DNA of 64,000 nt from a virus, in the IMG/VR virus record IMGVR_UViG_3300044614_001341, positions 1 to 64,000 of that record; one strand, written 5' to 3'. The notes under the pieces were generated by a model. That model ran no database searches and was not told where the DNA came from. It worked only from the letters and a program-made list of their open reading frames with translations. This document shows positions 1 to 64,000 of this stretch, piece by piece. Every line of letters begins with the position of its first letter. Positions within the stretch are counted from its first letter, which is position 1. A program made the translations under genes and the position numbers.

Positions 1-3000
1 TATTTGCTGTTCTTAAAGACCAATTTATAGTATCAGTAGAAGAACTTAAAACTCCAGAGTTTCCACCAGCAACATAAACACCACCATAAACCATAGCATT
101 AATAGTGGTAGTACCAAAACCAGAAGTTCTTAAAGTCCAGTTGATATTATCGGTAGATACTGAAATAAAACCACCATCACCAATTGCATTACTACACCCA
201 GCAACAATATAATCATTACTGGTTCCAATAGAGTTAATAGTATGAATTGCAGAGTTTGTTGTGCGAAGTATCCAATATAAGCTGTCTGTTGATGTAGAGA
301 AATAGGCACCGTTTCCAAAACCAGATAAGATGTTTTGAGTTGATGTTCCAGTGACTCCAGAAGCACCACCAAAAATATAAGTATTATTTCCAAATCCAAT
401 TGTATTAATTGCCGATGTCGTAGATGTTGTTCTTAAAATCCATACAATTCCATCAGTAGAAGTTGCTGTATTGGCACTATTAGTAGCACTTACACCACCA
501 GCAACATAAACACCGTTATTATAAACTAATGAGTTGATTGCGTTTGTGGTGAATGGTGTAGTTCTTACAGTCCAGTTACTTCCATCTGCGGATGTTGCTA
601 AACGACCAGCATCACCAGAAGCAACATAAACAGTTCCATAAGTTAATGCACGAACTGCAGAAGTACCAAATCCAGGTATTTTAGCATCCCAAGAGATTGA
701 GTCGGTAGATGTGGAAAGTCCAAAACCTAAAGTTGTTAGAGATGTTTGAGTAGCAGTGTTTAAGACTCCATTATTACCAGCAGCAACATAAGTATTATTT
801 GCATAGGTTAGTGCATTAATAGTATTACCAGTACCAGAAGTTCTTAAAGTCCAAGTGATTGCATCTGTTGAAGTATTTAATTTTCCACCCTCACCACCAG
901 CAACATAAGTATTGTTTGCATAAATGAACTCATAAAGAGTACTTAGAAAAAATCCAGAAGTTCTTAAAGTCCAAGTAATAGCATCTGTTGAAGTATTTAA
1001 TATTCCACCAGTACCACCAACAACATAAGTGCTGTTTGCAAAAGTAAGCGCAGCATATCCAGCAGTAGTACCAGAAGTTCTTAAAGTCCATACAATTGCA
1101 TTTGTTGAAGTGTTTAATACTCCATTATCACCACCGACAACATAAGTATCGTTTGCATAAATGAGAGTATAAAGATTTCCACTTGCAGCACCTGCAGTTC
1201 TTAAAGTCCAAGCAATTGCATCTGTTGAGGTATTTAATTTTCCACCATCACTACTAGCAACATAAAATGTTGAATAAGTAAGAGCACGAATAGTATTAGC
1301 ACCAAAACCAGAAGTTCTTAATTCCCAAGTGATTGCGTCTGTTGAGGTGTTTAATCTTCCATTACCACCAGCAACATAAGTATTGTTTGCAAAAGTAAGA
1401 GCATTAATATTAGTAGTACCAAAACCAGAAGTTCTTAAAGTCCAAGTGATTGCATTTGTTGAGGTGTTTAAGACTCCATTAAAACCACCAGCAACATAAG
1501 TATTATTTTCAAAAATAATATCAGAAAGATTGTTAGTAGTACCAGAAGTTCTTAAAGTCCATTGAACATTAGTGCTAATATTACCACCAGCAACATAAAG
1601 ACTATTCGCATATATTAAAGCATTAATCGTCGTATTACCAAAACCAGAAGTTCTAAACTCCCAAGAAAGTCCATCAGTAGAAGTAATAAGGTCTCTAACA
1701 AGACCATCATAGTCAGTAAATCCAGCAACGATACGATTTGATGTATCAACTGCAAAAGAGTTAATTGTTTCTATATTGGTATTTGTGGTTCTTAAAGCCC
1801 AAACAATTTCATCTGTTGAAACTGAAAAATAAGCACCGAGTCCTGTGGAGGTTAGTGTGGTGGATGGTGAGGTATTTAATATTCCACTAACACCACCAGC
1901 AACATAAGTATTGTTTGCAAAGGTAAGTGCATAAATGGCATTAGCAGCAAAACCAGAAGTTCTTAAAGTCCAAACAATTGCATTTGTTGAGATATTTAAG
2001 TTTCCACTAGCACCACCAGCAACATAAGTATTGTTTCCAAAGGTGAGTGCATTAATATCTATAGCACCAAAACCATAAGTTCTTAAAGTCCAATGAATTG
2101 CATCTGTTGAGGTATTTAATCTTCCACCTTGACCACCAGCAACATAAGTATTATTGGCAAATGTAAGAGTATTAATTAAATTTGCACCAAAACTAGCAGT
2201 TCTTATAGTCCAAGCAATCGCATCTGTTGAAGTACTTAATCTTCCAACTACACTGGAAGTACCTCCACCAGCAACATAAGTATTGACAGGCGTATCTCCA
2301 AAAGTAAGACAAGTAATAGTACTAGTGGCAACACCAGAAGTTCTTAAAGTCCAGGAAATTGCATTTGTTGAGGTATTTAAGACTCCACCAGCACCACAAG
2401 TAAGATAAGTATTGTTTGCATAAGTAAGAGCATAAGGAATTTGACCACCAAAACTAGCAGTTCTTATAGTCCAAGCAATCGCATCTGTTGAGGTTCTTAA
2501 GACTCCAGCACCACCAGCAGCAACATAAGTATTAGTAGGAGTATTTCCAAAAGTGAGTGCTAGAACAGTACCAGCACCAAAAGACAAAGTTCTTGCAGTC
2601 CAGATGATTGAATCTGTTGAGGTACTTAATCTTCCACTAGCACCACCAGCAACATAAGTATTGTTTGCAAAGGTGAGTGCATTAATATCACTAGTAGCAA
2701 AACCAGAAGTTCTTAAAGTCCACATCACAGTGGCACCTGTACCACCAGCAATATAATTTCCACTATAAGTTCCAAGAGCATTAATAGAACCTACAGTTCC
2801 TGATGTTCTTAAAGTCCATCTAACTGCATCTGTTGAAGAAACTAAAACACCAGAAGCACCACCCAAGACATAATCACTGATATACACCGAAGCATTCAAT
2901 GCACTTGTAGTACCAGAAGTTCTTAGAATCCAATAAATAGGTGTTACTGCAGTTCCACCAAGTAAATATACATTATCCTTAAATGCAAGTGCATTCATCT

Positions 3001-3030
3001 GCAATGTTGTTCCTGCAGTTCTCAGTGCCC
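1..3030 (-). repeat. Coding tandem repeats of ~120 bp (ccagaagttcttaaagtcca / ccaccagcaacataagtattgtttgc cores)
   Basis: More than 20 imperfect copies visible directly in the DNA. Confidence 0.9.
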
Positions 3031-3355
3031 ATAGAGAACCAGGAGTATATGCAGATGCCATTGCATCACCACTTGCACCACCACCACCTGCACCAGTTGC
3101 TTCGATTGTAATCTTCTTTGCTTGTGTTGGTAAATTAAAAGTATAAGTTCCTGCTGCCGTATATTCTTGAGTTGCTTGAATTGGTTCCCAACTTACACTA
3201 CTACCATTAGTAAATAAAAATTCATTCTCATTTCCAGTGATACTTGGTATAGAACCACCAAGTTTATTATCAACATATTCTTTGTAAGCAGCATCACTTC
3301 CACTTGTTACTGTGGAAAGTCCAGTAATCGAACTTAAACCTACTACAACTGGCAT
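1..3355 (-). CDS. Large virion/tail protein with ~40-aa Asp-box/BNR-like beta-propeller repeats (3' end outside window)
   Basis: Not in ORF track. ATG at 3355, 1 nt after the tail-fibre stop (MPVVVGLSSITGLSTVTSGSDAAYKEYVD...). The same frame reads STDTINWSLRTAN at the left edge. Repeats LTFANNTYVAGG..G.LNTSTDAI.WTLRTSG throughout; not every codon was checked. Confidence 0.85.
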   Translation of the reverse strand, partial: MPVVVGLSSITGLSTVTSGSDAAYKEYVDNKLGGSIPSITGNENEFLFTNGSSVSWEPIQATQEYTAAGTYTFNLPTQAKKITIEATGAGGGGASGDAMASAYTPGSLWALRTAGTTLQMNALAFKDNVYLLGGTAVTPIYWILRTSGTTSALNASVYISDYVLGGASGVLVSSTDAVRWTLRTSGTVGSINALGTYSGNYIAGGTGATVMWTLRTSGFATSDINALTFANNTYVAGGASGRLSTSTDSIIWTARTLSFGAGTVLALTFGNTPTNTYVAAGGAGVLRTSTDAIAWTIRTASFGGQIPYALTYANNTYLTCGAGGVLNTSTNAISWTLRTSGVATSTITCLTFGDTPVNTYVAGGGTSSVVGRLSTSTDAIAWTIRTASFGANLINTLTFANNTYVAGGQGGRLNTSTDAIHWTLRTYGFGAIDINALTFGNNTYVAGGASGNLNISTNAIVWTLRTSGFAANAIYALTFANNTYVAGGVSGILNTSPSTTLTSTGLGAYFSVSTDEIVWALRTTNTNIETINSFAVDTSNRIVAGFTDYDGLVRDLITSTDGLSWEFRTSGFGNTTINALIYANSLYVAGGNISTNVQWTLRTSGTTNNLSDIIFENNTYVAGGFNGVLNTSTNAITWTLRTSGFGTTNINALTFANNTYVAGGNGRLNTSTDAITWELRTSGFGANTIRALTYSTFYVASSDGGKLNTSTDAIAWTLRTAGAASGNLYTLIYANDTYVVGGDNGVLNTSTNAIVWTLRTSGTTAGYAALTFANSTYVVGGTGGILNTSTDAITWTLRTSGFFLSTLYEFIYANNTYVAGGEGGKLNTSTDAITWTLRTSGTGNTINALTYANNTYVAAGNNGVLNTATQTSLTTLGFGLSTSTDSISWDAKIPGFGTSAVRALTYGTVYVASGDAGRLATSADGSNWTVRTTPFTTNAINSLVYNNGVYVAGGVSATNSANTATSTDGIVWILRTTSTTSAINTIGFGNNTYIFGGASGVTGTSTQNILSGFGNGAYFSTSTDSLYWILRTTNSAIHTINSIGTSNDYIVAGCSNAIGDGGFISVSTDNINWTLRTSGFGTTTINAMVYGGVYVAGGNSGVLSSSTDTINWSLRTAN

Positions 3356-3356
3356 A

Positions 3357-6300
3357 TCACTTCTCCTCCAGTTTTCTTTCTAACTCTACAATTCGTTGAT
3401 TTTGTTCCTTAACTGCTTCAATTAAAAGACCGACTAAGTTTGCATAAGCAACCGATTTGGTCTCATAATCTGGTGCTGATTTTGGATAAACAACCTCAGG
3501 GATAATTTCTTCAACCTCTTGTGCAATCACACCGATTTGATGATCTCCGGTATCTATACGATCAAATTCAACCCCACGAATAGACAACACTTTATGTAGA
3601 GCATTTTCTATAGTTTTAATATTTGTCTTCAGTTTCTTGTCCGAATTTGCAGTTACAGTACCACCAGCAACCAAATTTCCCGTTGATGGGTTGAATGTAA
3701 GTTTTGTTGAAGATACATTTGCTGCAGTTACTGTGCCACTTGTAACATCATCAAAAAGAATATATCTTGTTGCATTTGTTGAAGTATCATCAGTTACAGT
3801 TAGACCACCAGAAACACCAGATAATTGAGAACCGTCCCCATAATAAGTTACAATACCAGAAGTTGCCGTAATAATACCAGAAGATATTCTTACTGTTCCT
3901 AAAGTAGAAATACCAGAGATGGAAAGTGCAGTTCCAACAAGGTTATTTGCAATAGTAACAGTAGCAATACCATTTGCTCCAGAAGTTGCAGTTACATTTA
4001 CATTAGAACCAATAAAATTAAGAGTCGTAATACTATTTGATGTTCCTACATTAACTCCCTCATCTTGAACAGAAATACCACCAAAGGACCCAGAAGCAGC
4101 ACTTACATTTCCCCAAATTGGAACAGAACCATTAAAGAGTAAAACTTGACCAGATGTTCCATTTGTTACAAAAGTTGTTGTGTCAGTTGCTGACTGATAT
4201 GGGACATTGCCAGCAACTCCACCTTTTAGGTTAGTTGAAACTCCTGCTGCGGTTGCATAAGTAGCAATACCACTTGAGGTAGCATAGGTTGCTATACCCG
4301 CATTAGTAGCATAAGTTGCTATACCCGCATTAGTAGCATAAGTTGCTATACCCGCATTAGTAGCATAATTAGCAGTAGTAGCATTACCAGTAATATCAAT
4401 ACTATAAGTTCCACTTAATCTTGCGGAATTAATAGTACCTGTTGTAATATTTGCAGCATCTGCAAGATTAGTTGCAGTAGTAGCAGTTCCTGTTAGGTTG
4501 GCAGTAATTGTTCCTGCACTAAAATTACCAGATGCATCACGAGCAACAATTGTTGATGAAGTATTTACATCGGTTGCATTAGAAGTTACTGTAAACGTAG
4601 AAGAACCTGATTGATTTGCAGTAAATGTAGCAGAACCAGAAAGTCCAGTTCCAGAAACACCAAGAGAAAGTTGTCCGTTATTTGGAGCAACAGTTGTTAC
4701 ACCAGTTACAAGTCCTTTTGCATTAACTGTAATTGATGGAATTGCTCCTACATCACCATAAGTTCCAACATTACTATTAACAGTTGCTAATGTTGTTGCA
4801 GTATTACTAGATGTTATATCTCCAGTGAGATTTGGAATATTAGTTGTTGATGTTGCAGTTCCTGTAAGAGAACCTACGAATGTTGTTGCGGTTACAACAC
4901 CAGAAGATATTTGTACTGTTCCTAAAGTAGAAATTCCAGAGATAGATAAAGAAGTTCCTACAATATTACTACCAGAAATAGATCCTCCAGTAAATTCTCC
5001 ATAGATAGAACTAAAAATTCTATTCGCAGTTAAAATACCAGTAATATAAGTATCACCATCAACATAAAGTTTAGAAGTTGGATTTGTGGTTCCTATACCA
5101 GTATTACCGGAAACATAAGCACCACCAGTAACTTGAAGTCTTTGTGTTGCAGTTCCTGTTGAGGTTCCAGAACCAATTAATACAGGTCCGTCAGTGAAGG
5201 TAGAAACCCCAGTGACTTGGAGTTGTGTTATAGAACCTATGCCGCCTATGACACTTGTAGATACTCCAGCAGTAACCGCATAAGTACTAACACCTGCTGT
5301 TGTAGAGTAACCAGAGAAGGTAGAAAATCCTGATGTTGTAGCATAAGTACTTAAACCAGCATTATTAGCATATCCAGAAAACGTAGAGAATCCAGAGGTA
5401 TTAGCGTATCCAGAGAAGGTTGATACTCCTGATGTTGTAGCATAAGTACTTAAACCAGCATTATTAGCATATCCAGAGAACGTAGAGAATCCTGATACTC
5501 CAGAATAAGTACTAACACCTGATGTTGTAGCATAAGTTGCTATACCTGCTACATTGGAGTATCCAGAAAACGTAGAGAATCCAGAGGTATTAGCGTATCC
5601 AGAGAAGGTTGATACTCCTGATGTTGTAGCATAAGTTGCTATACCTGCTACATTGGAGTATCCAGAGAAGGTAGAGAATCCTGATACTCCAGAATAAGTA
5701 CTAACACCTGATGTTGTAGCATAAGTAGCAATACCTGCTACATTGGAGTATCCAGAGAAGGTAGAGAATCCAGAGGTATTAGAATATCCAGAGAACGTAG
5801 AGAATCCAGATACTCCAGAATAAGTACTAACACCTGATGTTGTAGCATAAGTTGCTATACCACTTGAAGTGGCATAAGTAGCACTTGAAGCATTACCAGA
5901 GAAACTTGATGCTGTAACAACACCAGAAGCATTAATATTTCTTACAACTGCTAAATCATTTTCAGTAAACTGAACTGATCCTGCTGCTAATCTGGTTCCT
6001 GTTGGGAATTGAGTGCTACCAATACCAACTGCATAGTTAACTAACCAAGCATCAGTACCAAGTCCACTAAAAGTACCAGACTTAAACCACATAATTTTCT
6101 TATATGTGGCAGGTGCTGTTTCAATACCAGTGATAAACAAATCAACTAATGGATTACCTTCAGTGGATGCAAGAGCAACACCACCGTGATTGGCAGTAGT
6201 ATCATTTGAAATATCATTACCAAATGCATCAGTTCTATATCCAAGAATAATATCTGGATCAGTAACAACTAATTCTTGAACACTAATAAATGCAGTTGTT

Positions 6301-7682
6301 CCACCAATCGTAATATTTCCAGTGACGTTTAAGTTACGATTGACTTGAAGGTCTCTTGTAACTGTTAAATCCTGAGGAACAACTAAATTACTTGGAAGAC
6401 TTAATGTTGGTGTTGAACTTTCACCTGTTCCAGAAGTAACTGTAATTTGGTTTGATGTTCCAGTGATGTTTGCTACATAATCACCAGATGTATCAGTTCC
6501 AAGAGCAACGCTATTAGGTTGAATGGTTGCCGCTAATGATACATTACCAGTACCATTAAAACTTATTGGAGATGCAATAATATCTCCAGTAATTTGGAAT
6601 GTTCTTGCGTTTTGAAGTGCCGTTGCGACACCTGCTGTTGTAGCATAAGTACTTAAACCAGCATTATTAGCATATCCAGAGAACGTAGAGAATCCTGATG
6701 TTGTAGCATAAGTACTTAAACCAGAATTATTAGCGTAACCAGAGAACGTAGAGAATCCTGATGTTGTAGCATAAGTACTAACACCTGATGTTGTAGCATA
6801 AGTACTTAAACCAGCATTATTAGCATATCCAGAGAACGTAGAGAATCCTGATGTTGTAGCATAAGTACTAACACCTGATGTTGTAGCATAAGTACTTAAA
6901 CCAGAATTATTAGCGTAACCAGAGAACGTAGAGAATCCTGATGTTGTAGCATAAGTACTTAAACCAGAATTATTAGCGTAACCAGAGAACGTAGAGAATC
7001 CTGATGTTGTAGCATAAGTACTTAAACCAGAATTATTAGCGTAACCAGAGAACGTAGAGAATCCAGAGGTATTAGCGTATCCAGAGAAGGTTGATACTCC
7101 TGATGTTGTAGCGTAAGTTGCTATACCAGAAGTAGAAGCATAAGTTGCACTTAAAGCATTACCACCAAATGAAGAGGCAGTTATAATACCCGTAAAATAT
7201 CCATCCCCAACAACATAAAGTTTTGATGTTGGAGTTGTGGTTCCAATACCAACATTATTATCTAAGTTGATACGAATGGTATCTCCACCATTCGCACCTA
7301 AACCAAGTTGTACTGTTCCAGCAGATCGAATATTAGATACTAAGTTCGAATGACTAATAATTAAATCACCTTGACTTCCAGTAACAAATCTAATATCCCC
7401 ACCATCAACCTCCAACTTATAACTAGTACTAATTCCACCAGCAGCAACACCAATTGCAACTTTACCCTCTTTTGTAATTACAAAAGGTGTTACATCAGGA
7501 TTTGCACTATCTTCTACAAGAAAAGCAGGTCCCGTTCCAATTTGACTAATTCTTACAAGTTCCCCAGAACTTTCTCCAGTAAAAACAGCAGCACCAATAA
7601 CCTCAAGTGAACTTAAATTTTCACTATAAGATGTAAGTCCAACCTTTAAATTTTTCTGTCTACCGCTGGTGTACTTTGCCAT
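3357..7682 (-). CDS. Long tail fibre with C-terminal peptidase S74 intramolecular chaperone domain
   Basis: GIGT motifs, S/T/G-rich repeats, C-terminus SDKKLKTNI...IGVIAQEVE...KSVAYANLVGLLIEAVKEQ. Confidence 0.9.
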   Translation of the reverse strand: MAKYTSGRQKNLKVGLTSYSENLSSLEVIGAAVFTGESSGELVRISQIGTGPAFLVEDSANPDVTPFVITKEGKVAIGVAAGGISTSYKLEVDGGDIRFVTGSQGDLIISHSNLVSNIRSAGTVQLGLGANGGDTIRINLDNNVGIGTTTPTSKLYVVGDGYFTGIITASSFGGNALSATYASTSGIATYATTSGVSTFSGYANTSGFSTFSGYANNSGLSTYATTSGFSTFSGYANNSGLSTYATTSGFSTFSGYANNSGLSTYATTSGVSTYATTSGFSTFSGYANNAGLSTYATTSGVSTYATTSGFSTFSGYANNSGLSTYATTSGFSTFSGYANNAGLSTYATTAGVATALQNARTFQITGDIIASPISFNGTGNVSLAATIQPNSVALGTDTSGDYVANITGTSNQITVTSGTGESSTPTLSLPSNLVVPQDLTVTRDLQVNRNLNVTGNITIGGTTAFISVQELVVTDPDIILGYRTDAFGNDISNDTTANHGGVALASTEGNPLVDLFITGIETAPATYKKIMWFKSGTFSGLGTDAWLVNYAVGIGSTQFPTGTRLAAGSVQFTENDLAVVRNINASGVVTASSFSGNASSATYATSSGIATYATTSGVSTYSGVSGFSTFSGYSNTSGFSTFSGYSNVAGIATYATTSGVSTYSGVSGFSTFSGYSNVAGIATYATTSGVSTFSGYANTSGFSTFSGYSNVAGIATYATTSGVSTYSGVSGFSTFSGYANNAGLSTYATTSGVSTFSGYANTSGFSTFSGYANNAGLSTYATTSGFSTFSGYSTTAGVSTYAVTAGVSTSVIGGIGSITQLQVTGVSTFTDGPVLIGSGTSTGTATQRLQVTGGAYVSGNTGIGTTNPTSKLYVDGDTYITGILTANRIFSSIYGEFTGGSISGSNIVGTSLSISGISTLGTVQISSGVVTATTFVGSLTGTATSTTNIPNLTGDITSSNTATTLATVNSNVGTYGDVGAIPSITVNAKGLVTGVTTVAPNNGQLSLGVSGTGLSGSATFTANQSGSSTFTVTSNATDVNTSSTIVARDASGNFSAGTITANLTGTATTATNLADAANITTGTINSARLSGTYSIDITGNATTANYATNAGIATYATNAGIATYATNAGIATYATSSGIATYATAAGVSTNLKGGVAGNVPYQSATDTTTFVTNGTSGQVLLFNGSVPIWGNVSAASGSFGGISVQDEGVNVGTSNSITTLNFIGSNVNVTATSGANGIATVTIANNLVGTALSISGISTLGTVRISSGIITATSGIVTYYGDGSQLSGVSGGLTVTDDTSTNATRYILFDDVTSGTVTAANVSSTKLTFNPSTGNLVAGGTVTANSDKKLKTNIKTIENALHKVLSIRGVEFDRIDTGDHQIGVIAQEVEEIIPEVVYPKSAPDYETKSVAYANLVGLLIEAVKEQNQRIVELERKLEEK
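4250..4370 (-). repeat. 27-bp tandem repeat (YATNAGIAT)
   Basis: gcataagttgctatacccgcattagta repeated nearly identically. Confidence 0.9.
5270..5885 (-). repeat. Mosaic coding repeat block 2 (SGFSTFSGY / AGIATYATT / SGVSTY units)
   Basis: Near-identical DNA units reshuffled. Confidence 0.9.
6630..7145 (-). repeat. Mosaic coding repeat block 1 (63-bp ATTSGFSTFSGYANNSGLSTY units)
   Basis: Exact DNA repeats such as gtagagaatcctgatgttgtagcataagtact. Confidence 0.9.
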
Positions 7683-7683
7683 T

Positions 7684-8025
7684 TTAGTTGAGTGTCTCTA
7701 GAATGCTTCCTAAAAATTTAATATCAGTTCCACTACTTGCAGATAAAACAAGAACATCACCAGATTCAAGAACCAATTTACCCGAAAGAAGATTTGCACT
7801 ATCACTTGCAGAAATTGGAAAATCTTTCAAAATTTCAGTCGTAACTGCAATTCCTGCAGTTGTTCTTTGATGTGAAAAAGAAACTGTTTGAGTTCCACTA
7901 CCAATATTTGTTGCCTGCGCTAAAAGAACTACGCCAGTATATCCTACAGGAGCAGTATAAATCCCTACAGCATTTGTTGTTGCTACTTTGGTGACTGTTT
8001 TAAATACATTAAGTGCTAGTGCCAT
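7684..8025 (-). CDS. Small tail-associated virion protein
   Basis: Beta-rich, KLVLESGD motif typical of cyanophage tail accessory proteins; lies between fibre genes. Confidence 0.6.
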   Translation of the reverse strand: MALALNVFKTVTKVATTNAVGIYTAPVGYTGVVLLAQATNIGSGTQTVSFSHQRTTAGIAVTTEILKDFPISASDSANLLSGKLVLESGDVLVLSASSGTDIKFLGSILETLN

Positions 8026-8029
8026 TCTA

Positions 8030-9883
8030 TTATTCTCCTCCTAGTGCTAGAATGAATGGTGTCATTGTAGAGAATAAACTCTTCGAATAAAATGTTCCAG
8101 AAATTGTTCCTGTAGTTTGATTAACAACTACACCATCACCGATTCTAAAGTTTCCTGATTGGTCCGTGCTTGTGAAAACTACAAGACCACCATTTCTCAT
8201 ATCAACTTCATTATCTTGAATTGGAACACCACCTTGAGCAGGAAGAGCATTATTAATATTTGTACCAGAACCAATATATTCAAAAGAATGCCCTGATGCT
8301 AATACTCTACTTTGCTTAAAAAATGGAACAGTCGAACCAACACCAACTGCATAAGGAACATTATCACTCACAGTAATTGTACAAATACCAGAAGAAACTG
8401 GAGTTGAACTTATGACAGAATAATATGTTGGAAGTAATTCTAAAGTTGCTGTTGATGTATTTATTCCCACATCAGGACCAGCAATTGTAACTGTTGGTGT
8501 CGTCGCATAACCTCTTCCACTTGAGACAATTTCAATTCCAGTTACAGAACCATTTGAAACTTCTGCGACTGCTGTTGCCTGAACTCCCCAATCAGTTGAA
8601 GGTGCAGAAATTGTAACAACTGGACTTGAATTATACCCAGTTCCACCAGCACTAACTCTAATTTTATTAACTGTATAATATAAGTCATCAAAGTAAACAA
8701 CCTGACCATCAAAAGGTCTTACAACATTGATCTTTACAGTTCCTCCAGAAACATAAGTATGAGGCAACGTTGAAGGACCAACGTTGACCACCAGTTGATT
8801 TGCTGCAGGAACTGACTGAACCTCAAACACATAACCATAATTGCCACTTGGATATGTAACAATTCCTGGTCCAGATGGACAAGTAAATCCAAGTCCAGCA
8901 ATCGTGACTCCCATACCAACAGAAAAGTTATGATTTGCAGAAGTAGTGATTGTCGTAACACCACTTACGTTATCATAAACAGCATTTGATACATTATAAG
9001 TTGGTACATTTAAGTTTAAAGTAAATACATCACTATTTGCTTCTGCTGCTTGAGTTATAATTCCTGTATATTTTCTGGGACCAACACCATCAGCAACAAG
9101 ACCATAGTTACCAAATGATGCATTAGAGTTTGTTAGATCACAAGCAGCACCAGTTCCACAGAAGACTGCAGTGTCTGGGCAAATTGTGAAAAGTGAAACT
9201 AACTGAGCATATCCTTCATTAGTAATTGAAACTCCAATACCACCCTGATTGTATTGTGTATATGAGTCAAGAACCATTGACTTGGTTGGTCCAATAGAAT
9301 ATCTACCATCAATCTTCATTCCAATACTGTTTGGAATAAAGTTTGTACAGTTTTGAATATAAGGTGACTGATTATTAAAAACTGGTTTGTTGGGATTGAA
9401 TGCAAAAATAGCGCCAGTGTTTGCAGATCCTACAAATGACATTTCGGCAATATAATTTCCATTCCCAACATAAAAAAGGTCTCCTTGATTCTGTGGAGTA
9501 ACTGAAACCTCTCTTAAACTATCACCAACAATACTAACTTGATTGGGAATATCAATTGGATTATTTTCTACATAAGATCCAGCACTAACTCTAATAACGG
9601 AACCTGCTGTTGAGATTGCAACTGCTCCTGCAATGGTTGCTTTTGCGTCTCCGAGTTTGAGTCCTGTGTTTGTATCGTTTCCGTCTCTTGTGACATAGAT
9701 GACATTTGTAACTGTTGCTCCTGCACCGATGCGAATAATATCTGTGCCGATTCCAGGACGTTCTCTTTTCGCAGTCAGCTCACCATCATAAGTGTTGTAG
9801 GCTAATTCTGCATTTAATAATTGATCTACTGTAGGTCTTTTACCAGGAACAGCAGAGCGTTTAATCCTGATCGGAGTTGACAT
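8030..9883 (-). CDS. Virion structural/tail protein with beta-helix-like domain
   Basis: N-terminal IRIKRSAVPGKRP..ELAYNTYDG fibre motif; YVTRDGNDTNTG..ATIAGA; GGTGY/GRGY repeats. Confidence 0.7.
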   Translation of the reverse strand: MSTPIRIKRSAVPGKRPTVDQLLNAELAYNTYDGELTAKRERPGIGTDIIRIGAGATVTNVIYVTRDGNDTNTGLKLGDAKATIAGAVAISTAGSVIRVSAGSYVENNPIDIPNQVSIVGDSLREVSVTPQNQGDLFYVGNGNYIAEMSFVGSANTGAIFAFNPNKPVFNNQSPYIQNCTNFIPNSIGMKIDGRYSIGPTKSMVLDSYTQYNQGGIGVSITNEGYAQLVSLFTICPDTAVFCGTGAACDLTNSNASFGNYGLVADGVGPRKYTGIITQAAEANSDVFTLNLNVPTYNVSNAVYDNVSGVTTITTSANHNFSVGMGVTIAGLGFTCPSGPGIVTYPSGNYGYVFEVQSVPAANQLVVNVGPSTLPHTYVSGGTVKINVVRPFDGQVVYFDDLYYTVNKIRVSAGGTGYNSSPVVTISAPSTDWGVQATAVAEVSNGSVTGIEIVSSGRGYATTPTVTIAGPDVGINTSTATLELLPTYYSVISSTPVSSGICTITVSDNVPYAVGVGSTVPFFKQSRVLASGHSFEYIGSGTNINNALPAQGGVPIQDNEVDMRNGGLVVFTSTDQSGNFRIGDGVVVNQTTGTISGTFYSKSLFSTMTPFILALGGE

Positions 9884-9939
9884 TTATTACATTCGGTATA
9901 TACCACAAAAACAGTATTTACTGCCTTTGATTTATTTAT

Positions 9940-10311
9940 TCAAGTAACATTATTACGTCTTGGGCGATAAGCATAAAGATTTGTTGGAGGATCTGGTTTC
10001 ATCCATTCCTCTATCTTATCAAATCTTTCTTCACTATAAAAATCTTGTTGAACATACCATAGTTTCCAGTGCTCATGACCCTTTGACTGGTTACAATCGT
10101 GGCAGCAGCATACTACGTTTTTTGTAACATCTAATCCACCTTTACATTGTGGAATCACATGGTCGATTGTGAGATTCTCTTCCGATCCACAATAGGCACA
10201 TTGATGTCCCCATTCCTCTTTTATGTTTTGCCTCCACATTCGTTTTGCCTCCCCAGAACTTGTTGTATGTAAATTAAACAAGTATTCTTTTGGAGAATGT
10301 AGAGGTCCCAT
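9940..10311 (-). CDS. HNH endonuclease
   Basis: CAYCG..LTIDHVIPQCKGG..NVVCCCHDCNQSK. Confidence 0.9.
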   Translation of the reverse strand: MGPLHSPKEYLFNLHTTSSGEAKRMWRQNIKEEWGHQCAYCGSEENLTIDHVIPQCKGGLDVTKNVVCCCHDCNQSKGHEHWKLWYVQQDFYSEERFDKIEEWMKPDPPTNLYAYRPRRNNVT

Positions 10312-10330
10312 AAGTTACTGCGACTTACAT

Positions 10331-10474
10331 TTATTTATTGTGCTTCTTCTTACAAGCACTCCTTGCCCAAGCACGACTTAGACTATTCACATAAGAGCAA
10401 GATTTTTTAGATTCCCCACAGTATGGACATTTTTCATCTGGGGGATCTTTAAGATAACCCTCAGGTGTATACAT
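10331..10474 (-). CDS. Small Cys-rich hypothetical protein
   Basis: MYTPEG...CPYCGESKKSCS...C; start refined from the track ORF. Confidence 0.55.
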   Translation of the reverse strand: MYTPEGYLKDPPDEKCPYCGESKKSCSYVNSLSRAWARSACKKKHNK

Positions 10475-10518
10475 TTTTTTCTTTTTAAGATTCTCTAATT
10501 GTTTATATTTACGGTGGT

Positions 10519-10773
10519 TCATACAACCACAGGTTCTCCTTGACCTTGTGGAATGCATAAGTCTTGTACTGCAGGTAATCCAATTTGACCTGGTAGTTGT
10601 TTATCAGTGGTTGAAGAAATATCAATCACCTGATCCAGAATAAATCGTTGACGACTATAAGATCTTTTATCGGGTTCAAACGCAACCATCATAATCGCAT
10701 CATTAATGTCTCCACAATGAGCGATAATCCTTCCTGTCTTATTTTCCGTTACGATCCAGTATTCGTTCATCAT
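10519..10773 (-). CDS. Hypothetical protein
   Basis: ORF track, operon context. Confidence 0.6.
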   Translation of the reverse strand: MMNEYWIVTENKTGRIIAHCGDINDAIMMVAFEPDKRSYSRQRFILDQVIDISSTTDKQLPGQIGLPAVQDLCIPQGQGEPVVV

Positions 10774-10879
10774 TTAATTGCTTTTCCACATTATAGGATG
10801 GTTCTGGTTTTCTGTAAAGACCTGGCCAAGTATCTCTAATAATTTCTGCGAGTTTATAAGAAGTTTCTGAAGTGATCAT
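10739..10879 (-). CDS. Small hypothetical protein (MITSETSYKLAEIIRDTWPGLY...)
   Basis: 46-aa ORF read by hand, starts immediately after the gnd stop. Confidence 0.55.
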   Translation of the reverse strand: MITSETSYKLAEIIRDTWPGLYRKPEPSYNVEKQLNDERILDRNGK

Positions 10880-10880
10880 T

Positions 10881-11924
10881 TTATCTAACGCGGTGTCCTC
10901 CAAACATAAACCTCATTCCGTTCAAGATTTTTGCTCCGAACGATCCGAGATTGCGTGAGTTAAATCTTTCAAATAAGGCAGTAGTAATGACAGGAGCGGG
11001 AACCCCCAGATCCACAGCGGCAGAAACAGTCCAACGACCCTCACCGCTGTCGGATACACCTCCAGAGAACTGTTTAAGGCTACCATCCCTGCGTAACACA
11101 TCAGCAGTAAGATCGAGTAACCAAGACCCAACCACGCTACCACGACGCCATAACTCAGCAACCTCAGCAACGTCAATATCATAGCAATAGGATTCTGGAT
11201 CTGCCATTGGGGCAACCTCTGCGTCACCTTCTCTAACATACTGAGCACCTGCATTAGCGTTCTTAATAATGTTAAATCCTTCTGCGTATGCCTGCATAAT
11301 ACCATACTCAATACCATTATGCACCATCTTTACAAAGTGTCCTGCACCTGGACCACCACAATGAAGCCAACCATGTTCCGCAGAAGTTATGTCCGAGTCA
11401 AATTGAGTCCTGGGGGCAGCGTCAATTCCTGGGGAGAGTGCATTAAAAATGCGCGAACAAGTGGCGACTGCAGTATCTCCACCTCCAACCATAAGACAGT
11501 ATCCACGATCCAAACCGTAAACACCACCACTAGTGCCGCAATCAATATACTGGATGCCCTGCTTTGCAAGTCGTTCTGCCCGTTTCCGACTGTCCTTAAA
11601 ATTGCTATTGCCATGATCAATAATAATATCTCCTTCACCACAATATCGTAGTAACTCATTAATCGTCTCCTCTACTGTTTCGGCAGGAACTACCATCATG
11701 AAGATGCCTGGTCCGTATTTGTCTGATACTCCACTCTGAGTATGTTTTACTACTTGAGCAAGGCTTTGTATAGAAGTTGTAACACCATTAACATATCCGT
11801 TTTCGTATGCTTCTTGCGCCTTTTCATAGTTCCTACGATAACCCCAAACTTCTATACCCGCCTTCATCATTCGGCGAGACATACCTTCCCCCATTCTCCC
11901 TAAACCAATTAATCCTACTCTCAT
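10881..11924 (-). CDS. gnd: 6-phosphogluconate dehydrogenase (decarboxylating)
   Basis: MRVGLIGLGRMG, DCGTSGG, GHFVKMVHNGIEYG, SDSGEGRW. Confidence 0.97.
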   Translation of the reverse strand: MRVGLIGLGRMGEGMSRRMMKAGIEVWGYRRNYEKAQEAYENGYVNGVTTSIQSLAQVVKHTQSGVSDKYGPGIFMMVVPAETVEETINELLRYCGEGDIIIDHGNSNFKDSRKRAERLAKQGIQYIDCGTSGGVYGLDRGYCLMVGGGDTAVATCSRIFNALSPGIDAAPRTQFDSDITSAEHGWLHCGGPGAGHFVKMVHNGIEYGIMQAYAEGFNIIKNANAGAQYVREGDAEVAPMADPESYCYDIDVAEVAELWRRGSVVGSWLLDLTADVLRRDGSLKQFSGGVSDSGEGRWTVSAAVDLGVPAPVITTALFERFNSRNLGSFGAKILNGMRFMFGGHRVR

Positions 11925-12127
11925 TTTTCCCAATCCTCGTAAATTTTTCTAAAATACATATCCACTTTTGTTAAACTATCCAAGTGAATATCACAAACAT
12001 AATTATGATCATCACACCATTGCAGTGCAATCTCATGAAACTTTTCTTCACTTATAACTCTCTTAACACCATACAATCTAGAAAATGATGACATCACAAA
12101 ATGCCAACACTGTTCTTCAGATTTCAT
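11921..12127 (-). CDS. Hypothetical protein
   Basis: Overlaps the talC stop and gnd start. Confidence 0.65.
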   Translation of the reverse strand: MKSEEQCWHFVMSSFSRLYGVKRVISEEKFHEIALQWCDDHNYVCDIHLDSLTKVDMYFRKIYEDWEK

Positions 12128-12782
12128 CTTTCTTATCTAGAACAGATTCCCAATCCTTCTGAAAGAGTTCTAAACCTTTATCAGTCATAATGTTCTTATA
12201 CATTGCCCAGAATACAACTGGAGGAATTGTAACTACATCAGCACCACAAAGAGCAGATTGTTCTACCTGTCTTACATCACGAAGAGATGCTGCAAGAATT
12301 TGTGTGGATGTTCCTGAGTAATCAAATGCCTTACGAATGTTTTTGATAAGTTCAATTCCATCTACAGAATTGTCCATCCAACGACCAACGAAAGGTGAGA
12401 TGAATGTTGCTCCTGCTTTAGATGCAAGAATTGCCTGAGCGACTGAGAACACAAGAGTTACATTAACTTGAATTCCTTTATCAGAAAGAAACTTACAAGT
12501 CTTAAGTCCTTCTACAGTACAAGGAACTTTAATGGTAACTGCAGGGGCAATTGAATAAAATTGTTGTGCCTGTGAAAGCATTTCTTCGACAGTATCTGCA
12601 ACCACCTCAGCAGAAATGCTTTCTAGGTTTGAAAAAGAATTTGATATTTCCTCAATAACTTCTTGAAGTTGCCTACCACTCTTAAGAATTAAAGTTGGAT
12701 TTGTAGTAACTCCATCTAATAGTCCAGTCTCATATGCTGGACTAATCATTGAAACATCTGCTGTGTCTAAAAAGATCTTCAT
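12117..12782 (-). CDS. talC: Transaldolase (TalC/Fsa family)
   Basis: MKIFLDTAD, GVTTNPTL, TIKVP, SPFVGR, ILAASLR. Confidence 0.96.
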   Translation of the reverse strand: MKIFLDTADVSMISPAYETGLLDGVTTNPTLILKSGRQLQEVIEEISNSFSNLESISAEVVADTVEEMLSQAQQFYSIAPAVTIKVPCTVEGLKTCKFLSDKGIQVNVTLVFSVAQAILASKAGATFISPFVGRWMDNSVDGIELIKNIRKAFDYSGTSTQILAASLRDVRQVEQSALCGADVVTIPPVVFWAMYKNIMTDKGLELFQKDWESVLDKKDEI

Positions 12783-12856
12783 ATAAAAGTAAGAACTCAT
12801 AAGTAATTATACTGAGTTCTTATTAGTGTGTCAGATTTTGTTATGAATTGAAGATA

Positions 12857-12937
12857 TTATAGGTCTTGTGCTACGGATAATATAAACATAATAACACCAA
12901 AGAGTTGAAAGAGAAGAAGGATTAGAAGAAAAGCCAT
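12857..12937 (-). CDS. 26-aa hydrophobic microprotein
   Basis: MAFLLILLLFQLFGVIMFILSVAQDL, read by hand. Confidence 0.4.
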   Translation of the reverse strand: MAFLLILLLFQLFGVIMFILSVAQDL

Positions 12938-12974
12938 AAAAAAAGGAGTTCTTATGGAACTCCATTATTTATTT

Positions 12975-13109
12975 TTAAGTTTGTCCTTGTGAATAGACGG
13001 GTTGTAAAATACCACCATCTTGATCATCATCATTATCGTGATCCTCATTGAGAATAACGATTAAGGCAAATACGAACAGAACCAAGTATAGAATATACTG
13101 TGTGGTCAT
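12975..13109 (-). CDS. Small membrane protein with acidic tail
   Basis: MTTQYILYLVLFVFALIVILNEDHDNDDDQDGGILQPVYSQGQT; start overlaps the HNH stop. Confidence 0.65.
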   Translation of the reverse strand: MTTQYILYLVLFVFALIVILNEDHDNDDDQDGGILQPVYSQGQT

Positions 13110-13669
13110 AATGGGTTTCCTTTTTGTGAATAAGATTTAAGATTTTCTACTAATATTTGAAGTTCTTGTAGGGAAGCATCGTTTTTTAGAGTGTTTGCTC
13201 TATTGCTTATGACCCACACATTACCTTTTATGTATCCTTTTTCTGGAATAATTTTATCTAGTGAAGGATTGTTTGGAGAGTTTCTAACTTCCGTGCTTTC
13301 AATTTCTATACCAAGCAATGGACATCTTTCTGGAATAATAATATCATCAAGTTCAATATTGAAGGGCAGATTGTTTTTCTTTGCCCTACTCTTTGCCCTT
13401 GCATACATCTTATATTCAGTTGTTTTTGATATTGCGTTGGGGTCAAATCTTGATTTATTAAATTCTATCGATCTCTCTTTGCGAATACATCCACAAGATT
13501 GTATTTTTCCAGAAACTATGTCATGTCTTCTAGTTTTTGTAGTTCTGCCGCCACAAGAACAAGAGCACTCACAAGCAACATATTTTTTACAGGAAGATTG
13601 ATATTCTCGTAGAATAGTTAATCTTCCATATGTTTTACCTACTAAACTCTCTTTTGGTCCGTGTTTCAT
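13106..13669 (-). CDS. Free-standing HNH/His-Cys-type homing endonuclease
   Basis: YGRLT..CECSC..SCGC N-terminus; CPLLG..PSLDKIIPEKGYIKGNVWVISNRAN. Confidence 0.85.
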   Translation of the reverse strand: MKHGPKESLVGKTYGRLTILREYQSSCKKYVACECSCSCGGRTTKTRRHDIVSGKIQSCGCIRKERSIEFNKSRFDPNAISKTTEYKMYARAKSRAKKNNLPFNIELDDIIIPERCPLLGIEIESTEVRNSPNNPSLDKIIPEKGYIKGNVWVISNRANTLKNDASLQELQILVENLKSYSQKGNPL

Positions 13670-13727
13670 AATACCTTCATTTACTATTATTATTTATAAA
13701 AATATTTATCTCAACGAAGGTATTATA
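13667..13727 (-). promoter_or_regulatory. T4-type late promoter TATAAATA inside a hairpin that covers the HEG RBS/start
   Basis: ATAATACCTTCG...TATAAATA (13691-13698)...TGAAGGTATTATG. Confidence 0.8.
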
Positions 13728-13731
13728 ACAT

Positions 13732-13753
13732 AAAAAAGACCCCGAAGGGTCTT
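13732..13753 (-). terminator. Rho-independent terminator after psbD
   Basis: AAGACCC-TTCG-GGGTCTT + T tract. Confidence 0.9.
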
Positions 13754-13782
13754 GTGCGTTTCCGCAGGGTATTATATTTTAA

Positions 13783-14847
13783 TCACAAGGCGTTTCCCCG
13801 GGGCAATACTTCCTCTGGCAGCACAAAATTTTCGTGTGGTTGGTCAACAGGTGCCATCCAAGCACGTAAGCCTTCGTTTAAAAGCACGTTCTTTGTATAG
13901 AAAGTTTCGTAACTTGGATCTTCAGCGGCACGAATCTCCTGACTTACAAAGTCGTAAGCTCTAAGGTTAAGAGCAAGACCAATAATACCGATAGAAGAAG
14001 TCCAGAGACCCATAACGGGAACGAAAAGCATGAAGAAATGAAGCCAACGCTTATTACTGAAAGCAATACCAAAAATTTGCGACCAGAATCTGTTAGCAGT
14101 AACCATTGAGTAAGTCTCTTCCTCTTGCGTAGGTTCAAATGCTTTGAATGTATTTGCTTGCCCACTGTCTTCAAATAGAGTGTTTTCTACAGTTGCTCCA
14201 TGAATTGCACAGAGTAGTGCTCCTCCCAGTATACCAGCAACTCCCATCATATGGAAGGGGTTAAGGGTCCAGTTATGGAAACCCTGAAGAAACAGTAGGA
14301 ACCTGAAGATTGCGGCAACACCAAAGGATGGTGCAAAGAACCAACTGGATTGACCCAGTGGATACATCAAGAACACTGAAACAAATACAGCAATAGGACC
14401 AGAAAAAGCAATAGCATTATAAGGACGGATGCCCACCAGGCGAGCAATCTCAAACTGACGAAGCATAAACCCTATTAGGGAAAATGCACCGTGGAGAGCA
14501 ACAAAGGTCCAAAGCCCTCCAAGTTGGAACCACCTGACGATATCCCCTTGAGCCTCAGGACCCCAGAGCAGAAGAAGAGAATGACCCATAGCATCTGCTG
14601 GGGTGCTTACCGCAGCGGTCAACGCATTACAACCTTCTAGAAATGAGGATGCTAAACCGTGTGTATAAAAACTCGTGACGAATGTAATTCCAGTAAACCA
14701 TCCACCTAATGCTAGGTAAGCACAAGGCATAAAAAGTAAACCACTCCATCCAATAAACACAAACCTATCCCTTTTCAACCAATCATCAAGTAAATCAAAC
14801 CAACTTCGTTGTTGGTTTGGCAATGAAAGTGATGAAGATACCATCAA
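13783..14847 (-). CDS. psbD: Photosystem II D2 protein
   Basis: [32 protein letters not shown]. Confidence 0.98.
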
Positions 14848-14873
14848 TCCTCCTTTTAGTATTTCTCATATTT

Positions 14874-14902
14874 AGTTTACAATACTTAACAAAATAGGTC
14901 AA
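14874..14902 (-). promoter_or_regulatory. Sigma70-like psbD promoter overlapping an HLR1-like repeat
   Basis: TTGACC-17-TAAACT; + strand TTTACAAT-AC-TTAACAAA. Confidence 0.6.
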
Positions 14903-14911
14903 TAGAGATTT

Positions 14912-15490
14912 CTACTTACCGTATCTTTTATCAATAGGTTTGTTAGGGTCAAGTCCCTTTGCCTCTCTATATTTCCTCCATCTCTCTTTTGTTGCTTCAC
15001 TTCTTCTCTCTCTTTCTTCTTCACTAATATTTGGATTTTTAGAAGCATTCTTATTACCTTTACCTGCCTCACTCAACTTTTGTTTTGTTTCTTCACTCAA
15101 CTTTTTACCAACCATACGAGTATTACCTTCTAAACTCTTTGAGATTTTTGCCTTATGCTCCTCACTCAACTTCATACCAGTTCTAAACTGTCTCAACTTT
15201 TCTTTACTCTCTTCTGTATGCTTCAACTTACCTTTATGTGATTGACTGATTTTTTGTTTTGTTTCTTCTGTATGAACTCTTCCAGTTGGGTCCATCAGCA
15301 ACCTTACAATCTCTTCTTTACCAATAGTTCCTTCTAAACCTTTCCAAGCACAATAATCTTTGATATTACCATATTGCTCCCACAACTTTCTGTGTGCCTC
15401 TGCGTGTTCTTCCACAGTCAGTTCAATAAGATTTGATGAGTCGTCAGTTCCACCCATATGTCTTGGAACAATATGATGTTTATGTTTCAT
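14912..15490 (-). CDS. HNH homing endonuclease with NUMOD3 repeats
   Basis: HKHHIVPRHMGGTD..NLIELTVEEHAEAH; HTEETKQKIS repeats; start refined to MKHKHH behind a late promoter. Confidence 0.9.
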   Translation of the reverse strand: MKHKHHIVPRHMGGTDDSSNLIELTVEEHAEAHRKLWEQYGNIKDYCAWKGLEGTIGKEEIVRLLMDPTGRVHTEETKQKISQSHKGKLKHTEESKEKLRQFRTGMKLSEEHKAKISKSLEGNTRMVGKKLSEETKQKLSEAGKGNKNASKNPNISEEERERRSEATKERWRKYREAKGLDPNKPIDKRYGK

Positions 15491-15574
15491 TCTTACTGTT
15501 GCTGTCTCTACTACATTATTATTTATAAAAAAAGAGACCTTCACAGGTCTCCTCCGTATTATATCACATTATAA

Positions 15575-15985
15575 TCAACCAATAATACTCTCTCTCCACT
15601 CTTCACTCATATTCACCATAATTGCTTCTGCTGCTTCTGGTGTTTCGGCATATCCTTCATCAAGTAAATGTGAAAGAATGATGTCGTAAATATCTACTTG
15701 TTCTTTTTGAGTTCTTTTCATATTTCTTTCACTTTTAGTCATTTTTCCAGACATACTACCAAAATTTGTAGTACCTAACATTCCATATTTTTGATTACCG
15801 AAAAATGAGGGATTTTGTTTTGCTTTTCTTACTGTTGGTTTTTCCTGCCCCACTTTTTCAGGATTTCTTTTTGGCATTAATTTTTTTCTTCTTCCGTGAA
15901 CATCATATTCTTTATCATTAGTTCCTTCACCAATAACAACTTCCATATATGCTTCTTGAAGATTGCGAAGTTCTTGTGCGTCCAT
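15575..15985 (-). CDS. Hypothetical late protein with YDIILSHLLDEGYA C-terminal domain
   Basis: TATAAATA upstream; C-terminal domain shared with 43482..44828. Confidence 0.75.
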   Translation of the reverse strand: MDAQELRNLQEAYMEVVIGEGTNDKEYDVHGRRKKLMPKRNPEKVGQEKPTVRKAKQNPSFFGNQKYGMLGTTNFGSMSGKMTKSERNMKRTQKEQVDIYDIILSHLLDEGYAETPEAAEAIMVNMSEEWRESIIG

Positions 15986-16026
15986 AGTACAAATACCTTT
16001 TAAGTATTTATATTTTTATATTTTTA

Positions 16027-16146
16027 TCATTCATAAATCATCCCAACAGTCAGTAAGACAAAGCAAAGTATTGTGAATATCATAAGTCCTATGCCTGCCC
16101 AGATTATCCAGTTAGGCATAGGTTCGTTTTGGGTATTATGACTCAT
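16027..16146 (-). CDS. 39-aa single-TM protein
   Basis: MSHNTQNEPMPNWIIWAGIGLMIFTILCFVLLTVGMIYE; starts right after the HEG stop. Confidence 0.6.
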   Translation of the reverse strand: MSHNTQNEPMPNWIIWAGIGLMIFTILCFVLLTVGMIYE

Positions 16147-16147
16147 A

Positions 16148-16810
16148 TTATTGGTGTTTTTGTTTTCTATATTTCCAATTTTGATTTCCCTTTTTTGCTT
16201 CACTTAATTTTTTTCTAGTTTCTTCTGATGGTGTTTTGCCTTTATGTGCTTCACTCATTTTTATTTTGGTTTCATCGGATAATTTTTTACCTTTCATATT
16301 CTGATTACCTTTTTGTGCTTCGCCAACTTTTTGTTTAGTTTCATCCGAAAGTTTTCTACCAACATTCCAAGTATTTCCCATCATTTTCTGTCTTATTTTA
16401 TCTTTATGTTCCTCCGATAATTTCATTCCTTTTCTTTTTTCACTTATTTTTTGTTTTTGTTCTTCAGTCATTTCTTTACCATAGTTGGGATTTTTTTCAC
16501 CAACTCTCATTTCACTTAATTTTTTTCGTGTCTCTTCACTTACCAAAACACCAGAAGCACCTTCACCACCATCAGTTCTGTTGCGAAGAACACCTGTTCC
16601 TATATCCTTCCTCCCAAATACCACAATCATATACTTTTCGTGCTTGAATGCTTCTTCTTCAGTTAAGTTTTTCTTCAAAAATATTATTCTAGATTTATCT
16701 TTTGGTGGTCTTATATCACCATTTGTTTTATTATAAATTCTTTTTCCTTTTCCCTTTCCAATATAGTAAGGAGTTTTATCCTCTCGCAAATAAGCGTAAG
16801 TGTAATACAT
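16148..16810 (-). CDS. GIY-YIG-type homing endonuclease with NUMOD3 repeats
   Basis: YYTYAYLRED.TPYYIGKG..R; LRNRTDGGEG; SEETRKKLS repeats. Confidence 0.9.
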   Translation of the reverse strand: MYYTYAYLREDKTPYYIGKGKGKRIYNKTNGDIRPPKDKSRIIFLKKNLTEEEAFKHEKYMIVVFGRKDIGTGVLRNRTDGGEGASGVLVSEETRKKLSEMRVGEKNPNYGKEMTEEQKQKISEKRKGMKLSEEHKDKIRQKMMGNTWNVGRKLSDETKQKVGEAQKGNQNMKGKKLSDETKIKMSEAHKGKTPSEETRKKLSEAKKGNQNWKYRKQKHQ

Positions 16811-16857
16811 TTCTACTCTGTTATGGTTCGCAATAATATTTATAATACATTATACTA

Positions 16858-16910
16858 GAAAAGGTGCCCGAAGACACCTTTTCACCTGATAGATGCGAAC
16901 CACACAGGTA
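16858..16910 (-). ncRNA. Predicted ~55-nt late small RNA complementary to the HEG leader
   Basis: Own TATAAATA (16915-16922); hairpin ACCTG-loop-CAGGT; terminator GAAAAGGTG-TCTTCGGG-CACCTTTTC; no ORF. Confidence 0.6.
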
Positions 16911-16923
16911 TTAGTATTTATAT

Positions 16924-16950
16924 AAAAAAAGGAACCCCGAAGAGTTCCTT
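16924..16950 (-). terminator. Terminator after psbA
   Basis: AAGGAACTC-TTCG-GGGTTCCTT + T tract. Confidence 0.9.
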
Positions 16951-16963
16951 AACTTTATTGAAA

Positions 16964-18046
16964 TTATCCTACAGTCGGTGCTGTGAGAGCAACGGGAGTT
17001 GCTTCTGCAGCAGCAAGGTCAAGAGGGAAGTTATGAGCGTTGCGCTCGTGCATTACCTCCATCCCCAGTCCAGCACGGTTAAGAACATCAGCCCAGGTAT
17101 TAACTACACGGTTCTGACTATCAACGATACTTTGATTAAAGTTGAAGCCATTCAAATTGAAGGCCATCGTAGAAACACCAAGAGCAGTGAACCAGATGCC
17201 TACAACGGGCCAAGCGGCGAGGAAGAAGTGCAGCGAACGTGAGTTATTAAAGGAAGCATATTGGAAAATAAGGCGTCCAAAATAACCGTGAGCAGCTACA
17301 ATGTTATAAGTCTCTTCTTCTTGACCGAACTTGTAACCATAGTTCTGGGACTCATTCTCAGTGGTTTCACGAACCAGCGAGGAGGTCACCAGCGAACCGT
17401 GCATAGCACTAAACAGAGAACCACCGAACACACCAGCAACTCCAAGCATGTGGAAGGGGTGCATAAGGATGTTGTGCTCTGCCTGGAACACAAGCATGTA
17501 GTTGAAGGTTCCGCTGATACCCAGAGGCATTGCATCACTAAAACTACCTTGACCGAAAGGATAGACCAGGAACACTGCACTCGCAGCAGCAACAGGTGCG
17601 CTATAAGCAACCATAATCCAAGGGCGCATACCTAGACGGTAAGAGAGTTCCCATTCACGACCCATATAAGCATAAATGCCAATAAGGAAGTGGAAGACAA
17701 CAAGTTGGAAAGGTCCACCATTGTAGAGCCACTCATCTAGGGAAGCAGCTTCCCAGATAGGATAGAAGTGAAGTCCGATAGCGTTAGAAGAAGGAATCAC
17801 AGCACCAGAGATGATGTTGTTTCCGTAGAGGAGTGAACCAGCAACAGGTTCACGGATACCATCAATGTCCACAGGGGGAGCACCGATGAATGCGATGATG
17901 AAACAAGTAGCAGCAGCAAGCAGCGTTGGAATCATCAGGACACCGAACCACCCGACATAAAGACGGTTATCGGTTGAAGTAACCCACTGGCAGAATTGTT
18001 CCCAGAGGTTTTCGCCAGAACGGCGTGAAGCGATTGAAGCAGTCAT
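16964..18046 (-). CDS. psbA: Photosystem II D1 protein (Glu130, high-light type), intronless
   Basis: [35 protein letters not shown]. Confidence 0.99.
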
Positions 18047-18049
18047 TTG

Positions 18050-18160
18050 TTTAAAAGAGTAGTAAGACCATCAGGGAAATGGTGGTGATACTATTCCCCA
18101 GTCACCCTCAGACTGGGTATGAGAGACGTGATTTATACACCCATAGGTCTCGGTTAACGA
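18050..18160 (-). ncRNA. Structured psbA 5' leader, PhotoRC-II-like motif
   Basis: GAGAC..GTCTC, CCCAGTC-TGAGGGT-GACTGGG and ACCAT-TTCCCTG-ATGGT stems; family assignment from recollection. Confidence 0.65.
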
Positions 18161-18214
18161 GTGTTTAACAATGTTAAGAACTATGAGGAATCCTTAACAT
18201 TTGTTTACCTATTT

Positions 18215-18243
18215 ATCATAGCATGGTCTGCTTCTGGCGTCAA
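18215..18243 (-). promoter_or_regulatory. Sigma70-like psbA promoter
   Basis: TTGACG-17-TATGAT. Confidence 0.75.
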
Positions 18244-18404
18244 GCCCTGTACTCACCAATCTTATCTAAGACTTTGTTGAGATAATGGTGTGCCAACCAT
18301 TTTGGATCATATTCAGTTTTATTCATCCACTCTTTATCCAAATCATTTTTCAACTTAAGAACTTCGCACTTGATAATTTCTTTGGTCAATTGTCCGCGTG
18401 GCAT
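18240..18404 (-). CDS. Small hypothetical protein (MPRGQLTKEIIKCEVLKLK...)
   Basis: 54-aa ORF read by hand. Confidence 0.65.
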   Translation of the reverse strand: MPRGQLTKEIIKCEVLKLKNDLDKEWMNKTEYDPKWLAHHYLNKVLDKIGEYRA

Positions 18405-18463
18405 AATACTAAAAAAACTCTGCTCAATATTTAGAGCAGAGTTTCATATTATATTTTATTATT

Positions 18464-18991
18464 TCAAACTTGTGCAGTTTCCCTCACAGTTGTCTTCACA
18501 TATTCGAAAACCACTTCTGGAGTAGTCGCTTCATAAGGGTCGGTGTCTGCGTTGTCCCGTTGCCCCACCTCAACGAATAGTTTTTCGATGATTCCATTAT
18601 CCACGACCATAGCATAACGCCAAGAGCGATCACCGAAACCAAGGTTAGACTTATTGACGAGCATTCCCATAGAACGTGTGAAGTAAGCATTGCCGTCTGG
18701 AATGAGTTTGACTTTCTCAATGTTCTGGTCTTGTGTCCAGGCATTCATCACAAACCCATCATTAACAGAGATGCAGTAAATATCGTCGATGCCGAGACCC
18801 AGAAAGTCGTCATATTTCTCTTCGAATCCAGGTAACTGATAGGCACTGCAAGTAGGAGTGAAAGCACCAGGCAGACTAAAAATGACGACACGCTTCCCAT
18901 CGAAAAGATCTGCAGTTGTACGAGTTACAAATTCACCAGATTCACGAAACTGAAATTGGACTTGGGGTACTTGATAACCTTCGCTACGCAT
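18464..18991 (-). CDS. Peroxiredoxin (Prx5/type II)
   Basis: FSLPGAFTPTCS, ISVNDGFVM, RSWRYAM; GGAGG RBS before ATG 18991. Confidence 0.93.
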   Translation of the reverse strand: MRSEGYQVPQVQFQFRESGEFVTRTTADLFDGKRVVIFSLPGAFTPTCSAYQLPGFEEKYDDFLGLGIDDIYCISVNDGFVMNAWTQDQNIEKVKLIPDGNAYFTRSMGMLVNKSNLGFGDRSWRYAMVVDNGIIEKLFVEVGQRDNADTDPYEATTPEVVFEYVKTTVRETAQV

Positions 18992-19002
18992 AGAAACCTC
19001 CA

Positions 19003-19122
19003 TCAGAATACACCGGGGATGATTTGACCAGTAGTGAGATAAGAACCAGCGGCGGCAACGAATCCAATCATTGCAAACCAACCGTTAATACGTTCTGCAC
19101 GTTCAGTAAAAATTTTGTTCAT
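19003..19122 (-). CDS. hli: High-light-inducible protein
   Basis: Missed by track: [39 protein letters not shown]. Confidence 0.93.
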   Translation of the reverse strand: MNKIFTERAERINGWFAMIGFVAAAGSYLTTGQIIPGVF

Positions 19123-19394
19123 TGTTTTTCTCCTTGATAAGAATGATGTTGTTTAAGTTCGGGATTAGGTTGAGAAGAAATCACAGGGTTTCTTGTTTTG
19201 TTTTTGATAACGATAAAGGCATCATTCTGGTAAGTTACTGTTCCATATGGTTTTGCCCATTTTGGGTTAGCATCTGGATGTGTAGAAGTTCCTGTTGCTG
19301 CTACACCACCAATTTCTACCACAATTTCATCATTACGATCCCAGTTAAGTTCTTGAAGGGCAAGACTCAGTTGCCCTAACATTCCAGCACTCAC
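19119..19394 (-). CDS. Hypothetical protein
   Basis: Overlapping start/stop with petF and hli. Confidence 0.75.
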
Positions 19395-19681
19395 AGGTTC
19401 TCTTCCTGTTCAGTGAGAATTACACAATCACTGGTTGGATATGCTACGCAGGTAAGCACCCATCCATCCGCCAGTTGATCGTCATCAAGAAACGATTGCT
19501 CCTCATTATCGACAGTACCGCTGATGAGTTTGCCAGCACAAGCAGAGCAAGCACCCGCTTTGCATGAAGAAGGGAGGTCAACGCCTGCCTCTTCTGCTGC
19601 TTCAAGAATGTATTGATCAGGGGCACACTGGATAGTGGTTTCGGTGCCGTCAGGGGTTTGAAGTGTAACGTTGAATGTCAT
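19391..19681 (-). CDS. petF: Plant-type [2Fe-2S] ferredoxin
   Basis: [16 protein letters not shown]...[10 protein letters not shown]. Confidence 0.97.
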
Positions 19682-19682
19682 T

Positions 19683-19769
19683 TCAATAAGTTTCCGCAAC
19701 TTTCTCTACAGCATAGCATAGAAGCACAAAAAAGGCAACTGATGTAATGGTAAAAATTGTTTCAGTCAT
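19683..19769 (-). CDS. 28-aa single-TM microprotein
   Basis: [28 protein letters not shown]; fills the hli-petF gap exactly (TGATG coupling). Confidence 0.6.
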
Positions 19770-19963
19770 CAGAAGATACCGAAGAAGAAGTTGCCAGTGC
19801 TAACATAAGAAATGATGCCAGCAACAAAACCGACCATTGCCCAGCGTCCATTAGTGCGCTCCTTTACTTGATTGGGTGTGAGCATACCATAGTTCTCATA
19901 ATACATGGCAGGCTCTTTGGCAAACATATTCTGTTGCCCAAACTCATTAGTTGTTACAGTCAT
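19769..19963 (-). CDS. hli: High-light-inducible protein
   Basis: NMFAKEP N-terminus, KERTNGRWAMVGF, GNFFFGIF. Confidence 0.92.
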   Translation of the reverse strand: MTVTTNEFGQQNMFAKEPAMYYENYGMLTPNQVKERTNGRWAMVGFVAGIISYVSTGNFFFGIF

Positions 19964-20061
19964 TGTACATTCGTTAAGAATTGTTACAATATTATATAGC
20001 AAAAAGAAAGGGGCGTCAAGCCCCTTAGTGTAAGCATTTATACTTATTTTGTTAAGATCCT

Positions 20062-20853
20062 CTAACTTTCAGATTGTGAAGAGTTGGTTATACGACCCAA
20101 ATAAGGATCATAGGTCATCAAATCATCAATATTCATCTCATATCCTTGTTGCTCCCAAAATTTACGCAGACCATCATGACTTGCTCGATGAAAAATATCG
20201 ATGTGTTCTGGATGAATAGAAGAACCTAATTCAATTCTATAAAGAAATAAAGGTATAGAAAAAGTATTACCAGAATTATAAATCAAATCGTCGGCAACTG
20301 GACGTGGTTTTACACCTTGATCTAGTTTATATTTTTCACCACGAACGTGAAACTTTATAAGTTTTTCTGCATGATGACGAGTAATCATGTACGCAGCAGT
20401 AGAAAAATTATTCACAAATCTTTTATGAAGTTTGACATGAATATCACCAGTGCAGATGATAGCAAGTTGAACAACATCCCAATCGTAAGGAACCTTTGCT
20501 GCAAAATCTGCCCAAGTAAAATTCCAGAATCTCGCAAGTTGCAAATCAACATCATCTTCCATGATGATTGCATAAGGGGAATCGGAAGTTTCATACCAAT
20601 GTTTGATTGCTTTAAGGTGTGAAGTTGTACATCCAATTTCTCCAGATGTCATCATTTCTGGATAACGACCTTTAATAATGTCACTAAGATCATCATCTCT
20701 ACCATCATACGCAGAGATCCTTTCGTAATTCTCAATCCCCCAATATTTAAATTGGTCTTCCATATATTGTTTTCTTTCTGGTTGCCCATCTAAATTTAGA
20801 TAATATATCGGTCCAATATTTTTGAGTTTATAGGAAGATTTATTTTTGTCCAT
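20062..20853 (-). CDS. Glycosyltransferase family 25
   Basis: YYLNLD...R, GEIGCTTSH, IIMEDD. Confidence 0.88.
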   Translation of the reverse strand: MDKNKSSYKLKNIGPIYYLNLDGQPERKQYMEDQFKYWGIENYERISAYDGRDDDLSDIIKGRYPEMMTSGEIGCTTSHLKAIKHWYETSDSPYAIIMEDDVDLQLARFWNFTWADFAAKVPYDWDVVQLAIICTGDIHVKLHKRFVNNFSTAAYMITRHHAEKLIKFHVRGEKYKLDQGVKPRPVADDLIYNSGNTFSIPLFLYRIELGSSIHPEHIDIFHRASHDGLRKFWEQQGYEMNIDDLMTYDPYLGRITNSSQSES

Positions 20854-21659
20854 TAGATTCTAACCCAACTTTCTGGAATAACATCTTTAGTATTTTTATC
20901 TTTATTATCTTTGCCAAACCATTGAAGTGGTGCAACAACATTATAAGATCCTGATAACCAGGCACCCCACCAAGAGAATGATGAATTAGCAATGATATGA
21001 TACTTACACAAACTCATCAAACAAAGATCTACATAATGATCTCCAGATTCAGAAATCATAAAGCGATCACCCGAAAAAAGTTCTTGTGCGTTACACCACT
21101 CAACATCATCAGTAAACAAAAGAACTGGAAGAGAATCATCAAATCTAGAAAGAGATTCTTGATAATACTCAAGACTCAGTGCAGTGTGATTTGGATTTTG
21201 AAGGTAATCAGTGCGCCGAACGTGCAGACTGATTGCTTCACCAATTGAACCAATCATCTCTTTACAAGGTTCTAAAATTTCATCTTTGAAGGAAAAGTCT
21301 GTGCGAATCTCATCTTCAATATGTTTAAAGTATTTTTCAGACTGAAAGAATCCAGCAAGACTAATCTCATCAGGGCACATCGTGAAGAGTGTTTCATCAA
21401 AATGAAAATGTTTCTCTTCTGCTACTGGTGCATATCCCCTATCCAAAAGTTTAATGTTATGAGGAAGAACATACAACATTTTGAATGGATAAAAGAGTTC
21501 AATCTTCAAATCGAACCCATAAGGATCTTTGACAACTTGATTGTGATTAGGAATACAAAAATCATATCCACGATTTCGAGCAATACCTCTTAATGAGGCA
21601 TACTGAAACATTTGATTTCCCAAACGTCCCAGTTTTCCAAGATGATTAAACGCTAGCAT
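20853..21659 (-). CDS. Alpha-1,2-fucosyltransferase-like (GT11)
   Basis: GRLGNQMFQYA, HVRRTDY, IANSSFSWWGAWL. Confidence 0.92.
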   Translation of the reverse strand: MLAFNHLGKLGRLGNQMFQYASLRGIARNRGYDFCIPNHNQVVKDPYGFDLKIELFYPFKMLYVLPHNIKLLDRGYAPVAEEKHFHFDETLFTMCPDEISLAGFFQSEKYFKHIEDEIRTDFSFKDEILEPCKEMIGSIGEAISLHVRRTDYLQNPNHTALSLEYYQESLSRFDDSLPVLLFTDDVEWCNAQELFSGDRFMISESGDHYVDLCLMSLCKYHIIANSSFSWWGAWLSGSYNVVAPLQWFGKDNKDKNTKDVIPESWVRI

Positions 21660-22485
21660 TTAGTTGATTTCTCCTCTTTTTTACATATTTTTGTTGCTCA
21701 AAATAATTCACCAACCTTTCTTTATCCCAAGTTCGTATTACATTCCATAAGTTAGTATTTTCTTGCCACTTGGGATTATGGTAATGAGAATTAAAAGTTC
21801 TATAATGATTTAAATGATAGCACATATCATTAACTCTACCAACTTTACATCCCATAACTTGAATTCTATATAAAAATTCACAATCTTCTGGACCCCATGC
21901 CATAAAATTTTCGTTCCACATGTATGAATCAATCTCAGATTGACGACGTATCATTTGACCCAAACCCATTACAGATGGACAAATATTACATCCAGGATTT
22001 AAAACAGTCAAATCAAATTTAGTTTGAATAAATTCATGAAACATTTCAACTGAATAATCTACAAGATATTGATAGACCCCAACACCATAACAATAAACTG
22101 CATCATAATTTCCACCATTTATCATACTGTAAGCAGTTTTATAGCTACTAACTGGTAGTAAATGATCTATATCATAATTATAAACTATATCAGTTTTAGA
22201 TGCTAAAAGAAGATCATTTAAAATTCGAGTTTTATGAAAAAAGGATTCTTCCGATTTTTCAAAAATATGCTCAATATTTTTAGGAAAATAACCAAAAATA
22301 TTTTTAATAAAAGGTATTACTCTCTCAGAAAAAATTGATTGGTTATCATTTTCTTTTACAATGATTGGACATTCTGGAAAATTATAATGCAGATAACCAA
22401 TAGTAGTAATAATATTTTTAAGTCTATCCTCACTTTCAATTCTACAAGGCATTAAAAATGTAAGATTATTCATAACAAACCTCAA
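21646..22485 (-). CDS. Glycosyltransferase (GT2/GT7-like)
   Basis: YDID DXD motif, WNENFMAWGPED. Confidence 0.8.
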   Translation of the reverse strand: MRFVMNNLTFLMPCRIESEDRLKNIITTIGYLHYNFPECPIIVKENDNQSIFSERVIPFIKNIFGYFPKNIEHIFEKSEESFFHKTRILNDLLLASKTDIVYNYDIDHLLPVSSYKTAYSMINGGNYDAVYCYGVGVYQYLVDYSVEMFHEFIQTKFDLTVLNPGCNICPSVMGLGQMIRRQSEIDSYMWNENFMAWGPEDCEFLYRIQVMGCKVGRVNDMCYHLNHYRTFNSHYHNPKWQENTNLWNVIRTWDKERLVNYFEQQKYVKKRRNQLNASV

Positions 22486-23317
22486 TCCAAGTATCAGGAA
22501 TTAGATCACTCATATCATAATGATCATAAAATTTACCAAACCAAGGTTTAGGTGCAATTATTGGTTGTGTTGGTTTGTCAATTAACCATGCTCCCCACCA
22601 ACTTAAAGTGCTATTTGCAATGATACCTCCACTACAAAGAGACATCATACATAAATCAAAATAAGGAATCAAACTATTTTGTTTTCCGTATAAGGTATCC
22701 GATACCTGCGGATACCTTTCATTATATTCAGACAACATAAATCTATCATCTTTAAAAAACTGTTGCTCAGAGCACCATTCAATATCATCAGAGAAAACAA
22801 GAACTGTTCTTTTGTCATCAAAATAATTCAGTGCTTTTTTATAGTATGAAATAGGGCATATTGGATGAGCATCTAAATTGACAGAATAATCTCCTCTTCT
22901 TACATGAATAAAAATTGGATTTTCTAATTCATTAATAATTTCTTTACAAGGATTAAGTATTTGCCCTTTAAAGGTATAATCTTTTTTTATTAAATCTTTA
23001 ATATTTAAAAAATATTTTTGTGTAGTAAAATAATCATGAAGATTTACATTATCTGGACAAGCATCAAAAAACTCTTGGATGAAATGAAACTGACCTGTTG
23101 AAATACTTTGGGCATTCAAAAAACCAAAATTACTCTCCTGAACTGAACTCATCTCAAAACAATCAAAGAGTCCATAATTCGAATCTCCATAATTATCTGG
23201 TCTAGGAATTAACCAATCAAATCCTCGATTTGCAGCAATGCCACGCAAACCAGCGTATTGGAACATCTGGTTTCCTAGACGTCCATTTGAACCCAATCTA
23301 TTATAACTTATTGCCAT
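22466..23317 (-). CDS. Alpha-1,2-fucosyltransferase-like (GT11), second copy
   Basis: GRLGNQMFQYA, HVRRGDY, IANSTLSWWGAWL. Confidence 0.92.
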   Translation of the reverse strand: MAISYNRLGSNGRLGNQMFQYAGLRGIAANRGFDWLIPRPDNYGDSNYGLFDCFEMSSVQESNFGFLNAQSISTGQFHFIQEFFDACPDNVNLHDYFTTQKYFLNIKDLIKKDYTFKGQILNPCKEIINELENPIFIHVRRGDYSVNLDAHPICPISYYKKALNYFDDKRTVLVFSDDIEWCSEQQFFKDDRFMLSEYNERYPQVSDTLYGKQNSLIPYFDLCMMSLCSGGIIANSTLSWWGAWLIDKPTQPIIAPKPWFGKFYDHYDMSDLIPDTWIEVCYE

Positions 23318-23937
23318 CAGTTTCTCCGAACATAAAGAGCATCACCCCAAATATCACCAGACCATTCAGTTTCAACTCTTTCCATTTTATAAGTTGCTAA
23401 GAAATCATCTAACTGTTCAACATAAGCATTATTTTCATAAACCTCATCACGATTTACTTCACAATAAACATAATCTACATGATTTAAAGTTTCAGCACCA
23501 CCTTTTAATACTTCAAGTTCATATCCTTGAACATCCATATTAATAAAATTAAAATTTGAAGTCTCTTCACTAAAACTATCAAGACGTTTCATTTCAACTT
23601 CTTCAACGCCATTGAAATGTACCGTGGGATGATTTTGCAAATGTTTTTTTGGTTTTAAGATGGAACTACTCATTTGTTCATTATCACTCAAATACATAGA
23701 AACCATCTTTTCTTCATTACCCAATGCAACTTGATGTGCAGATATATTTGCATTTGCATCTCTAAGATTCTGTTCTAGAACTTCAAAGTTATAACTAAGA
23801 GGTTCAAACATTATAATATCTTGAATACCACTGTTAATGTAGTCTTCAACTTCTTCTCCATGATGGGCACCAATATGAATAATTCCTTTAATATTCATAT
23901 TGTACTTGGTTTTAAGATATTTAAAATTGAGTATCAT
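23317..23937 (-). CDS. FkbM-family methyltransferase
   Basis: HIGAHHG, FEP, INMDVQGYELEVLKG. Confidence 0.9.
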   Translation of the reverse strand: MILNFKYLKTKYNMNIKGIIHIGAHHGEEVEDYINSGIQDIIMFEPLSYNFEVLEQNLRDANANISAHQVALGNEEKMVSMYLSDNEQMSSSILKPKKHLQNHPTVHFNGVEEVEMKRLDSFSEETSNFNFINMDVQGYELEVLKGGAETLNHVDYVYCEVNRDEVYENNAYVEQLDDFLATYKMERVETEWSGDIWGDALYVRRN

Positions 23938-24764
23938 AATTCTTGTAAATAAGTTTTGTAAATGTAATCTTCGTTGATTGGATAATTTTTAACTATCTCC
24001 AAATTATCCTTTACTGCTTCCAGTTTATCATAATAAAGTTCTGGCGTCAATGATGAAATATCAAAATCATCATTAAGTATAATAATACCATCGAGATTAA
24101 AAAACTTACCTATATCAGGCGATCCGTAATAAATTGGAATCGTTCCAGTTGCAAAACAGTCTTGAATTTTTTCAGTAAAGTATGTTTCATAAGAAGCGTT
24201 TTCAATCGCAATAGAAAACATATAGTCTGCTAGACCTTCTTCTTTAGATTGAATCTCATTGAATCCACGACCATAAAAATCAACTTGATCTTGAAATTTT
24301 TTTACCAAGGTTAAACGATGCTGATGCCCAGCACAAATTAATTTATTGGAGCAGATAGCTGAAACCAATTTACTTTTTTCATAAAGTTTTGGTTCGACAA
24401 TCCAACTACCATATAATGGAGCAAACTTAAATTTAGAATGAAGTTGAAGTAGTTCTTGATTATGAGTAAAGATGGCATCATAGACACGTATATAGTGAAG
24501 ATAATTTCTTTTCATATCTTCAACTACATTCAATTTTATTTCTCTAGACTCTAATAACCAAGCATATTTTTTCTTGCTTGTATCATCGTCAAAGGCAAAA
24601 GCAACATAGTCGTCAACATAAAAAGTATCTTCTGCGCCAGCATCTACCCACTCAATATATTTGGATTCTTGTTTATAAATGGAAGATCCGGTGTTTCCAT
24701 TATTATAATGATTGAACCCACCACCAACTAAATTATACTGTTTTTTATCAGTCATATTAAACAT
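23934..24764 (-). CDS. GT10-like (alpha-1,3-fucosyltransferase) protein
   Basis: YMFSIAIEN..YFTEKI.D.F..GTIPIYYG. Confidence 0.85.
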   Translation of the reverse strand: MFNMTDKKQYNLVGGGFNHYNNGNTGSSIYKQESKYIEWVDAGAEDTFYVDDYVAFAFDDDTSKKKYAWLLESREIKLNVVEDMKRNYLHYIRVYDAIFTHNQELLQLHSKFKFAPLYGSWIVEPKLYEKSKLVSAICSNKLICAGHQHRLTLVKKFQDQVDFYGRGFNEIQSKEEGLADYMFSIAIENASYETYFTEKIQDCFATGTIPIYYGSPDIGKFFNLDGIIILNDDFDISSLTPELYYDKLEAVKDNLEIVKNYPINEDYIYKTYLQEL

Positions 24765-24776
24765 TCTGTAATAATA

Positions 24777-25643
24777 TTAAACATAATGATTAACTATTGC
24801 GTTAAGTGTTTCAATATTCAAAGTCCTGTGTAGGAAAATTTCATCTTTACAAAACTGAATGCATTTTCCGCCGAGAACTGCATTATTTCCATATAAATCA
24901 GAGCAACCAGTATGGTCCAATAAATGAATAGGAACTTCGGAACAAATTAATGATAAAAGAGCAGTTCCTGTTGATTGTGTAATATATGAAACACACCTAT
25001 TTTTATCTTTTATCAAATAAACAAAATCTCTCAACTTTTCCACATAAACGCAACCATTTTTCTTAGAAAATTCTTCTGTACCATAACCAACGACAAATAT
25101 ATTGGTTGTTATATGTTCTTTTAATTTGCAAATAAGATTTTCAAAAAAAGTTGGTTGAAAATTTTTATGGTTAGCATGATCTCTTGTTCTAAGTCCCAAA
25201 ACAATATATTTTTCTGGTTTTTGAATACTAACATTAGATAAATCAAATCCATCAAATATTTCATTATAATCTTGATAATAACGAATATATTTTCCATTGC
25301 TATCAACAAAAGATTTTGCATCTAGAAAAGAAAAACAATTGGAATTGCCACTTGTTTTTAATGCAGTCCAATCATCTACAATATCTTCATTTTTTATTTC
25401 TATTTTTTGAAACTCTTCATAAGAGATAACTTTATCAAAAATTTTTGAATAAAAAAATACTCTATCTGATGATGTTACTGCAATATAGTTATTTGAATTA
25501 ATTTGTCCGGTTTTAATTAATTTAATAAAATCAATTCTACTACCAACTACTTCCCAACCCAATTCAAAATAAACTGATAACGATGAACTATCATCATTAG
25601 ATACGCCTTTCTTTAAAGATTTTCCGAGAATAACATAATTCAT
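24777..25643 (-). CDS. Hypothetical protein in glycan cluster
   Basis: 288-aa ORF, AT-rich, translationally coupled. Confidence 0.7.
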   Translation of the reverse strand: MNYVILGKSLKKGVSNDDSSSLSVYFELGWEVVGSRIDFIKLIKTGQINSNNYIAVTSSDRVFFYSKIFDKVISYEEFQKIEIKNEDIVDDWTALKTSGNSNCFSFLDAKSFVDSNGKYIRYYQDYNEIFDGFDLSNVSIQKPEKYIVLGLRTRDHANHKNFQPTFFENLICKLKEHITTNIFVVGYGTEEFSKKNGCVYVEKLRDFVYLIKDKNRCVSYITQSTGTALLSLICSEVPIHLLDHTGCSDLYGNNAVLGGKCIQFCKDEIFLHRTLNIETLNAIVNHYV

Positions 25644-26410
25644 TAGTTTTCTCCACTATTAATAATAGTCCAATCTTTTAAAAAATTTGTCGATATTCCA
25701 CAATTACTGTAATTATACAAATACTTTTTAATTCCTGTTTGAGATATAAATTTTGAAAGGCATGAAAAAGAACTACCAACTAAATGAATTTCTTGAGCAT
25801 TTTGAATTAAAGGTACATAATCAAAAAAAGGAAGATCAATTACACTTTCAGCAATGTCATAGTACTCATGATTTTTGTGATACAAATTTTTAGAAGGACA
25901 TAATAATACATTATCTGTGCTTATGTTAGAAATAATTCTGTCAGTATAATCCACTAGAGATGTTTTTCCATGAACAAAAATATAATCATACTTTTCAATA
26001 ATATTATTAAAGTATTCATTCTCATATAATCTTTTTGGTAAAGAAAAATACCTTTCATATATTTCCAATTCCAATCCCAAATCCATATAAAAATTGTCTG
26101 GCAAATGATCAAATGAATTATGAGATTCTTTGTATATGCCACAAGTTAATAAATGATATTCATCACCAAAATCATTCACAAATTTATTAATTTCTAAACG
26201 TTCTTGATACTCACTATCATTTGCTAGAGGACTTAGTTTTAAGATATTGATGTTGCCAACATCTTCATACAACCTCAAACAATTTTTAAAATATCTTTCC
26301 TTACAAGCAATATAGATATTCTCATATTTTTTTGCATAATATCTAATTGCAGGACTTATGCAAGTAATATCACCCATGCCCATATGAGTTAAGACAATCG
26401 CATTTTTCAT
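25643..26410 (-). CDS. Putative GT-B glycosyltransferase
   Basis: N-terminal HMGMGD, C-terminal HLVGSSF. Confidence 0.55.
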   Translation of the reverse strand: MKNAIVLTHMGMGDITCISPAIRYYAKKYENIYIACKERYFKNCLRLYEDVGNINILKLSPLANDSEYQERLEINKFVNDFGDEYHLLTCGIYKESHNSFDHLPDNFYMDLGLELEIYERYFSLPKRLYENEYFNNIIEKYDYIFVHGKTSLVDYTDRIISNISTDNVLLCPSKNLYHKNHEYYDIAESVIDLPFFDYVPLIQNAQEIHLVGSSFSCLSKFISQTGIKKYLYNYSNCGISTNFLKDWTIINSGEN

Positions 26411-26416
26411 TATAAT

Positions 26417-26725
26417 TCAATAAGTTTTATGTTTTCTTTGAATGTATTTTCCGTTGTCTAAATCTCCTCCAGAGATAGCATTTTTAATGATTTCTACAAC
26501 CTTTTCATCAACTTCATCTATCAATTGATTTCTTTGTACATTAAGGTCACATGCTTTCTTCAAAGACTCCCATAATCTTTGAGCCCCTTCTTCATCATCA
26601 AAATACTTTGCTTTATATTCTTCAAAGGTCATTCTACGAATTTCATAGAGCAATTCTTGATTATTCCACATTTTTAAATCAACAGTGGTCAATTTATCTA
26701 CTAAAGATCCTAGTGTGTCAGCCAT
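26417..26725 (-). CDS. DUF4254-like helical protein
   Basis: TLGSLVDKL...LKMW...LNVQRNQLIDEVD. Confidence 0.55.
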   Translation of the reverse strand: MADTLGSLVDKLTTVDLKMWNNQELLYEIRRMTFEEYKAKYFDDEEGAQRLWESLKKACDLNVQRNQLIDEVDEKVVEIIKNAISGGDLDNGKYIQRKHKTY

Positions 26726-27341
26726 AATTTTTTCTCCAATTAATTAAGTCGGTTTCATATTCTTCTAGTTCATTTTCTTCCAAAAAAAGTTTTTCCAATT
26801 CAAGAGGTTTTTTAAGTCTTTTTCCTAATTTTTTAACAGGAGATCCTGCATAAACGCTCCATTCTTCTAGATTATCCTTTACTAAAGATAGTGCTCCAAC
26901 AGAAGCACCCTCACCAATGGTAACATTTGGGAGTATGACACTAGATGAACCAATTATAACATGCTTTTCTAAAATAACTTTTCCGATTTTTACTTTTTTA
27001 TATTTTTCCGGGACAGTTGGATTTGTCATGCTTCTCCCCAAATAATCATCAGATGCGCTATAAATTTTAACTCCACTAGACAATCCACTAAAATCTTTCA
27101 ATTCAACATTACCACTACAAGATAAAGAACAACTGTTTGATATATGTACATTTGAACCTATTTTTAAATTCCCATTTGAGGAATTTATAATTGTAAATGC
27201 ATCTATTCTAACATTTGACCCTATTGAAATATTTTCAATTCCATTGATTATACATGATTCGTCAATTAAAATATTTGTACCTAGACTTTTAAATCCAAGA
27301 CATTTCATTTCATGTTCTGTTATGAACCTAGAATTAAACAT
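26718..27341 (-). CDS. Hexapeptide-repeat sugar acetyltransferase
   Basis: IGSNVRID/IGSNVHIS repeats, YAGSPVK. Confidence 0.9.
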   Translation of the reverse strand: MFNSRFITEHEMKCLGFKSLGTNILIDESCIINGIENISIGSNVRIDAFTIINSSNGNLKIGSNVHISNSCSLSCSGNVELKDFSGLSSGVKIYSASDDYLGRSMTNPTVPEKYKKVKIGKVILEKHVIIGSSSVILPNVTIGEGASVGALSLVKDNLEEWSVYAGSPVKKLGKRLKKPLELEKLFLEENELEEYETDLINWRKNYG

Positions 27342-27493
27342 TATGAGAAATCTCCAAGTAAAATTTCCACTCTATATAGAAGAATTTTTTTTATTAATTT
27401 TTTAATTACTTTATCATCATTTATTGGAAATTTCTTGATATAAAAAGAAACTATTTTGCATAAAATTTTAAGTTCTTCTTCCGAAATATCCAC
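27341..27493 (-). CDS. 50-aa hypothetical protein
   Basis: GTG start; fills the gap exactly (MDISEEELKILCKIVSFY...). Confidence 0.45.
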   Translation of the reverse strand: MDISEEELKILCKIVSFYIKKFPINDDKVIKKLIKKILLYRVEILLGDFS

Positions 27494-28582
27494 TTATATT
27501 TTATAGTTTAAAATAGTATTGCAAATATATTCAAGTTGATTTTCAGTTAGATCTGGATAACTTGGGATATTAAATCCTCTCCTACTTATATTTTCTGATA
27601 CTTTATGAGATTGATACCTATGAGAGTACATGGGCATCGTATGAACTGGATAAAATAGAGGTCTTGTATCTATATTATTTTTCTTTAAATATTCTCTAAA
27701 TTTATCTCTCTGCTCTTGATTACATTCAAATATCACACTATTCATCCAATAACTATGTATAGTGTCAGGTTGTTCTTTATGTGTTCGAACATGAGTCCCA
27801 TCAAAAGCGTTGTGATAGTAATCTGCAATTTTTCTTTTTTTACTAATCAATTCATCAGACCTCTCTAATTGAGCCTGTCCAATAGCACAAGCAATATTAG
27901 TCATCCTATAATTATATCCTATAACATCATGCCAATATTGACGATGTTCTGCAAGACCTTGACCTTTCAAGTGGAGTGATCTTAAGTATAGAGTTTCATT
28001 ATTAGTAACAACCATACCACCTTCACCAGCAGTTATAGTCTTATTACCAAAAAAACTATAGGTAGAAATATCTCCAAAAGAACCCACATGTTTTCCTTGA
28101 TAATACGTTCCAAATGCTTCGGCACAATCTTCAACCAAAAATAACCCATTTTCTTGGGCAATTTTGCAAATAGAATTCATATCACAAGATTGACCATACA
28201 AATGGACCACCATGATTGCCTTTGTCTTTGAGGTTATTTTTTTGGTTATTTCTTTTGGATTTATTTGCCAGGTTTCCTCCAAAGAATCCACAAATATGGG
28301 AGTTGCTCCACAATAAACAATAGCATTTACAGAGGCAATATAAGTGAGAGTTGGAACAATTACCTCATCACCAGGACCAATACCTAGTGCAAGAAGTGCC
28401 AAATGCAAAGCGACTGTCCCATTACATACAGAAACAGCATAATCTATATTTGTTTTTTGTGCAAAAGATTTTTCAAAAAGATCTATATATTTTCCTTTAG
28501 AAGAAATCCAAGAAGAATCTAAACATTCATTTACATACTTTTTTTCAAGATTAGTTATTGATGGTTGATATACTGGAATCAT
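27494..28582 (-). CDS. per: GDP-perosamine synthase (DegT/DnrJ PLP aminotransferase)
   Basis: NGTVALHLAL, EDCAEA, SFFGNKTITAGEGG, GYNYRMTN; follows gmd/fcl. Confidence 0.85.
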   Translation of the reverse strand: MIPVYQPSITNLEKKYVNECLDSSWISSKGKYIDLFEKSFAQKTNIDYAVSVCNGTVALHLALLALGIGPGDEVIVPTLTYIASVNAIVYCGATPIFVDSLEETWQINPKEITKKITSKTKAIMVVHLYGQSCDMNSICKIAQENGLFLVEDCAEAFGTYYQGKHVGSFGDISTYSFFGNKTITAGEGGMVVTNNETLYLRSLHLKGQGLAEHRQYWHDVIGYNYRMTNIACAIGQAQLERSDELISKKRKIADYYHNAFDGTHVRTHKEQPDTIHSYWMNSVIFECNQEQRDKFREYLKKNNIDTRPLFYPVHTMPMYSHRYQSHKVSENISRRGFNIPSYPDLTENQLEYICNTILNYKI

Positions 28583-28583
28583 A

Positions 28584-29540
28584 CTAGATATTCCCCAAAT
28601 ACCATTGATAAGTTTTTTTAATACCTTCACGGAGATCAATCTTTGGTCCCCATCCAAGTGCTTTAATTTTATTTACATTCAAAACTTTACGCGGAGTTCC
28701 ATTTGGTTTTGTAGTATCCCACTCAATATCCCCAAAAAAACCAATAACATCAGCAATGGTTTTAGCAAGTTCCTTAATTGTCACATCCTCACCAGTTCCA
28801 ACATTAATTGGTTCTGGACTATTATAATCTTTCATACAAGTAAAACAAGCCTCTGCAAGATCATCAACGTGTAAGAACTCCCTCATTGAAGAACCATCTC
28901 CCCAGAGTTTTACTGAGGGACTGTGCCAAGGACCACCTGGATCTATAATATATCCATCTCTACTTGCATTATGAAACTTTGCAATCATTCCAGGAAGAAC
29001 ATGAGATGTCTCTAAATCAAAGTTGTCATTAGGACCATAAAGATTTGTAGGCATCAATGAAATAGCATTAAACCCATATTGTTTACGATATGCCTGACAC
29101 ATTTTGATACCAGCAATTTTAGCAACTGCATATGCATCATTAGTTGGTTCTAACGGACCAGTCATCAATTGGTCTTCAGTAATCGGTTGAGTTGCAAACT
29201 TAGGATAGATGCACGATGATCCAAGAAACAAAAGTTTTTTAACTCCAAACTTTCTAGCAGCATCGATAATGTTTGATTGAATCATCAAGTTATCATAAAT
29301 GAAATGTGCTGGGTAATCATTATTTGCACCGATCCCACCAACCTTTGCTGCTGCAAGATAAACGTATTCTGGTTCATTTATTCTAAAAAATCGTTCCACA
29401 TCTTCCTGCCTTCTTAAATCCCAATGAGAAGAAGGTGTTGAAAGAATGTTCGTATACCCTTTCATATGAAGCATACGAACAATTGCAGAACCAACTAAAC
29501 CATTGTTTCCAGCAACATAAACGCGACTTTCACTGTCCAT
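28584..29540 (-). CDS. fcl: GDP-L-fucose synthase
   Basis: [38 protein letters not shown]. Confidence 0.95.
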
Positions 29541-30531
29541 AAATGCACATATCCTCAACAAGTTGTTTAAAAGAAATCTTAGGTTCCCAACCTAGATTTT
29601 CCTTTGCCTTAGTGGCATCACCTAATAAAGTCTCTACTTCAGCAGGTCGAAAATATTTAGGGTTGACTTTAATGATAGTTCTACCAGTATTTTTATCAAT
29701 ACCAACTTCATCAAGTCCTTCACCTTTCCACACAATATTCATACCAAAATAAGGTGCTGCTTCTTCTACAAAGTCACGTACAGAATATTGAACGCCTGTT
29801 GCAATTACAAAATCATCTGGTTCATCTTGTTGAAGCATCAACCACATTGCTTCAACAAAGTCTTTAGCGTGACCCCAATCACGCTTTGCGTTTAGATTGC
29901 CAAGTTCAAGAACATCTTGCTCACCAACAGAAATTCTAGAAAGACCGCGAGTAATCTTACGAGTTACAAAGGTTTCACCACGGCGAGGTGATTCGTGATT
30001 AAAAAGAATACCAGTGCAAGCGTACATTCCATAGGACTCACGATAATTCTTCGTAATCCAATAACCGTAAATCTTCGCTACACCATAAGGAGAGCGGGGA
30101 TAAAAAGGAGTAGTTTCACGTTGAGGAATTTCTTGAACAAGACCGTAAAGTTCACTGGTAGACGCTTGATAAATACGAACACGATCTTCCATACCCAAGA
30201 GACGCACTGCTTCAAGAACACGAAGAGTGCCCATACCATCGACATCAGCAGTGTATTCAGGCATCTCAAAGGATACTTTAACGTGACTCTGAGCACCAAG
30301 ATTATAAATTTCATCTGGTTGGACTAACTGAATAACTCTTGCTATATTAGTAGAATCTGTTAAGTCTCCGTAATGTAACTTAATATTTTGATACAAATGG
30401 TCAATTCTTTGAGTATTGATTTGAGAAGCACGGCGAATAATGCCGTGTACTTCATAACCCTTTTCTAAAAGAAGTTCTGCAAGATAAGATCCATCTTGTC
30501 CCGTGATTCCAGTAATTAGTGCTTTTTTCAT
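29530..30531 (-). CDS. gmd: GDP-mannose 4,6-dehydratase
   Basis: [36 protein letters not shown]. Confidence 0.97.
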
Positions 30532-31349
30532 ACTTCGCAATTTGTAAAATCTATTTGACCATTTCTAGTTGCCCAGATTGGATATTCTCTACCATAGGTA
30601 TTCCATATCTTTGCCTGCTGTTGACCAACAGGAACTCCAGATATTCCAGCAGCATTCCAAATTGTTTCATAAGTATCATCCTCGTGGAATGTAAAGTCAT
30701 GAGATTCTGCCTCCAGCTTCAATAATAAAGACAGGATAGATTGATCATGCCTATTTTCTCTAAAAATTGAATCATTTAAAAGTTTTGATAGTGTATCATC
30801 AAGATAATGACCATTATCTTCGATGGAAATAGACTTCCATTTATCAACAATACCTCTCATCAAATCATTATTCTTTATCAAGAAGATACCAGAAATAATT
30901 TGTCTGGTCATCAGGTACTCATCATTTTCACCCATAATTCTACGATAAGTATCCATCTTAGTCCATTGAATCTCTGGAAGATCTAGCGCGAAAAAAACTC
31001 CAGATGTTTCCAGACACTCTTGATAATATTGCTGAAGTTTCTCTACACCATTCTTATTCAACTCACAACCAGAATCAATATATAAAAGGACTTCATCTTT
31101 TGGTATATTTTTAAGTGCTTCTCCAACAAAATAAGATTTGCAAGCATAGTATCCATAAAATCTACTTGGCATACCAGATCGCTGCTCCATCATTTTGCTG
31201 GCATTATTTTCCCAGAAATCGCCAACTAAATCATCTTCACCGAACTCTTGAATAGATTTGAATACTTCAAATTCTTCTGCTTGCTTTCGTATTCTATTCT
31301 TACCAATAGAGAAATTATTATCTCCAAAGTAAGTTAAATGTAAGTTCAT
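30528..31349 (-). CDS. Putative glycosyl/nucleotide-sugar transferase
   Basis: [18 protein letters not shown] motifs. Confidence 0.55.
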
Positions 31350-31417
31350 ACAATTATTTTAATATCAAATCATTATACCAAAAAAGGAGAGTTTATGCAA
31401 CTCTCCCCTAGGTCTTT

Positions 31418-31818
31418 CAGGCTCGCCACCAATTCTTTGACTGGAAATTGGAAACCAGGCGGGAGAGAGTCCCATCCGCACCAACGTCATTTGAGAGATG
31501 CCGTAAACTCATATAGGGTCATATTTGACTCCACCACTCAGTTTTATGAAACTAAGAAAAGTTGGGTTAACTTTGATATCTCGGTAATACCAAAGAATGC
31601 ACATAAGAATAATACATCCCAAAGTTTAAGTTTAATGGCAAAAGGTACTGTTAGAAATCCTCCAATAACTTTGACCAGCAAACCATATTTAAAATCTCCC
31701 CATAACATAGTTTGATAACCAATTATAAGAAGAAGGTTCCCAAGATACCTTAGGACACTTGTTTTAGACATAAGGGGGGTTTGCTCCCGACCAGTGCTGT
31801 TAACGTCCATCCGTGACG
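31418..31818 (-). ncRNA. manA/wcaG-like structured RNA, split by an ORF
   Basis: 5' part GTCACGGATGGAC..TGGTCGGGAGCAAACCCCC (31772-31818). 3' part has repeated pseudoknot + TGGTG modules ending TGGCGAGCC (31418-31560). Lies upstream of gmd/fcl; family from recollection. Confidence 0.65.
31544..31771 (-). CDS. 75-aa multi-TM membrane protein
   Basis: MSKTSVLRYLGNLLLIIGY...; three hydrophobic segments. Confidence 0.7.
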   Translation of the reverse strand: MSKTSVLRYLGNLLLIIGYQTMLWGDFKYGLLVKVIGGFLTVPFAIKLKLWDVLFLCAFFGITEISKLTQLFLVS

Positions 31819-31819
31819 A

Positions 31820-32065
31820 TTAATCCCAATATTCAATATCATCGGGATCAATGTAACAGGGTTGATTAGTCAACCATTTCGCATATTCAATATCTTCCAT
31901 TGCAACAGAACATTGCATAGAATTATCAAACAAATAAACGTCATTCCACCTTTTAGAATAATAATCTTGCGTTTGAAGACGAAAATCTGGTTTTCCGTTT
32001 AGTTCAATAATCCCCCTTTCAACGAATCTAAATCCTTCTCGTTCAAGAATAACTTTGGTACTCAT
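31820..32065 (-). CDS. Hypothetical protein
   Basis: ORF track, coupled to upstream gene. Confidence 0.75.
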   Translation of the reverse strand: MSTKVILEREGFRFVERGIIELNGKPDFRLQTQDYYSKRWNDVYLFDNSMQCSVAMEDIEYAKWLTNQPCYIDPDDIEYWD

Positions 32066-32277
32066 GCAACCTCAATGGACTCAAGATCGGCAAGAACGTA
32101 TTCCATTAGCATTTCGTAGTCATCCAGAGGGTCTCCAGAAAATACTACACCTTCGTTCTCATAAAAACGACGGACTTTTTTATAAAGTTTCGGACTCTTT
32201 ACATCAAGGTAGATTTCTCCGTTAGCAGCAAGACGAAGAGTGCTAACATCTTTCTTGAATTTTTGGATCAGAGACAT
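32062..32277 (-). CDS. Hypothetical protein
   Basis: First gene after a consensus promoter. Confidence 0.75.
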   Translation of the reverse strand: MSLIQKFKKDVSTLRLAANGEIYLDVKSPKLYKKVRRFYENEGVVFSGDPLDDYEMLMEYVLADLESIEVA

Positions 32278-32300
32278 TGTTTTGTTTTGTTTGCTCTAGT

Positions 32301-32350
32301 ATTATAAGGGTTTGAGACTTGTGTGTCAAGTGTGCCAGTTAAGGAACTGG
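32301..32350 (-). promoter_or_regulatory. Consensus sigma70 promoter with upstream palindrome
   Basis: CCAGTT-CCTT-AACTGG-CACAC-TTGACA-17-TATAAT. Confidence 0.85.
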
Positions 32351-32353
32351 CGA

Positions 32354-32427
32354 TCGGGGTAATAGGATTCGAACCTACGACCTCCCGCTCCCAAAGCGGA
32401 TGCGCTACCAAACTGCGCTACACCCCG
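32354..32427 (-). tRNA. tRNA-Pro(UGG)
   Basis: Cloverleaf CGGGGTG..., loop TTTGGGA, GGTTCGAATCC. Confidence 0.96.
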
Positions 32428-32435
32428 TTACACCG

Positions 32436-32552
32436 TTATTTAGTTCGGTGTATAAACATTATACCCATTATTGGAACGGTTGTCAACCCCATACCACATA
32501 TAAACAACCAAACTGGACTATGTGCCAGATATTCTACAATATGAAAGATCAT
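32436..32552 (-). CDS. 38-aa membrane microprotein
   Basis: MIFHIVEYLAHSPVWLFICGMGLTTVPIMGIMFIHRTK; ATGA coupling. Confidence 0.55.
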   Translation of the reverse strand: MIFHIVEYLAHSPVWLFICGMGLTTVPIMGIMFIHRTK

Positions 32553-32653
32553 TTTACATATGCGTGATCAAGTGACCAAATAATCAATAAACCTATTATA
32601 CCAAAAATAGTCATTGCTGAAAATATTGTGCTACTCATATTTTCTTTTTCCAT
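32549..32653 (-). CDS. 34-aa membrane microprotein
   Basis: MEKENMSSTIFSAMTIFGIIGLLIIWSLDHAYVK. Confidence 0.55.
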   Translation of the reverse strand: MEKENMSSTIFSAMTIFGIIGLLIIWSLDHAYVK

Positions 32654-32661
32654 ATAAAAGA

Positions 32662-32865
32662 TTAGTTAAGAGTAATTTTAAGAAATGGGAGTAATGGTGG
32701 AATAACACCGATTAACCTTAAAAGTCCCTCAGCAAATAGAGCAAGAACCACCCAACCGACGCACATACTAATGATAGAAGCATTGCGGTTGTGTCGTCGT
32801 ATTGCTGCATCGATCATCTCCTGAACTTCTGAGCGCGTAATAAATTCTTCATGCTCATACATCAT
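32662..32865 (-). CDS. Small membrane protein
   Basis: EVQEMIDAAIRRHNRNASIIS + TM helix. Confidence 0.75.
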   Translation of the reverse strand: MMYEHEEFITRSEVQEMIDAAIRRHNRNASIISMCVGWVVLALFAEGLLRLIGVIPPLLPFLKITLN

Positions 32866-33011
32866 TTTTCATCACCAAGAAACTTTGCAAGAGGATCTCT
32901 CTTGGTTTTAACAATCTCAACTGCTCTTTTATAGAACATATTATCAGTGTTCCCAGAAGATTCGAATGTCTCCTTGATCTTCACCCAGTTATCATAGGTG
33001 TGCTGATCCAT
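32862..33011 (-). CDS. 49-aa hypothetical protein
   Basis: MDQHTYDNWVKIKETFESSGNTDNMFYKRA...; coupled to next gene. Confidence 0.7.
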   Translation of the reverse strand: MDQHTYDNWVKIKETFESSGNTDNMFYKRAVEIVKTKRDPLAKFLGDEK

Positions 33012-33125
33012 AGGGTTTAGGTTGAATACTACTAGTTATTCTAGTAAGTATTTCTACTATGTCAAGTTTGTGTTGATACGAAAATATAGATTAAAAAAAT
33101 CTAAAATTTTGTAATATTTGTAACA

Positions 33126-33211
33126 AGGAAGATCAGGGATTCGAACCCTGGAACGCTACTAACGTTAATAGTTTTCAAGACTATCGCCATCAACCACTCG
33201 GCCAATCTTCC
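33126..33211 (-). tRNA. tRNA-Ser(UGA)
   Basis: GGAAGAT acceptor, CTTGAAA loop, long variable arm. Confidence 0.94.
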
Positions 33212-33222
33212 AAAATAAGTCC

Positions 33223-33480
33223 TCAGCGGACTTCAAAATCTAAACGTCTCACTTTACGCTGACGCCGTGCTTCTTGAAAAGCAAGGTCTTCGTTTGTAAG
33301 AACACCAGATTTTGATTTGGTATGTATAGAGTTTAGCATAACAACAGAGGATAAGTCAACTGCTGAAATTTTATCCCCACGAATAGTTGCCATATTTGAG
33401 CAACCACAAGATACTGTTTTCGTTTGATGCCCTTCCAACTCTCTATTACAAGAGCGGCATCTGATTCTTAAATTTTCCAT
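33223..33480 (-). CDS. Zn-ribbon hypothetical protein
   Basis: CRSC...CGC. Confidence 0.75.
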   Translation of the reverse strand: MENLRIRCRSCNRELEGHQTKTVSCGCSNMATIRGDKISAVDLSSVVMLNSIHTKSKSGVLTNEDLAFQEARRQRKVRRLDFEVR

Positions 33481-33496
33481 CTCTACAATAAGTTAA

Positions 33497-33934
33497 TTAT
33501 TTTTCAGTAAATGATCGAAGCATCCAAACGAATTTGCCGTGTGCTTCATTTAAATCATCAAGAAGATTAACTGTTCCTCTTGACTTTTGTTCGTCTGCTT
33601 CCATAGCAGCATCAGAAAGCATGGTAATTATTTTTTGATGTCCATCCATCAAATCACGAATCATTTCCATTTCGGAAATATTAGATTTTGCTTCACCAAT
33701 ACCAGAAACTTCTACAACTCTAGACAAAGAACTAACTGGTTTGATTTCAAGAAATCTCATATGCTCGGCAATACGATCAACTTCTTCTTGAAGAGCAACA
33801 TACTGTTCACCAAATAAGTCATGAATCTGCTTAAAATCAGGTCCAACAACGTGCCAATGATAAACCCAAGTCTTCTGAAAGAGGACAAACAAACTTGCCT
33901 GAGTATCAGAAAGTAACTTATATAATTTTTCCAT
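33497..33934 (-). CDS. dps: Dps DNA-protection/ferritin-like protein
   Basis: YHWHVVGPDFKQIHDLF..QY..EVDRIAE, WMLRS. Confidence 0.92.
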   Translation of the reverse strand: MEKLYKLLSDTQASLFVLFQKTWVYHWHVVGPDFKQIHDLFGEQYVALQEEVDRIAEHMRFLEIKPVSSLSRVVEVSGIGEAKSNISEMEMIRDLMDGHQKIITMLSDAAMEADEQKSRGTVNLLDDLNEAHGKFVWMLRSFTEK

Positions 33935-33967
33935 TACACCAATACTTTTTTTCAAGTATTTATAAAG

Positions 33968-34039
33968 TGGGCGATACTGGATTCGAACCAGTGACCTAAT
34001 CCTTGTAAGGGATCCGCGCTACCGCTGTGCCAATCGCCC
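33968..34039 (-). tRNA. tRNA-Val(UAC)
   Basis: GGGCGAT acceptor, CTTACAA loop. Confidence 0.95.
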
Positions 34040-34045
34040 AATAAA

Positions 34046-34219
34046 TCAATCAGGATAACTAGATTCTAGCATAAATTCTACTGTATTTGCAATATCATTC
34101 ATAGCATCACGAAGAAATGGTTGTTGACCAGATTCTTGCCTACGAACAGGGCGAGAGGAATCACATAAGGTCCATCGCCATTGTTGCATAGATTCACAGT
34201 ACCAGAGTGTTATTTTCAT
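34046..34219 (-). CDS. 57-aa hypothetical protein
   Basis: MKITLWYCESMQQWRWTL... Confidence 0.65.
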   Translation of the reverse strand: MKITLWYCESMQQWRWTLCDSSRPVRRQESGQQPFLRDAMNDIANTVEFMLESSYPD

Positions 34220-34294
34220 TTTTTAAATGCTCTAGTTTAATCAGATTTGGGAAGGGGGGTTTCACCCCCCAGTTTACACTATGTAGTTAGAATA

Positions 34295-35779
34295 TCAGAA
34301 CCTAAACTGGGTCTGAATCACACCACCATAGTTAGAAGAAGCATTCTTGAATCCTTGATTATTGGAAACATAGAAGATTGCAGGAGTGATGCTAATATTA
34401 TCACTCACACGATAGCGATAGAAGGTTTCCCACATCAGAGCATCCTTAGTGAGGGAAGCAGCATTGCCAGGAGCACCGATGGCAAAACCAGCAGCATTAC
34501 CCTTAGCAAACACATCTGCCCACTGGACACCAGCAAACCAAGTCTCAGACTTAGTAGCAGCACGGGGAGTAGCAGGACCTTCTACAGTGTTCCACCCATA
34601 AGCACCACTCACAGAAGGAATGATGCCAGACTTCTTAGGTTGCCAGTAAGCATTCACGGCATAACCATTAGAGGTTTGATTAGCGGCAAGAGTACCAGCA
34701 TTACCAGAAACACCATTGAAGGTGCGAACACGAGTGCCTTCAGTACCATAACGATAACCAAATGCGATGCCATACTGAGGAGCACGATAACCAAACTGTG
34801 CCAGAGTATTCAAAGCACCAGATTCATCAAATTCCCCTTTGCTAGAATCGGAACCGTTCTGGGCAACATAGTTCACACCAGCAACGAATCCACCCTTACC
34901 TTTCTTAGTAGGTTGTGCCCACTGAGCACCGAAACCAGAACCAGTTGCTTTGTTGTAAACACCAGGAGCGCCTGCAACAGCAAAGAAGTCCAGAATGTCA
35001 GACTTATAAGCAGTAGGAATCCAAGACATCTCAGTGTTACGAACCAGAGCACCAGCAGTCAAATTGAGACCTTTGGTGAGAGCAGGAAACTGATAGTACA
35101 GACGATCAAGTTGTACTTGGTTAGAAGTGCTTTCTGCCTTATCCAGTTTGAACAGAGACGAAGAAGAACCAAAGGGTTGACTGGAGAAATTACCAGAACG
35201 CAGACGAGTCTTCAGCAAATCCTTGCCAGTGAAAGAAGTATCGAAGTTCAGACGAACATCATAGTTGAATGCTGTGTTGCCAACGTTAGTGTTGTTAGCA
35301 AGACGAGCACCTTCTACACCACCAAGAACGAAGGTTGCTTCACCACGCAGTTTAGATGTAGTGGAGAACTGAGTTGCTTGAAGTTGACCAACTTGTGCTT
35401 CCAGTTTATCAACACGACCACGAATAACTAGAAGTTCTTCAGCAAATTCTTTCGAAAGACGCTGAAGTTCATCAGTTACTTCAGTTACACGATCCAGACA
35501 GGCATTCAGGAGTGCTGCTGCCTCATAACGGGTCATTGCCTTACCACCACCATAAGTGCCGTTAGGATATCCTGCTACGCAACCATAACGCTCCACAAGG
35601 TTGCTAAGTGCCTGATATGCCCAATCAGAAGGTTGAACATCAGAGAATTGAGTGACGCTTGTTGCCTGCTCAGAAGAGTATTGATTGACTGCTGCAATAT
35701 TAAGGTCTGCGGCATTCGCAACAGCAGGAGCAATCATACCAAGAGCAACAGGTGCAAGCATCAGTTGTTTGATTTTCAT
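34295..35779 (-). CDS. som: Cyanobacterial Som-type outer-membrane porin (SLH + OprB-like barrel)
   Basis: Signal peptide, FSDVQPSDWAYQAL..YGCVAGYP..TRYEAAA SLH, QFSTTSKLRG, terminal F. Confidence 0.93.
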   Translation of the reverse strand: MKIKQLMLAPVALGMIAPAVANAADLNIAAVNQYSSEQATSVTQFSDVQPSDWAYQALSNLVERYGCVAGYPNGTYGGGKAMTRYEAAALLNACLDRVTEVTDELQRLSKEFAEELLVIRGRVDKLEAQVGQLQATQFSTTSKLRGEATFVLGGVEGARLANNTNVGNTAFNYDVRLNFDTSFTGKDLLKTRLRSGNFSSQPFGSSSSLFKLDKAESTSNQVQLDRLYYQFPALTKGLNLTAGALVRNTEMSWIPTAYKSDILDFFAVAGAPGVYNKATGSGFGAQWAQPTKKGKGGFVAGVNYVAQNGSDSSKGEFDESGALNTLAQFGYRAPQYGIAFGYRYGTEGTRVRTFNGVSGNAGTLAANQTSNGYAVNAYWQPKKSGIIPSVSGAYGWNTVEGPATPRAATKSETWFAGVQWADVFAKGNAAGFAIGAPGNAASLTKDALMWETFYRYRVSDNISITPAIFYVSNNQGFKNASSNYGGVIQTQFRF

Positions 35780-35876
35780 AAAAATGTTTTTTGTGTACTA
35801 AACGACAATGTAAAGATTTACAACAAAGTAAATCTTCGTTATTTAGGGGGTCTTAAGCAAACCTTAAGATGAGAGT

Positions 35877-35921
35877 ATCTTACAGCACTTTTGGTCTTAT
35901 GTCAATTAAGATTTGGTTAAG
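35877..35921 (-). promoter_or_regulatory. Porin promoter with Pho-box-like repeat
   Basis: CTTAACC-AAAT-CTTAATT (11-bp period) abutting TTGACA-17-TAAGAT. Confidence 0.65.
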
Positions 35922-35922
35922 A

Positions 35923-35993
35923 AGCGAATGACGGGGATCGAACCCGTGACACCAACTTGGAAGGATGGGATGTTACCGCTACACCACATTCGC
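35923..35993 (-). tRNA. tRNA-Gly(UCC)
   Basis: GCGAATG acceptor, CTTCCAA loop. Confidence 0.94.
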
Positions 35994-36043
35994 AATGTGG
36001 GAGATTTGACTCTCCCAGCACTTCACTTCACACGGAAGTATAA

Positions 36044-36072
36044 AGTATAAGACATAATGAGTATTATGTCAA
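36044..36072 (-). promoter_or_regulatory. Sigma70 promoter with palindromic spacer
   Basis: TTGACA-17-TATACT; GACATAAT-ACTC-ATTATGTC. Confidence 0.8.
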
Positions 36073-36143
36073 GCCCCCGATCTGATTCGAACAGACGACC
36101 AACGGTTTACAAAACCGTTGCTCTACCACTGAGCTACAAGGGC
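36072..36143 (-). tRNA. tRNA-Thr(UGU)
   Basis: GCCCTTG acceptor, TTTGTAA loop. Confidence 0.95.
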
Positions 36144-36222
36144 AACGCGGGGGTGATCAATTCCCCGACCTAACAAAGTTAGGATTTAGAAAGGAAGACC
36201 CAGACATTTCCAGACCTTCCAA

Positions 36223-36295
36223 CTCCCCCAGTTTGACTCGAACAAACAACCTCAGAGTTAACAGCTCCGCGCACTGCCAATTGTGCTATAGGGGA
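36223..36295 (-). tRNA. tRNA-Asn(GUU)
   Basis: TCCCCTA acceptor, CTGTTAA loop. Confidence 0.93.
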
Positions 36296-36443
36296 TTGGT
36301 GGTAGGAGGGATTTCTATGTGCAGACAGAATCACCTTTCACATCATCCAGACTAAACCAGCGAGAGGTGTTGCACTTCCTACATTTGATGGATTAAGTGT
36401 GATACACCTCATAAGGATGTAACAGGGACTTAACCTCTATCAC
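36296..36443 (-). ncRNA. Unassigned structured RNA(s) with two predicted pseudoknots, ending ACCA
   Basis: Complementary segments read by eye; relatively GC-rich; no convincing ORF. Confidence 0.5.
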
Positions 36444-36452
36444 TTTTATATA

Positions 36453-37016
36453 TTACACTAATTCTGAAATAATGTCAAGTCTAAGTTCTGCGTGTATTTC
36501 TCTATGACAATTAGCACATACACATACACACTTATCAAGTTCTTTTTTCTGGTCTTCCCATTTTCTTAATTTTAAATTTCCAAAATTTTTATCTTTTTGA
36601 TCTGGGTCAATATGATGAAATTCTAAGGCATCAATACATTTATTATATCCACATTTTTCACATTTTCCACCCTTATACTCTACTGCTTTTTTCTTACTAT
36701 TTTTCCACCTATCAGCATTATAATTGTTATGGCATTTTTTACAATTTGCTTGCCATACCTTTTTACTTTCACGCCAATATCCAGTTTCTTCATTTAAAAA
36801 AATTCCACATTTGGAGCAATTTTGTATTGGTTTACCATCAACTCTAAGAATATGATTTTCACCAATATAACCGTCACTAAATGATTTATTTGCCGTTTTC
36901 AATTTATACTTATTCAACCAATATCTAATACTTGTAGCACTTTTATTTGTTTTTTTACCAATATCCCTTATAGACATTTTTTGTTCCACAAAGGATTTAA
37001 GAATAGAATATTCCAT
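36453..37016 (-). CDS. HNH homing endonuclease with N-terminal HTH
   Basis: CEKCGY..ALEFHHIDP..K..CVCANCHREIH. Confidence 0.9.
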   Translation of the reverse strand: MEYSILKSFVEQKMSIRDIGKKTNKSATSIRYWLNKYKLKTANKSFSDGYIGENHILRVDGKPIQNCSKCGIFLNEETGYWRESKKVWQANCKKCHNNYNADRWKNSKKKAVEYKGGKCEKCGYNKCIDALEFHHIDPDQKDKNFGNLKLRKWEDQKKELDKCVCVCANCHREIHAELRLDIISELV

Positions 37017-37057
37017 TAGTTCAGTAGATATATATTGTTATTTATACAACTGAACTA
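37017..37057 (-). promoter_or_regulatory. Late promoter in a hairpin abutting the HEG start
   Basis: TAGTTCAGT..TATAAATA..ACTGAACTA-ATG. Confidence 0.8.
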
Positions 37058-37063
37058 TTATAG

Positions 37064-37136
37064 CAGGCGTATCAGGATTCGAACCTGAGATAAGGCTTTA
37101 GAAGAGCCGTGTGATAATCCACTTCACCATACGCCC
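37064..37136 (-). tRNA. tRNA-Arg(UCU)
   Basis: GGGCGTA acceptor, CTTCTAA loop. Confidence 0.93.
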
Positions 37137-37140
37137 ATAA

Positions 37141-37204
37141 GTAGGTTCCTATCGCCGCCACTCCTGAACCTACCGAAGGGGAGTGCCGCAGTTGATCTCT
37201 CAAC
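37141..37204 (-). ncRNA. GNRA hairpin + H-type pseudoknot RNA
   Basis: GTTGA-GAGA-TCAAC; CACTCC/GGAGTG crossed with GTAGGTTC/GAACCTAC; promoter TTGACG-17-TATAAT directly upstream. Confidence 0.65.
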
Positions 37205-37241
37205 TCTCATATTATAGCAGTCCTTGAGAGAGTCGTCAAGG

Positions 37242-37323
37242 TGGGCAGGGAGGGATTTGAACCCCCGTAGGCAGAGCCAGCGGATTTACAGTCCGCCTCC
37301 ATTAACCACTCGGACACCTGTCC
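37242..37323 (-). tRNA. tRNA-Tyr(GUA)
   Basis: CTGTAAA loop, long variable arm. Confidence 0.95.
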
Positions 37324-37385
37324 AAGATTTAAAGTATAGAATGGGGGAGGAGTATTGTCAACTCCTCCCAACCTATTCTATTGTA

Positions 37386-38048
37386 TCAAACTTCTACCGT
37401 GATCAGTCGGTTAGCATACTCATGAGCATACGAAGTGCGGGCACCATGAATGCCCCAACCAATCCAACTATACGCATAGTCCATGTAACGATTGATAGAC
37501 TTACCAGGAGTTTTCATCCTATCTGCAATTCGTTTCCATTGAACCTCAGTCGTTAGATAACCAAGTTGCGTTTGAAGAGATGATGGATTTCCACCAAACC
37601 TTCTAGCAAAATCACCCAATCCATAATAACGATCGGCAGATGTCCATTGGATCAGACCATAACCACGTCCGCAGTGATGGTACTGAGTCCTACTACCACC
37701 TTCACAAATATTAGGCACGAACATAGATTCCTGCTTAATATTGCCCAGGATAGTAGCAAGGGCGTTTCTGTCTTTAATTCCTTGCTCTTGGAAATAATCC
37801 AGAGCAAGTTGTTCATGTTCATTACACCCTTTACAAATTAACCTTTTCTCTTTTGGCTTTTCGGGAGCAACCTCTCGGATTGCTGTCTTCTTTTCATCTA
37901 CAAGATCAAACTCCCTAATAACAGAAAATGGTTTCGAATCCACTGGAGGTGGTGGACCCTGCATCTTGTAGTTGACGAATGGCAGTGTTGCCGTACTGGT
38001 TGTAACCGATGCCAAAAGGGGCAGGGTTACAGTAAAGAATTGTTGCAT
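37386..38048 (-). CDS. Phage tail-lysozyme-like cell-wall hydrolase with hydrophobic N-terminus
   Basis: ALATILGNIKQES, GYGLIQWT..R, QLGYL..E. Confidence 0.75.
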   Translation of the reverse strand: MQQFFTVTLPLLASVTTSTATLPFVNYKMQGPPPPVDSKPFSVIREFDLVDEKKTAIREVAPEKPKEKRLICKGCNEHEQLALDYFQEQGIKDRNALATILGNIKQESMFVPNICEGGSRTQYHHCGRGYGLIQWTSADRYYGLGDFARRFGGNPSSLQTQLGYLTTEVQWKRIADRMKTPGKSINRYMDYAYSWIGWGIHGARTSYAHEYANRLITVEV

Positions 38049-38272
38049 TAATTTTAATTGAACTCTACATCCGTATAGAAGGGGGGTACACCACCTCTCT
38101 CGAAGGGCACCTTCCACGGCTCTAATGTCACTTCAATGACTCATAATAAGAAACCCGCCATTTTGTAGCGGGCTTGTACATAATAAGTTAATATTTATGA
38201 TCTGTCAAGTGGACCAAGTGGACCAATTGAAAAACTGTCTCCATAAATACTTACACACCATATTTCAGAACG

Positions 38273-38734
38273 ATGAAAAGATTAGCACTTATCTTTTCGT
38301 TATTCTTCACTACTCCTGCTTTTGCTGGCGAAATCACATCAAAAATCACTGACTCAATTCAATTAGGCGTTCAGGGTGCAGCGGTACAATCAGAAAGAGT
38401 AGGAGCATCCTACGCTGTCTCGGGCACAAACATTAATGTAACAACTCTTGGAGGAGTTGGTGGAGCAGGTTCTTATGACATCAACACAAACGGGCAAGCA
38501 TTTAGTTTCTCTGAGACATCAATTACTGCAGATGTTGATGTTACCTCTCAGTCGGCAGCTTCTGGAACAATTGCTTCTCCCAACCTTTACGGCAACTCTA
38601 CTACTCAGTTAGGTGGTGATAAAGGTTCTCTCGCAGGTACTTTGAGTGGAACTACCGTTCCTAGCGTAACTGCTGGTGGGTCGGGAACCACGGCAACAGC
38701 ACAACGTAGCGTAGAACTGAGCGTATTCAAGTGA
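38273..38734 (+). CDS. Exported S/T/G-rich protein
   Basis: Signal peptide MKRLALIFSLFFTTPAFA; CATAAATA late-like promoter upstream. Confidence 0.85.
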   Translation: MKRLALIFSLFFTTPAFAGEITSKITDSIQLGVQGAAVQSERVGASYAVSGTNINVTTLGGVGGAGSYDINTNGQAFSFSETSITADVDVTSQSAASGTIASPNLYGNSTTQLGGDKGSLAGTLSGTTVPSVTAGGSGTTATAQRSVELSVFK

Positions 38735-39093
38735 GACGCATAACTCTCGGACTGCTTACAGTTCTGGGAGTTATAAGTCCTTCATATGCTGGACCAGTAA
38801 CTCCCAACTTCACCAGTGGGACAATTACCTCCGAAACGAAAACGCGAACTGAAGTTATTGAAACTATCAGACAAATAGAATACACTACTGGAACATCTTA
38901 TACAGTCACTGGAACCAACATCAATATACCAGGAACTCCTGCTCCTGGTATGAATTACACAATTCAAACTCAAGGTGCTCCATTCCAATTTAGTGAGACT
39001 TATCTGACTCCTGGAGTGGCAAAGGAAACATGGATAGACAGAAAAACTACAGAAGATTCTTTAACAAACACAATATCAGTCTTTACGCAGTAA
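38731..39093 (+). CDS. Exported T-rich protein
   Basis: Signal peptide ..VISPSYA/GPVTPNF; GTGA coupling. Confidence 0.85.
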   Translation: MRRITLGLLTVLGVISPSYAGPVTPNFTSGTITSETKTRTEVIETIRQIEYTTGTSYTVTGTNINIPGTPAPGMNYTIQTQGAPFQFSETYLTPGVAKETWIDRKTTEDSLTNTISVFTQ

Positions 39094-39632
39094 TAATTTT
39101 ATTGTTGACATTGACTGGATCGAGTAAAGGACAACAAGCACCAAGCAATACAAATATTGCAGGACCCTCAGCATCTGCGACTGGTAACGTAACTAACCAG
39201 GCAGTTCAGGTGCTTCAGGGTCCTTTTGCTTTAAATACTTATGGTGGCGGAGTTTCTTGCCAGGGTCCCACAATGAGTGTCGCACCGTTTATATTGGGAA
39301 ATACAAACTATAATGAGGACCCACAATCATTCCAATCTTATAGTGGAAATGCTGGTATCTCTTTTGGATTTAATTTTCCTCTAGATGGTTCATTACAAGA
39401 ACTTTGTAAAGCAAGAGTTCGTGTAGAAATTTCAAGGCAACAAGCAGAAGCAGATAAAGGAAGACTTGACTTTGAGCTTGTGAGACTTTTGAAGTGTGGT
39501 GAAGCACTGAAAAATGGAATTTCATTTCACCCAGAAAGTCCTTATGCAAAAATTTGTGCTGATATTGTTGTGAAGTATCCACAAGTACAGGATATAGCAA
39601 ATGGAAATCAAACAAATACAGATAAGAAGTGA
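39030..39632 (+). CDS. Exported/membrane protein with four Cys
   Basis: Hydrophobic N-terminal segment; SCQGPT, LCK, KCGE, ICAD. Confidence 0.8.
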   Translation: MDRQKNYRRFFNKHNISLYAVIILLLTLTGSSKGQQAPSNTNIAGPSASATGNVTNQAVQVLQGPFALNTYGGGVSCQGPTMSVAPFILGNTNYNEDPQSFQSYSGNAGISFGFNFPLDGSLQELCKARVRVEISRQQAEADKGRLDFELVRLLKCGEALKNGISFHPESPYAKICADIVVKYPQVQDIANGNQTNTDKK

Positions 39633-40275
39633 ACCTCCACCTATCATTCCAACGATAGAACCCCCTGTAACTCGCAGCACAGAACGTTCTATCGTACCTC
39701 AAATTGATATTCCCATCATCAATATGCCAGATACAACTATCAAGTATCCAGTAATTGATGTTCCAACTCAAGAAGAATTTGATGCTGCAGTCAGAGCGGA
39801 ACAAAAAAAGAAAGAAGAAGAAAAAGAAGAAAAAAGTAGAGGACTTCCTGATACTGCACCAGTTATACCACAACAACTTGTACAGCAGGATGTACAAGCA
39901 GTACAAGTTCCCACACAAGTTGAAACATCAAATACAAATTTAGGAGTACCGGTCATTGAAGTACCAATCGTCGGGGAAGTTCCAGTTCCTCCAAAAGAAC
40001 AGGTTATACTTGCTGGCACCACTGCTACTGCTTCTGTTGCTGCGGCTCTTATTGGCAAATCTTTGGTGGAATGGATGGTAGGTAAAATGAAACCTATTGT
40101 TCAGCAGATATTCGTAAGGGGTAAGAAACTTTTAAGCAAAGATCTTACCCCATATGAAACTCAGGTTTATTTTGCTTTCGAAAAATCTTCTTCTCTAAAG
40201 AAGGTCAATAAGTTACTCAAAAAAGAACAAAAGACTGAAAAGAAAGACCAATATAAAAAGTTTCACTCAAAGTGA
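39601..40275 (+). CDS. Pro/Glu-rich protein with hydrophobic segment and basic tail
   Basis: ORF track; last gene of the plus-strand operon. Confidence 0.75.
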   Translation: MEIKQIQIRSEPPPIIPTIEPPVTRSTERSIVPQIDIPIINMPDTTIKYPVIDVPTQEEFDAAVRAEQKKKEEEKEEKSRGLPDTAPVIPQQLVQQDVQAVQVPTQVETSNTNLGVPVIEVPIVGEVPVPPKEQVILAGTTATASVAAALIGKSLVEWMVGKMKPIVQQIFVRGKKLLSKDLTPYETQVYFAFEKSSSLKKVNKLLKKEQKTEKKDQYKKFHSK

Positions 40276-40290
40276 TTATTAATTTCAATA

Positions 40291-40503
40291 TTAAAAAGGA
40301 AACTTAATACTGGGAGTATTAAGTTTCGGAATAGGTAGTTTCTCAAATGCTTTCGATACTTGCTTCTCTACAACAGCACCAACAAACTCTTCCGGATTAT
40401 CTAGAATCTTCTGTGCTTTTTGATAAGTAATGTATGCTCCCACACAAAGAGCACCACTAATGGTGAGACTTGTGATTGATAGGATCAGACTCAGATGTTT
40501 CAT
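40291..40503 (-). CDS. Small membrane-anchored protein
   Basis: N-terminal TM. Confidence 0.7.
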   Translation of the reverse strand: MKHLSLILSITSLTISGALCVGAYITYQKAQKILDNPEEFVGAVVEKQVSKAFEKLPIPKLNTPSIKFPF

Positions 40504-40609
40504 CTTGCATCTCCAAATATGCTAACTTTAATATGTAGTAAATGACATATGCAGTAAATATCAAACCAGAACAAAGAATTATAATTACGCCCCAAGGAAA
40601 TTCATTCAT
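40457..40609 (-). CDS. 50-aa membrane protein
   Basis: MNEFPWGVIIILCSGLIFTAYVIYYILKLAY... Confidence 0.55.
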   Translation of the reverse strand: MNEFPWGVIIILCSGLIFTAYVIYYILKLAYLEMQDETSESDPINHKSHH

Positions 40610-40802
40610 CCCAAACACCCTCTTGTTTATGAATCCAAATTTTTAAATCTTTAACGTATTTTCTTAGAATTTGTGCTTGTTCTTCGTGCCAAAAATCACC
40701 CGTCTCCATATGAAGGCGGGTGTGATTATCTATGGCTTTAAGTATTTGATGTATTGGAGGATTCCAACACTCACGCTTGGGAGTGTTCCACTCTCTTGGC
40801 AT
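40602..40802 (-). CDS. Hypothetical protein
   Basis: GAGG RBS; MPREWNTPKRECWN. Confidence 0.7.
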   Translation of the reverse strand: MPREWNTPKRECWNPPIHQILKAIDNHTRLHMETGDFWHEEQAQILRKYVKDLKIWIHKQEGVWDE

Positions 40803-40811
40803 AAAACCTCA

Positions 40812-40919
40812 TTATTTTTTCTTACCACCATTCTTCGCTTTTTTGGCAGTAGCATTACCAGAGTTCTGCTTTTTATTATTTGCAGAACCCTTCTTACCTT
40901 TGTTTGCTGATTTTGCCAT
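40812..40919 (-). CDS. 35-aa Lys-rich peptide
   Basis: MAKSANKGKKGSANNKKQNSGNATAKKAKNGGKKK; TAATG coupling, AGGAG RBS. Confidence 0.6.
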   Translation of the reverse strand: MAKSANKGKKGSANNKKQNSGNATAKKAKNGGKKK

Positions 40920-41275
40920 TATGCTCCTGTGCGTGGTTGAACGAATCCTTCACCATCTTCTACTTTAGTTTCAAGTGCTTCAACTCTTGCTTCAAGAGTT
41001 TCTGGTGGTGCTTCAGGGGAAGGTGGTTCTGGTGGAGTTTCTACAAACTCCTCCCTCTTTGGTTGATCTTTCTTTTCATCTTCATCATCACCACCTTTCT
41101 TCATTGTATTGATGCCAAAAGTGGCAGCAGATGCTGTGAAGACTGTAGCGATAAAAGTTGGGTCCATCTTAGATAGAGTACCCGCATAACTTGCAGTGAG
41201 AAGAGCGGCAGACCAACCCAAGATACATATACGAATTAATTGTCCCATAGCATTTTCGTTTTTCTTAGTAGCCAT
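40919..41275 (-). CDS. Two-TM protein, holin candidate
   Basis: Two hydrophobic segments, acidic tail, directly after endolysin. Confidence 0.55.
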   Translation of the reverse strand: MATKKNENAMGQLIRICILGWSAALLTASYAGTLSKMDPTFIATVFTASAATFGINTMKKGGDDEDEKKDQPKREEFVETPPEPPSPEAPPETLEARVEALETKVEDGEGFVQPRTGA

Positions 41276-41293
41276 TTTCCTTTGTGAATAGGG

Positions 41294-41965
41294 TTAACCT
41301 TTTTTCCAAGATTCACCTTCTGCTTTTCTTCTACGAGCAAGTCCTGCTTCTACATTGGAACCAGGATTTCTGTAGAGATATAAAGCATCGGGAACTAAGT
41401 CCCATTCTTTATTCTTCAGTCTCTTAGTGATAGTATTAAAATCACCAGAACCATAAAAACCAGCACCGAGATTATAAGCAAAAGAAAGTAGGGCACCTCT
41501 TTTACCATCAGACATTTCATTCCAGTGTGGAATTTTACGAAGTGCAGGAAGAAATTCTCTCTTGCATTGTTCAATCAAAAGTTCATCTGCTTCTTGTTGG
41601 GTAAGTGTATCACCCATATGGAATGCAGATCCATCTTTCTTACGAGTTGAACCCCAACCAATTGTGATTGGAAGTCCACCAGTGAGAGGGTCTGGATATG
41701 CTTTGAGGTGACATCCTTCAAACTCTTTGATCAATTTAAGTCCCATCATAGGCATATCGTCACCACCAACTACAGGAGCGGCAGCAGATGGTGCTGATGC
41801 TGGTGCCGCATTACCCTTTTTTCCTCTGTAGATCTCCGCCCAATCTACATTATCTTCTAGATACTTGACTGGTAGATTATCTTCTAACCATTGAACTGCT
41901 TTCACATGATTAGGGTTCTTCTCGTCATAGAACTTGAAGAAGTTATGTAAATCGATTCTTGCCAT
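41294..41965 (-). CDS. Endolysin (GH24 lysozyme)
   Basis: LIKEFEGCHLKAYPD..TIGWG, ALLSFAYNLG, GLARRRKAE. Confidence 0.93.
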   Translation of the reverse strand: MARIDLHNFFKFYDEKNPNHVKAVQWLEDNLPVKYLEDNVDWAEIYRGKKGNAAPASAPSAAAPVVGGDDMPMMGLKLIKEFEGCHLKAYPDPLTGGLPITIGWGSTRKKDGSAFHMGDTLTQQEADELLIEQCKREFLPALRKIPHWNEMSDGKRGALLSFAYNLGAGFYGSGDFNTITKRLKNKEWDLVPDALYLYRNPGSNVEAGLARRRKAEGESWKKG

Positions 41966-42063
41966 TGTCGTCTCCAAAGTATTTGTTGAAAAGTTTGGAA
42001 GCTTCTAAATGCTTTCCGTGATTTGTAAGATCTTTAATTCTTTGCAAGATCTTTCTCTTGAAA

Positions 42064-42735
42064 TTAATCGAAGATTCTGCCCCATCCATCATTGCCCCCT
42101 GGACACCAACGGTGCTTAAGAACTGCTTTGGTATAAATGGTTTTCTTACCATTCGTTACGGGACCAGTATAATTGTCATTGAGAGAACCATAAGGATCAT
42201 TAATATAATATCCCTTACCATCTGGAGTCTTACCAATGACCACGCACATGTGCCCACCAGTAGGAGAAGTTAGAGAACCACGGTGGAGAATACCAATAAC
42301 AACAGGTTTTCCTCTATCAAGACTCTTATCAATATCAACAAAACTTAAATTATAACTAAAGTGTGATTTAATACCATAACCTTGTAGAACTTTAGTCTGC
42401 ACTGCATGGTCTGTAGTATCACCAATCGCAAATACTTTCTTAACATACTCATCATCACCTTTAATGCTTCCTGGTTTGAGGAAAGCAAGACACATTGCAC
42501 ACGATGAAGAGTTGCAAGTTCTTTGTGCATCTCTATAGTTGTCTACTTGGTTAAAGTATGGAACATCAAGAACTGCTGGAGTTGGTGGTTTTGTTCTAAA
42601 AATTCCAATCCATTCAGATTCTGAGTCATCCATAAATTGAGCAGGAAGGTTATCCTCTAACCATTGAACTGCTGCTACATGATTCACATTACCATCATCA
42701 TAATACTTAAAAAAGTTATGAAGATCTAATGTCAT
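42064..42735 (-). CDS. C39-like peptidase (putative cell-wall endopeptidase)
   Basis: LDVPYFNQ..CNSSSCAM..GHMCVVIG..INDPYG. Confidence 0.85.
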   Translation of the reverse strand: MTLDLHNFFKYYDDGNVNHVAAVQWLEDNLPAQFMDDSESEWIGIFRTKPPTPAVLDVPYFNQVDNYRDAQRTCNSSSCAMCLAFLKPGSIKGDDEYVKKVFAIGDTTDHAVQTKVLQGYGIKSHFSYNLSFVDIDKSLDRGKPVVIGILHRGSLTSPTGGHMCVVIGKTPDGKGYYINDPYGSLNDNYTGPVTNGKKTIYTKAVLKHRWCPGGNDGWGRIFD

Positions 42736-42778
42736 TATACCTCTTTTCTGACACTAGAGATATTTATAAAATGCTCAA

Positions 42779-43027
42779 TTAATCTCCAATATATTCCAAT
42801 GAAAAAATATCATGCTCCAAAATATCTGGATCTAACCATTCATTAAATTCTTTTTGAATGGCATGAGCATTTTCATAATTTTTTTCTTCGCATAGTGAGT
42901 GCATACGGTCAATTGCCCAATCATGTGAGATACGAAGTGTATTTTCAAGAATTGTCATTAAAATAATCCTTTCTAAAATATCTGGAGAGAATATTGCTAT
43001 TGTAGTATGCAGGTTCTCCAGAGTCAA
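42779..43027 (-). CDS. Hypothetical protein (true start probably MTILENT)
   Basis: ORF track. Confidence 0.55.
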   Translation of the reverse strand: MTLENLHTTIAIFSPDILERIILMTILENTLRISHDWAIDRMHSLCEEKNYENAHAIQKEFNEWLDPDILEHDIFSLEYIGD

Positions 43028-43376
43028 GTGCTTCAGTCAATACATTATTAAGAAATAGTTGTCTCGTTTCTTCAAAATTACATTTACCTTTGGTCTTATG
43101 AAGACTTATTATTTCTCTATTGAAAAACTCTTTGCCATACTTAATCACGTCTTCTTTAAGTTCTGGACAGGAACCATAATATTTTTTCCAATCAGACTCT
43201 GATTTAACTTTTCTAGATTTTCCCTTCGGTGTGCGAAAAGACCAGAAGTATTTCCTACCCACATATCTGCGATTAGTTTTACTGCAAGATATGAGATATA
43301 CAAAACCAAAATAATCTTCAATATTAGAAGACTCAAAAATTTCTCCATTGAATCTCCAAGGATTCTCATAGCTCAT
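42945..43376 (-). CDS. GIY-YIG-family (Seg-like) nuclease
   Basis: FGFVYLI....RRYVGRK, YYGS, YYN. Confidence 0.8.
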   Translation of the reverse strand: MSYENPWRFNGEIFESSNIEDYFGFVYLISCSKTNRRYVGRKYFWSFRTPKGKSRKVKSESDWKKYYGSCPELKEDVIKYGKEFFNREIISLHKTKGKCNFEETRQLFLNNVLTEALDSGEPAYYNSNILSRYFRKDYFNDNS

Positions 43377-43481
43377 ATAGTAATCTTATAGAGCTATTAT
43401 TTATCTTCAACGCTAGCAAAGCGATTTTAGCAACAAAAAAGGGTCTTGTCAAGACCCTTTGAGAACCTTATGGTTTTTATA

Positions 43482-44828
43482 TCAAACTCCAGGAAGTTGT
43501 GGTCCTGTACGCTTTAGAGCAGATTGTGCTTCATTTGGGTTATTTGTTCCCTTTCCCAAATTATAAATCTTTTGAGTTTTTTGTGCTGCTTTATGAGCAG
43601 TGGGATCAATTGGTTCAGGCATTACACCTTCAACAATGCTTTTAATGTTTTCACTATCCATTTGCATCATTACATAAAGTGCTTCTTCTAAGGTGTCTAC
43701 GTGCCCCTGTGAGAAGAGATACTCAAGGACTAAATCATAGGCATCATTCATCATTTTTTGCTCCTTGACTGGGTTTTTGGAAGCACTAACTCCAGCTTTG
43801 ACTGCCGATAGTTCTTGTTCTTTTGTAGATTGTCCTGCAGACTTTGCTTTATCTCTTGCTTCTCGTGCTGCTGCTAGTTCTGCAGAAGTTGCTGCCCTTC
43901 TTTCAAATTTAACTCCACCTACAGACCCTAGAGCATATCCTGCAGGGGATTTTTCAATCTTTGGTTGTGGTGCTGGTCTAGGTGCAGGAGCAGTTCTTGC
44001 AACAGGAGGTTGTGCTGCAGGTGCAGGTGAAGGTCTAAGTGTAGGTGGCGGCGGGGTTGCTCTTCCTGCATTTGGATCTCCAACCCAATCACCACTAGTA
44101 CGAAATTCTGGATCTCTTCTTTTATTTTGTTCAGAATCCCATCTTTCCTTAGCTTTTTTTGCAGCTTCTGGATCCGTAATGGGTACATATTTTCCTGCTT
44201 TATTTTTTTGATACCATCCTCTACCACCCTTTCCAGTTACTGGCGCTACTTGTGCTGGTGCTTCTGTTACTAAGGAATCATTTTCAGATTCGAAATGATT
44301 GACAATAACTGCCCCTTTTGGATCTTTTTTTACTGTTGGTGTTTGTCTTGCTACTGGCGGTTTTCCAGTTGGAGTTCTCCTTCCAGATCTAACATCCGGA
44401 TCTGCCGACTTTTCTGGTGGAGGAACTAGCCATTGACCCAATTGTTTGCCTAGATCTTGACTTTGAGTAGGTTTAGGTGTTTGGGTTGAAATTTCTTTTG
44501 CAGTTGGTGGTTTGGATTGTGGTTTTCCGCCACCGGAACCAAGAACTCTTTCAACAGATTTACCAATTTTTTCTAAATCTACAGAACCACCGGTAGCAGC
44601 TTTTGTTATTCCTGAAATTGCCGATCCAGCATAATCCGCAACGGATTTAATAACTCCAGCAACTGGAGTTGCGATTTTATCACTCTCTCTACCAACTACT
44701 CTAGCACCCTTTTCCCACTGCTTAGAAACGTCACTCTGCTGCTCGTCTAACTCAGTATTGTTATGAGAATAAATTGATCGGTAAATATCATCAATTTCAT
44801 TAATTTTTTTCGAAGAAAGCTCGCCCAT
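43482..44828 (-). CDS. Low-complexity late protein with YDLVLEYLFSQGH domain
   Basis: TATAAATA upstream; domain shared with 15575..15985. Confidence 0.75.
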   Translation of the reverse strand: MGELSSKKINEIDDIYRSIYSHNNTELDEQQSDVSKQWEKGARVVGRESDKIATPVAGVIKSVADYAGSAISGITKAATGGSVDLEKIGKSVERVLGSGGGKPQSKPPTAKEISTQTPKPTQSQDLGKQLGQWLVPPPEKSADPDVRSGRRTPTGKPPVARQTPTVKKDPKGAVIVNHFESENDSLVTEAPAQVAPVTGKGGRGWYQKNKAGKYVPITDPEAAKKAKERWDSEQNKRRDPEFRTSGDWVGDPNAGRATPPPPTLRPSPAPAAQPPVARTAPAPRPAPQPKIEKSPAGYALGSVGGVKFERRAATSAELAAAREARDKAKSAGQSTKEQELSAVKAGVSASKNPVKEQKMMNDAYDLVLEYLFSQGHVDTLEEALYVMMQMDSENIKSIVEGVMPEPIDPTAHKAAQKTQKIYNLGKGTNNPNEAQSALKRTGPQLPGV

Positions 44829-44863
44829 TTTACTACTAGATAGTTCTTTATAATGATATTTAT

Positions 44864-44890
44864 AAAAAAAGAGGGTCCGAAGACCCTCTC
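44864..44890 (-). terminator. Terminator after the nrd operon
   Basis: GAGGGTC-TTCG-GACCCTC + T tract. Confidence 0.9.
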
Positions 44891-45020
44891 ACACATTTAA
44901 TAAACATCGTTACTCTTTGAGTCTTTCCAAACATAAGAGTAATCATAATCACCAAATAAAAAAAGATCCGATTCTGCAGCATCTTTATATGCGTTCAGGA
45001 GTTCCTGTTCGCACCATTCA

Positions 45021-46205
45021 TCATAATTGGAATCCTGAGAAAGTATCTTTGGTAACATCTTGTTTGATTCCCCCGACGATATAGGACTCAACTTCCGTTT
45101 CCTGGGGTGCCACTTGAAGTCCCTTAGAGGAAATCCAATGCTCAGTCCAAGGAAGTGGATTGTTCTTTGCTGGAATATCATAAAGTGGGCGAAGACCGAT
45201 TGCCTTCATTCTACGATTTGCAATCCATTCAACATACTGCTGCAACAGTTTGTCATTTAGACCAATCATAGATCCATCCTTGAACAGATATTCTGCCCAA
45301 AGTTTTTCTTGATTGACTGCGTTCTCAAAGGTCTTGTAGACCCACTGCTCTTCTTCTTTGGAAATACGTGCCATCTCAGGGTCATCACCTTCTTTCCATT
45401 TGTTGAGAATGTTTTGAGTAATGACCAAGTGCTGATTTTCATCTCTAGCAATTAGAGAGATGATTTTTGCACTTCCTTCCATAAGTTTGAGTTCGCCAAA
45501 TGCAAAACTGCAAGCGAAACTGACGTAAAAGCGAATACCTTCAAGAATATTAACGTTTGCAACTGCTCGAAAGAGTTTGCGCTTGAGTTCATACCTTGCC
45601 TCTTGTGCGTATGGTACTTGTTCTAATGCATGAATCCATTCATTAGTTGAACCATAATGTTGAGCACTATTAATGAAGTCGTTATATGCCTCAGTTACAC
45701 TGACGGCACGTTCCATAATACGATCCTCTTTGAGAATAGTATCAAAGACTTCAGATGGATCTGAATAAACATTCTTGATAATATAAGTGTATGAACGGGA
45801 ATGAATCATTTCCATAAACTCCCAAACCTTCATACACGCTTCTAGTTCGGGCAGTGAACAGTATGGAGCAAATGCCATACCAGGTCCACGACCCTGAACT
45901 GAGTCCAGCATCACCTGATACTTCAAGTTACTGGTGAAGATGTGCTTTTGTTCTGGGCGAAGAGATTGGTAATCTCCACGATCTTTTTGGAGGGAGACCT
46001 CTTCAGGTCTCCAGAAATAACCCAATTGCTGTGTTGTTAGTTTATCAAAAATTGGATACTTGTAAGAATCATATCTTTGGATTCCTAGTGGTTGACCAAA
46101 AAACATAGGTTGCTTTTTGGTGTCTACTTCCTGAGGATTAAAAACGGTCATTGATTCGACCATTGATTTTTCCTCCAAACCTGTTTTAAATCTTACAAGA
46201 CTCAC
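45021..46205 (-). CDS. nrdB: Ribonucleotide reductase class Ia beta subunit
   Basis: FWRPEEV, EMIHSRSY, EGIRFYVSF, RDENQH, APQETE. Confidence 0.97.
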   Translation of the reverse strand: MSLVRFKTGLEEKSMVESMTVFNPQEVDTKKQPMFFGQPLGIQRYDSYKYPIFDKLTTQQLGYFWRPEEVSLQKDRGDYQSLRPEQKHIFTSNLKYQVMLDSVQGRGPGMAFAPYCSLPELEACMKVWEFMEMIHSRSYTYIIKNVYSDPSEVFDTILKEDRIMERAVSVTEAYNDFINSAQHYGSTNEWIHALEQVPYAQEARYELKRKLFRAVANVNILEGIRFYVSFACSFAFGELKLMEGSAKIISLIARDENQHLVITQNILNKWKEGDDPEMARISKEEEQWVYKTFENAVNQEKLWAEYLFKDGSMIGLNDKLLQQYVEWIANRRMKAIGLRPLYDIPAKNNPLPWTEHWISSKGLQVAPQETEVESYIVGGIKQDVTKDTFSGFQL

Positions 46206-46287
46206 AATCTTCCTCCTCTGTTTAAATTAACTTTTGGAAAAATTCTACACATTCTATTTACCTCCAAAAAATATTTGGGTTTCATAA

Positions 46288-46584
46288 TTAAACCTCAATA
46301 ATCAAAACATCTTTTTTAGTCATAGGAATTTTAACATCCTGTTTTTTACCGTCAAACTCATCACAATAATCACAAATTTCTTCAGTAAAGGAATAATAGT
46401 CAATATTACTTTGCCACTTTGTAGTGTAATTACAGTAATTGATTGATGATTGGAAGATGGCAAACTCATCCTCAATATTCTCATAATAATTGTCCTTGTA
46501 TATAATCAGGACTTCCATATCATCAGGATATTGTAAAAGTGCTTCTTTTAGATGTTTAACTTTCATAACTCTTGATAACTCCAT
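46288..46584 (-). CDS. Hypothetical protein
   Basis: MKVKHLKEALLQYPDDMEV. Confidence 0.65.
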   Translation of the reverse strand: MELSRVMKVKHLKEALLQYPDDMEVLIIYKDNYYENIEDEFAIFQSSINYCNYTTKWQSNIDYYSFTEEICDYCDEFDGKKQDVKIPMTKKDVLIIEV

Positions 46585-47246
46585 CTGTATCCTTTACAGT
46601 GATTGAATTTTCCTTCACAGGTATATTTAATGTTAGAAGGATTTGTTTCTACAAATTTAGCAGCATCACTAATAGATTGAAACTCTCTTAAAAAGTTTCC
46701 TTCAATATCATACTGGAATACTTTGGTTCTTTTTATGTTTGGATTGTTTTTTAGTGTTTGAGAAGTTTTAGATTTACTTTCTTCTTTGTGTGATTTTCCA
46801 GCAAATCCACAAGGAGATGGTTGTCCCTTTCTCATTTTACTCCACTTTTCTTTTTGTTCTTCGGTATGTGTTTGATTGTAGAATGGATTTTCTTCTTTAA
46901 TAAATTTACCTTTTCTTTTTAATGACAATAGTTGCTTCGTTTTTTCTGTATGAGAATACCCAAGCATACCACCATCACCACCAAGAGTTTGATTATATTT
47001 TGGTTTTAATTTAGAAATCCAAAACATTTCTCTAAAACCTAAATTATCTTCACATTTTTCAATTTCTTCAATAATAAAATTGTCTTTTCCATACTTTCTA
47101 ATTGCCCGATGAAGATATGTTGTTGAACTTCTTTTAGTGGCATCATAGCAGTGACTATAAAATCTTTTTTTCAAAGAGTTCATTGTCTTTCCAACATAAG
47201 TTTTATTATTGATTTTATTGGTTATTAGATAAATGCGTCCAGACAT
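46563..47246 (-). CDS. GIY-YIG homing endonuclease with NUMOD3/NUMOD1 domains
   Basis: GRIYLITNKINNKTYVG, YNQTLGGDG, VFQYDIEG..FQSISDAA. Confidence 0.93.
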   Translation of the reverse strand: MSGRIYLITNKINNKTYVGKTMNSLKKRFYSHCYDATKRSSTTYLHRAIRKYGKDNFIIEEIEKCEDNLGFREMFWISKLKPKYNQTLGGDGGMLGYSHTEKTKQLLSLKRKGKFIKEENPFYNQTHTEEQKEKWSKMRKGQPSPCGFAGKSHKEESKSKTSQTLKNNPNIKRTKVFQYDIEGNFLREFQSISDAAKFVETNPSNIKYTCEGKFNHCKGYRWSYQEL

Positions 47247-47252
47247 AGATAT

Positions 47253-47292
47253 TATTAAAACCTATTACTATTTATAATAATAGGTTTTAATA
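47253..47292 (-). promoter_or_regulatory. Late promoter in a 15-bp hairpin over the HEG RBS
   Basis: TATTAAAACCTATTA-TTATAAATAG-TAATAGGTTTTAATA. Confidence 0.85.
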
Positions 47293-47298
47293 GTTTTG

Positions 47299-49599
47299 TC
47301 AAATGGTGCAACTATCGCACGAAGATTCATCACTCTCCAAAATATCATTAAGAAGTGATTGAAGGTCTTGTTTTGGTTCTTCAATTACCTCATCAGTTTT
47401 GTGGTCATAAGTATTTTGATAGTATGCTGTTTTCCATCCCATCTTCCAGCACATAAGAAGGTCTTGAGCCATTACTGATGTTGGGACTTCATTATCTGGG
47501 TAATTTTCTGGATTATAAGACCAGTTCCCAGAAATCGCTTGATCAAAGAATTTTTGCATAACAGCAACAATATGAATGTACCCACGATTGCTAGGCATAT
47601 CCCAAAGAAGCGTATAATTGTTCTTAAGTGTTTGATACTGGGGAACAATCTGCTTAAGGGGACCTTTCTTCGATTTCTTAACGGACAAGTAACCGCGAGG
47701 TGGTTCGATTCCGTTAGTTGCGTTTGACACAACGGAACTGCTCTCCGATGGCATCTGTGCGGACAATGTTGAGTTCCGTACTCCATATTGTAGTACTTGC
47801 TGTCTAAGACTCTCCCAATCATACTTAAGTTCGTTAGGTACAATCTCATCAACATCCTTCTTATAAGTATCTATAGGAAGAATCCCTTGCCCATACTTAG
47901 TTCTATGAGAATATTCGCAAGCACCTTTTTCTTTAGCAACATTTACGGTTGCTTGAATCAAATAATACTGAAATGCTTCAGTAAGGTCGTGAACCAGTTT
48001 CCAAGCACCAGGATCATCATAATTCTCACCATTCTTAGCGAGATAATGAGCAAGACCAATATAACCTACGCCAAGTGAACGACGTGCTCTTGTGGCAATT
48101 TCTGCTGCTTTGACAGGATATCCTTGAAAATCAATGAGTTCGTCAAGAGAGCGAACAGCAAGATCGCAAAGAACCTCAAGGTCTTCATTATCCCGAATCT
48201 TTCCAACGTTAATAGCAGAAAGAATGCAAAGAGCAATTTCACCATCAGGATCATCAATATGTTGAATGGGTTTGGTTGGAAGAGTAATTTCCTGGCACAG
48301 GTTGCTCATCTCAACTTTATCCATAAAGGATGAGTGAGAGTTACAGTGATCGATATTCATAATATACAAACGACCAGTTTCTGCACGTTCTTTCAGGAGG
48401 TCCAGAAAGAGTTCTTGAGCTCCGATAGTCTTTCTTGGAATAGACTCATCTCGTTCATAACGTACATATAACTCGTCAAAAGCATCAGTTCCAAAAGCAT
48501 CATACAGACCAGGAACTGCGTGTGGGGAGAAGAGAGAGACCTCTTCGTTTTTGATGAATCGTTCATAGAACAATTTGGAGATTTGGATACTGTAGTCTAA
48601 CTTACGAACACGGTTATCTTCGGTTCCTTTGTTATTTTTTAATACTAGGATGTCTTCGATCTCTTGGTGCCAGATTGGGAAGTGGACAGTTGCTGATCCA
48701 CCTCGGATGCCATTTTGAGTGCAGCATCGGACAGTTGCTTCAAACTTTTTGAGGAAAGGGACAACACCTGTATGCTGAACTTCTCCACCTCTGATTTTAG
48801 CGTTGATGCCCCTGATGCGACCTGCGTTGATACCGATGCCCGCCCTTTGTGCAACATATCTGCCGATAGCCATATCAGAACTAAAGATGCTATCGAGGGT
48901 GTCATCAACATCAACAAGAACACAGCTAGCATATTGTCGAAGTGGAGTTCGCACTCCCGCCATGATAGGTGTGGGAATGTTGATTTTGTGTTTGGAGATT
49001 GCATCGTAGTACTTCCTAACGTAGTCTAAACGGGTTTCTTTAGGATACTTTGAAAAAATAGTTGCCGCAATCAAAAGGTACATAAACTGTGGCGTTTCAT
49101 AAAGTTCACCAGAACTTCTGTCTTGCACAAGGTACTTATCAACGACTTGACGTAGACCTGCATAAGTGAACAAATAGTCACGACTGTGATCAATGAACGA
49201 CTCAAGTTTATCAAACTCTTCATCGGTATACAGGTCAAGAATTTCTGCGTCATAGACGCCCCTACCAACGGCACGAAGCACGTGCTGCTTAACTGTAGGG
49301 CATTCGTGCATACGACCAAACAATTGCTTGCGAAGGGCAAACAGAAGCAGGCGAGCAGCGACGAACTGATAGTTGGGGTGATCTAGATCAATCAGGTCAG
49401 AAGCAGAGCGAATCAGAATTTCCTGAATCTCTGCAGTTGTAATACCATCATAAAATTGGATGCCTGATTGCATTTCTACTTGAGATGCTGATACGCTTGC
49501 TAGGTCTTTGCAGGCTTCCTCCACCATAATGTGGAGTTTATTTAAATCAAGGGGTTCAGTTTTACCATTTCTCTTAACGACTTTCGTTCCGTTGCTCAT
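47299..49599 (-). CDS. nrdA: Ribonucleotide reductase class Ia alpha subunit
   Basis: ATP cone VVKRNG, PTPIMAG, SNLCQEI, C-terminal CDSC. Confidence 0.98.
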   Translation of the reverse strand: MSNGTKVVKRNGKTEPLDLNKLHIMVEEACKDLASVSASQVEMQSGIQFYDGITTAEIQEILIRSASDLIDLDHPNYQFVAARLLLFALRKQLFGRMHECPTVKQHVLRAVGRGVYDAEILDLYTDEEFDKLESFIDHSRDYLFTYAGLRQVVDKYLVQDRSSGELYETPQFMYLLIAATIFSKYPKETRLDYVRKYYDAISKHKINIPTPIMAGVRTPLRQYASCVLVDVDDTLDSIFSSDMAIGRYVAQRAGIGINAGRIRGINAKIRGGEVQHTGVVPFLKKFEATVRCCTQNGIRGGSATVHFPIWHQEIEDILVLKNNKGTEDNRVRKLDYSIQISKLFYERFIKNEEVSLFSPHAVPGLYDAFGTDAFDELYVRYERDESIPRKTIGAQELFLDLLKERAETGRLYIMNIDHCNSHSSFMDKVEMSNLCQEITLPTKPIQHIDDPDGEIALCILSAINVGKIRDNEDLEVLCDLAVRSLDELIDFQGYPVKAAEIATRARRSLGVGYIGLAHYLAKNGENYDDPGAWKLVHDLTEAFQYYLIQATVNVAKEKGACEYSHRTKYGQGILPIDTYKKDVDEIVPNELKYDWESLRQQVLQYGVRNSTLSAQMPSESSSVVSNATNGIEPPRGYLSVKKSKKGPLKQIVPQYQTLKNNYTLLWDMPSNRGYIHIVAVMQKFFDQAISGNWSYNPENYPDNEVPTSVMAQDLLMCWKMGWKTAYYQNTYDHKTDEVIEEPKQDLQSLLNDILESDESSCDSCTI

Positions 49600-50567
49600 A
49601 TTTTCTTCCAGTTGTTAAACTTAATTTTTGCTTCTAAACCTGAGTAGGTATTTGATTTTAACACATCCATAACATTAAGTCCAGCTAAAACCATATCATT
49701 AATATCTTTTTGCTGAATACTCGTTGGCCAAATAATTACCTTGTCACCTCTATTGATGGTTTTTGATATTCTGTTGACGATTTCTCGATTGCGTGGTTCG
49801 TTATCAAAAACGTAAATATAATCGCCCCAATTAAACGCCCCAATATCAACGTCGGACCCGCACATAGCAACAGCATTTTCAATAAATGTTGAGTCGAAAG
49901 GTCCTTCAACAATGTAAATGGGTTTCGAAGAATCCACTTGGTCAAGTCCATAAAGTTTGGGCGATTCATCAGAGAGCATCACAGTAATATATTTAACAGG
50001 ATTGGGACCCAATGCCCTTCCCTGAAAACCTATTAAATTAGAGTCTGTATCATACAATGGTATAATAATGCGACTCTCATCCCTACCGATAGTGTCAAAC
50101 GTAACTTTTTGAGTGTTAGTCCATGCTTTAAATTTATCAGCAAAATAAAACTTTTCTGGATTGAGTTTCCTTTTTTCCAGATACTCTTTAGCGATTGGTA
50201 TTTTTGATGCTTTAGGCAAATCTAGTTTCTTTTTAAAGACTGGTTTTGCAAACTCAAACTTTGGTTCCTCAACCACAAAGTTTCTACCAGTGTGCCCCTC
50301 CTTGAACTTCTCAAGTGTATACTGCTTGTGAAGAACTGGATCTATTTCTTTGAGGAAGTTATTAAACGATAAACTTGCTCCGCAATTATGACACTTAAAG
50401 TTGGTATTGTTCTTTACTGGATAAATATACCCTCTAGTCTTATTCTTGTTTTTTTGAGAGTCCCCACAAATAGGGCAGCGAAAGTTGTAGAGATCTGCCT
50501 TGACCCTTTTAAATTTTTGAAGACGCGAAGATACCAATCCAATATACTTGGAATCAATCAAATCCAT
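49596..50567 (-). CDS. DNA primase (T4 gp61)
   Basis: FRCPICGDS..FKCHNCG, IVEGPFDS, FDNEPRN. Confidence 0.95.
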   Translation of the reverse strand: MDLIDSKYIGLVSSRLQKFKRVKADLYNFRCPICGDSQKNKNKTRGYIYPVKNNTNFKCHNCGASLSFNNFLKEIDPVLHKQYTLEKFKEGHTGRNFVVEEPKFEFAKPVFKKKLDLPKASKIPIAKEYLEKRKLNPEKFYFADKFKAWTNTQKVTFDTIGRDESRIIIPLYDTDSNLIGFQGRALGPNPVKYITVMLSDESPKLYGLDQVDSSKPIYIVEGPFDSTFIENAVAMCGSDVDIGAFNWGDYIYVFDNEPRNREIVNRISKTINRGDKVIIWPTSIQQKDINDMVLAGLNVMDVLKSNTYSGLEAKIKFNNWKKI

Positions 50568-50579
50568 TATGAAGGTGCT

Positions 50580-51041
50580 TTACTTTGCTCTCTCTATTGT
50601 AACCTGAGATGGTGAGCGTGTCAAGAAAGAAACCGCTGGAGGAGCAAATTTGATAAAGATTGCAATGACCGCTAAACCACCCAGCACTTGCCATCTAAAT
50701 TTTGAAATACTTTCTACTTTTTCTTCTACCTTATCTATCCTTTCACCCAATTCTTTACTTATTTGTTCATGCTGTTCTCTTGATGATCTTTTAATATCTT
50801 CAATCATCGATACAATTAAATTGTCAGTTCTATTACACTGTTCAATCTTTTCATTATGAACGGCAAGCATTTGACTGATATTTTGACTCGTCTCACCAAT
50901 CTTTTGAATTGCCGTATCAATTCTTTCCATCATCTGCTCATACACAGATAACCTTTCTTCCAATATTGCTATTTTTGTATCGGTAGATGATGGATTAAAC
51001 ATTGTCCTAATTATTGTGGTGGTTTTCTTCTTTGCATCCAA
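50580..51041 (-). CDS. Coiled-coil protein with C-terminal TM
   Basis: Heptad-rich, KFRWQVLGGLAVIAIFI. Confidence 0.7.
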   Translation of the reverse strand: MDAKKKTTTIIRTMFNPSSTDTKIAILEERLSVYEQMMERIDTAIQKIGETSQNISQMLAVHNEKIEQCNRTDNLIVSMIEDIKRSSREQHEQISKELGERIDKVEEKVESISKFRWQVLGGLAVIAIFIKFAPPAVSFLTRSPSQVTIERAK

Positions 51042-51244
51042 CGAGAACGAGACCCTTTTCCACCATAGATATATCTTTTTTTCGGTGCAGGCATCACTGG
51101 GTCATATCCTGCAACAGGACCTTTTGGATCGGCGGCGCCAGTAAACCCATTGGCACCAACTACCATACCCTCCTCTTTAAGGGTTCTAATAATAGAAATA
51201 ACTTTATCAATATCCATTAGATTGCTTGCAATTGAGAAAGACAC
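51011..51244 (-). CDS. Hypothetical protein
   Basis: GPVAGYDPVM motif. Confidence 0.6.
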   Translation of the reverse strand: MSFSIASNLMDIDKVISIIRTLKEEGMVVGANGFTGAADPKGPVAGYDPVMPAPKKRYIYGGKGSRSRWMQRRKPPQ

Positions 51245-51588
51245 TCATTGTCTTCCGGAATATCATGAATTTGAGTTCTAGGGTATTCTGGAAAACGATT
51301 CAAAAACAAAAGAAAACTTTTAATAGATGGCCACAGTTCTTTTTCTAAATTATAGAAAAGTAGAGGAACCGTAGCATCACTAAAAACATTAAAAAGTATG
51401 ATTAAATGATTAAGTATAAGATGAGTCTTAAGCTCACCAGTATTCTTATATCTCTTTAGTAGTCTTTTAACATAACGAATTCTTTTCAAATCAGTTTCAA
51501 AATCCTCCATCGTTACCGCTTGAGGATTATCGTAGAATTTTATAGCGAATAGTAAATAATTTTCTTCATTCAATTCATCAAATCTCAT
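51217..51588 (-). CDS. Conserved T4-like hypothetical protein
   Basis: YDNPQ..F..DLKRIRYVKRL..LILNH. Confidence 0.8.
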   Translation of the reverse strand: MRFDELNEENYLLFAIKFYDNPQAVTMEDFETDLKRIRYVKRLLKRYKNTGELKTHLILNHLIILFNVFSDATVPLLFYNLEKELWPSIKSFLLFLNRFPEYPRTQIHDIPEDNECLSQLQAI

Positions 51589-51598
51589 ACATCAATTA

Positions 51599-52183
51599 TC
51601 AGCTTTCTGGATATCTGGAATCGTCGTCGGCGTCGTTAGTAATGCTACTTCCAGCGACTAGAGTTTCGGACTTAACTCTGAAATTGCCGTGATTATCAAC
51701 GTAAGTTACAATACCAACCCATCCAGCGTGAGCAACTGCATAAGCAGCATTTTTACCACCAACTGTTCTACCAGCTGCAACAGTAGCTTCAATAGTGCTT
51801 ACACCAACAACAGTTGAAAAATATGCTTTAGCACCATTACTATTTACCTTTACATCTGGTGCATAATATTGTCCATCCTCAAGAGTGTATTTTGGTTTTT
51901 GGGTTACTGTATAAGCAACACCAACACTTATTCCTGGTCCAGTAGTCCCTATTCCAATGAGAAATTGAGTTGATCCAATTGAAAGTTGAGTAGCAGATGT
52001 TACTCCAGTTATAACCGCCTGTCCGTATGTTGCACCAACGCCAATGACTAGAATATCACCAGTAGAAATTCCAGCGGTTACAAAAGTTGTACCACTTCCA
52101 GTTACAACTTCAGTAGTGAGATTGATTGTAATAGTTCCCGTAAGACCAGAACTGAATGAATCTTTATTGCCCCAAAGAGACAT
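51599..52183 (-). CDS. Virion structural protein
   Basis: MSLWG..HAGWV..RVKSETLVA; TATAAATA upstream. Confidence 0.7.
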   Translation of the reverse strand: MSLWGNKDSFSSGLTGTITINLTTEVVTGSGTTFVTAGISTGDILVIGVGATYGQAVITGVTSATQLSIGSTQFLIGIGTTGPGISVGVAYTVTQKPKYTLEDGQYYAPDVKVNSNGAKAYFSTVVGVSTIEATVAAGRTVGGKNAAYAVAHAGWVGIVTYVDNHGNFRVKSETLVAGSSITNDADDDSRYPES

Positions 52184-52272
52184 GTTTCCCTACCTATAAA
52201 TTCTGTTATATTGATATTTATAAAAAAAGAAGACCTTTACTTTTGGCCTTCTTTATTTTATTTAATTTTATA

Positions 52273-52452
52273 TCAGGGTGTTAAATCTTGAGCACCTTTC
52301 TTCTTCAATACTCCTTGAGCTTGAAGAAGAATAAGTGAAAGAATACCGTTTGACTTAACTTTTGGATTTGCTCCAAGTGCTTCCGAAACTGCAAAAAGAA
52401 CGGTTGCGATAAGAGCCTGATTTGCTAAACACCAAGCGACGACTGCCGACAT
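52273..52452 (-). CDS. 59-aa membrane protein (holin-like)
   Basis: MSAVVAWCLANQALIATVLFAVSEALGANPKVKSNGIL...; GGAGG RBS. Confidence 0.65.
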   Translation of the reverse strand: MSAVVAWCLANQALIATVLFAVSEALGANPKVKSNGILSLILLQAQGVLKKKGAQDLTP

Positions 52453-52492
52453 GATGACCTCCGCGTGAAGAGTATCATGTATTATTTAGGAA

Positions 52493-54130
52493 TCAATCAA
52501 ATCTAGAACCAAGGTCAGGTCTTTTTCTTGCTTGCTTAGCAGCATATCTGCCTTCACCCTGCTTACTTTCAGGTTTCGCATAAATTCCACCCGGTTGATC
52601 TACGTATCTACGACTTGATGCACGTCTTTCCTCTTTTGTTCTACCTTCTTTACCTCTGGTATGAGGATTTTGTCCCCCAGAATAAGAAGTTTGTGGGTTG
52701 GCAATTCCACCAATTTTCGTCTTTTGGCGCTGTCTTTGTGCTCCAGTAGAACCAAGTCCTCTCTTTTCTTCTGCTCTTGCTTCATCAACCATTTCACCTT
52801 CTAGATCATAAGAACACTTAAGACCAATTGCTCTCAGTTTGTTTTTAGCAAGATTCATAGCAGTTGGAATTGAACGGGGATCCATTTCATCCTGTTCTTT
52901 CTTTGCTTTTTTATCTGCCTGAACAACTGTTTCTTCTTTTACTGGTTTCGTTGGTTTTGTTTTTGCACCCCCAAAAATTTTTTGAACATTTTGCGGAAGT
53001 TCATCTACAAATTTATAAACCGAAGGTGGAACATTGGGAGCACTTCCACCACCTTTTGGTTCTGCTGCTTCTTTAACATGACCAGGAAGATCTTTGTGCT
53101 TGGTCTTTGCAAATTTCTTTGCTTCTTTCTTACTCATTCCTGCTGCTGCTTTTGCAACTTCTGGAGATGCTGGTTTTGCTCCCTTTTTAGCAGCATAAAC
53201 CATTCCCATAAACTTTTGTTGGGCGGTACTTACTGCCTTTTCTGTAATGAAAGGTCCTTCCATTTCATGATGAGCAACTTGCATATAAGAAGTTGAATTT
53301 TTTCCAGTTCCAGGAACTTCTGGATTAATAGTAATAGAATTCTTACCCTTCATCACATCAATTTTCTTTTGATTTGCATCAGGATTTACTTTTTCATCAT
53401 TTACTTCGCCAAGAAATGCTTCCGCAACACCCTTTCTTTTACCAATCGCAGTACTTCTAACTTTTCTACGATTCAGAAGATACTTATCAGTCTTATCGTG
53501 GTCACCGTCATTATCAATGTCCTTATCTTCCTTACCAACTGGGTCTAAACCTTTACCTGCCTTTGCTCTTGCAGTTTGCTCACCTTTCTTTTTTTCACCT
53601 TCATAAGGTTCACCATACCCAGTCATTTCGACAGATTGAATGTTTGAATTGGAACGAAGTGCATTAATCTTTTCGCGGTCAGCATATCTTACATATGAAC
53701 GACCATCCTTACCCGTAACTCTTACCTTATATTTTCTATGTTCAGAAGCTTCTAACTTTTCCATATATGTTAGAACGATTGGTTCCTCTTCTTTTTGAAC
53801 CCCCTCTACAAATACCATGTAAAGTGCATTTGCTACATTGGATGAAGCAAATTCTTCAATATTAAATTCTTCTGCTTTCATCCCACCTTTACCAAATAAT
53901 TTCTGCTTTACCAGAGTTTTCTCTTGTTGACTCATACTACTGTTTGCAATATATTGTGAATATGCTTGTTGAAGAGGTAACTCTTCTCTTCTAGCACGAT
54001 AACGAATATCATAAATTGCTTGCTTTACTCTTTTTTCTGGAGATTTACCACCAGCTTCCTTTTTATCTCCAGCAGCAGCGGCAGGAGCGTGTTTTCTTGC
54101 TGGAAGCTCTTCAGCAATATGTTTTTTCAT
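52493..54130 (-). CDS. Charged low-complexity protein, possible internal head protein
   Basis: DKDIDNDGDHDKTDKYL; AVSTAQQKFMGMV; many hydrophobic-x-E motifs. Confidence 0.7.
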   Translation of the reverse strand: MKKHIAEELPARKHAPAAAAGDKKEAGGKSPEKRVKQAIYDIRYRARREELPLQQAYSQYIANSSMSQQEKTLVKQKLFGKGGMKAEEFNIEEFASSNVANALYMVFVEGVQKEEEPIVLTYMEKLEASEHRKYKVRVTGKDGRSYVRYADREKINALRSNSNIQSVEMTGYGEPYEGEKKKGEQTARAKAGKGLDPVGKEDKDIDNDGDHDKTDKYLLNRRKVRSTAIGKRKGVAEAFLGEVNDEKVNPDANQKKIDVMKGKNSITINPEVPGTGKNSTSYMQVAHHEMEGPFITEKAVSTAQQKFMGMVYAAKKGAKPASPEVAKAAAGMSKKEAKKFAKTKHKDLPGHVKEAAEPKGGGSAPNVPPSVYKFVDELPQNVQKIFGGAKTKPTKPVKEETVVQADKKAKKEQDEMDPRSIPTAMNLAKNKLRAIGLKCSYDLEGEMVDEARAEEKRGLGSTGAQRQRQKTKIGGIANPQTSYSGGQNPHTRGKEGRTKEERRASSRRYVDQPGGIYAKPESKQGEGRYAAKQARKRPDLGSRFD

Positions 54131-54139
54131 GAGTAAACT

Positions 54140-55456
54140 TTACTTCTTACTTTTTCTATATTTATTTATGAATTGCTTAATATCATATCCCAAATATGCC
54201 TTTCCGCCCGCTTGAAGATTTTCTTTTCCAGTTCCAACTGCACCTGGAGTCATATCTGAAAAATGTTTGAAGGCGCCCAAAGTTCCAGTAAGAGTATTAG
54301 GATGAATATTATCTCTCATTTTACGATCCATTCTAACCTCAGTGTATTCTACTAAGTCTTTGATCCAAGACTTGAACATTTGACCAGACTCAGTTACACA
54401 AATTAGATAGTTGGTGCCTCTACGAATAATACGACCAACTAATCCAGTATTTAAATTTTCAACTTTTTCACCAAGTTTAAAAATAGATTCTGTAAGATAG
54501 TTTTCACGAAGAGTTTGAAAATCAAACTTAGGTGCAATCTCCCAAATACTCCACCCTTCTTTAACACTCATTGCACCACGAAGGATATTAAAAAGTTCTT
54601 TTGCTTCAGCAGGTTTAACCTCTGGGGGAAGACCTGAACGGAAAGTTTTAAAGTCACCTTCTGCTGCAGCAAGCCTCATTCTAGATGCGGACATTCCTTC
54701 TACACCTTTTGCGTCAGGATCTCTATCTCCAGCAGACATAACTTCAATATTATCGAAGTTATATAATTGACCATTATATTGATTAGAAAGTTTTTCAAAC
54801 TCTTTAACTCTATCTCCACCACCAATAATTCTTACACCAGCATAACCATTATTATGTGCCATTTTTAAGACATCAAAAATGGTTTTAGTATTAGAGTCAT
54901 TTACAATATTGCCCGCATGATTTGGATAAAACTTTTGCATATAAGCAATCTTTGTATCAGGATCAAGAGGATTCTTTTTCTTATCCTGACTTCTTGAAGG
55001 AAAGATTAGATATTGTCCATCTTTATCTTGAGATGCTGCTTGTGCCGCAACGTCCATTAATTGCTGGTGTCCAATTGTTGGTGGGTTAAAACGACCAAAA
55101 GCGACCGTAAGAGTTCCTTTTGTTTTGGGAACTGGAAGATATCGTGCAGGTGGTTGTTCTTGTGCTGCTGCTTGTTGCTCTGGTGCAGGTGCTTGCTGCT
55201 GAACAGGTTGCTGTTGAAGTTCTGGGTCATTATACCCAGGTGATGCAATTGTTTTTTCTTTTTCAGTTTGTACTGGATCTTTACCACCAACTTTTTGACG
55301 CTTATTATAAAACTTAAGTTGCCCGCCTTCAGTTTTTGCTACAAACTCTCCTTGCTTATCGTACCAACCACCATGCCCATCTCCAACAAGTCCAAGACGC
55401 TGTGCTTGCTGAGATGCGGTTGCTTCTGTTATGAATTGGAAAAAACTTTTCATCAT
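54140..55456 (-). CDS. HIGH-superfamily nucleotidyltransferase (cyanophage cytidylyltransferase)
   Basis: FGRFNPPTIGH, MSASRMR. Confidence 0.9.
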   Translation of the reverse strand: MMKSFFQFITEATASQQAQRLGLVGDGHGGWYDKQGEFVAKTEGGQLKFYNKRQKVGGKDPVQTEKEKTIASPGYNDPELQQQPVQQQAPAPEQQAAAQEQPPARYLPVPKTKGTLTVAFGRFNPPTIGHQQLMDVAAQAASQDKDGQYLIFPSRSQDKKKNPLDPDTKIAYMQKFYPNHAGNIVNDSNTKTIFDVLKMAHNNGYAGVRIIGGGDRVKEFEKLSNQYNGQLYNFDNIEVMSAGDRDPDAKGVEGMSASRMRLAAAEGDFKTFRSGLPPEVKPAEAKELFNILRGAMSVKEGWSIWEIAPKFDFQTLRENYLTESIFKLGEKVENLNTGLVGRIIRRGTNYLICVTESGQMFKSWIKDLVEYTEVRMDRKMRDNIHPNTLTGTLGAFKHFSDMTPGAVGTGKENLQAGGKAYLGYDIKQFINKYRKSKK

Positions 55457-55500
55457 CTATTAGAATATGTATTCATTTACTCTTATATAATGTATTTATT

Positions 55501-56424
55501 CTACACAAATCTTGCAACGGTCCTTCCCCCAAGAGGATTAATCGTAATTCTTGCCCCTTTTATACCATGATCACTTCTATCACCTTTATACACTGCTAAA
55601 AATATTGGTTCATAAGGACCAGTAATTCTATCACCATTATTCATTTTATGACCAGAAGACGTGAGTTCATAATATGTCCCTCTCTTTAAAACATTCAAAG
55701 TTCCTTGCATTGTTACATCTACATTATTTTCACCTGCAGGACCACTATAATTTTGACCATATACTGCTAATTTTTTTAATGTATCATCCTGTATTCTTCT
55801 ACCTACTGTAGTTGCTGGAGGCATACCATCAGGAAACATATTCATCAGAGTGTTTATAAATGCTTGAGTTTCTGGATGTCCATAAATTGTAGGTTCAACT
55901 CTTTTAGATGTTCCTGCCCATTGTTGAAATCCCCTTGGACCAGATCCAGCTTTATGAGATACGTGCCCAACATATCCACCCTGACCTACAAAATGAAAAT
56001 CACATTTTGGTGTTCCTGGTGTACTTTCACAAAGACCAACTTGATATGTTATTTTTCCCACTTTTAATGGAACAAAATCTGTACCAAGTTGATCCATTAT
56101 TTTTGTCAGTTGCTTATTAATACTAATAACTTCGGCGTCTTCTTTTGCCGTTGTTGCTTGAGTTCTTCCAGAAAATTCAGAATCCTTATAAAGTTCTGTG
56201 AGTCTTATTTCCTTTCCAGAATCAGTCAAAAGAACTATTGATTGACCCTTTTTAAATTTGTTAAAATTAGAAATACTTGTTAATTCTTTTAACAAATTTT
56301 TATTTAATTTTACAGATGCACCGTTACCATCGTTTACTTTAAATTCTTTTGCGTTACGAATTCTAGATACAAAGATATTAAAATTATTTCTTTTTGCAAG
56401 TTCGGATACTGATAACGTAGCCAT
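55501..56424 (-). CDS. Hypothetical protein, possible PD-(D/E)xK nuclease
   Basis: EDAE..TPKCDF..VSHK. Confidence 0.5.
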   Translation of the reverse strand: MATLSVSELAKRNNFNIFVSRIRNAKEFKVNDGNGASVKLNKNLLKELTSISNFNKFKKGQSIVLLTDSGKEIRLTELYKDSEFSGRTQATTAKEDAEVISINKQLTKIMDQLGTDFVPLKVGKITYQVGLCESTPGTPKCDFHFVGQGGYVGHVSHKAGSGPRGFQQWAGTSKRVEPTIYGHPETQAFINTLMNMFPDGMPPATTVGRRIQDDTLKKLAVYGQNYSGPAGENNVDVTMQGTLNVLKRGTYYELTSSGHKMNNGDRITGPYEPIFLAVYKGDRSDHGIKGARITINPLGGRTVARFV

Positions 56425-56443
56425 TTTTATTTTTATTTAGAAG

Positions 56444-56525
56444 TGCCCAAAAGAGGACTTGAACCTCCACTCCTTACGGAACAAGTGCCTAAAACTTGCG
56501 TGGCTACCAATTACACCATTTGGGC
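56444..56525 (-). tRNA. tRNA-Leu(UAG)
   Basis: GCCCAAA/TTTGGGC acceptor, TTTAGGC loop, variable arm. Confidence 0.93.
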
Positions 56526-56972
56526 TAATGAATTTCTTCCACAAAAAGTTTCAGTTTGTGAATGACAATTTGGACAAAGCAATCTTAAATTTGAAACTTC
56601 ATTATTATAACATAATCCATCAATATGGTCAACTTGCATTCTTAAATATTTTCCATTCCAAACAGATGCAATTCCACACTCAAAACAATAATCTCCATTT
56701 TTTTCAACTAACAATCTATGTAAGATTGATCTTCTACATTTATTACCTCTAGATAAAACATATTCCTCCAAACTATTCCATTTATTTTGTCCACCAAATT
56801 TAGATAATTTTTTAGTATTATTTGGTTTGTATTCAGGTATCCATTTTTTATATCTAGAGCGTAATGTATCCGGTTTACAATTTAATTCTAAACATAATTC
56901 AGTTGGAGTTTTTTTGCCATTTAATAAGGATTTAATTATATAATCTTTTTTTAAATCTATATCTTTTCTCAT
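56511..56972 (-). CDS. HNH homing endonuclease
   Basis: CFECG..QVDHIDG..NNEVSNLRLLCPNCHSQT. Confidence 0.92.
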   Translation of the reverse strand: MRKDIDLKKDYIIKSLLNGKKTPTELCLELNCKPDTLRSRYKKWIPEYKPNNTKKLSKFGGQNKWNSLEEYVLSRGNKCRRSILHRLLVEKNGDYCFECGIASVWNGKYLRMQVDHIDGLCYNNEVSNLRLLCPNCHSQTETFCGRNSLAQMV

Positions 56973-56977
56973 AATTA

Positions 56978-57012
56978 GTAAACGTGCTAGTATTATTTAT
57001 ATTAGCGTCTAC
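56978..57012 (-). promoter_or_regulatory. Late promoter in a hairpin upstream of HEG
   Basis: GTAGACGCTA..TATAAATA..TAGCACGTTTAC. Confidence 0.7.
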
Positions 57013-57018
57013 CTATAA

Positions 57019-57090
57019 TGGAGTGTAAGGAAATCGAATCCTTATTGCTGGAATGCAAATCCAGAGTAATAACCGTTATACGAACACCCC
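57019..57090 (-). tRNA. tRNA-Ala(UGC), atypical body
   Basis: GGGGTGT/ACACTCC with G3:U70; TTTGCAT loop. Confidence 0.88.
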
Positions 57091-57105
57091 AATAAAACCA
57101 TTATA

Positions 57106-57513
57106 TCACCGAAGTGGCATAAGGTCAAATAGTTCTGGATGAAGTTGCCCATACTTACGCATCAATTCACCTGCTTTTGCATTTGCTTGATTTTCAGTTG
57201 GACTCCCAGCATGAGAACTCTTACGGTCTAAACCTTTCTCCATATGCTGCTTATAATGAACATATTCATGAGCAAGAGTTCTCAAAATATCCATAGGATG
57301 ACGATTGATAATACTTAAGTGAATAGCATTATCTCTCGATATTTCCCCAAACGCTGCAATTCTTTTTGCAAAGTCAGCATCATCTATGAGAATGACTGGA
57401 ATATCATAAGTAAGACGCAACTCTCTTTTTAAGAAGATAGTAAATCTTTTGAGAATTGCGTCAAACTGAATTTGAGTAACTGGTCTTCCTTTTCTTTTTC
57501 CAAGAAGAGACAT
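57106..57513 (-). CDS. HExxH zinc metallopeptidase-like protein
   Basis: LRTLAHEYVH..E..AN. Confidence 0.75.
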   Translation of the reverse strand: MSLLGKRKGRPVTQIQFDAILKRFTIFLKRELRLTYDIPVILIDDADFAKRIAAFGEISRDNAIHLSIINRHPMDILRTLAHEYVHYKQHMEKGLDRKSSHAGSPTENQANAKAGELMRKYGQLHPELFDLMPLR

Positions 57514-57530
57514 ATTTTTTAAAATATTTA

Positions 57531-57716
57531 TTAGGCACCAAGAACAGCACCAATACCATCATCGATATCTTGAATTACTGTACGAATACTAGAAATACGA
57601 GGAGGAACAATTACATCATCATAAGTATATCCTTTTTGCGCCTCAAACAGAACTTGACGGACTGCAGCGGCGGATCGAGCATCCATTTTAATTGTTACTT
57701 TTTTATCTTTAGTCAT
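57531..57716 (-). CDS. Hypothetical protein
   Basis: Coupled to mazG. Confidence 0.7.
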   Translation of the reverse strand: MTKDKKVTIKMDARSAAAVRQVLFEAQKGYTYDDVIVPPRISSIRTVIQDIDDGIGAVLGA

Positions 57717-58126
57717 CGGTCATCAGGTGCTCTATTTTCCGAAAAGTATGAATCAAACGCACCCTCAGGATAACGCTTGAGAAGTTTTTGAACATTACGA
57801 GCAACAACATCATCGAGTGTAGTATCCAGTGCCATACAAGCCTGGGCAACATACCACATAATATCACCCAGTTCAATAATCAGGTGCTCACGATTATCCT
57901 CATTATAAGGTTTACCTTGAAACACCATCTTCTTAACAATCTCCATAAACTCACCACCTTCTGCATTAATACCAACAGCAGAAGTCAGAAGACGCTCAAT
58001 ATTTGCACCTTTCTCATCCAGTTCAACCAGGCGATCAGAAAGGGCAAGAAAGTCTTTAGATGCGTCAGAAGTTACGGCATCTACAAACTCAGCGTACTTA
58101 TCAAAATTAACGTGTTTAGTTTCCAT
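57713..58126 (-). CDS. mazG: MazG nucleotide pyrophosphohydrolase
   Basis: EGGEFMEIVKK, ELGDIMWY, KLLKRYP. Confidence 0.93.
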   Translation of the reverse strand: METKHVNFDKYAEFVDAVTSDASKDFLALSDRLVELDEKGANIERLLTSAVGINAEGGEFMEIVKKMVFQGKPYNEDNREHLIIELGDIMWYVAQACMALDTTLDDVVARNVQKLLKRYPEGAFDSYFSENRAPDDR

Positions 58127-59505
58127 TAAAATTTAAATCCTTCAAATGACTTTTTGAGTTTCTTGTCTTCGTAATCATTATACTCGTCTTCGTTTCCAGA
58201 GTCAAGTATGTCTTTTTGTGCTGACTGTTCACAATCATACAGTCTCATTTTAGCACGATCAATACCCACAATAAAACGCTTAAAGATTGTTGGGTCATTA
58301 TAACGATTCTTCAATTGTTTCACCATAATCTGTCCCAATCCCTCCAACTCTTCAGTGCTAATAAGGGCAAACATAAGATCAGCAGTAGCAGGGAGACCAA
58401 AGGACTCACTAGTATCAGTAAGTTCAACATCAGAATTACCATAACCACTGCGGGTAGTCTGGGTAGCAGAGACAATGGGAACATTGAATTCCACTGCCAA
58501 ACCGCGAAGTTCCTCTGCAATTGACTTAATGTATGAATAAGAATTGATAGAACTGTTTGCCTTATGCCTAGAGGAAGCACAAATATTAAGGTAGTCAATG
58601 AAAATAATATCAGGTCGAAATGATTTCTTAAGAGCAAGTTCATTGAGAAGTGCCTTGAAATGTCCTGAGTGTGCAGAAGCGGTAGGATATTCTTTGATTA
58701 CCAAAGAACCTTGTGTCTTCTTTGCAATATTATTTACTTTATTTTCAAATGCCGAACGTGGGAGATCAACCAGTTGCTGAATCGGGACATTGAGAAGGTT
58801 TGCATCAATTCTTTCTGCAATTCGTTCTTCCGCCATCTCAAGAGTGATGTAGAGTACGTTCCTACCCTGTAGCAACGCGGCACTAGCAACGTGACACATG
58901 AACAACGATTTCCCAACACCCGTTCCAGCGAGAGCAATATTGAGAGTCTTGTTAGGTAAACCACCTTTCGTGATTTTGTTGAAATATTCCAAGTCAAACT
59001 CGATTTTATCTTCTTTACGGTGGTAAAATTCATAACGCTCTCCATAATTTTGAAGATAATCGTGTCCAATATTATTATCAAAAGATACTGCTAGAGCATC
59101 TGAAAGAATACTTGGAATAGCATCACGATTTTTCTTCCCATCATTACCATCGGCAATATGAATAGACTCCATAAGTGCTAGGTAAATGGCACGATCACGA
59201 CACCACTTTTCTGTGGTGTCAAGAATCCATTGCTTATCTACTATAGCATCGTTCAAAGATGCATTGATTTCTCGAATCTCCTTGACTTCAGTTTCATTGA
59301 GATCTGTGCGATTTTCTACCTCAATGTTGAGTGCTTCAATGGTGATTGCTGAACCATACTTAACAATGAATTGAACAATCTCCTCAAAAATGACCTTCTC
59401 CGCCTTTTGCTCAAAATAATCTGGTTGTATGAAAGGTATAACTTTTCGTGAGTAATCTTCATTAAATACAAGGTTCCTTAAAATAGTAGTTTCAATTCTT
59501 TCCAT
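58126..59505 (-). CDS. Replicative DNA helicase (T4 gp41)
   Basis: AGTGVGKS, IDYLNI, SESFGLP, KQLKNRY. Confidence 0.96.
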   Translation of the reverse strand: MERIETTILRNLVFNEDYSRKVIPFIQPDYFEQKAEKVIFEEIVQFIVKYGSAITIEALNIEVENRTDLNETEVKEIREINASLNDAIVDKQWILDTTEKWCRDRAIYLALMESIHIADGNDGKKNRDAIPSILSDALAVSFDNNIGHDYLQNYGERYEFYHRKEDKIEFDLEYFNKITKGGLPNKTLNIALAGTGVGKSLFMCHVASAALLQGRNVLYITLEMAEERIAERIDANLLNVPIQQLVDLPRSAFENKVNNIAKKTQGSLVIKEYPTASAHSGHFKALLNELALKKSFRPDIIFIDYLNICASSRHKANSSINSYSYIKSIAEELRGLAVEFNVPIVSATQTTRSGYGNSDVELTDTSESFGLPATADLMFALISTEELEGLGQIMVKQLKNRYNDPTIFKRFIVGIDRAKMRLYDCEQSAQKDILDSGNEDEYNDYEDKKLKKSFEGFKF

Positions 59506-60062
59506 TATTTGTAATGCAAATAGGCACTCATAATATACTTTGGACCACTGATAGAAGGTTCTCCCTTATGAGGAAACATCCAGAGTGGGGGAAACATAAT
59601 TAAGGTTCCCTGCTTTGGTTGAATTTGAACATCCTTAAAGACAGTTTGACCACCACTTTCAACATCATTCAAATACCACATAAACGATAAAAATCTGCGG
59701 GCGGTCCCATAGTCTATCACATCTACGTGAGTATCAAACTGATCAATACCATTTGGTTCGTATTTTTTAATACGAAATTGTTCTAGAGCGTGTTCTTCAG
59801 GAAATACACGCTTATCTACAAACTCGTAATACTTATCACGATACTCAAAAATCTTTTTAATGATGTGATTATGAACTTGATTAACTTCTGGTGTTAATTC
59901 ACGATTTTCTGTGAAATTAAATTGATTAAAATTAGGTTTCCCCTCATTATCATGACGCTCTTGTTTGTCAGGAACCTGATCAAATAAACTAATTAGAAAG
60001 TTGCATATATCAGGTTCAAGAGCATTTTCGTAAATATGAATAAAATCTCGAAGTTCATCCAT
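59505..60062 (-). CDS. 2OG-Fe(II) oxygenase
   Basis: FDTHVD, YLND..GG.T.F, FPHKG, KY. Confidence 0.9.
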   Translation of the reverse strand: MDELRDFIHIYENALEPDICNFLISLFDQVPDKQERHDNEGKPNFNQFNFTENRELTPEVNQVHNHIIKKIFEYRDKYYEFVDKRVFPEEHALEQFRIKKYEPNGIDQFDTHVDVIDYGTARRFLSFMWYLNDVESGGQTVFKDVQIQPKQGTLIMFPPLWMFPHKGEPSISGPKYIMSAYLHYK

Positions 60063-61059
60063 AAGAGAATTCACCTTTAGCAATCACATCCAGTTTTTCC
60101 ATTACTTCTTCAGTAAAGTACTCTTTTGGATTTGCTAGAATTTGTTTGGCATAAATTTTCTTACCATCCATTTCATAACGTCCCGCAACATTCTTCCAGA
60201 GTCCGCCGAGTTCCCCGAGTTCCAAAAGACCATAATAGCGATCAAGACCGCGCTCATCATAAAATAGACGGACTTCAACTTGCTGGTTCTCCTTACTTAA
60301 ACGCGACTTAGCAGTCTTTGCCTTGATAATATTTCCAACGATTTCTGTTCCATCCTTTTCCTTTTTCTTTGAAAGGTAAATGATACTAGAAGCAGCATAC
60401 TTAAGACCACTACCACCACCCATCTCCTTAGTAGGAACATAAGCACCAATAACATCATAAGTGTGATTGGTTACAATCATAGGGATTTTTGCTTGACCAA
60501 GTTTCAAAGTAAGCATACGGAATGCACCTTTAATCAGTTGGGATTTGGTCATGTCACGAACTTCTTTATCATTCAAAGCATCATTAATCTCTTTACTTGT
60601 AGAAAGCATTCCCAAAGAGTCTAGAACAAACATACAAGGATTTCGTTCTCCCTCAGGTTTTTTCATATACATATCTACTGCTTTGAGTGCCGTTCCACGA
60701 AACTCTTCAACAGTAACAACATTGACAACCACAAGACGAGAAGTATCAATTCCACGGGATTCTAAAAGAGATTTAGTGATAGCAGCCTCAGTGTCAAAGT
60801 AGAGACAGTAACCATCGGGATGAGTATCAAGAAAGTTCTTAACCACGGCGAGAGAGAAAAAAGTCTTTCCAGTAGAAGACTCTCCAGCAATAGCAGTAAT
60901 CTTATTCCCAGATACACCACCAAATACACTACCTGAAACCAGTGCATTAAAAATGTATGAACCTGTATCAACATAAGTCTCTGTCTCATCAATGTCGGAA
61001 GCAAGTTGCGTATACTCACCACCAATTTCTTTTACAATATCTTTAAGAAAATCCATCAT
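60055..61059 (-). CDS. uvsX: RecA-like recombinase
   Basis: AGESSTGKT, DSLGML, MGGGSGLKY. Confidence 0.95.
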   Translation of the reverse strand: MMDFLKDIVKEIGGEYTQLASDIDETETYVDTGSYIFNALVSGSVFGGVSGNKITAIAGESSTGKTFFSLAVVKNFLDTHPDGYCLYFDTEAAITKSLLESRGIDTSRLVVVNVVTVEEFRGTALKAVDMYMKKPEGERNPCMFVLDSLGMLSTSKEINDALNDKEVRDMTKSQLIKGAFRMLTLKLGQAKIPMIVTNHTYDVIGAYVPTKEMGGGSGLKYAASSIIYLSKKKEKDGTEIVGNIIKAKTAKSRLSKENQQVEVRLFYDERGLDRYYGLLELGELGGLWKNVAGRYEMDGKKIYAKQILANPKEYFTEEVMEKLDVIAKGEFSYG

Positions 61060-61196
61060 TCTTTCTCCATATTTTCATTTTTATCAATATAGTTCATTTT
61101 ATAAGTCCATAATTTTTGATAGAGTGCAGAATCTCCTCCCAATCTCATAGCACTAATAATCGTATTCAATTCTTTTTCGTTAATAGGCAAATCCAT
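61056..61196 (-). CDS. 46-aa hypothetical protein
   Basis: MDLPINEKELNTIISAMRLGGDSALYQKL...; coupled at both ends. Confidence 0.65.
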   Translation of the reverse strand: MDLPINEKELNTIISAMRLGGDSALYQKLWTYKMNYIDKNENMEKE

Positions 61197-63697
61197 CAGT
61201 TAAAAAATGACTCTAAGGTTGTTATATGTTCTGTTTTCCATCCAATTGCATCAAGAATGGACTTAAGTGGTTCAAGAAAACTTTTTTCAAATTGTAGTTC
61301 ATAGTCAATATATTTGTCAAGTCCAAGTTCCAAAGGAAAATCTTGAATGAAAGAGACAATATTTTCTTGAATAATATTTGGTTTTTTGAGGTAGATAAAT
61401 TTAATCTTTTCCCCATTACCAATAAGTGAATATTTATTGGTGAGTTTTTTCTCTTTAATATAATGATTAAAGAGAAGTGCTCCACGAATATGAATTGGTG
61501 TTCCCTTCATATAAATGTCAGAATGGGAATGATATTTACGAACATCTGAGGCAGTTCTTGGAAAAGCAATCTGCTCTGGTGGCAGTTTTTTGAAGTCAGA
61601 ACGACACTTATCAATAAACTTAATCACCTGTTCTTCAGTTCCACTCATCATTAGTTTCAGACCATCTTTAATCATCTGGCGACAAGGAGCAGGTGTGGAG
61701 GATTTAACTGCCTCAATACCCATCATCTTCAGTTTAGGTTCTTCATAACGAACACCCTCACTATCCCAAACATTGAGAATATACCGCTTTTTGGCAGTCC
61801 AGATTCCACGGTCAGCAATATTCTCCCGCTTCATCTGCATCTTTTGGTCATATGCATTCACATAATCCGCCAGTTCTTGGTAGCAACTTTCAATATATTT
61901 TTCAAGTTCCACCTTAGCGACCTTATCAAGGAACGAAACAACGCTTTCAGTAGTTTTTTCTCTTCCCTTGTATACAGTTTCAACCAAAGGACCCATATTG
62001 AGATAAATGGAATCAGTATCAGAAGCAATAACATAATCTACCTCTTTAGTTTTTAGAAGTTTATTGAGATAAGTATTCATTTTTTCTTCTATCCAACGAA
62101 TAGCAACTTGCCCAGAAAGAGTAATTGCCTCAGCATTCGCTAATTTAAAGTAACGAAAATACTGATTACCAATAGCACCATAGGCAGAGTTAAGTTGAAT
62201 CTTTCTTGCCATTTGGATATTGTTACATCTAGCAATCTCCTTCTCAAGTTCCTTTGTCTTTTTCTTTTCATACTCCTGTTTAGCAGCAAGCATCTTCTTT
62301 TTGTAAATGGTGCGATCTTCATAGATCTTTTCCATCAACTCTGGAAGAAATCCCCGAACATCTTTACGATACATTGCCCCATTAGCACATACCGCATAGT
62401 CCTTATACATTTCAAATGTGAGTTGTTTGTTAAGGATCTTATCGACACTAACAGATGGGTGCCTTTCTTCTACCAAAGTTTCTGGTGAAATATTATAACC
62501 CATAATCAGGTGAGGATACAGTGAGTTAAGGTCAAAGTTCACAACCCAATCATACACCCCAGGAATCGGTTCTTTTACATAAGCACCAGCATACTTAGAA
62601 TCTTTATCAGACCTCACGTTTGGAGGAATCACAATATTCTTCTTTTTCAGATAGTTGTAGATAATTGTATCCCACATACGAACCTGAGAGAAAACATCAG
62701 CATAGTTTGCCTTAGCATCATACGCCATCGTCAAAGCAAGTTCAATGAGTTTCATCTTGTCTTCCAAACGGTCAACAAGTTCTACGTCAATGATGTTGTA
62801 TTCTACAAACTTCTGCCAACCTTTGGTGTAGAAATCTTTGAACGTATCAAACTCACTGTGATCTAACTTTTTCTGACCAAGTTCTACATTTGCAATGTGG
62901 TCAAGACGATAAGATTCCTGTGCCTTATAAGTAAACTTCTTATAAAGATTCAGATAATCAAGTTGACTTACTCCACCAATATCATAGGAAATATGCTTAC
63001 GCCCAGAGATGAATGTTTCACTTTCAGTTACCAATCCCCATGGAGACATACGCTTCATGAGTTTTTCTCCCAGAACACGATCTATACGACGAACCAAGTA
63101 TGGGATATCATATAATTCACTATTCCAACCAGTAATGACTTCAGGTGTATTCTCCTCAATCATCCACCAATTAATAAAGTCGTTCAACAAATCATGCTCA
63201 TTTGTAAAAGAACGATATTTTACATTACTCTGTTGATTATTGAACTTACCAAGACCCCAAGTAAGAATCTGTTTTGTATTATAATCTTGAAGTGTAATGA
63301 GCAACACTTCTTCAGCGGCACTTTCCACATCAGGGAATCCATTCTCGGATGCAACCTCAATATCAATTGTTGTTACTTTGATTTTATTAATATCAAACTT
63401 AACTTCATCTTCAGGATAAGTTTCGGAAATATATTGATAGATGTATCGGTCATTTCCATGAATTGAAAATCCTTGAACATCAGTATATTTCTTAATAAAT
63501 TCTCTACATTCTCTTACTGTTCCAGGTTGAATTGGTTCAACACATTCACCATTCAGAGTTTTATATTCAGTATTCTTTTTTGAAGGAACAAAAAGAGTCG
63601 GGTAAAACTTCTCACGGGTCATGAAATGTTTACCATTTTCATAACCACGGACCAAGAAGTGGTCCCCGACCATCTGGACATTTGTATAAAATCGCAT
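61196..63697 (-). CDS. Family B DNA polymerase (T4 gp43)
   Basis: DIEV exo motif, FDLNSLYP, KIQLNSAYG, DTDS. Confidence 0.98.
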   Translation of the reverse strand: MRFYTNVQMVGDHFLVRGYENGKHFMTREKFYPTLFVPSKKNTEYKTLNGECVEPIQPGTVRECREFIKKYTDVQGFSIHGNDRYIYQYISETYPEDEVKFDINKIKVTTIDIEVASENGFPDVESAAEEVLLITLQDYNTKQILTWGLGKFNNQQSNVKYRSFTNEHDLLNDFINWWMIEENTPEVITGWNSELYDIPYLVRRIDRVLGEKLMKRMSPWGLVTESETFISGRKHISYDIGGVSQLDYLNLYKKFTYKAQESYRLDHIANVELGQKKLDHSEFDTFKDFYTKGWQKFVEYNIIDVELVDRLEDKMKLIELALTMAYDAKANYADVFSQVRMWDTIIYNYLKKKNIVIPPNVRSDKDSKYAGAYVKEPIPGVYDWVVNFDLNSLYPHLIMGYNISPETLVEERHPSVSVDKILNKQLTFEMYKDYAVCANGAMYRKDVRGFLPELMEKIYEDRTIYKKKMLAAKQEYEKKKTKELEKEIARCNNIQMARKIQLNSAYGAIGNQYFRYFKLANAEAITLSGQVAIRWIEEKMNTYLNKLLKTKEVDYVIASDTDSIYLNMGPLVETVYKGREKTTESVVSFLDKVAKVELEKYIESCYQELADYVNAYDQKMQMKRENIADRGIWTAKKRYILNVWDSEGVRYEEPKLKMMGIEAVKSSTPAPCRQMIKDGLKLMMSGTEEQVIKFIDKCRSDFKKLPPEQIAFPRTASDVRKYHSHSDIYMKGTPIHIRGALLFNHYIKEKKLTNKYSLIGNGEKIKFIYLKKPNIIQENIVSFIQDFPLELGLDKYIDYELQFEKSFLEPLKSILDAIGWKTEHITTLESFFN

Positions 63698-63951
63698 TAT
63701 GCAGTCAATTCAAGATACTTTTCAACAATTTCTGGTTTAGGATTTACAATAGTAAGAATACTATCGGAGTGAATCATCATTTCTGTTTGGTCAGATACAT
63801 CTGGCCAAGGAGTTAAATTTCCCTCAGCATCAATTTTATAGGGATTAATTAGTTTACAATCTGGTTCTCCAAGTTCAGAACCAACTTCAATAATCTCAGT
63901 GACAATTACATTGTCAACCTTCAGTAAAAGACACTTCACTGTTTTCGACAT
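63697..63951 (-). CDS. Hypothetical protein
   Basis: GEPDCKLINPY motif; coupled to polymerase. Confidence 0.75.
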   Translation of the reverse strand: MSKTVKCLLLKVDNVIVTEIIEVGSELGEPDCKLINPYKIDAEGNLTPWPDVSDQTEMMIHSDSILTIVNPKPEIVEKYLELTA

Positions 63952-64000
63952 TTACTTTTTCCTCATACATTTCTTTAATAGTTTGAATTGGTTCTACAAT
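63914..64000 (-). CDS. 3' end of a hypothetical gene (partial)
   Basis: IVEPIQTIKEMYEEKVNVENSEVSFTEG-stop. Confidence 0.5.
   Translation of the reverse strand: MVEPIQTIKEMYEEKVNVENSEVSFTEG

Follow-up and report, generated by a model that had tools for sequence, protein, structure and literature searches.

Homing endonucleases are selfish elements that cut DNA, and phages have to hold their dose down. The junction between psbA and an endonuclease gene in a T4-like cyanomyovirus raises the question of whether such a limit could be set by the DNA directly in front of the nuclease gene and, if so, whether the RNA involved would act in cis, in trans or in both ways. The source genome is an IMG/VR record of 114.6 kb, of which the window (the whole stretch of DNA that was analysed, 64,000 nucleotides) is a fragment; the minus strand carries nearly all genes of the window. 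A preliminary description of the locus had proposed a dedicated late small RNA, complementary to the leader of the adjacent endonuclease gene, that limits the nuclease dose or serves as an RNA cofactor.

Layout of the psbA-endonuclease junction

The 3′ end of psbA and its terminator are approximately 80% identical to their counterpart in S-PM2. From this terminator the order on the minus strand is P1, hairpin, UUCG terminator, P2, complementary leader and ATG, with each element at the place where the preliminary description had put it. The features are as follows, in transcription order.

18083-18176, minus strand: PhotoRC-II RNA, 5′ of psbA (Rfam match, 83 bits)
16964-18046, minus strand: psbA, with its stop codon at 16964-16966
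16929-16950, minus strand: psbA intrinsic terminator from the terminator scan (9-bp stem, UUCG loop, U run), adjoining the 5′ side of the cassette
16915-16922, minus strand: P1, a consensus T4-type late promoter box TATAAATA, with the predicted +1 at A16909, the sixth nucleotide past the box
16857-16909, minus strand: putative late RNA of ~53 nt that would start at the P1 +1 and end in the U tract of the terminator, as predicted from these two elements
16884-16909, minus strand: 5′ hairpin with a 5-bp stem and a 16-nt loop, beginning exactly at the predicted P1 +1
16905-16909 and 16884-16888, minus strand: stem strands of this hairpin (ACCUG and CAGGU, respectively; loop at 16889-16904), as read from the sequence
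16894-16909, minus strand: antisense arm to the leader, comprising the 5′ stem strand and the 5′ portion of the loop (cognate duplex −23.3 kcal/mol)
16857-16880, minus strand: intrinsic terminator between the arms, with an 8-bp stem (16861-16880), a UUCG loop and a UUUUCU tail
16837-16844, minus strand: P2, a consensus late promoter box TATAAATA inside the long-range loop, with the predicted +1 at G16831
16815-16832, minus strand: leader or target, the complement of the arm; it opens the P2 mRNA, runs as far as position −5 and contains the purine-rich GAG tract
16808-16810, minus strand: ATG of the endonuclease gene, as read from the sequence
16148-16810, minus strand: NUMOD3-repeat endonuclease gene (ORF of 220 aa), directly 3′ of the cassette
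14912-15544, minus strand: HNH/NUMOD3 endonuclease gene, the second endonuclease in the psbA-psbD interval

The T4 late box spans positions −13 to −6 (PMC2988020), and the +1 was set accordingly at the sixth nucleotide past each box. The arm and leader pair over 14 bp with one bulge and one G:U, exactly as the preliminary description had it; cofolding extended the helix to 15 pairs, reaching position −5. A contiguous RNA of 161 nt spanning both arms folded at −55.5 kcal/mol, compared with −28.2 ± 3.4 kcal/mol for shuffled sequences (z = −8), and its minimum free energy structure was the long-range arm-leader helix enclosing the terminator hairpin. Folded by itself, the predicted 53-nt RNA formed the 5′ hairpin and the terminator hairpin (−24.0 kcal/mol). 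The terminator, whose stem is lengthened by an A run on its 5′ side, is unique within the window. Across the whole 114.6-kb genome, only two pairs of late promoter boxes lie 40-110 nt apart, and both are cassettes (duplexes of −23.3 and −24.3 kcal/mol).

The protein encoded downstream contains five NUMOD3 repeats (Pfam NUMOD3, 1.6e-26) and falls in PHROG homing-endonuclease families, and its tblastn matches are annotated as Seg-like/GIY-YIG. Pfam detected no GIY-YIG domain in the 220-aa sequence, and a single-sequence PDB search with the nuclease domain gave no significant match. A profile search of this domain returned a marginal match to a solved GIY-YIG protein (E = 0.011), and the residues Y3-x-Y5, Y15-Y16-x-G18, R24, E58 and N77 were invariant in 18 homologues. 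These data suggest that the gene encodes a free-standing homing endonuclease with a Seg-like, GIY-YIG-type N-terminal domain followed by NUMOD3 repeats.

After this gene come two small ORFs, the HNH/NUMOD3 endonuclease gene and then psbD. The HNH + NUMOD3 gene (window 14912-15575, minus strand) has only a terminator and an ATAAATA box on its 5′ side, and the antisense arm is absent; the cassette is thus not used by every endonuclease of the source phage. Elsewhere in the window, a wcaG RNA gave a strong Rfam match (99 bits, 31415-31512, minus strand), and ten tRNA genes were found, eight at 32.3-37.3 kb and two near 56.4-57.1 kb.

Distribution of the cassette and covariation of its arms

A BLAST search with one whole cassette against 50,697 phage records returned S-SRM01, a Synechococcus phage, as the sole match. 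The matches of a distant DNA search to this genome, at several places, reached from the hairpin loop across the N-terminus of the endonuclease. S-SRM01 carries the same layout at four unrelated positions, each with a different arm and a matching leader, and the terminator core occurs exactly four times in its genome, always within an endonuclease cassette. A fifth endonuclease copy of this phage lies behind a plain cis hairpin that lacks the terminator. Phage B23, reached only through a search with the endonuclease protein, shows the same layout with yet another terminator sequence. These two isolates both infect Synechococcus. The cassette is absent at the endonuclease homologues of ACG-2014f and S-N03. 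A second cassette was found in the source genome outside the window (contig ~75,630-75,727, minus strand; locus L013:1570-1680), where it precedes another Seg-like endonuclease; it has its own upstream terminator and a different seed that pairs over 14 bp with one G.U.

IMG/VR was scanned twice with the terminator core, the second time with a pattern that contained no promoter, and at least 120 stretches were listed. From these, 99 complete sites with a terminator and a late promoter were extracted. Among the sites listed, 90 had an arm-leader duplex of −14 kcal/mol or better, and 89 of these reached −19 kcal/mol or better. The remainder comprised six ordinary late genes without arms, two remnants and one mismatched recombinant. 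In all, at least 90 copies with intact pairing were found, including the second copy of the source genome, the four of S-SRM01 and the B23 variant, with the others on IMG/VR contigs; S-SRM01 carries four copies, the source genome two, and IMG/VR contigs up to three. Invariance of the terminator core in this set was partly imposed by the search pattern. Compensating changes in the terminator stem were found in the second cassette of the source genome and in the B23 variant.

Eighty-five distinct cassettes were aligned with MAFFT, and arm-leader covariation was counted at the 10 helix positions that were in register in most rows. Over these ten positions and six terminator pairs, 98.2% of cells paired, and the three segments of the arm-leader helix were 92-99% paired. 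When the partners were slid by 1-3 columns, pairing dropped to 36-51%. Up to four Watson-Crick pair types occurred at a single position (for example AU 33, GC 19, UA 19 and CG 1). Cells with changes on both sides numbered 176, against 38.5 ± 4.6 after shuffling, although in a set made up mostly of metagenomic viral contigs, many of them related, such cell counts overstate the independent events. A safer measure is the count of distinct seeds (33-40); at least 33 different arm/leader sequences were present across the cassettes. In an alignment-free comparison over these seeds (33-40 depending on seed length), cognate duplexes had energies of −23.3 ± 1.7 kcal/mol and non-cognate duplexes −11.1 ± 4.2 kcal/mol, and the cognate leader was the best partner in 30 of the 40 seed classes. 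Covarying RNA/leader pairs upstream of homologous endonucleases had been named in the preliminary description as the check on its proposal; the outcome was strongly positive, with covariation across 85 distinct copies.

The predicted duplexes contained 74 G.U or U.G wobbles and no A.C 1x1 mismatches. This indicates that selection on the helix acts in RNA that has the sense of the endonuclease gene, and not in DNA or in an antisense transcript. Across the cassettes, the helix is 14-17 bp long. In most of them the duplex begins within ~2 nt of the predicted P2 start, so placing the predicted +1 on the first nucleotides of the 3′ arm, and stops 4-5 nt before the ATG; it covers only a weak purine-rich tract, leaving the AUG itself free in most copies. 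In all seven multi-copy genomes or contigs, with ~17 within-genome pairs, the seeds were mutually non-matching; by a rough estimate based on how frequent the seed types are, this would occur by chance about half the time, so that the observation is uninformative as to cis or trans action.

The genes behind the intact cassettes, among the matches listed, are all endonuclease-like and encode proteins of 150-325 aa, which bears out the earlier proposal that the cassette travels with homing endonuclease genes. They comprise 21 Seg-like YxYAYLR proteins, the class found in the window, 15 HNH-NUMOD3 and two short HNH proteins, two further tyrosine-rich classes with 23 and 21 copies, several with NUMOD3 repeats, and one protein each of a Pfam-detectable GIY-YIG and an EndoVII-like type. 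When seeds were compared over nine nucleotides, 15 of 33 were shared between endonuclease classes, and 9-17 seeds were found with each major class. This indicates that arm/leader units are exchanged between nuclease ORFs, the junction lying close to the conserved sequence in front of the ATG, and fits a generic expression-control module for any free-standing endonuclease. The EndoVII-like protein lies behind an S-SRM01 cassette (L008:1603-2136; PHROG endonuclease VII, 7e-10) and is reminiscent of F-CphI, a cyanophage homing endonuclease for which the EndoVII catalytic type has been reported.

The P1 unit and its predicted RNA

The P1 box was absent from both search patterns. Its TAAAT core was nevertheless invariant in 85 of 85 aligned cassettes, in the form N[A/C]TAAATA, and the C variant of the late box is known in Aeh1 (PMC2988020). 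The box was present in 87 of 88 complete cassettes at a fixed distance of 5-6 nt from the hairpin, over many different insertion sites. The P2 box was invariant in all cassettes, including the 45+ recovered with the pattern that lacked P2. The coding strand of the source genome has 22 occurrences of TATAAATA and 13 of CTAAATA, the opposite strand none of either, and 45 of 56 N[A/C]TAAATA boxes are followed by an ORF within 80 nt, typically after 10-35 nt. This strand bias and placement indicate that the motif behaves as the late promoter of the source phage. The antisense arm thus lies, as had been claimed, between a consensus late promoter box of its own and what appears to be an intrinsic terminator.

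The predicted P1 +1 coincided with the first paired nucleotide of the 5′ hairpin in 80 of 88 cassettes, and the first nucleotide was paired in 86% of cassettes, compared with 19% of shuffles. The hairpin stem covaries (closing pair AU 31, GC 23, GU 11), with local pairing of 81%, an underestimate since ~17 rows were out of register. Only ~46% of the leader-pairing arm nucleotides were unpaired in the predicted fold of the small RNA, and in the one copy inspected, the cassette of the window, the target segment was predicted to be unpaired in the P2 transcript alone. Cofolding of the predicted 53-nt RNA with the P2 transcript gave a ΔΔG of −13.0 ± 2.5 kcal/mol for cognate and −2.4 kcal/mol for non-cognate combinations.

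The regularities of promoter, hairpin and terminator would be expected of a short RNA with a protective 5′ hairpin that ends at the terminator, and seem hard to explain otherwise; a purely cis model has no need of them. As in known trans-acting small RNAs, a short non-coding unit is enclosed by its own promoter and terminator and has compensatory complementarity to a target, here at the level of sequence. A put-like antiterminator hairpin after P1 was also considered, and was dropped since it left the complementarity to the leader unexplained.

Transcripts from upstream would also reach the cassette. The upstream ORF ends at a stop codon within the P1 box, and no terminator comes before it, in 53 of 80 cassettes. 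This indicates that upstream transcripts enter the cassette and that the read-through RNA holds both arms. The arms are split by the conserved terminator, and only read-through RNA would hold the two. In the cassette of the window and in the second copy of the source genome, a separate terminator already precedes P1. The homologous endonucleases of S-SRM01 (L004) and Sf-CH5 have a plain cis hairpin without a terminator or a consensus upstream box; upstream of L004 there is only a one-mismatch box, TGTAAATA, ~16 nt before the arm. Where the requirements of the arm and of the local stem conflict, in rows with CUAU arms, leader pairing is retained and the hairpin stem is lost. The TAA of the P1 box serves as the stop codon of the upstream gene in two thirds of the IMG/VR cassettes, and TAAATAA provides stops in two frames; the mobile unit thus begins exactly where the preceding ORF ends.

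Modes of action and relation to known systems

Our preferred reading is a portable negative translational control of homing endonucleases through arm-leader pairing, in cis and probably also in trans; we judge the chances of its being right or wrong to be evenly balanced. The working part would be an RNA-RNA helix of ~14-17 bp between the upstream arm and the first ~17 nt of the endonuclease mRNA, a stretch that reaches from +1 to about −5 and takes in the weak, purine-rich tract for ribosome binding. Once formed, this helix would block 30S binding, and the nuclease would not be made. The arm would constitute a small transcription unit of its own, with the late promoter P1, a 5′-terminal hairpin and an intrinsic terminator, while translatable mRNA would start at P2, the second late promoter, between the arms. 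Transcription from the upstream gene or from P1 would mostly end at the terminator. RNA that reads through would carry the arm and be silenced in cis, following classical T4 logic, whereas the terminated ~53-nt RNA would accumulate and pair in trans with P2 transcripts, capping nuclease output in the late period. The functions of promoter, terminator and repressor are assigned here from sequence features. Silencing of read-through RNA in cis is very likely. That trans pairing by the P1-terminator RNA adds to this in vivo we put at just short of an even chance. The more general proposal, that T4-like cyanophages carry at least 33 orthogonal pairs of ~53-nt small RNA and leader, each throttling its co-travelling endonuclease in trans as well as in cis, is tentative, and we would sooner doubt it slightly than accept it.

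Several features run counter to the preferred reading. The U tract of the terminator is short (UUUUCUU). The arm RNA and its target mRNA would be made simultaneously from promoters of a single class, and what a trans effect would gain is then not obvious. Fewer than half (~46%) of the arm nucleotides that pair with the leader are free in the predicted small-RNA fold. The plain cis hairpins of the L004 and Sf-CH5 homologues show that cis action alone suffices elsewhere. Moreover, a gap of 4-5 nt is usually left between the helix and the AUG, and the tract that resembles a Shine-Dalgarno sequence is weak.

One rival reading is a cis-only ‘double lock’, in which a T4 repression hairpin has a terminator placed in its loop, so that most upstream transcription ends there, read-through is silenced and only P2 transcripts are translated. 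P1 would then be weak, incidental (supplying the upstream stop codon) or a source of read-through, and the short RNA would have no regulatory role. This reading is possible but somewhat doubtful. It draws on a mechanism established for endonucleases and late genes of the T4 family (PMC2988022, PMC3014915), on the long-range helix as the minimum free energy structure of the contiguous RNA, on the terminator-less cis versions in homologues, on the 53 of 80 cassettes that let upstream transcripts in, and on the precedence of leader pairing over the local stem in the CUAU arms. It leaves unexplained the invariant late-promoter box, which 87 of 88 complete cassettes place 5-6 nt before the hairpin, the coincidence of the predicted +1 with the first paired base, and the covarying 3′ strand of the local hairpin; in both source-genome cassettes, moreover, a terminator already stands upstream of P1. 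Helices at the 5′ end are known stabilisers of mRNA. Pairing that begins at or beside the predicted mRNA +1 might act positively in trans, the P1 RNA shielding the 5′ end of the P2 mRNA from RNase E/J decay and raising nuclease output. We consider this improbable, since the duplex reaches −5 and covers the sole purine-rich tract before the AUG, the identical helix in cis is a classical repressor, and the documented controls of phage homing endonucleases are all negative (PMC2988022).

Two further readings do without RNA regulation of the leader. The inverted repeat might be a recombination or cruciform site in DNA that mobilises the cassettes, with complementarity kept by templated (quasi-palindrome) repair. 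The terminator-late-promoter core is indeed a repeated, PeSL-like composite that also occurs at armless ordinary late genes, and the arm/leader units do reassort with different endonuclease ORFs. However, all 74 of 74 non-Watson-Crick helix pairs are G.U or U.G on the sense strand, an asymmetry unexpected for a cruciform or for templated repair, and the position of the helix is constant relative to both predicted transcription starts and to the AUG, which makes a DNA-level element very improbable. The other reading, the alternative offered in the preliminary description, takes the small RNA for a cofactor or guide of the adjacent nuclease, and physical adjacency and co-mobility are what speak for it. 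The same seed, however, precedes Seg-like, two other tyrosine-rich, HNH-NUMOD3, short HNH and EndoVII-like proteins, and such reassortment of one arm/leader pair among unrelated nuclease families (15 of 33 seeds, as above) rules out a nuclease-specific RNA cofactor. The seed also matches its own leader, not a plausible DNA target, and we regard the whole reading as extremely improbable.

The preferred reading places the cassette close to the hairpins of T4 and its relatives. I-TevI, I-TevII, I-TevIII, segB, Aeh1 mobE and the genes e, soc and 49 are under negative control by a ribosome-binding-site hairpin with an internal late promoter (PMC2988022, PMC3014915), and at T4 mobE extra terminators limit endonuclease transcripts (PMC2790892). 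As in those hairpins, the 5′ arm of the cassette lies upstream of a TATAAATA late promoter and pairs with the translation initiation region, late transcripts would start between the arms and so lack the 5′ arm, and the genes concerned are homing endonucleases, which would be controlled negatively. In contrast to the T4 hairpins, the cassette has an intrinsic terminator in the loop and a second late promoter just before the 5′ arm, which would allow the arm to be transcribed separately as an RNA of ~53 nt. Its 5′ arm is held in a conserved hairpin from the predicted +1, its helix covers +1 to about −5 and not the AUG, and it is a multi-copy, reassorting unit with at least 33 seeds. Because the uninterrupted transcript is replaced by two transcription units, the cassette is a variant, and not a member, of the T4 cis-hairpin mechanism.

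PeSL elements likewise combine a conserved terminator stem-loop with a promoter, are repeated beside variable or mobile genes and are shuffled as modules (PMC2839356, PMC4122927). The cassette resembles them as a repeated, conserved terminator-promoter motif beside such genes. PeSLs, however, have early sigma70-type promoters, whereas the promoter of the cassette is of the late TATAAATA type, and they have neither flanking complementary arms nor a proposed function in RNA-RNA pairing. A composite of terminator and late promoter without arms or P1 was also seen before ordinary conserved late genes (L088, L110, L127, L131, L143, L145, L090, L115, L117 and L152), and looks like the late-promoter counterpart of PeSL cassettes.

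In IstR-1/tisB and OrzO/zorO, a harmful gene has beside it the gene of a short RNA with a separate promoter and terminator, and this RNA blocks the ribosome through a match of 12-20 nt to the 5′ UTR. The predicted short RNA unit of the cassette, with its own promoter and terminator beside a harmful gene, would be of similar design. Unlike in those systems, the RNA gene stands in tandem on the same strand, the pairing would also work in cis, the target is a DNA endonuclease of a lytic phage, and RNA and target share the late promoter type. Type I toxin-antitoxin membership was rejected, as such systems target a small hydrophobic membrane toxin, whereas the target here is a nuclease gene.

Two phage RNAs invite comparison. 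CfrI of S-PM2 is a cis-antisense RNA of ~225 nt that overlaps psbA and F-CphI, with a proposed regulatory link to the endonuclease (PMC2984593). The cassette likewise lies at a psbA/homing-endonuclease junction of a cyanomyovirus, but is on the sense strand and shares no sequence with S-PM2 beyond the psbA terminator. Homology to CfrI was rejected: similarity to S-PM2 stops at the terminator, CfrI is on the opposite strand, and the structure of the cassette is selected on the sense strand. StxS, a small RNA of a lambdoid prophage, arises from a late promoter with early termination, follows an antitermination logic and acts on host targets (PMC7547250). A short RNA from a phage late promoter closely followed by a terminator would be common to both, although the cassette RNA, unlike StxS, is linked to a complementary downstream leader.

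The preliminary description had not recognised the arrangement as a described one, and the searches agree. Rfam contained no family for the cassette at the gathering score, and at E ≤ 10 gave chance-level matches only (≤22 bits). The S-SRM01 genome paper makes no mention of it, and full-text searches on cyanophage endonuclease regulation, PeSL cassettes and phage small RNAs found no description of this arrangement. According to a review of 2010, T4 had no functionally characterised regulatory RNA that acts in trans (PMC3014915).

The cassette can be seen as the T4 cis-hairpin idea repackaged into a self-contained unit of promoter, structured antisense arm, terminator, promoter and matching leader, which recombines onto at least five kinds of nuclease gene and exists as dozens of mutually non-matching pairs. 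If the proposed control is real, selfish nucleases of unrelated families would share a ‘leash’ through recombination. Should the short RNA be made and act in trans, it would represent a new class of phage small RNA and the first dedicated trans-acting regulatory small RNAs of the T4 superfamily, a host-parasite truce encoded in ~110 nt. The pairs would then also form a natural library of orthogonal riboregulators, for which the cultured phages S-SRM01 and B23 could serve as test beds. Were it to act in cis only, the cassette would still be a new, widespread and mobile variant of endonuclease control in freshwater cyanomyoviruses.

Irregular copies were also recorded. Two orphan units (L106:2790-2960 and L114:1650-1810) have P1, the arm hairpin and the terminator intact while the leader and endonuclease gene are gone, and are probably deletion remnants. 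Recombinant cassettes with mismatched arm and leader were found at L072:300-420 (−6.9 kcal/mol) and in L017 (−14.1 kcal/mol), against approximately −23 kcal/mol for cognate pairs; the latter (locus position ~43-130, minus strand) also lacks P1. Finally, Seg-like NUMOD3 endonucleases carry the label ‘translation initiation factor 2’ in GenBank in MW015081 (S-SRM01, 62515-63273), MN695335 (B23, 41542-42165) and PV340852 (Sf-CH5, 156271-156693). This looks like a misannotation, presumably arising from the basic NUMOD3 repeats.
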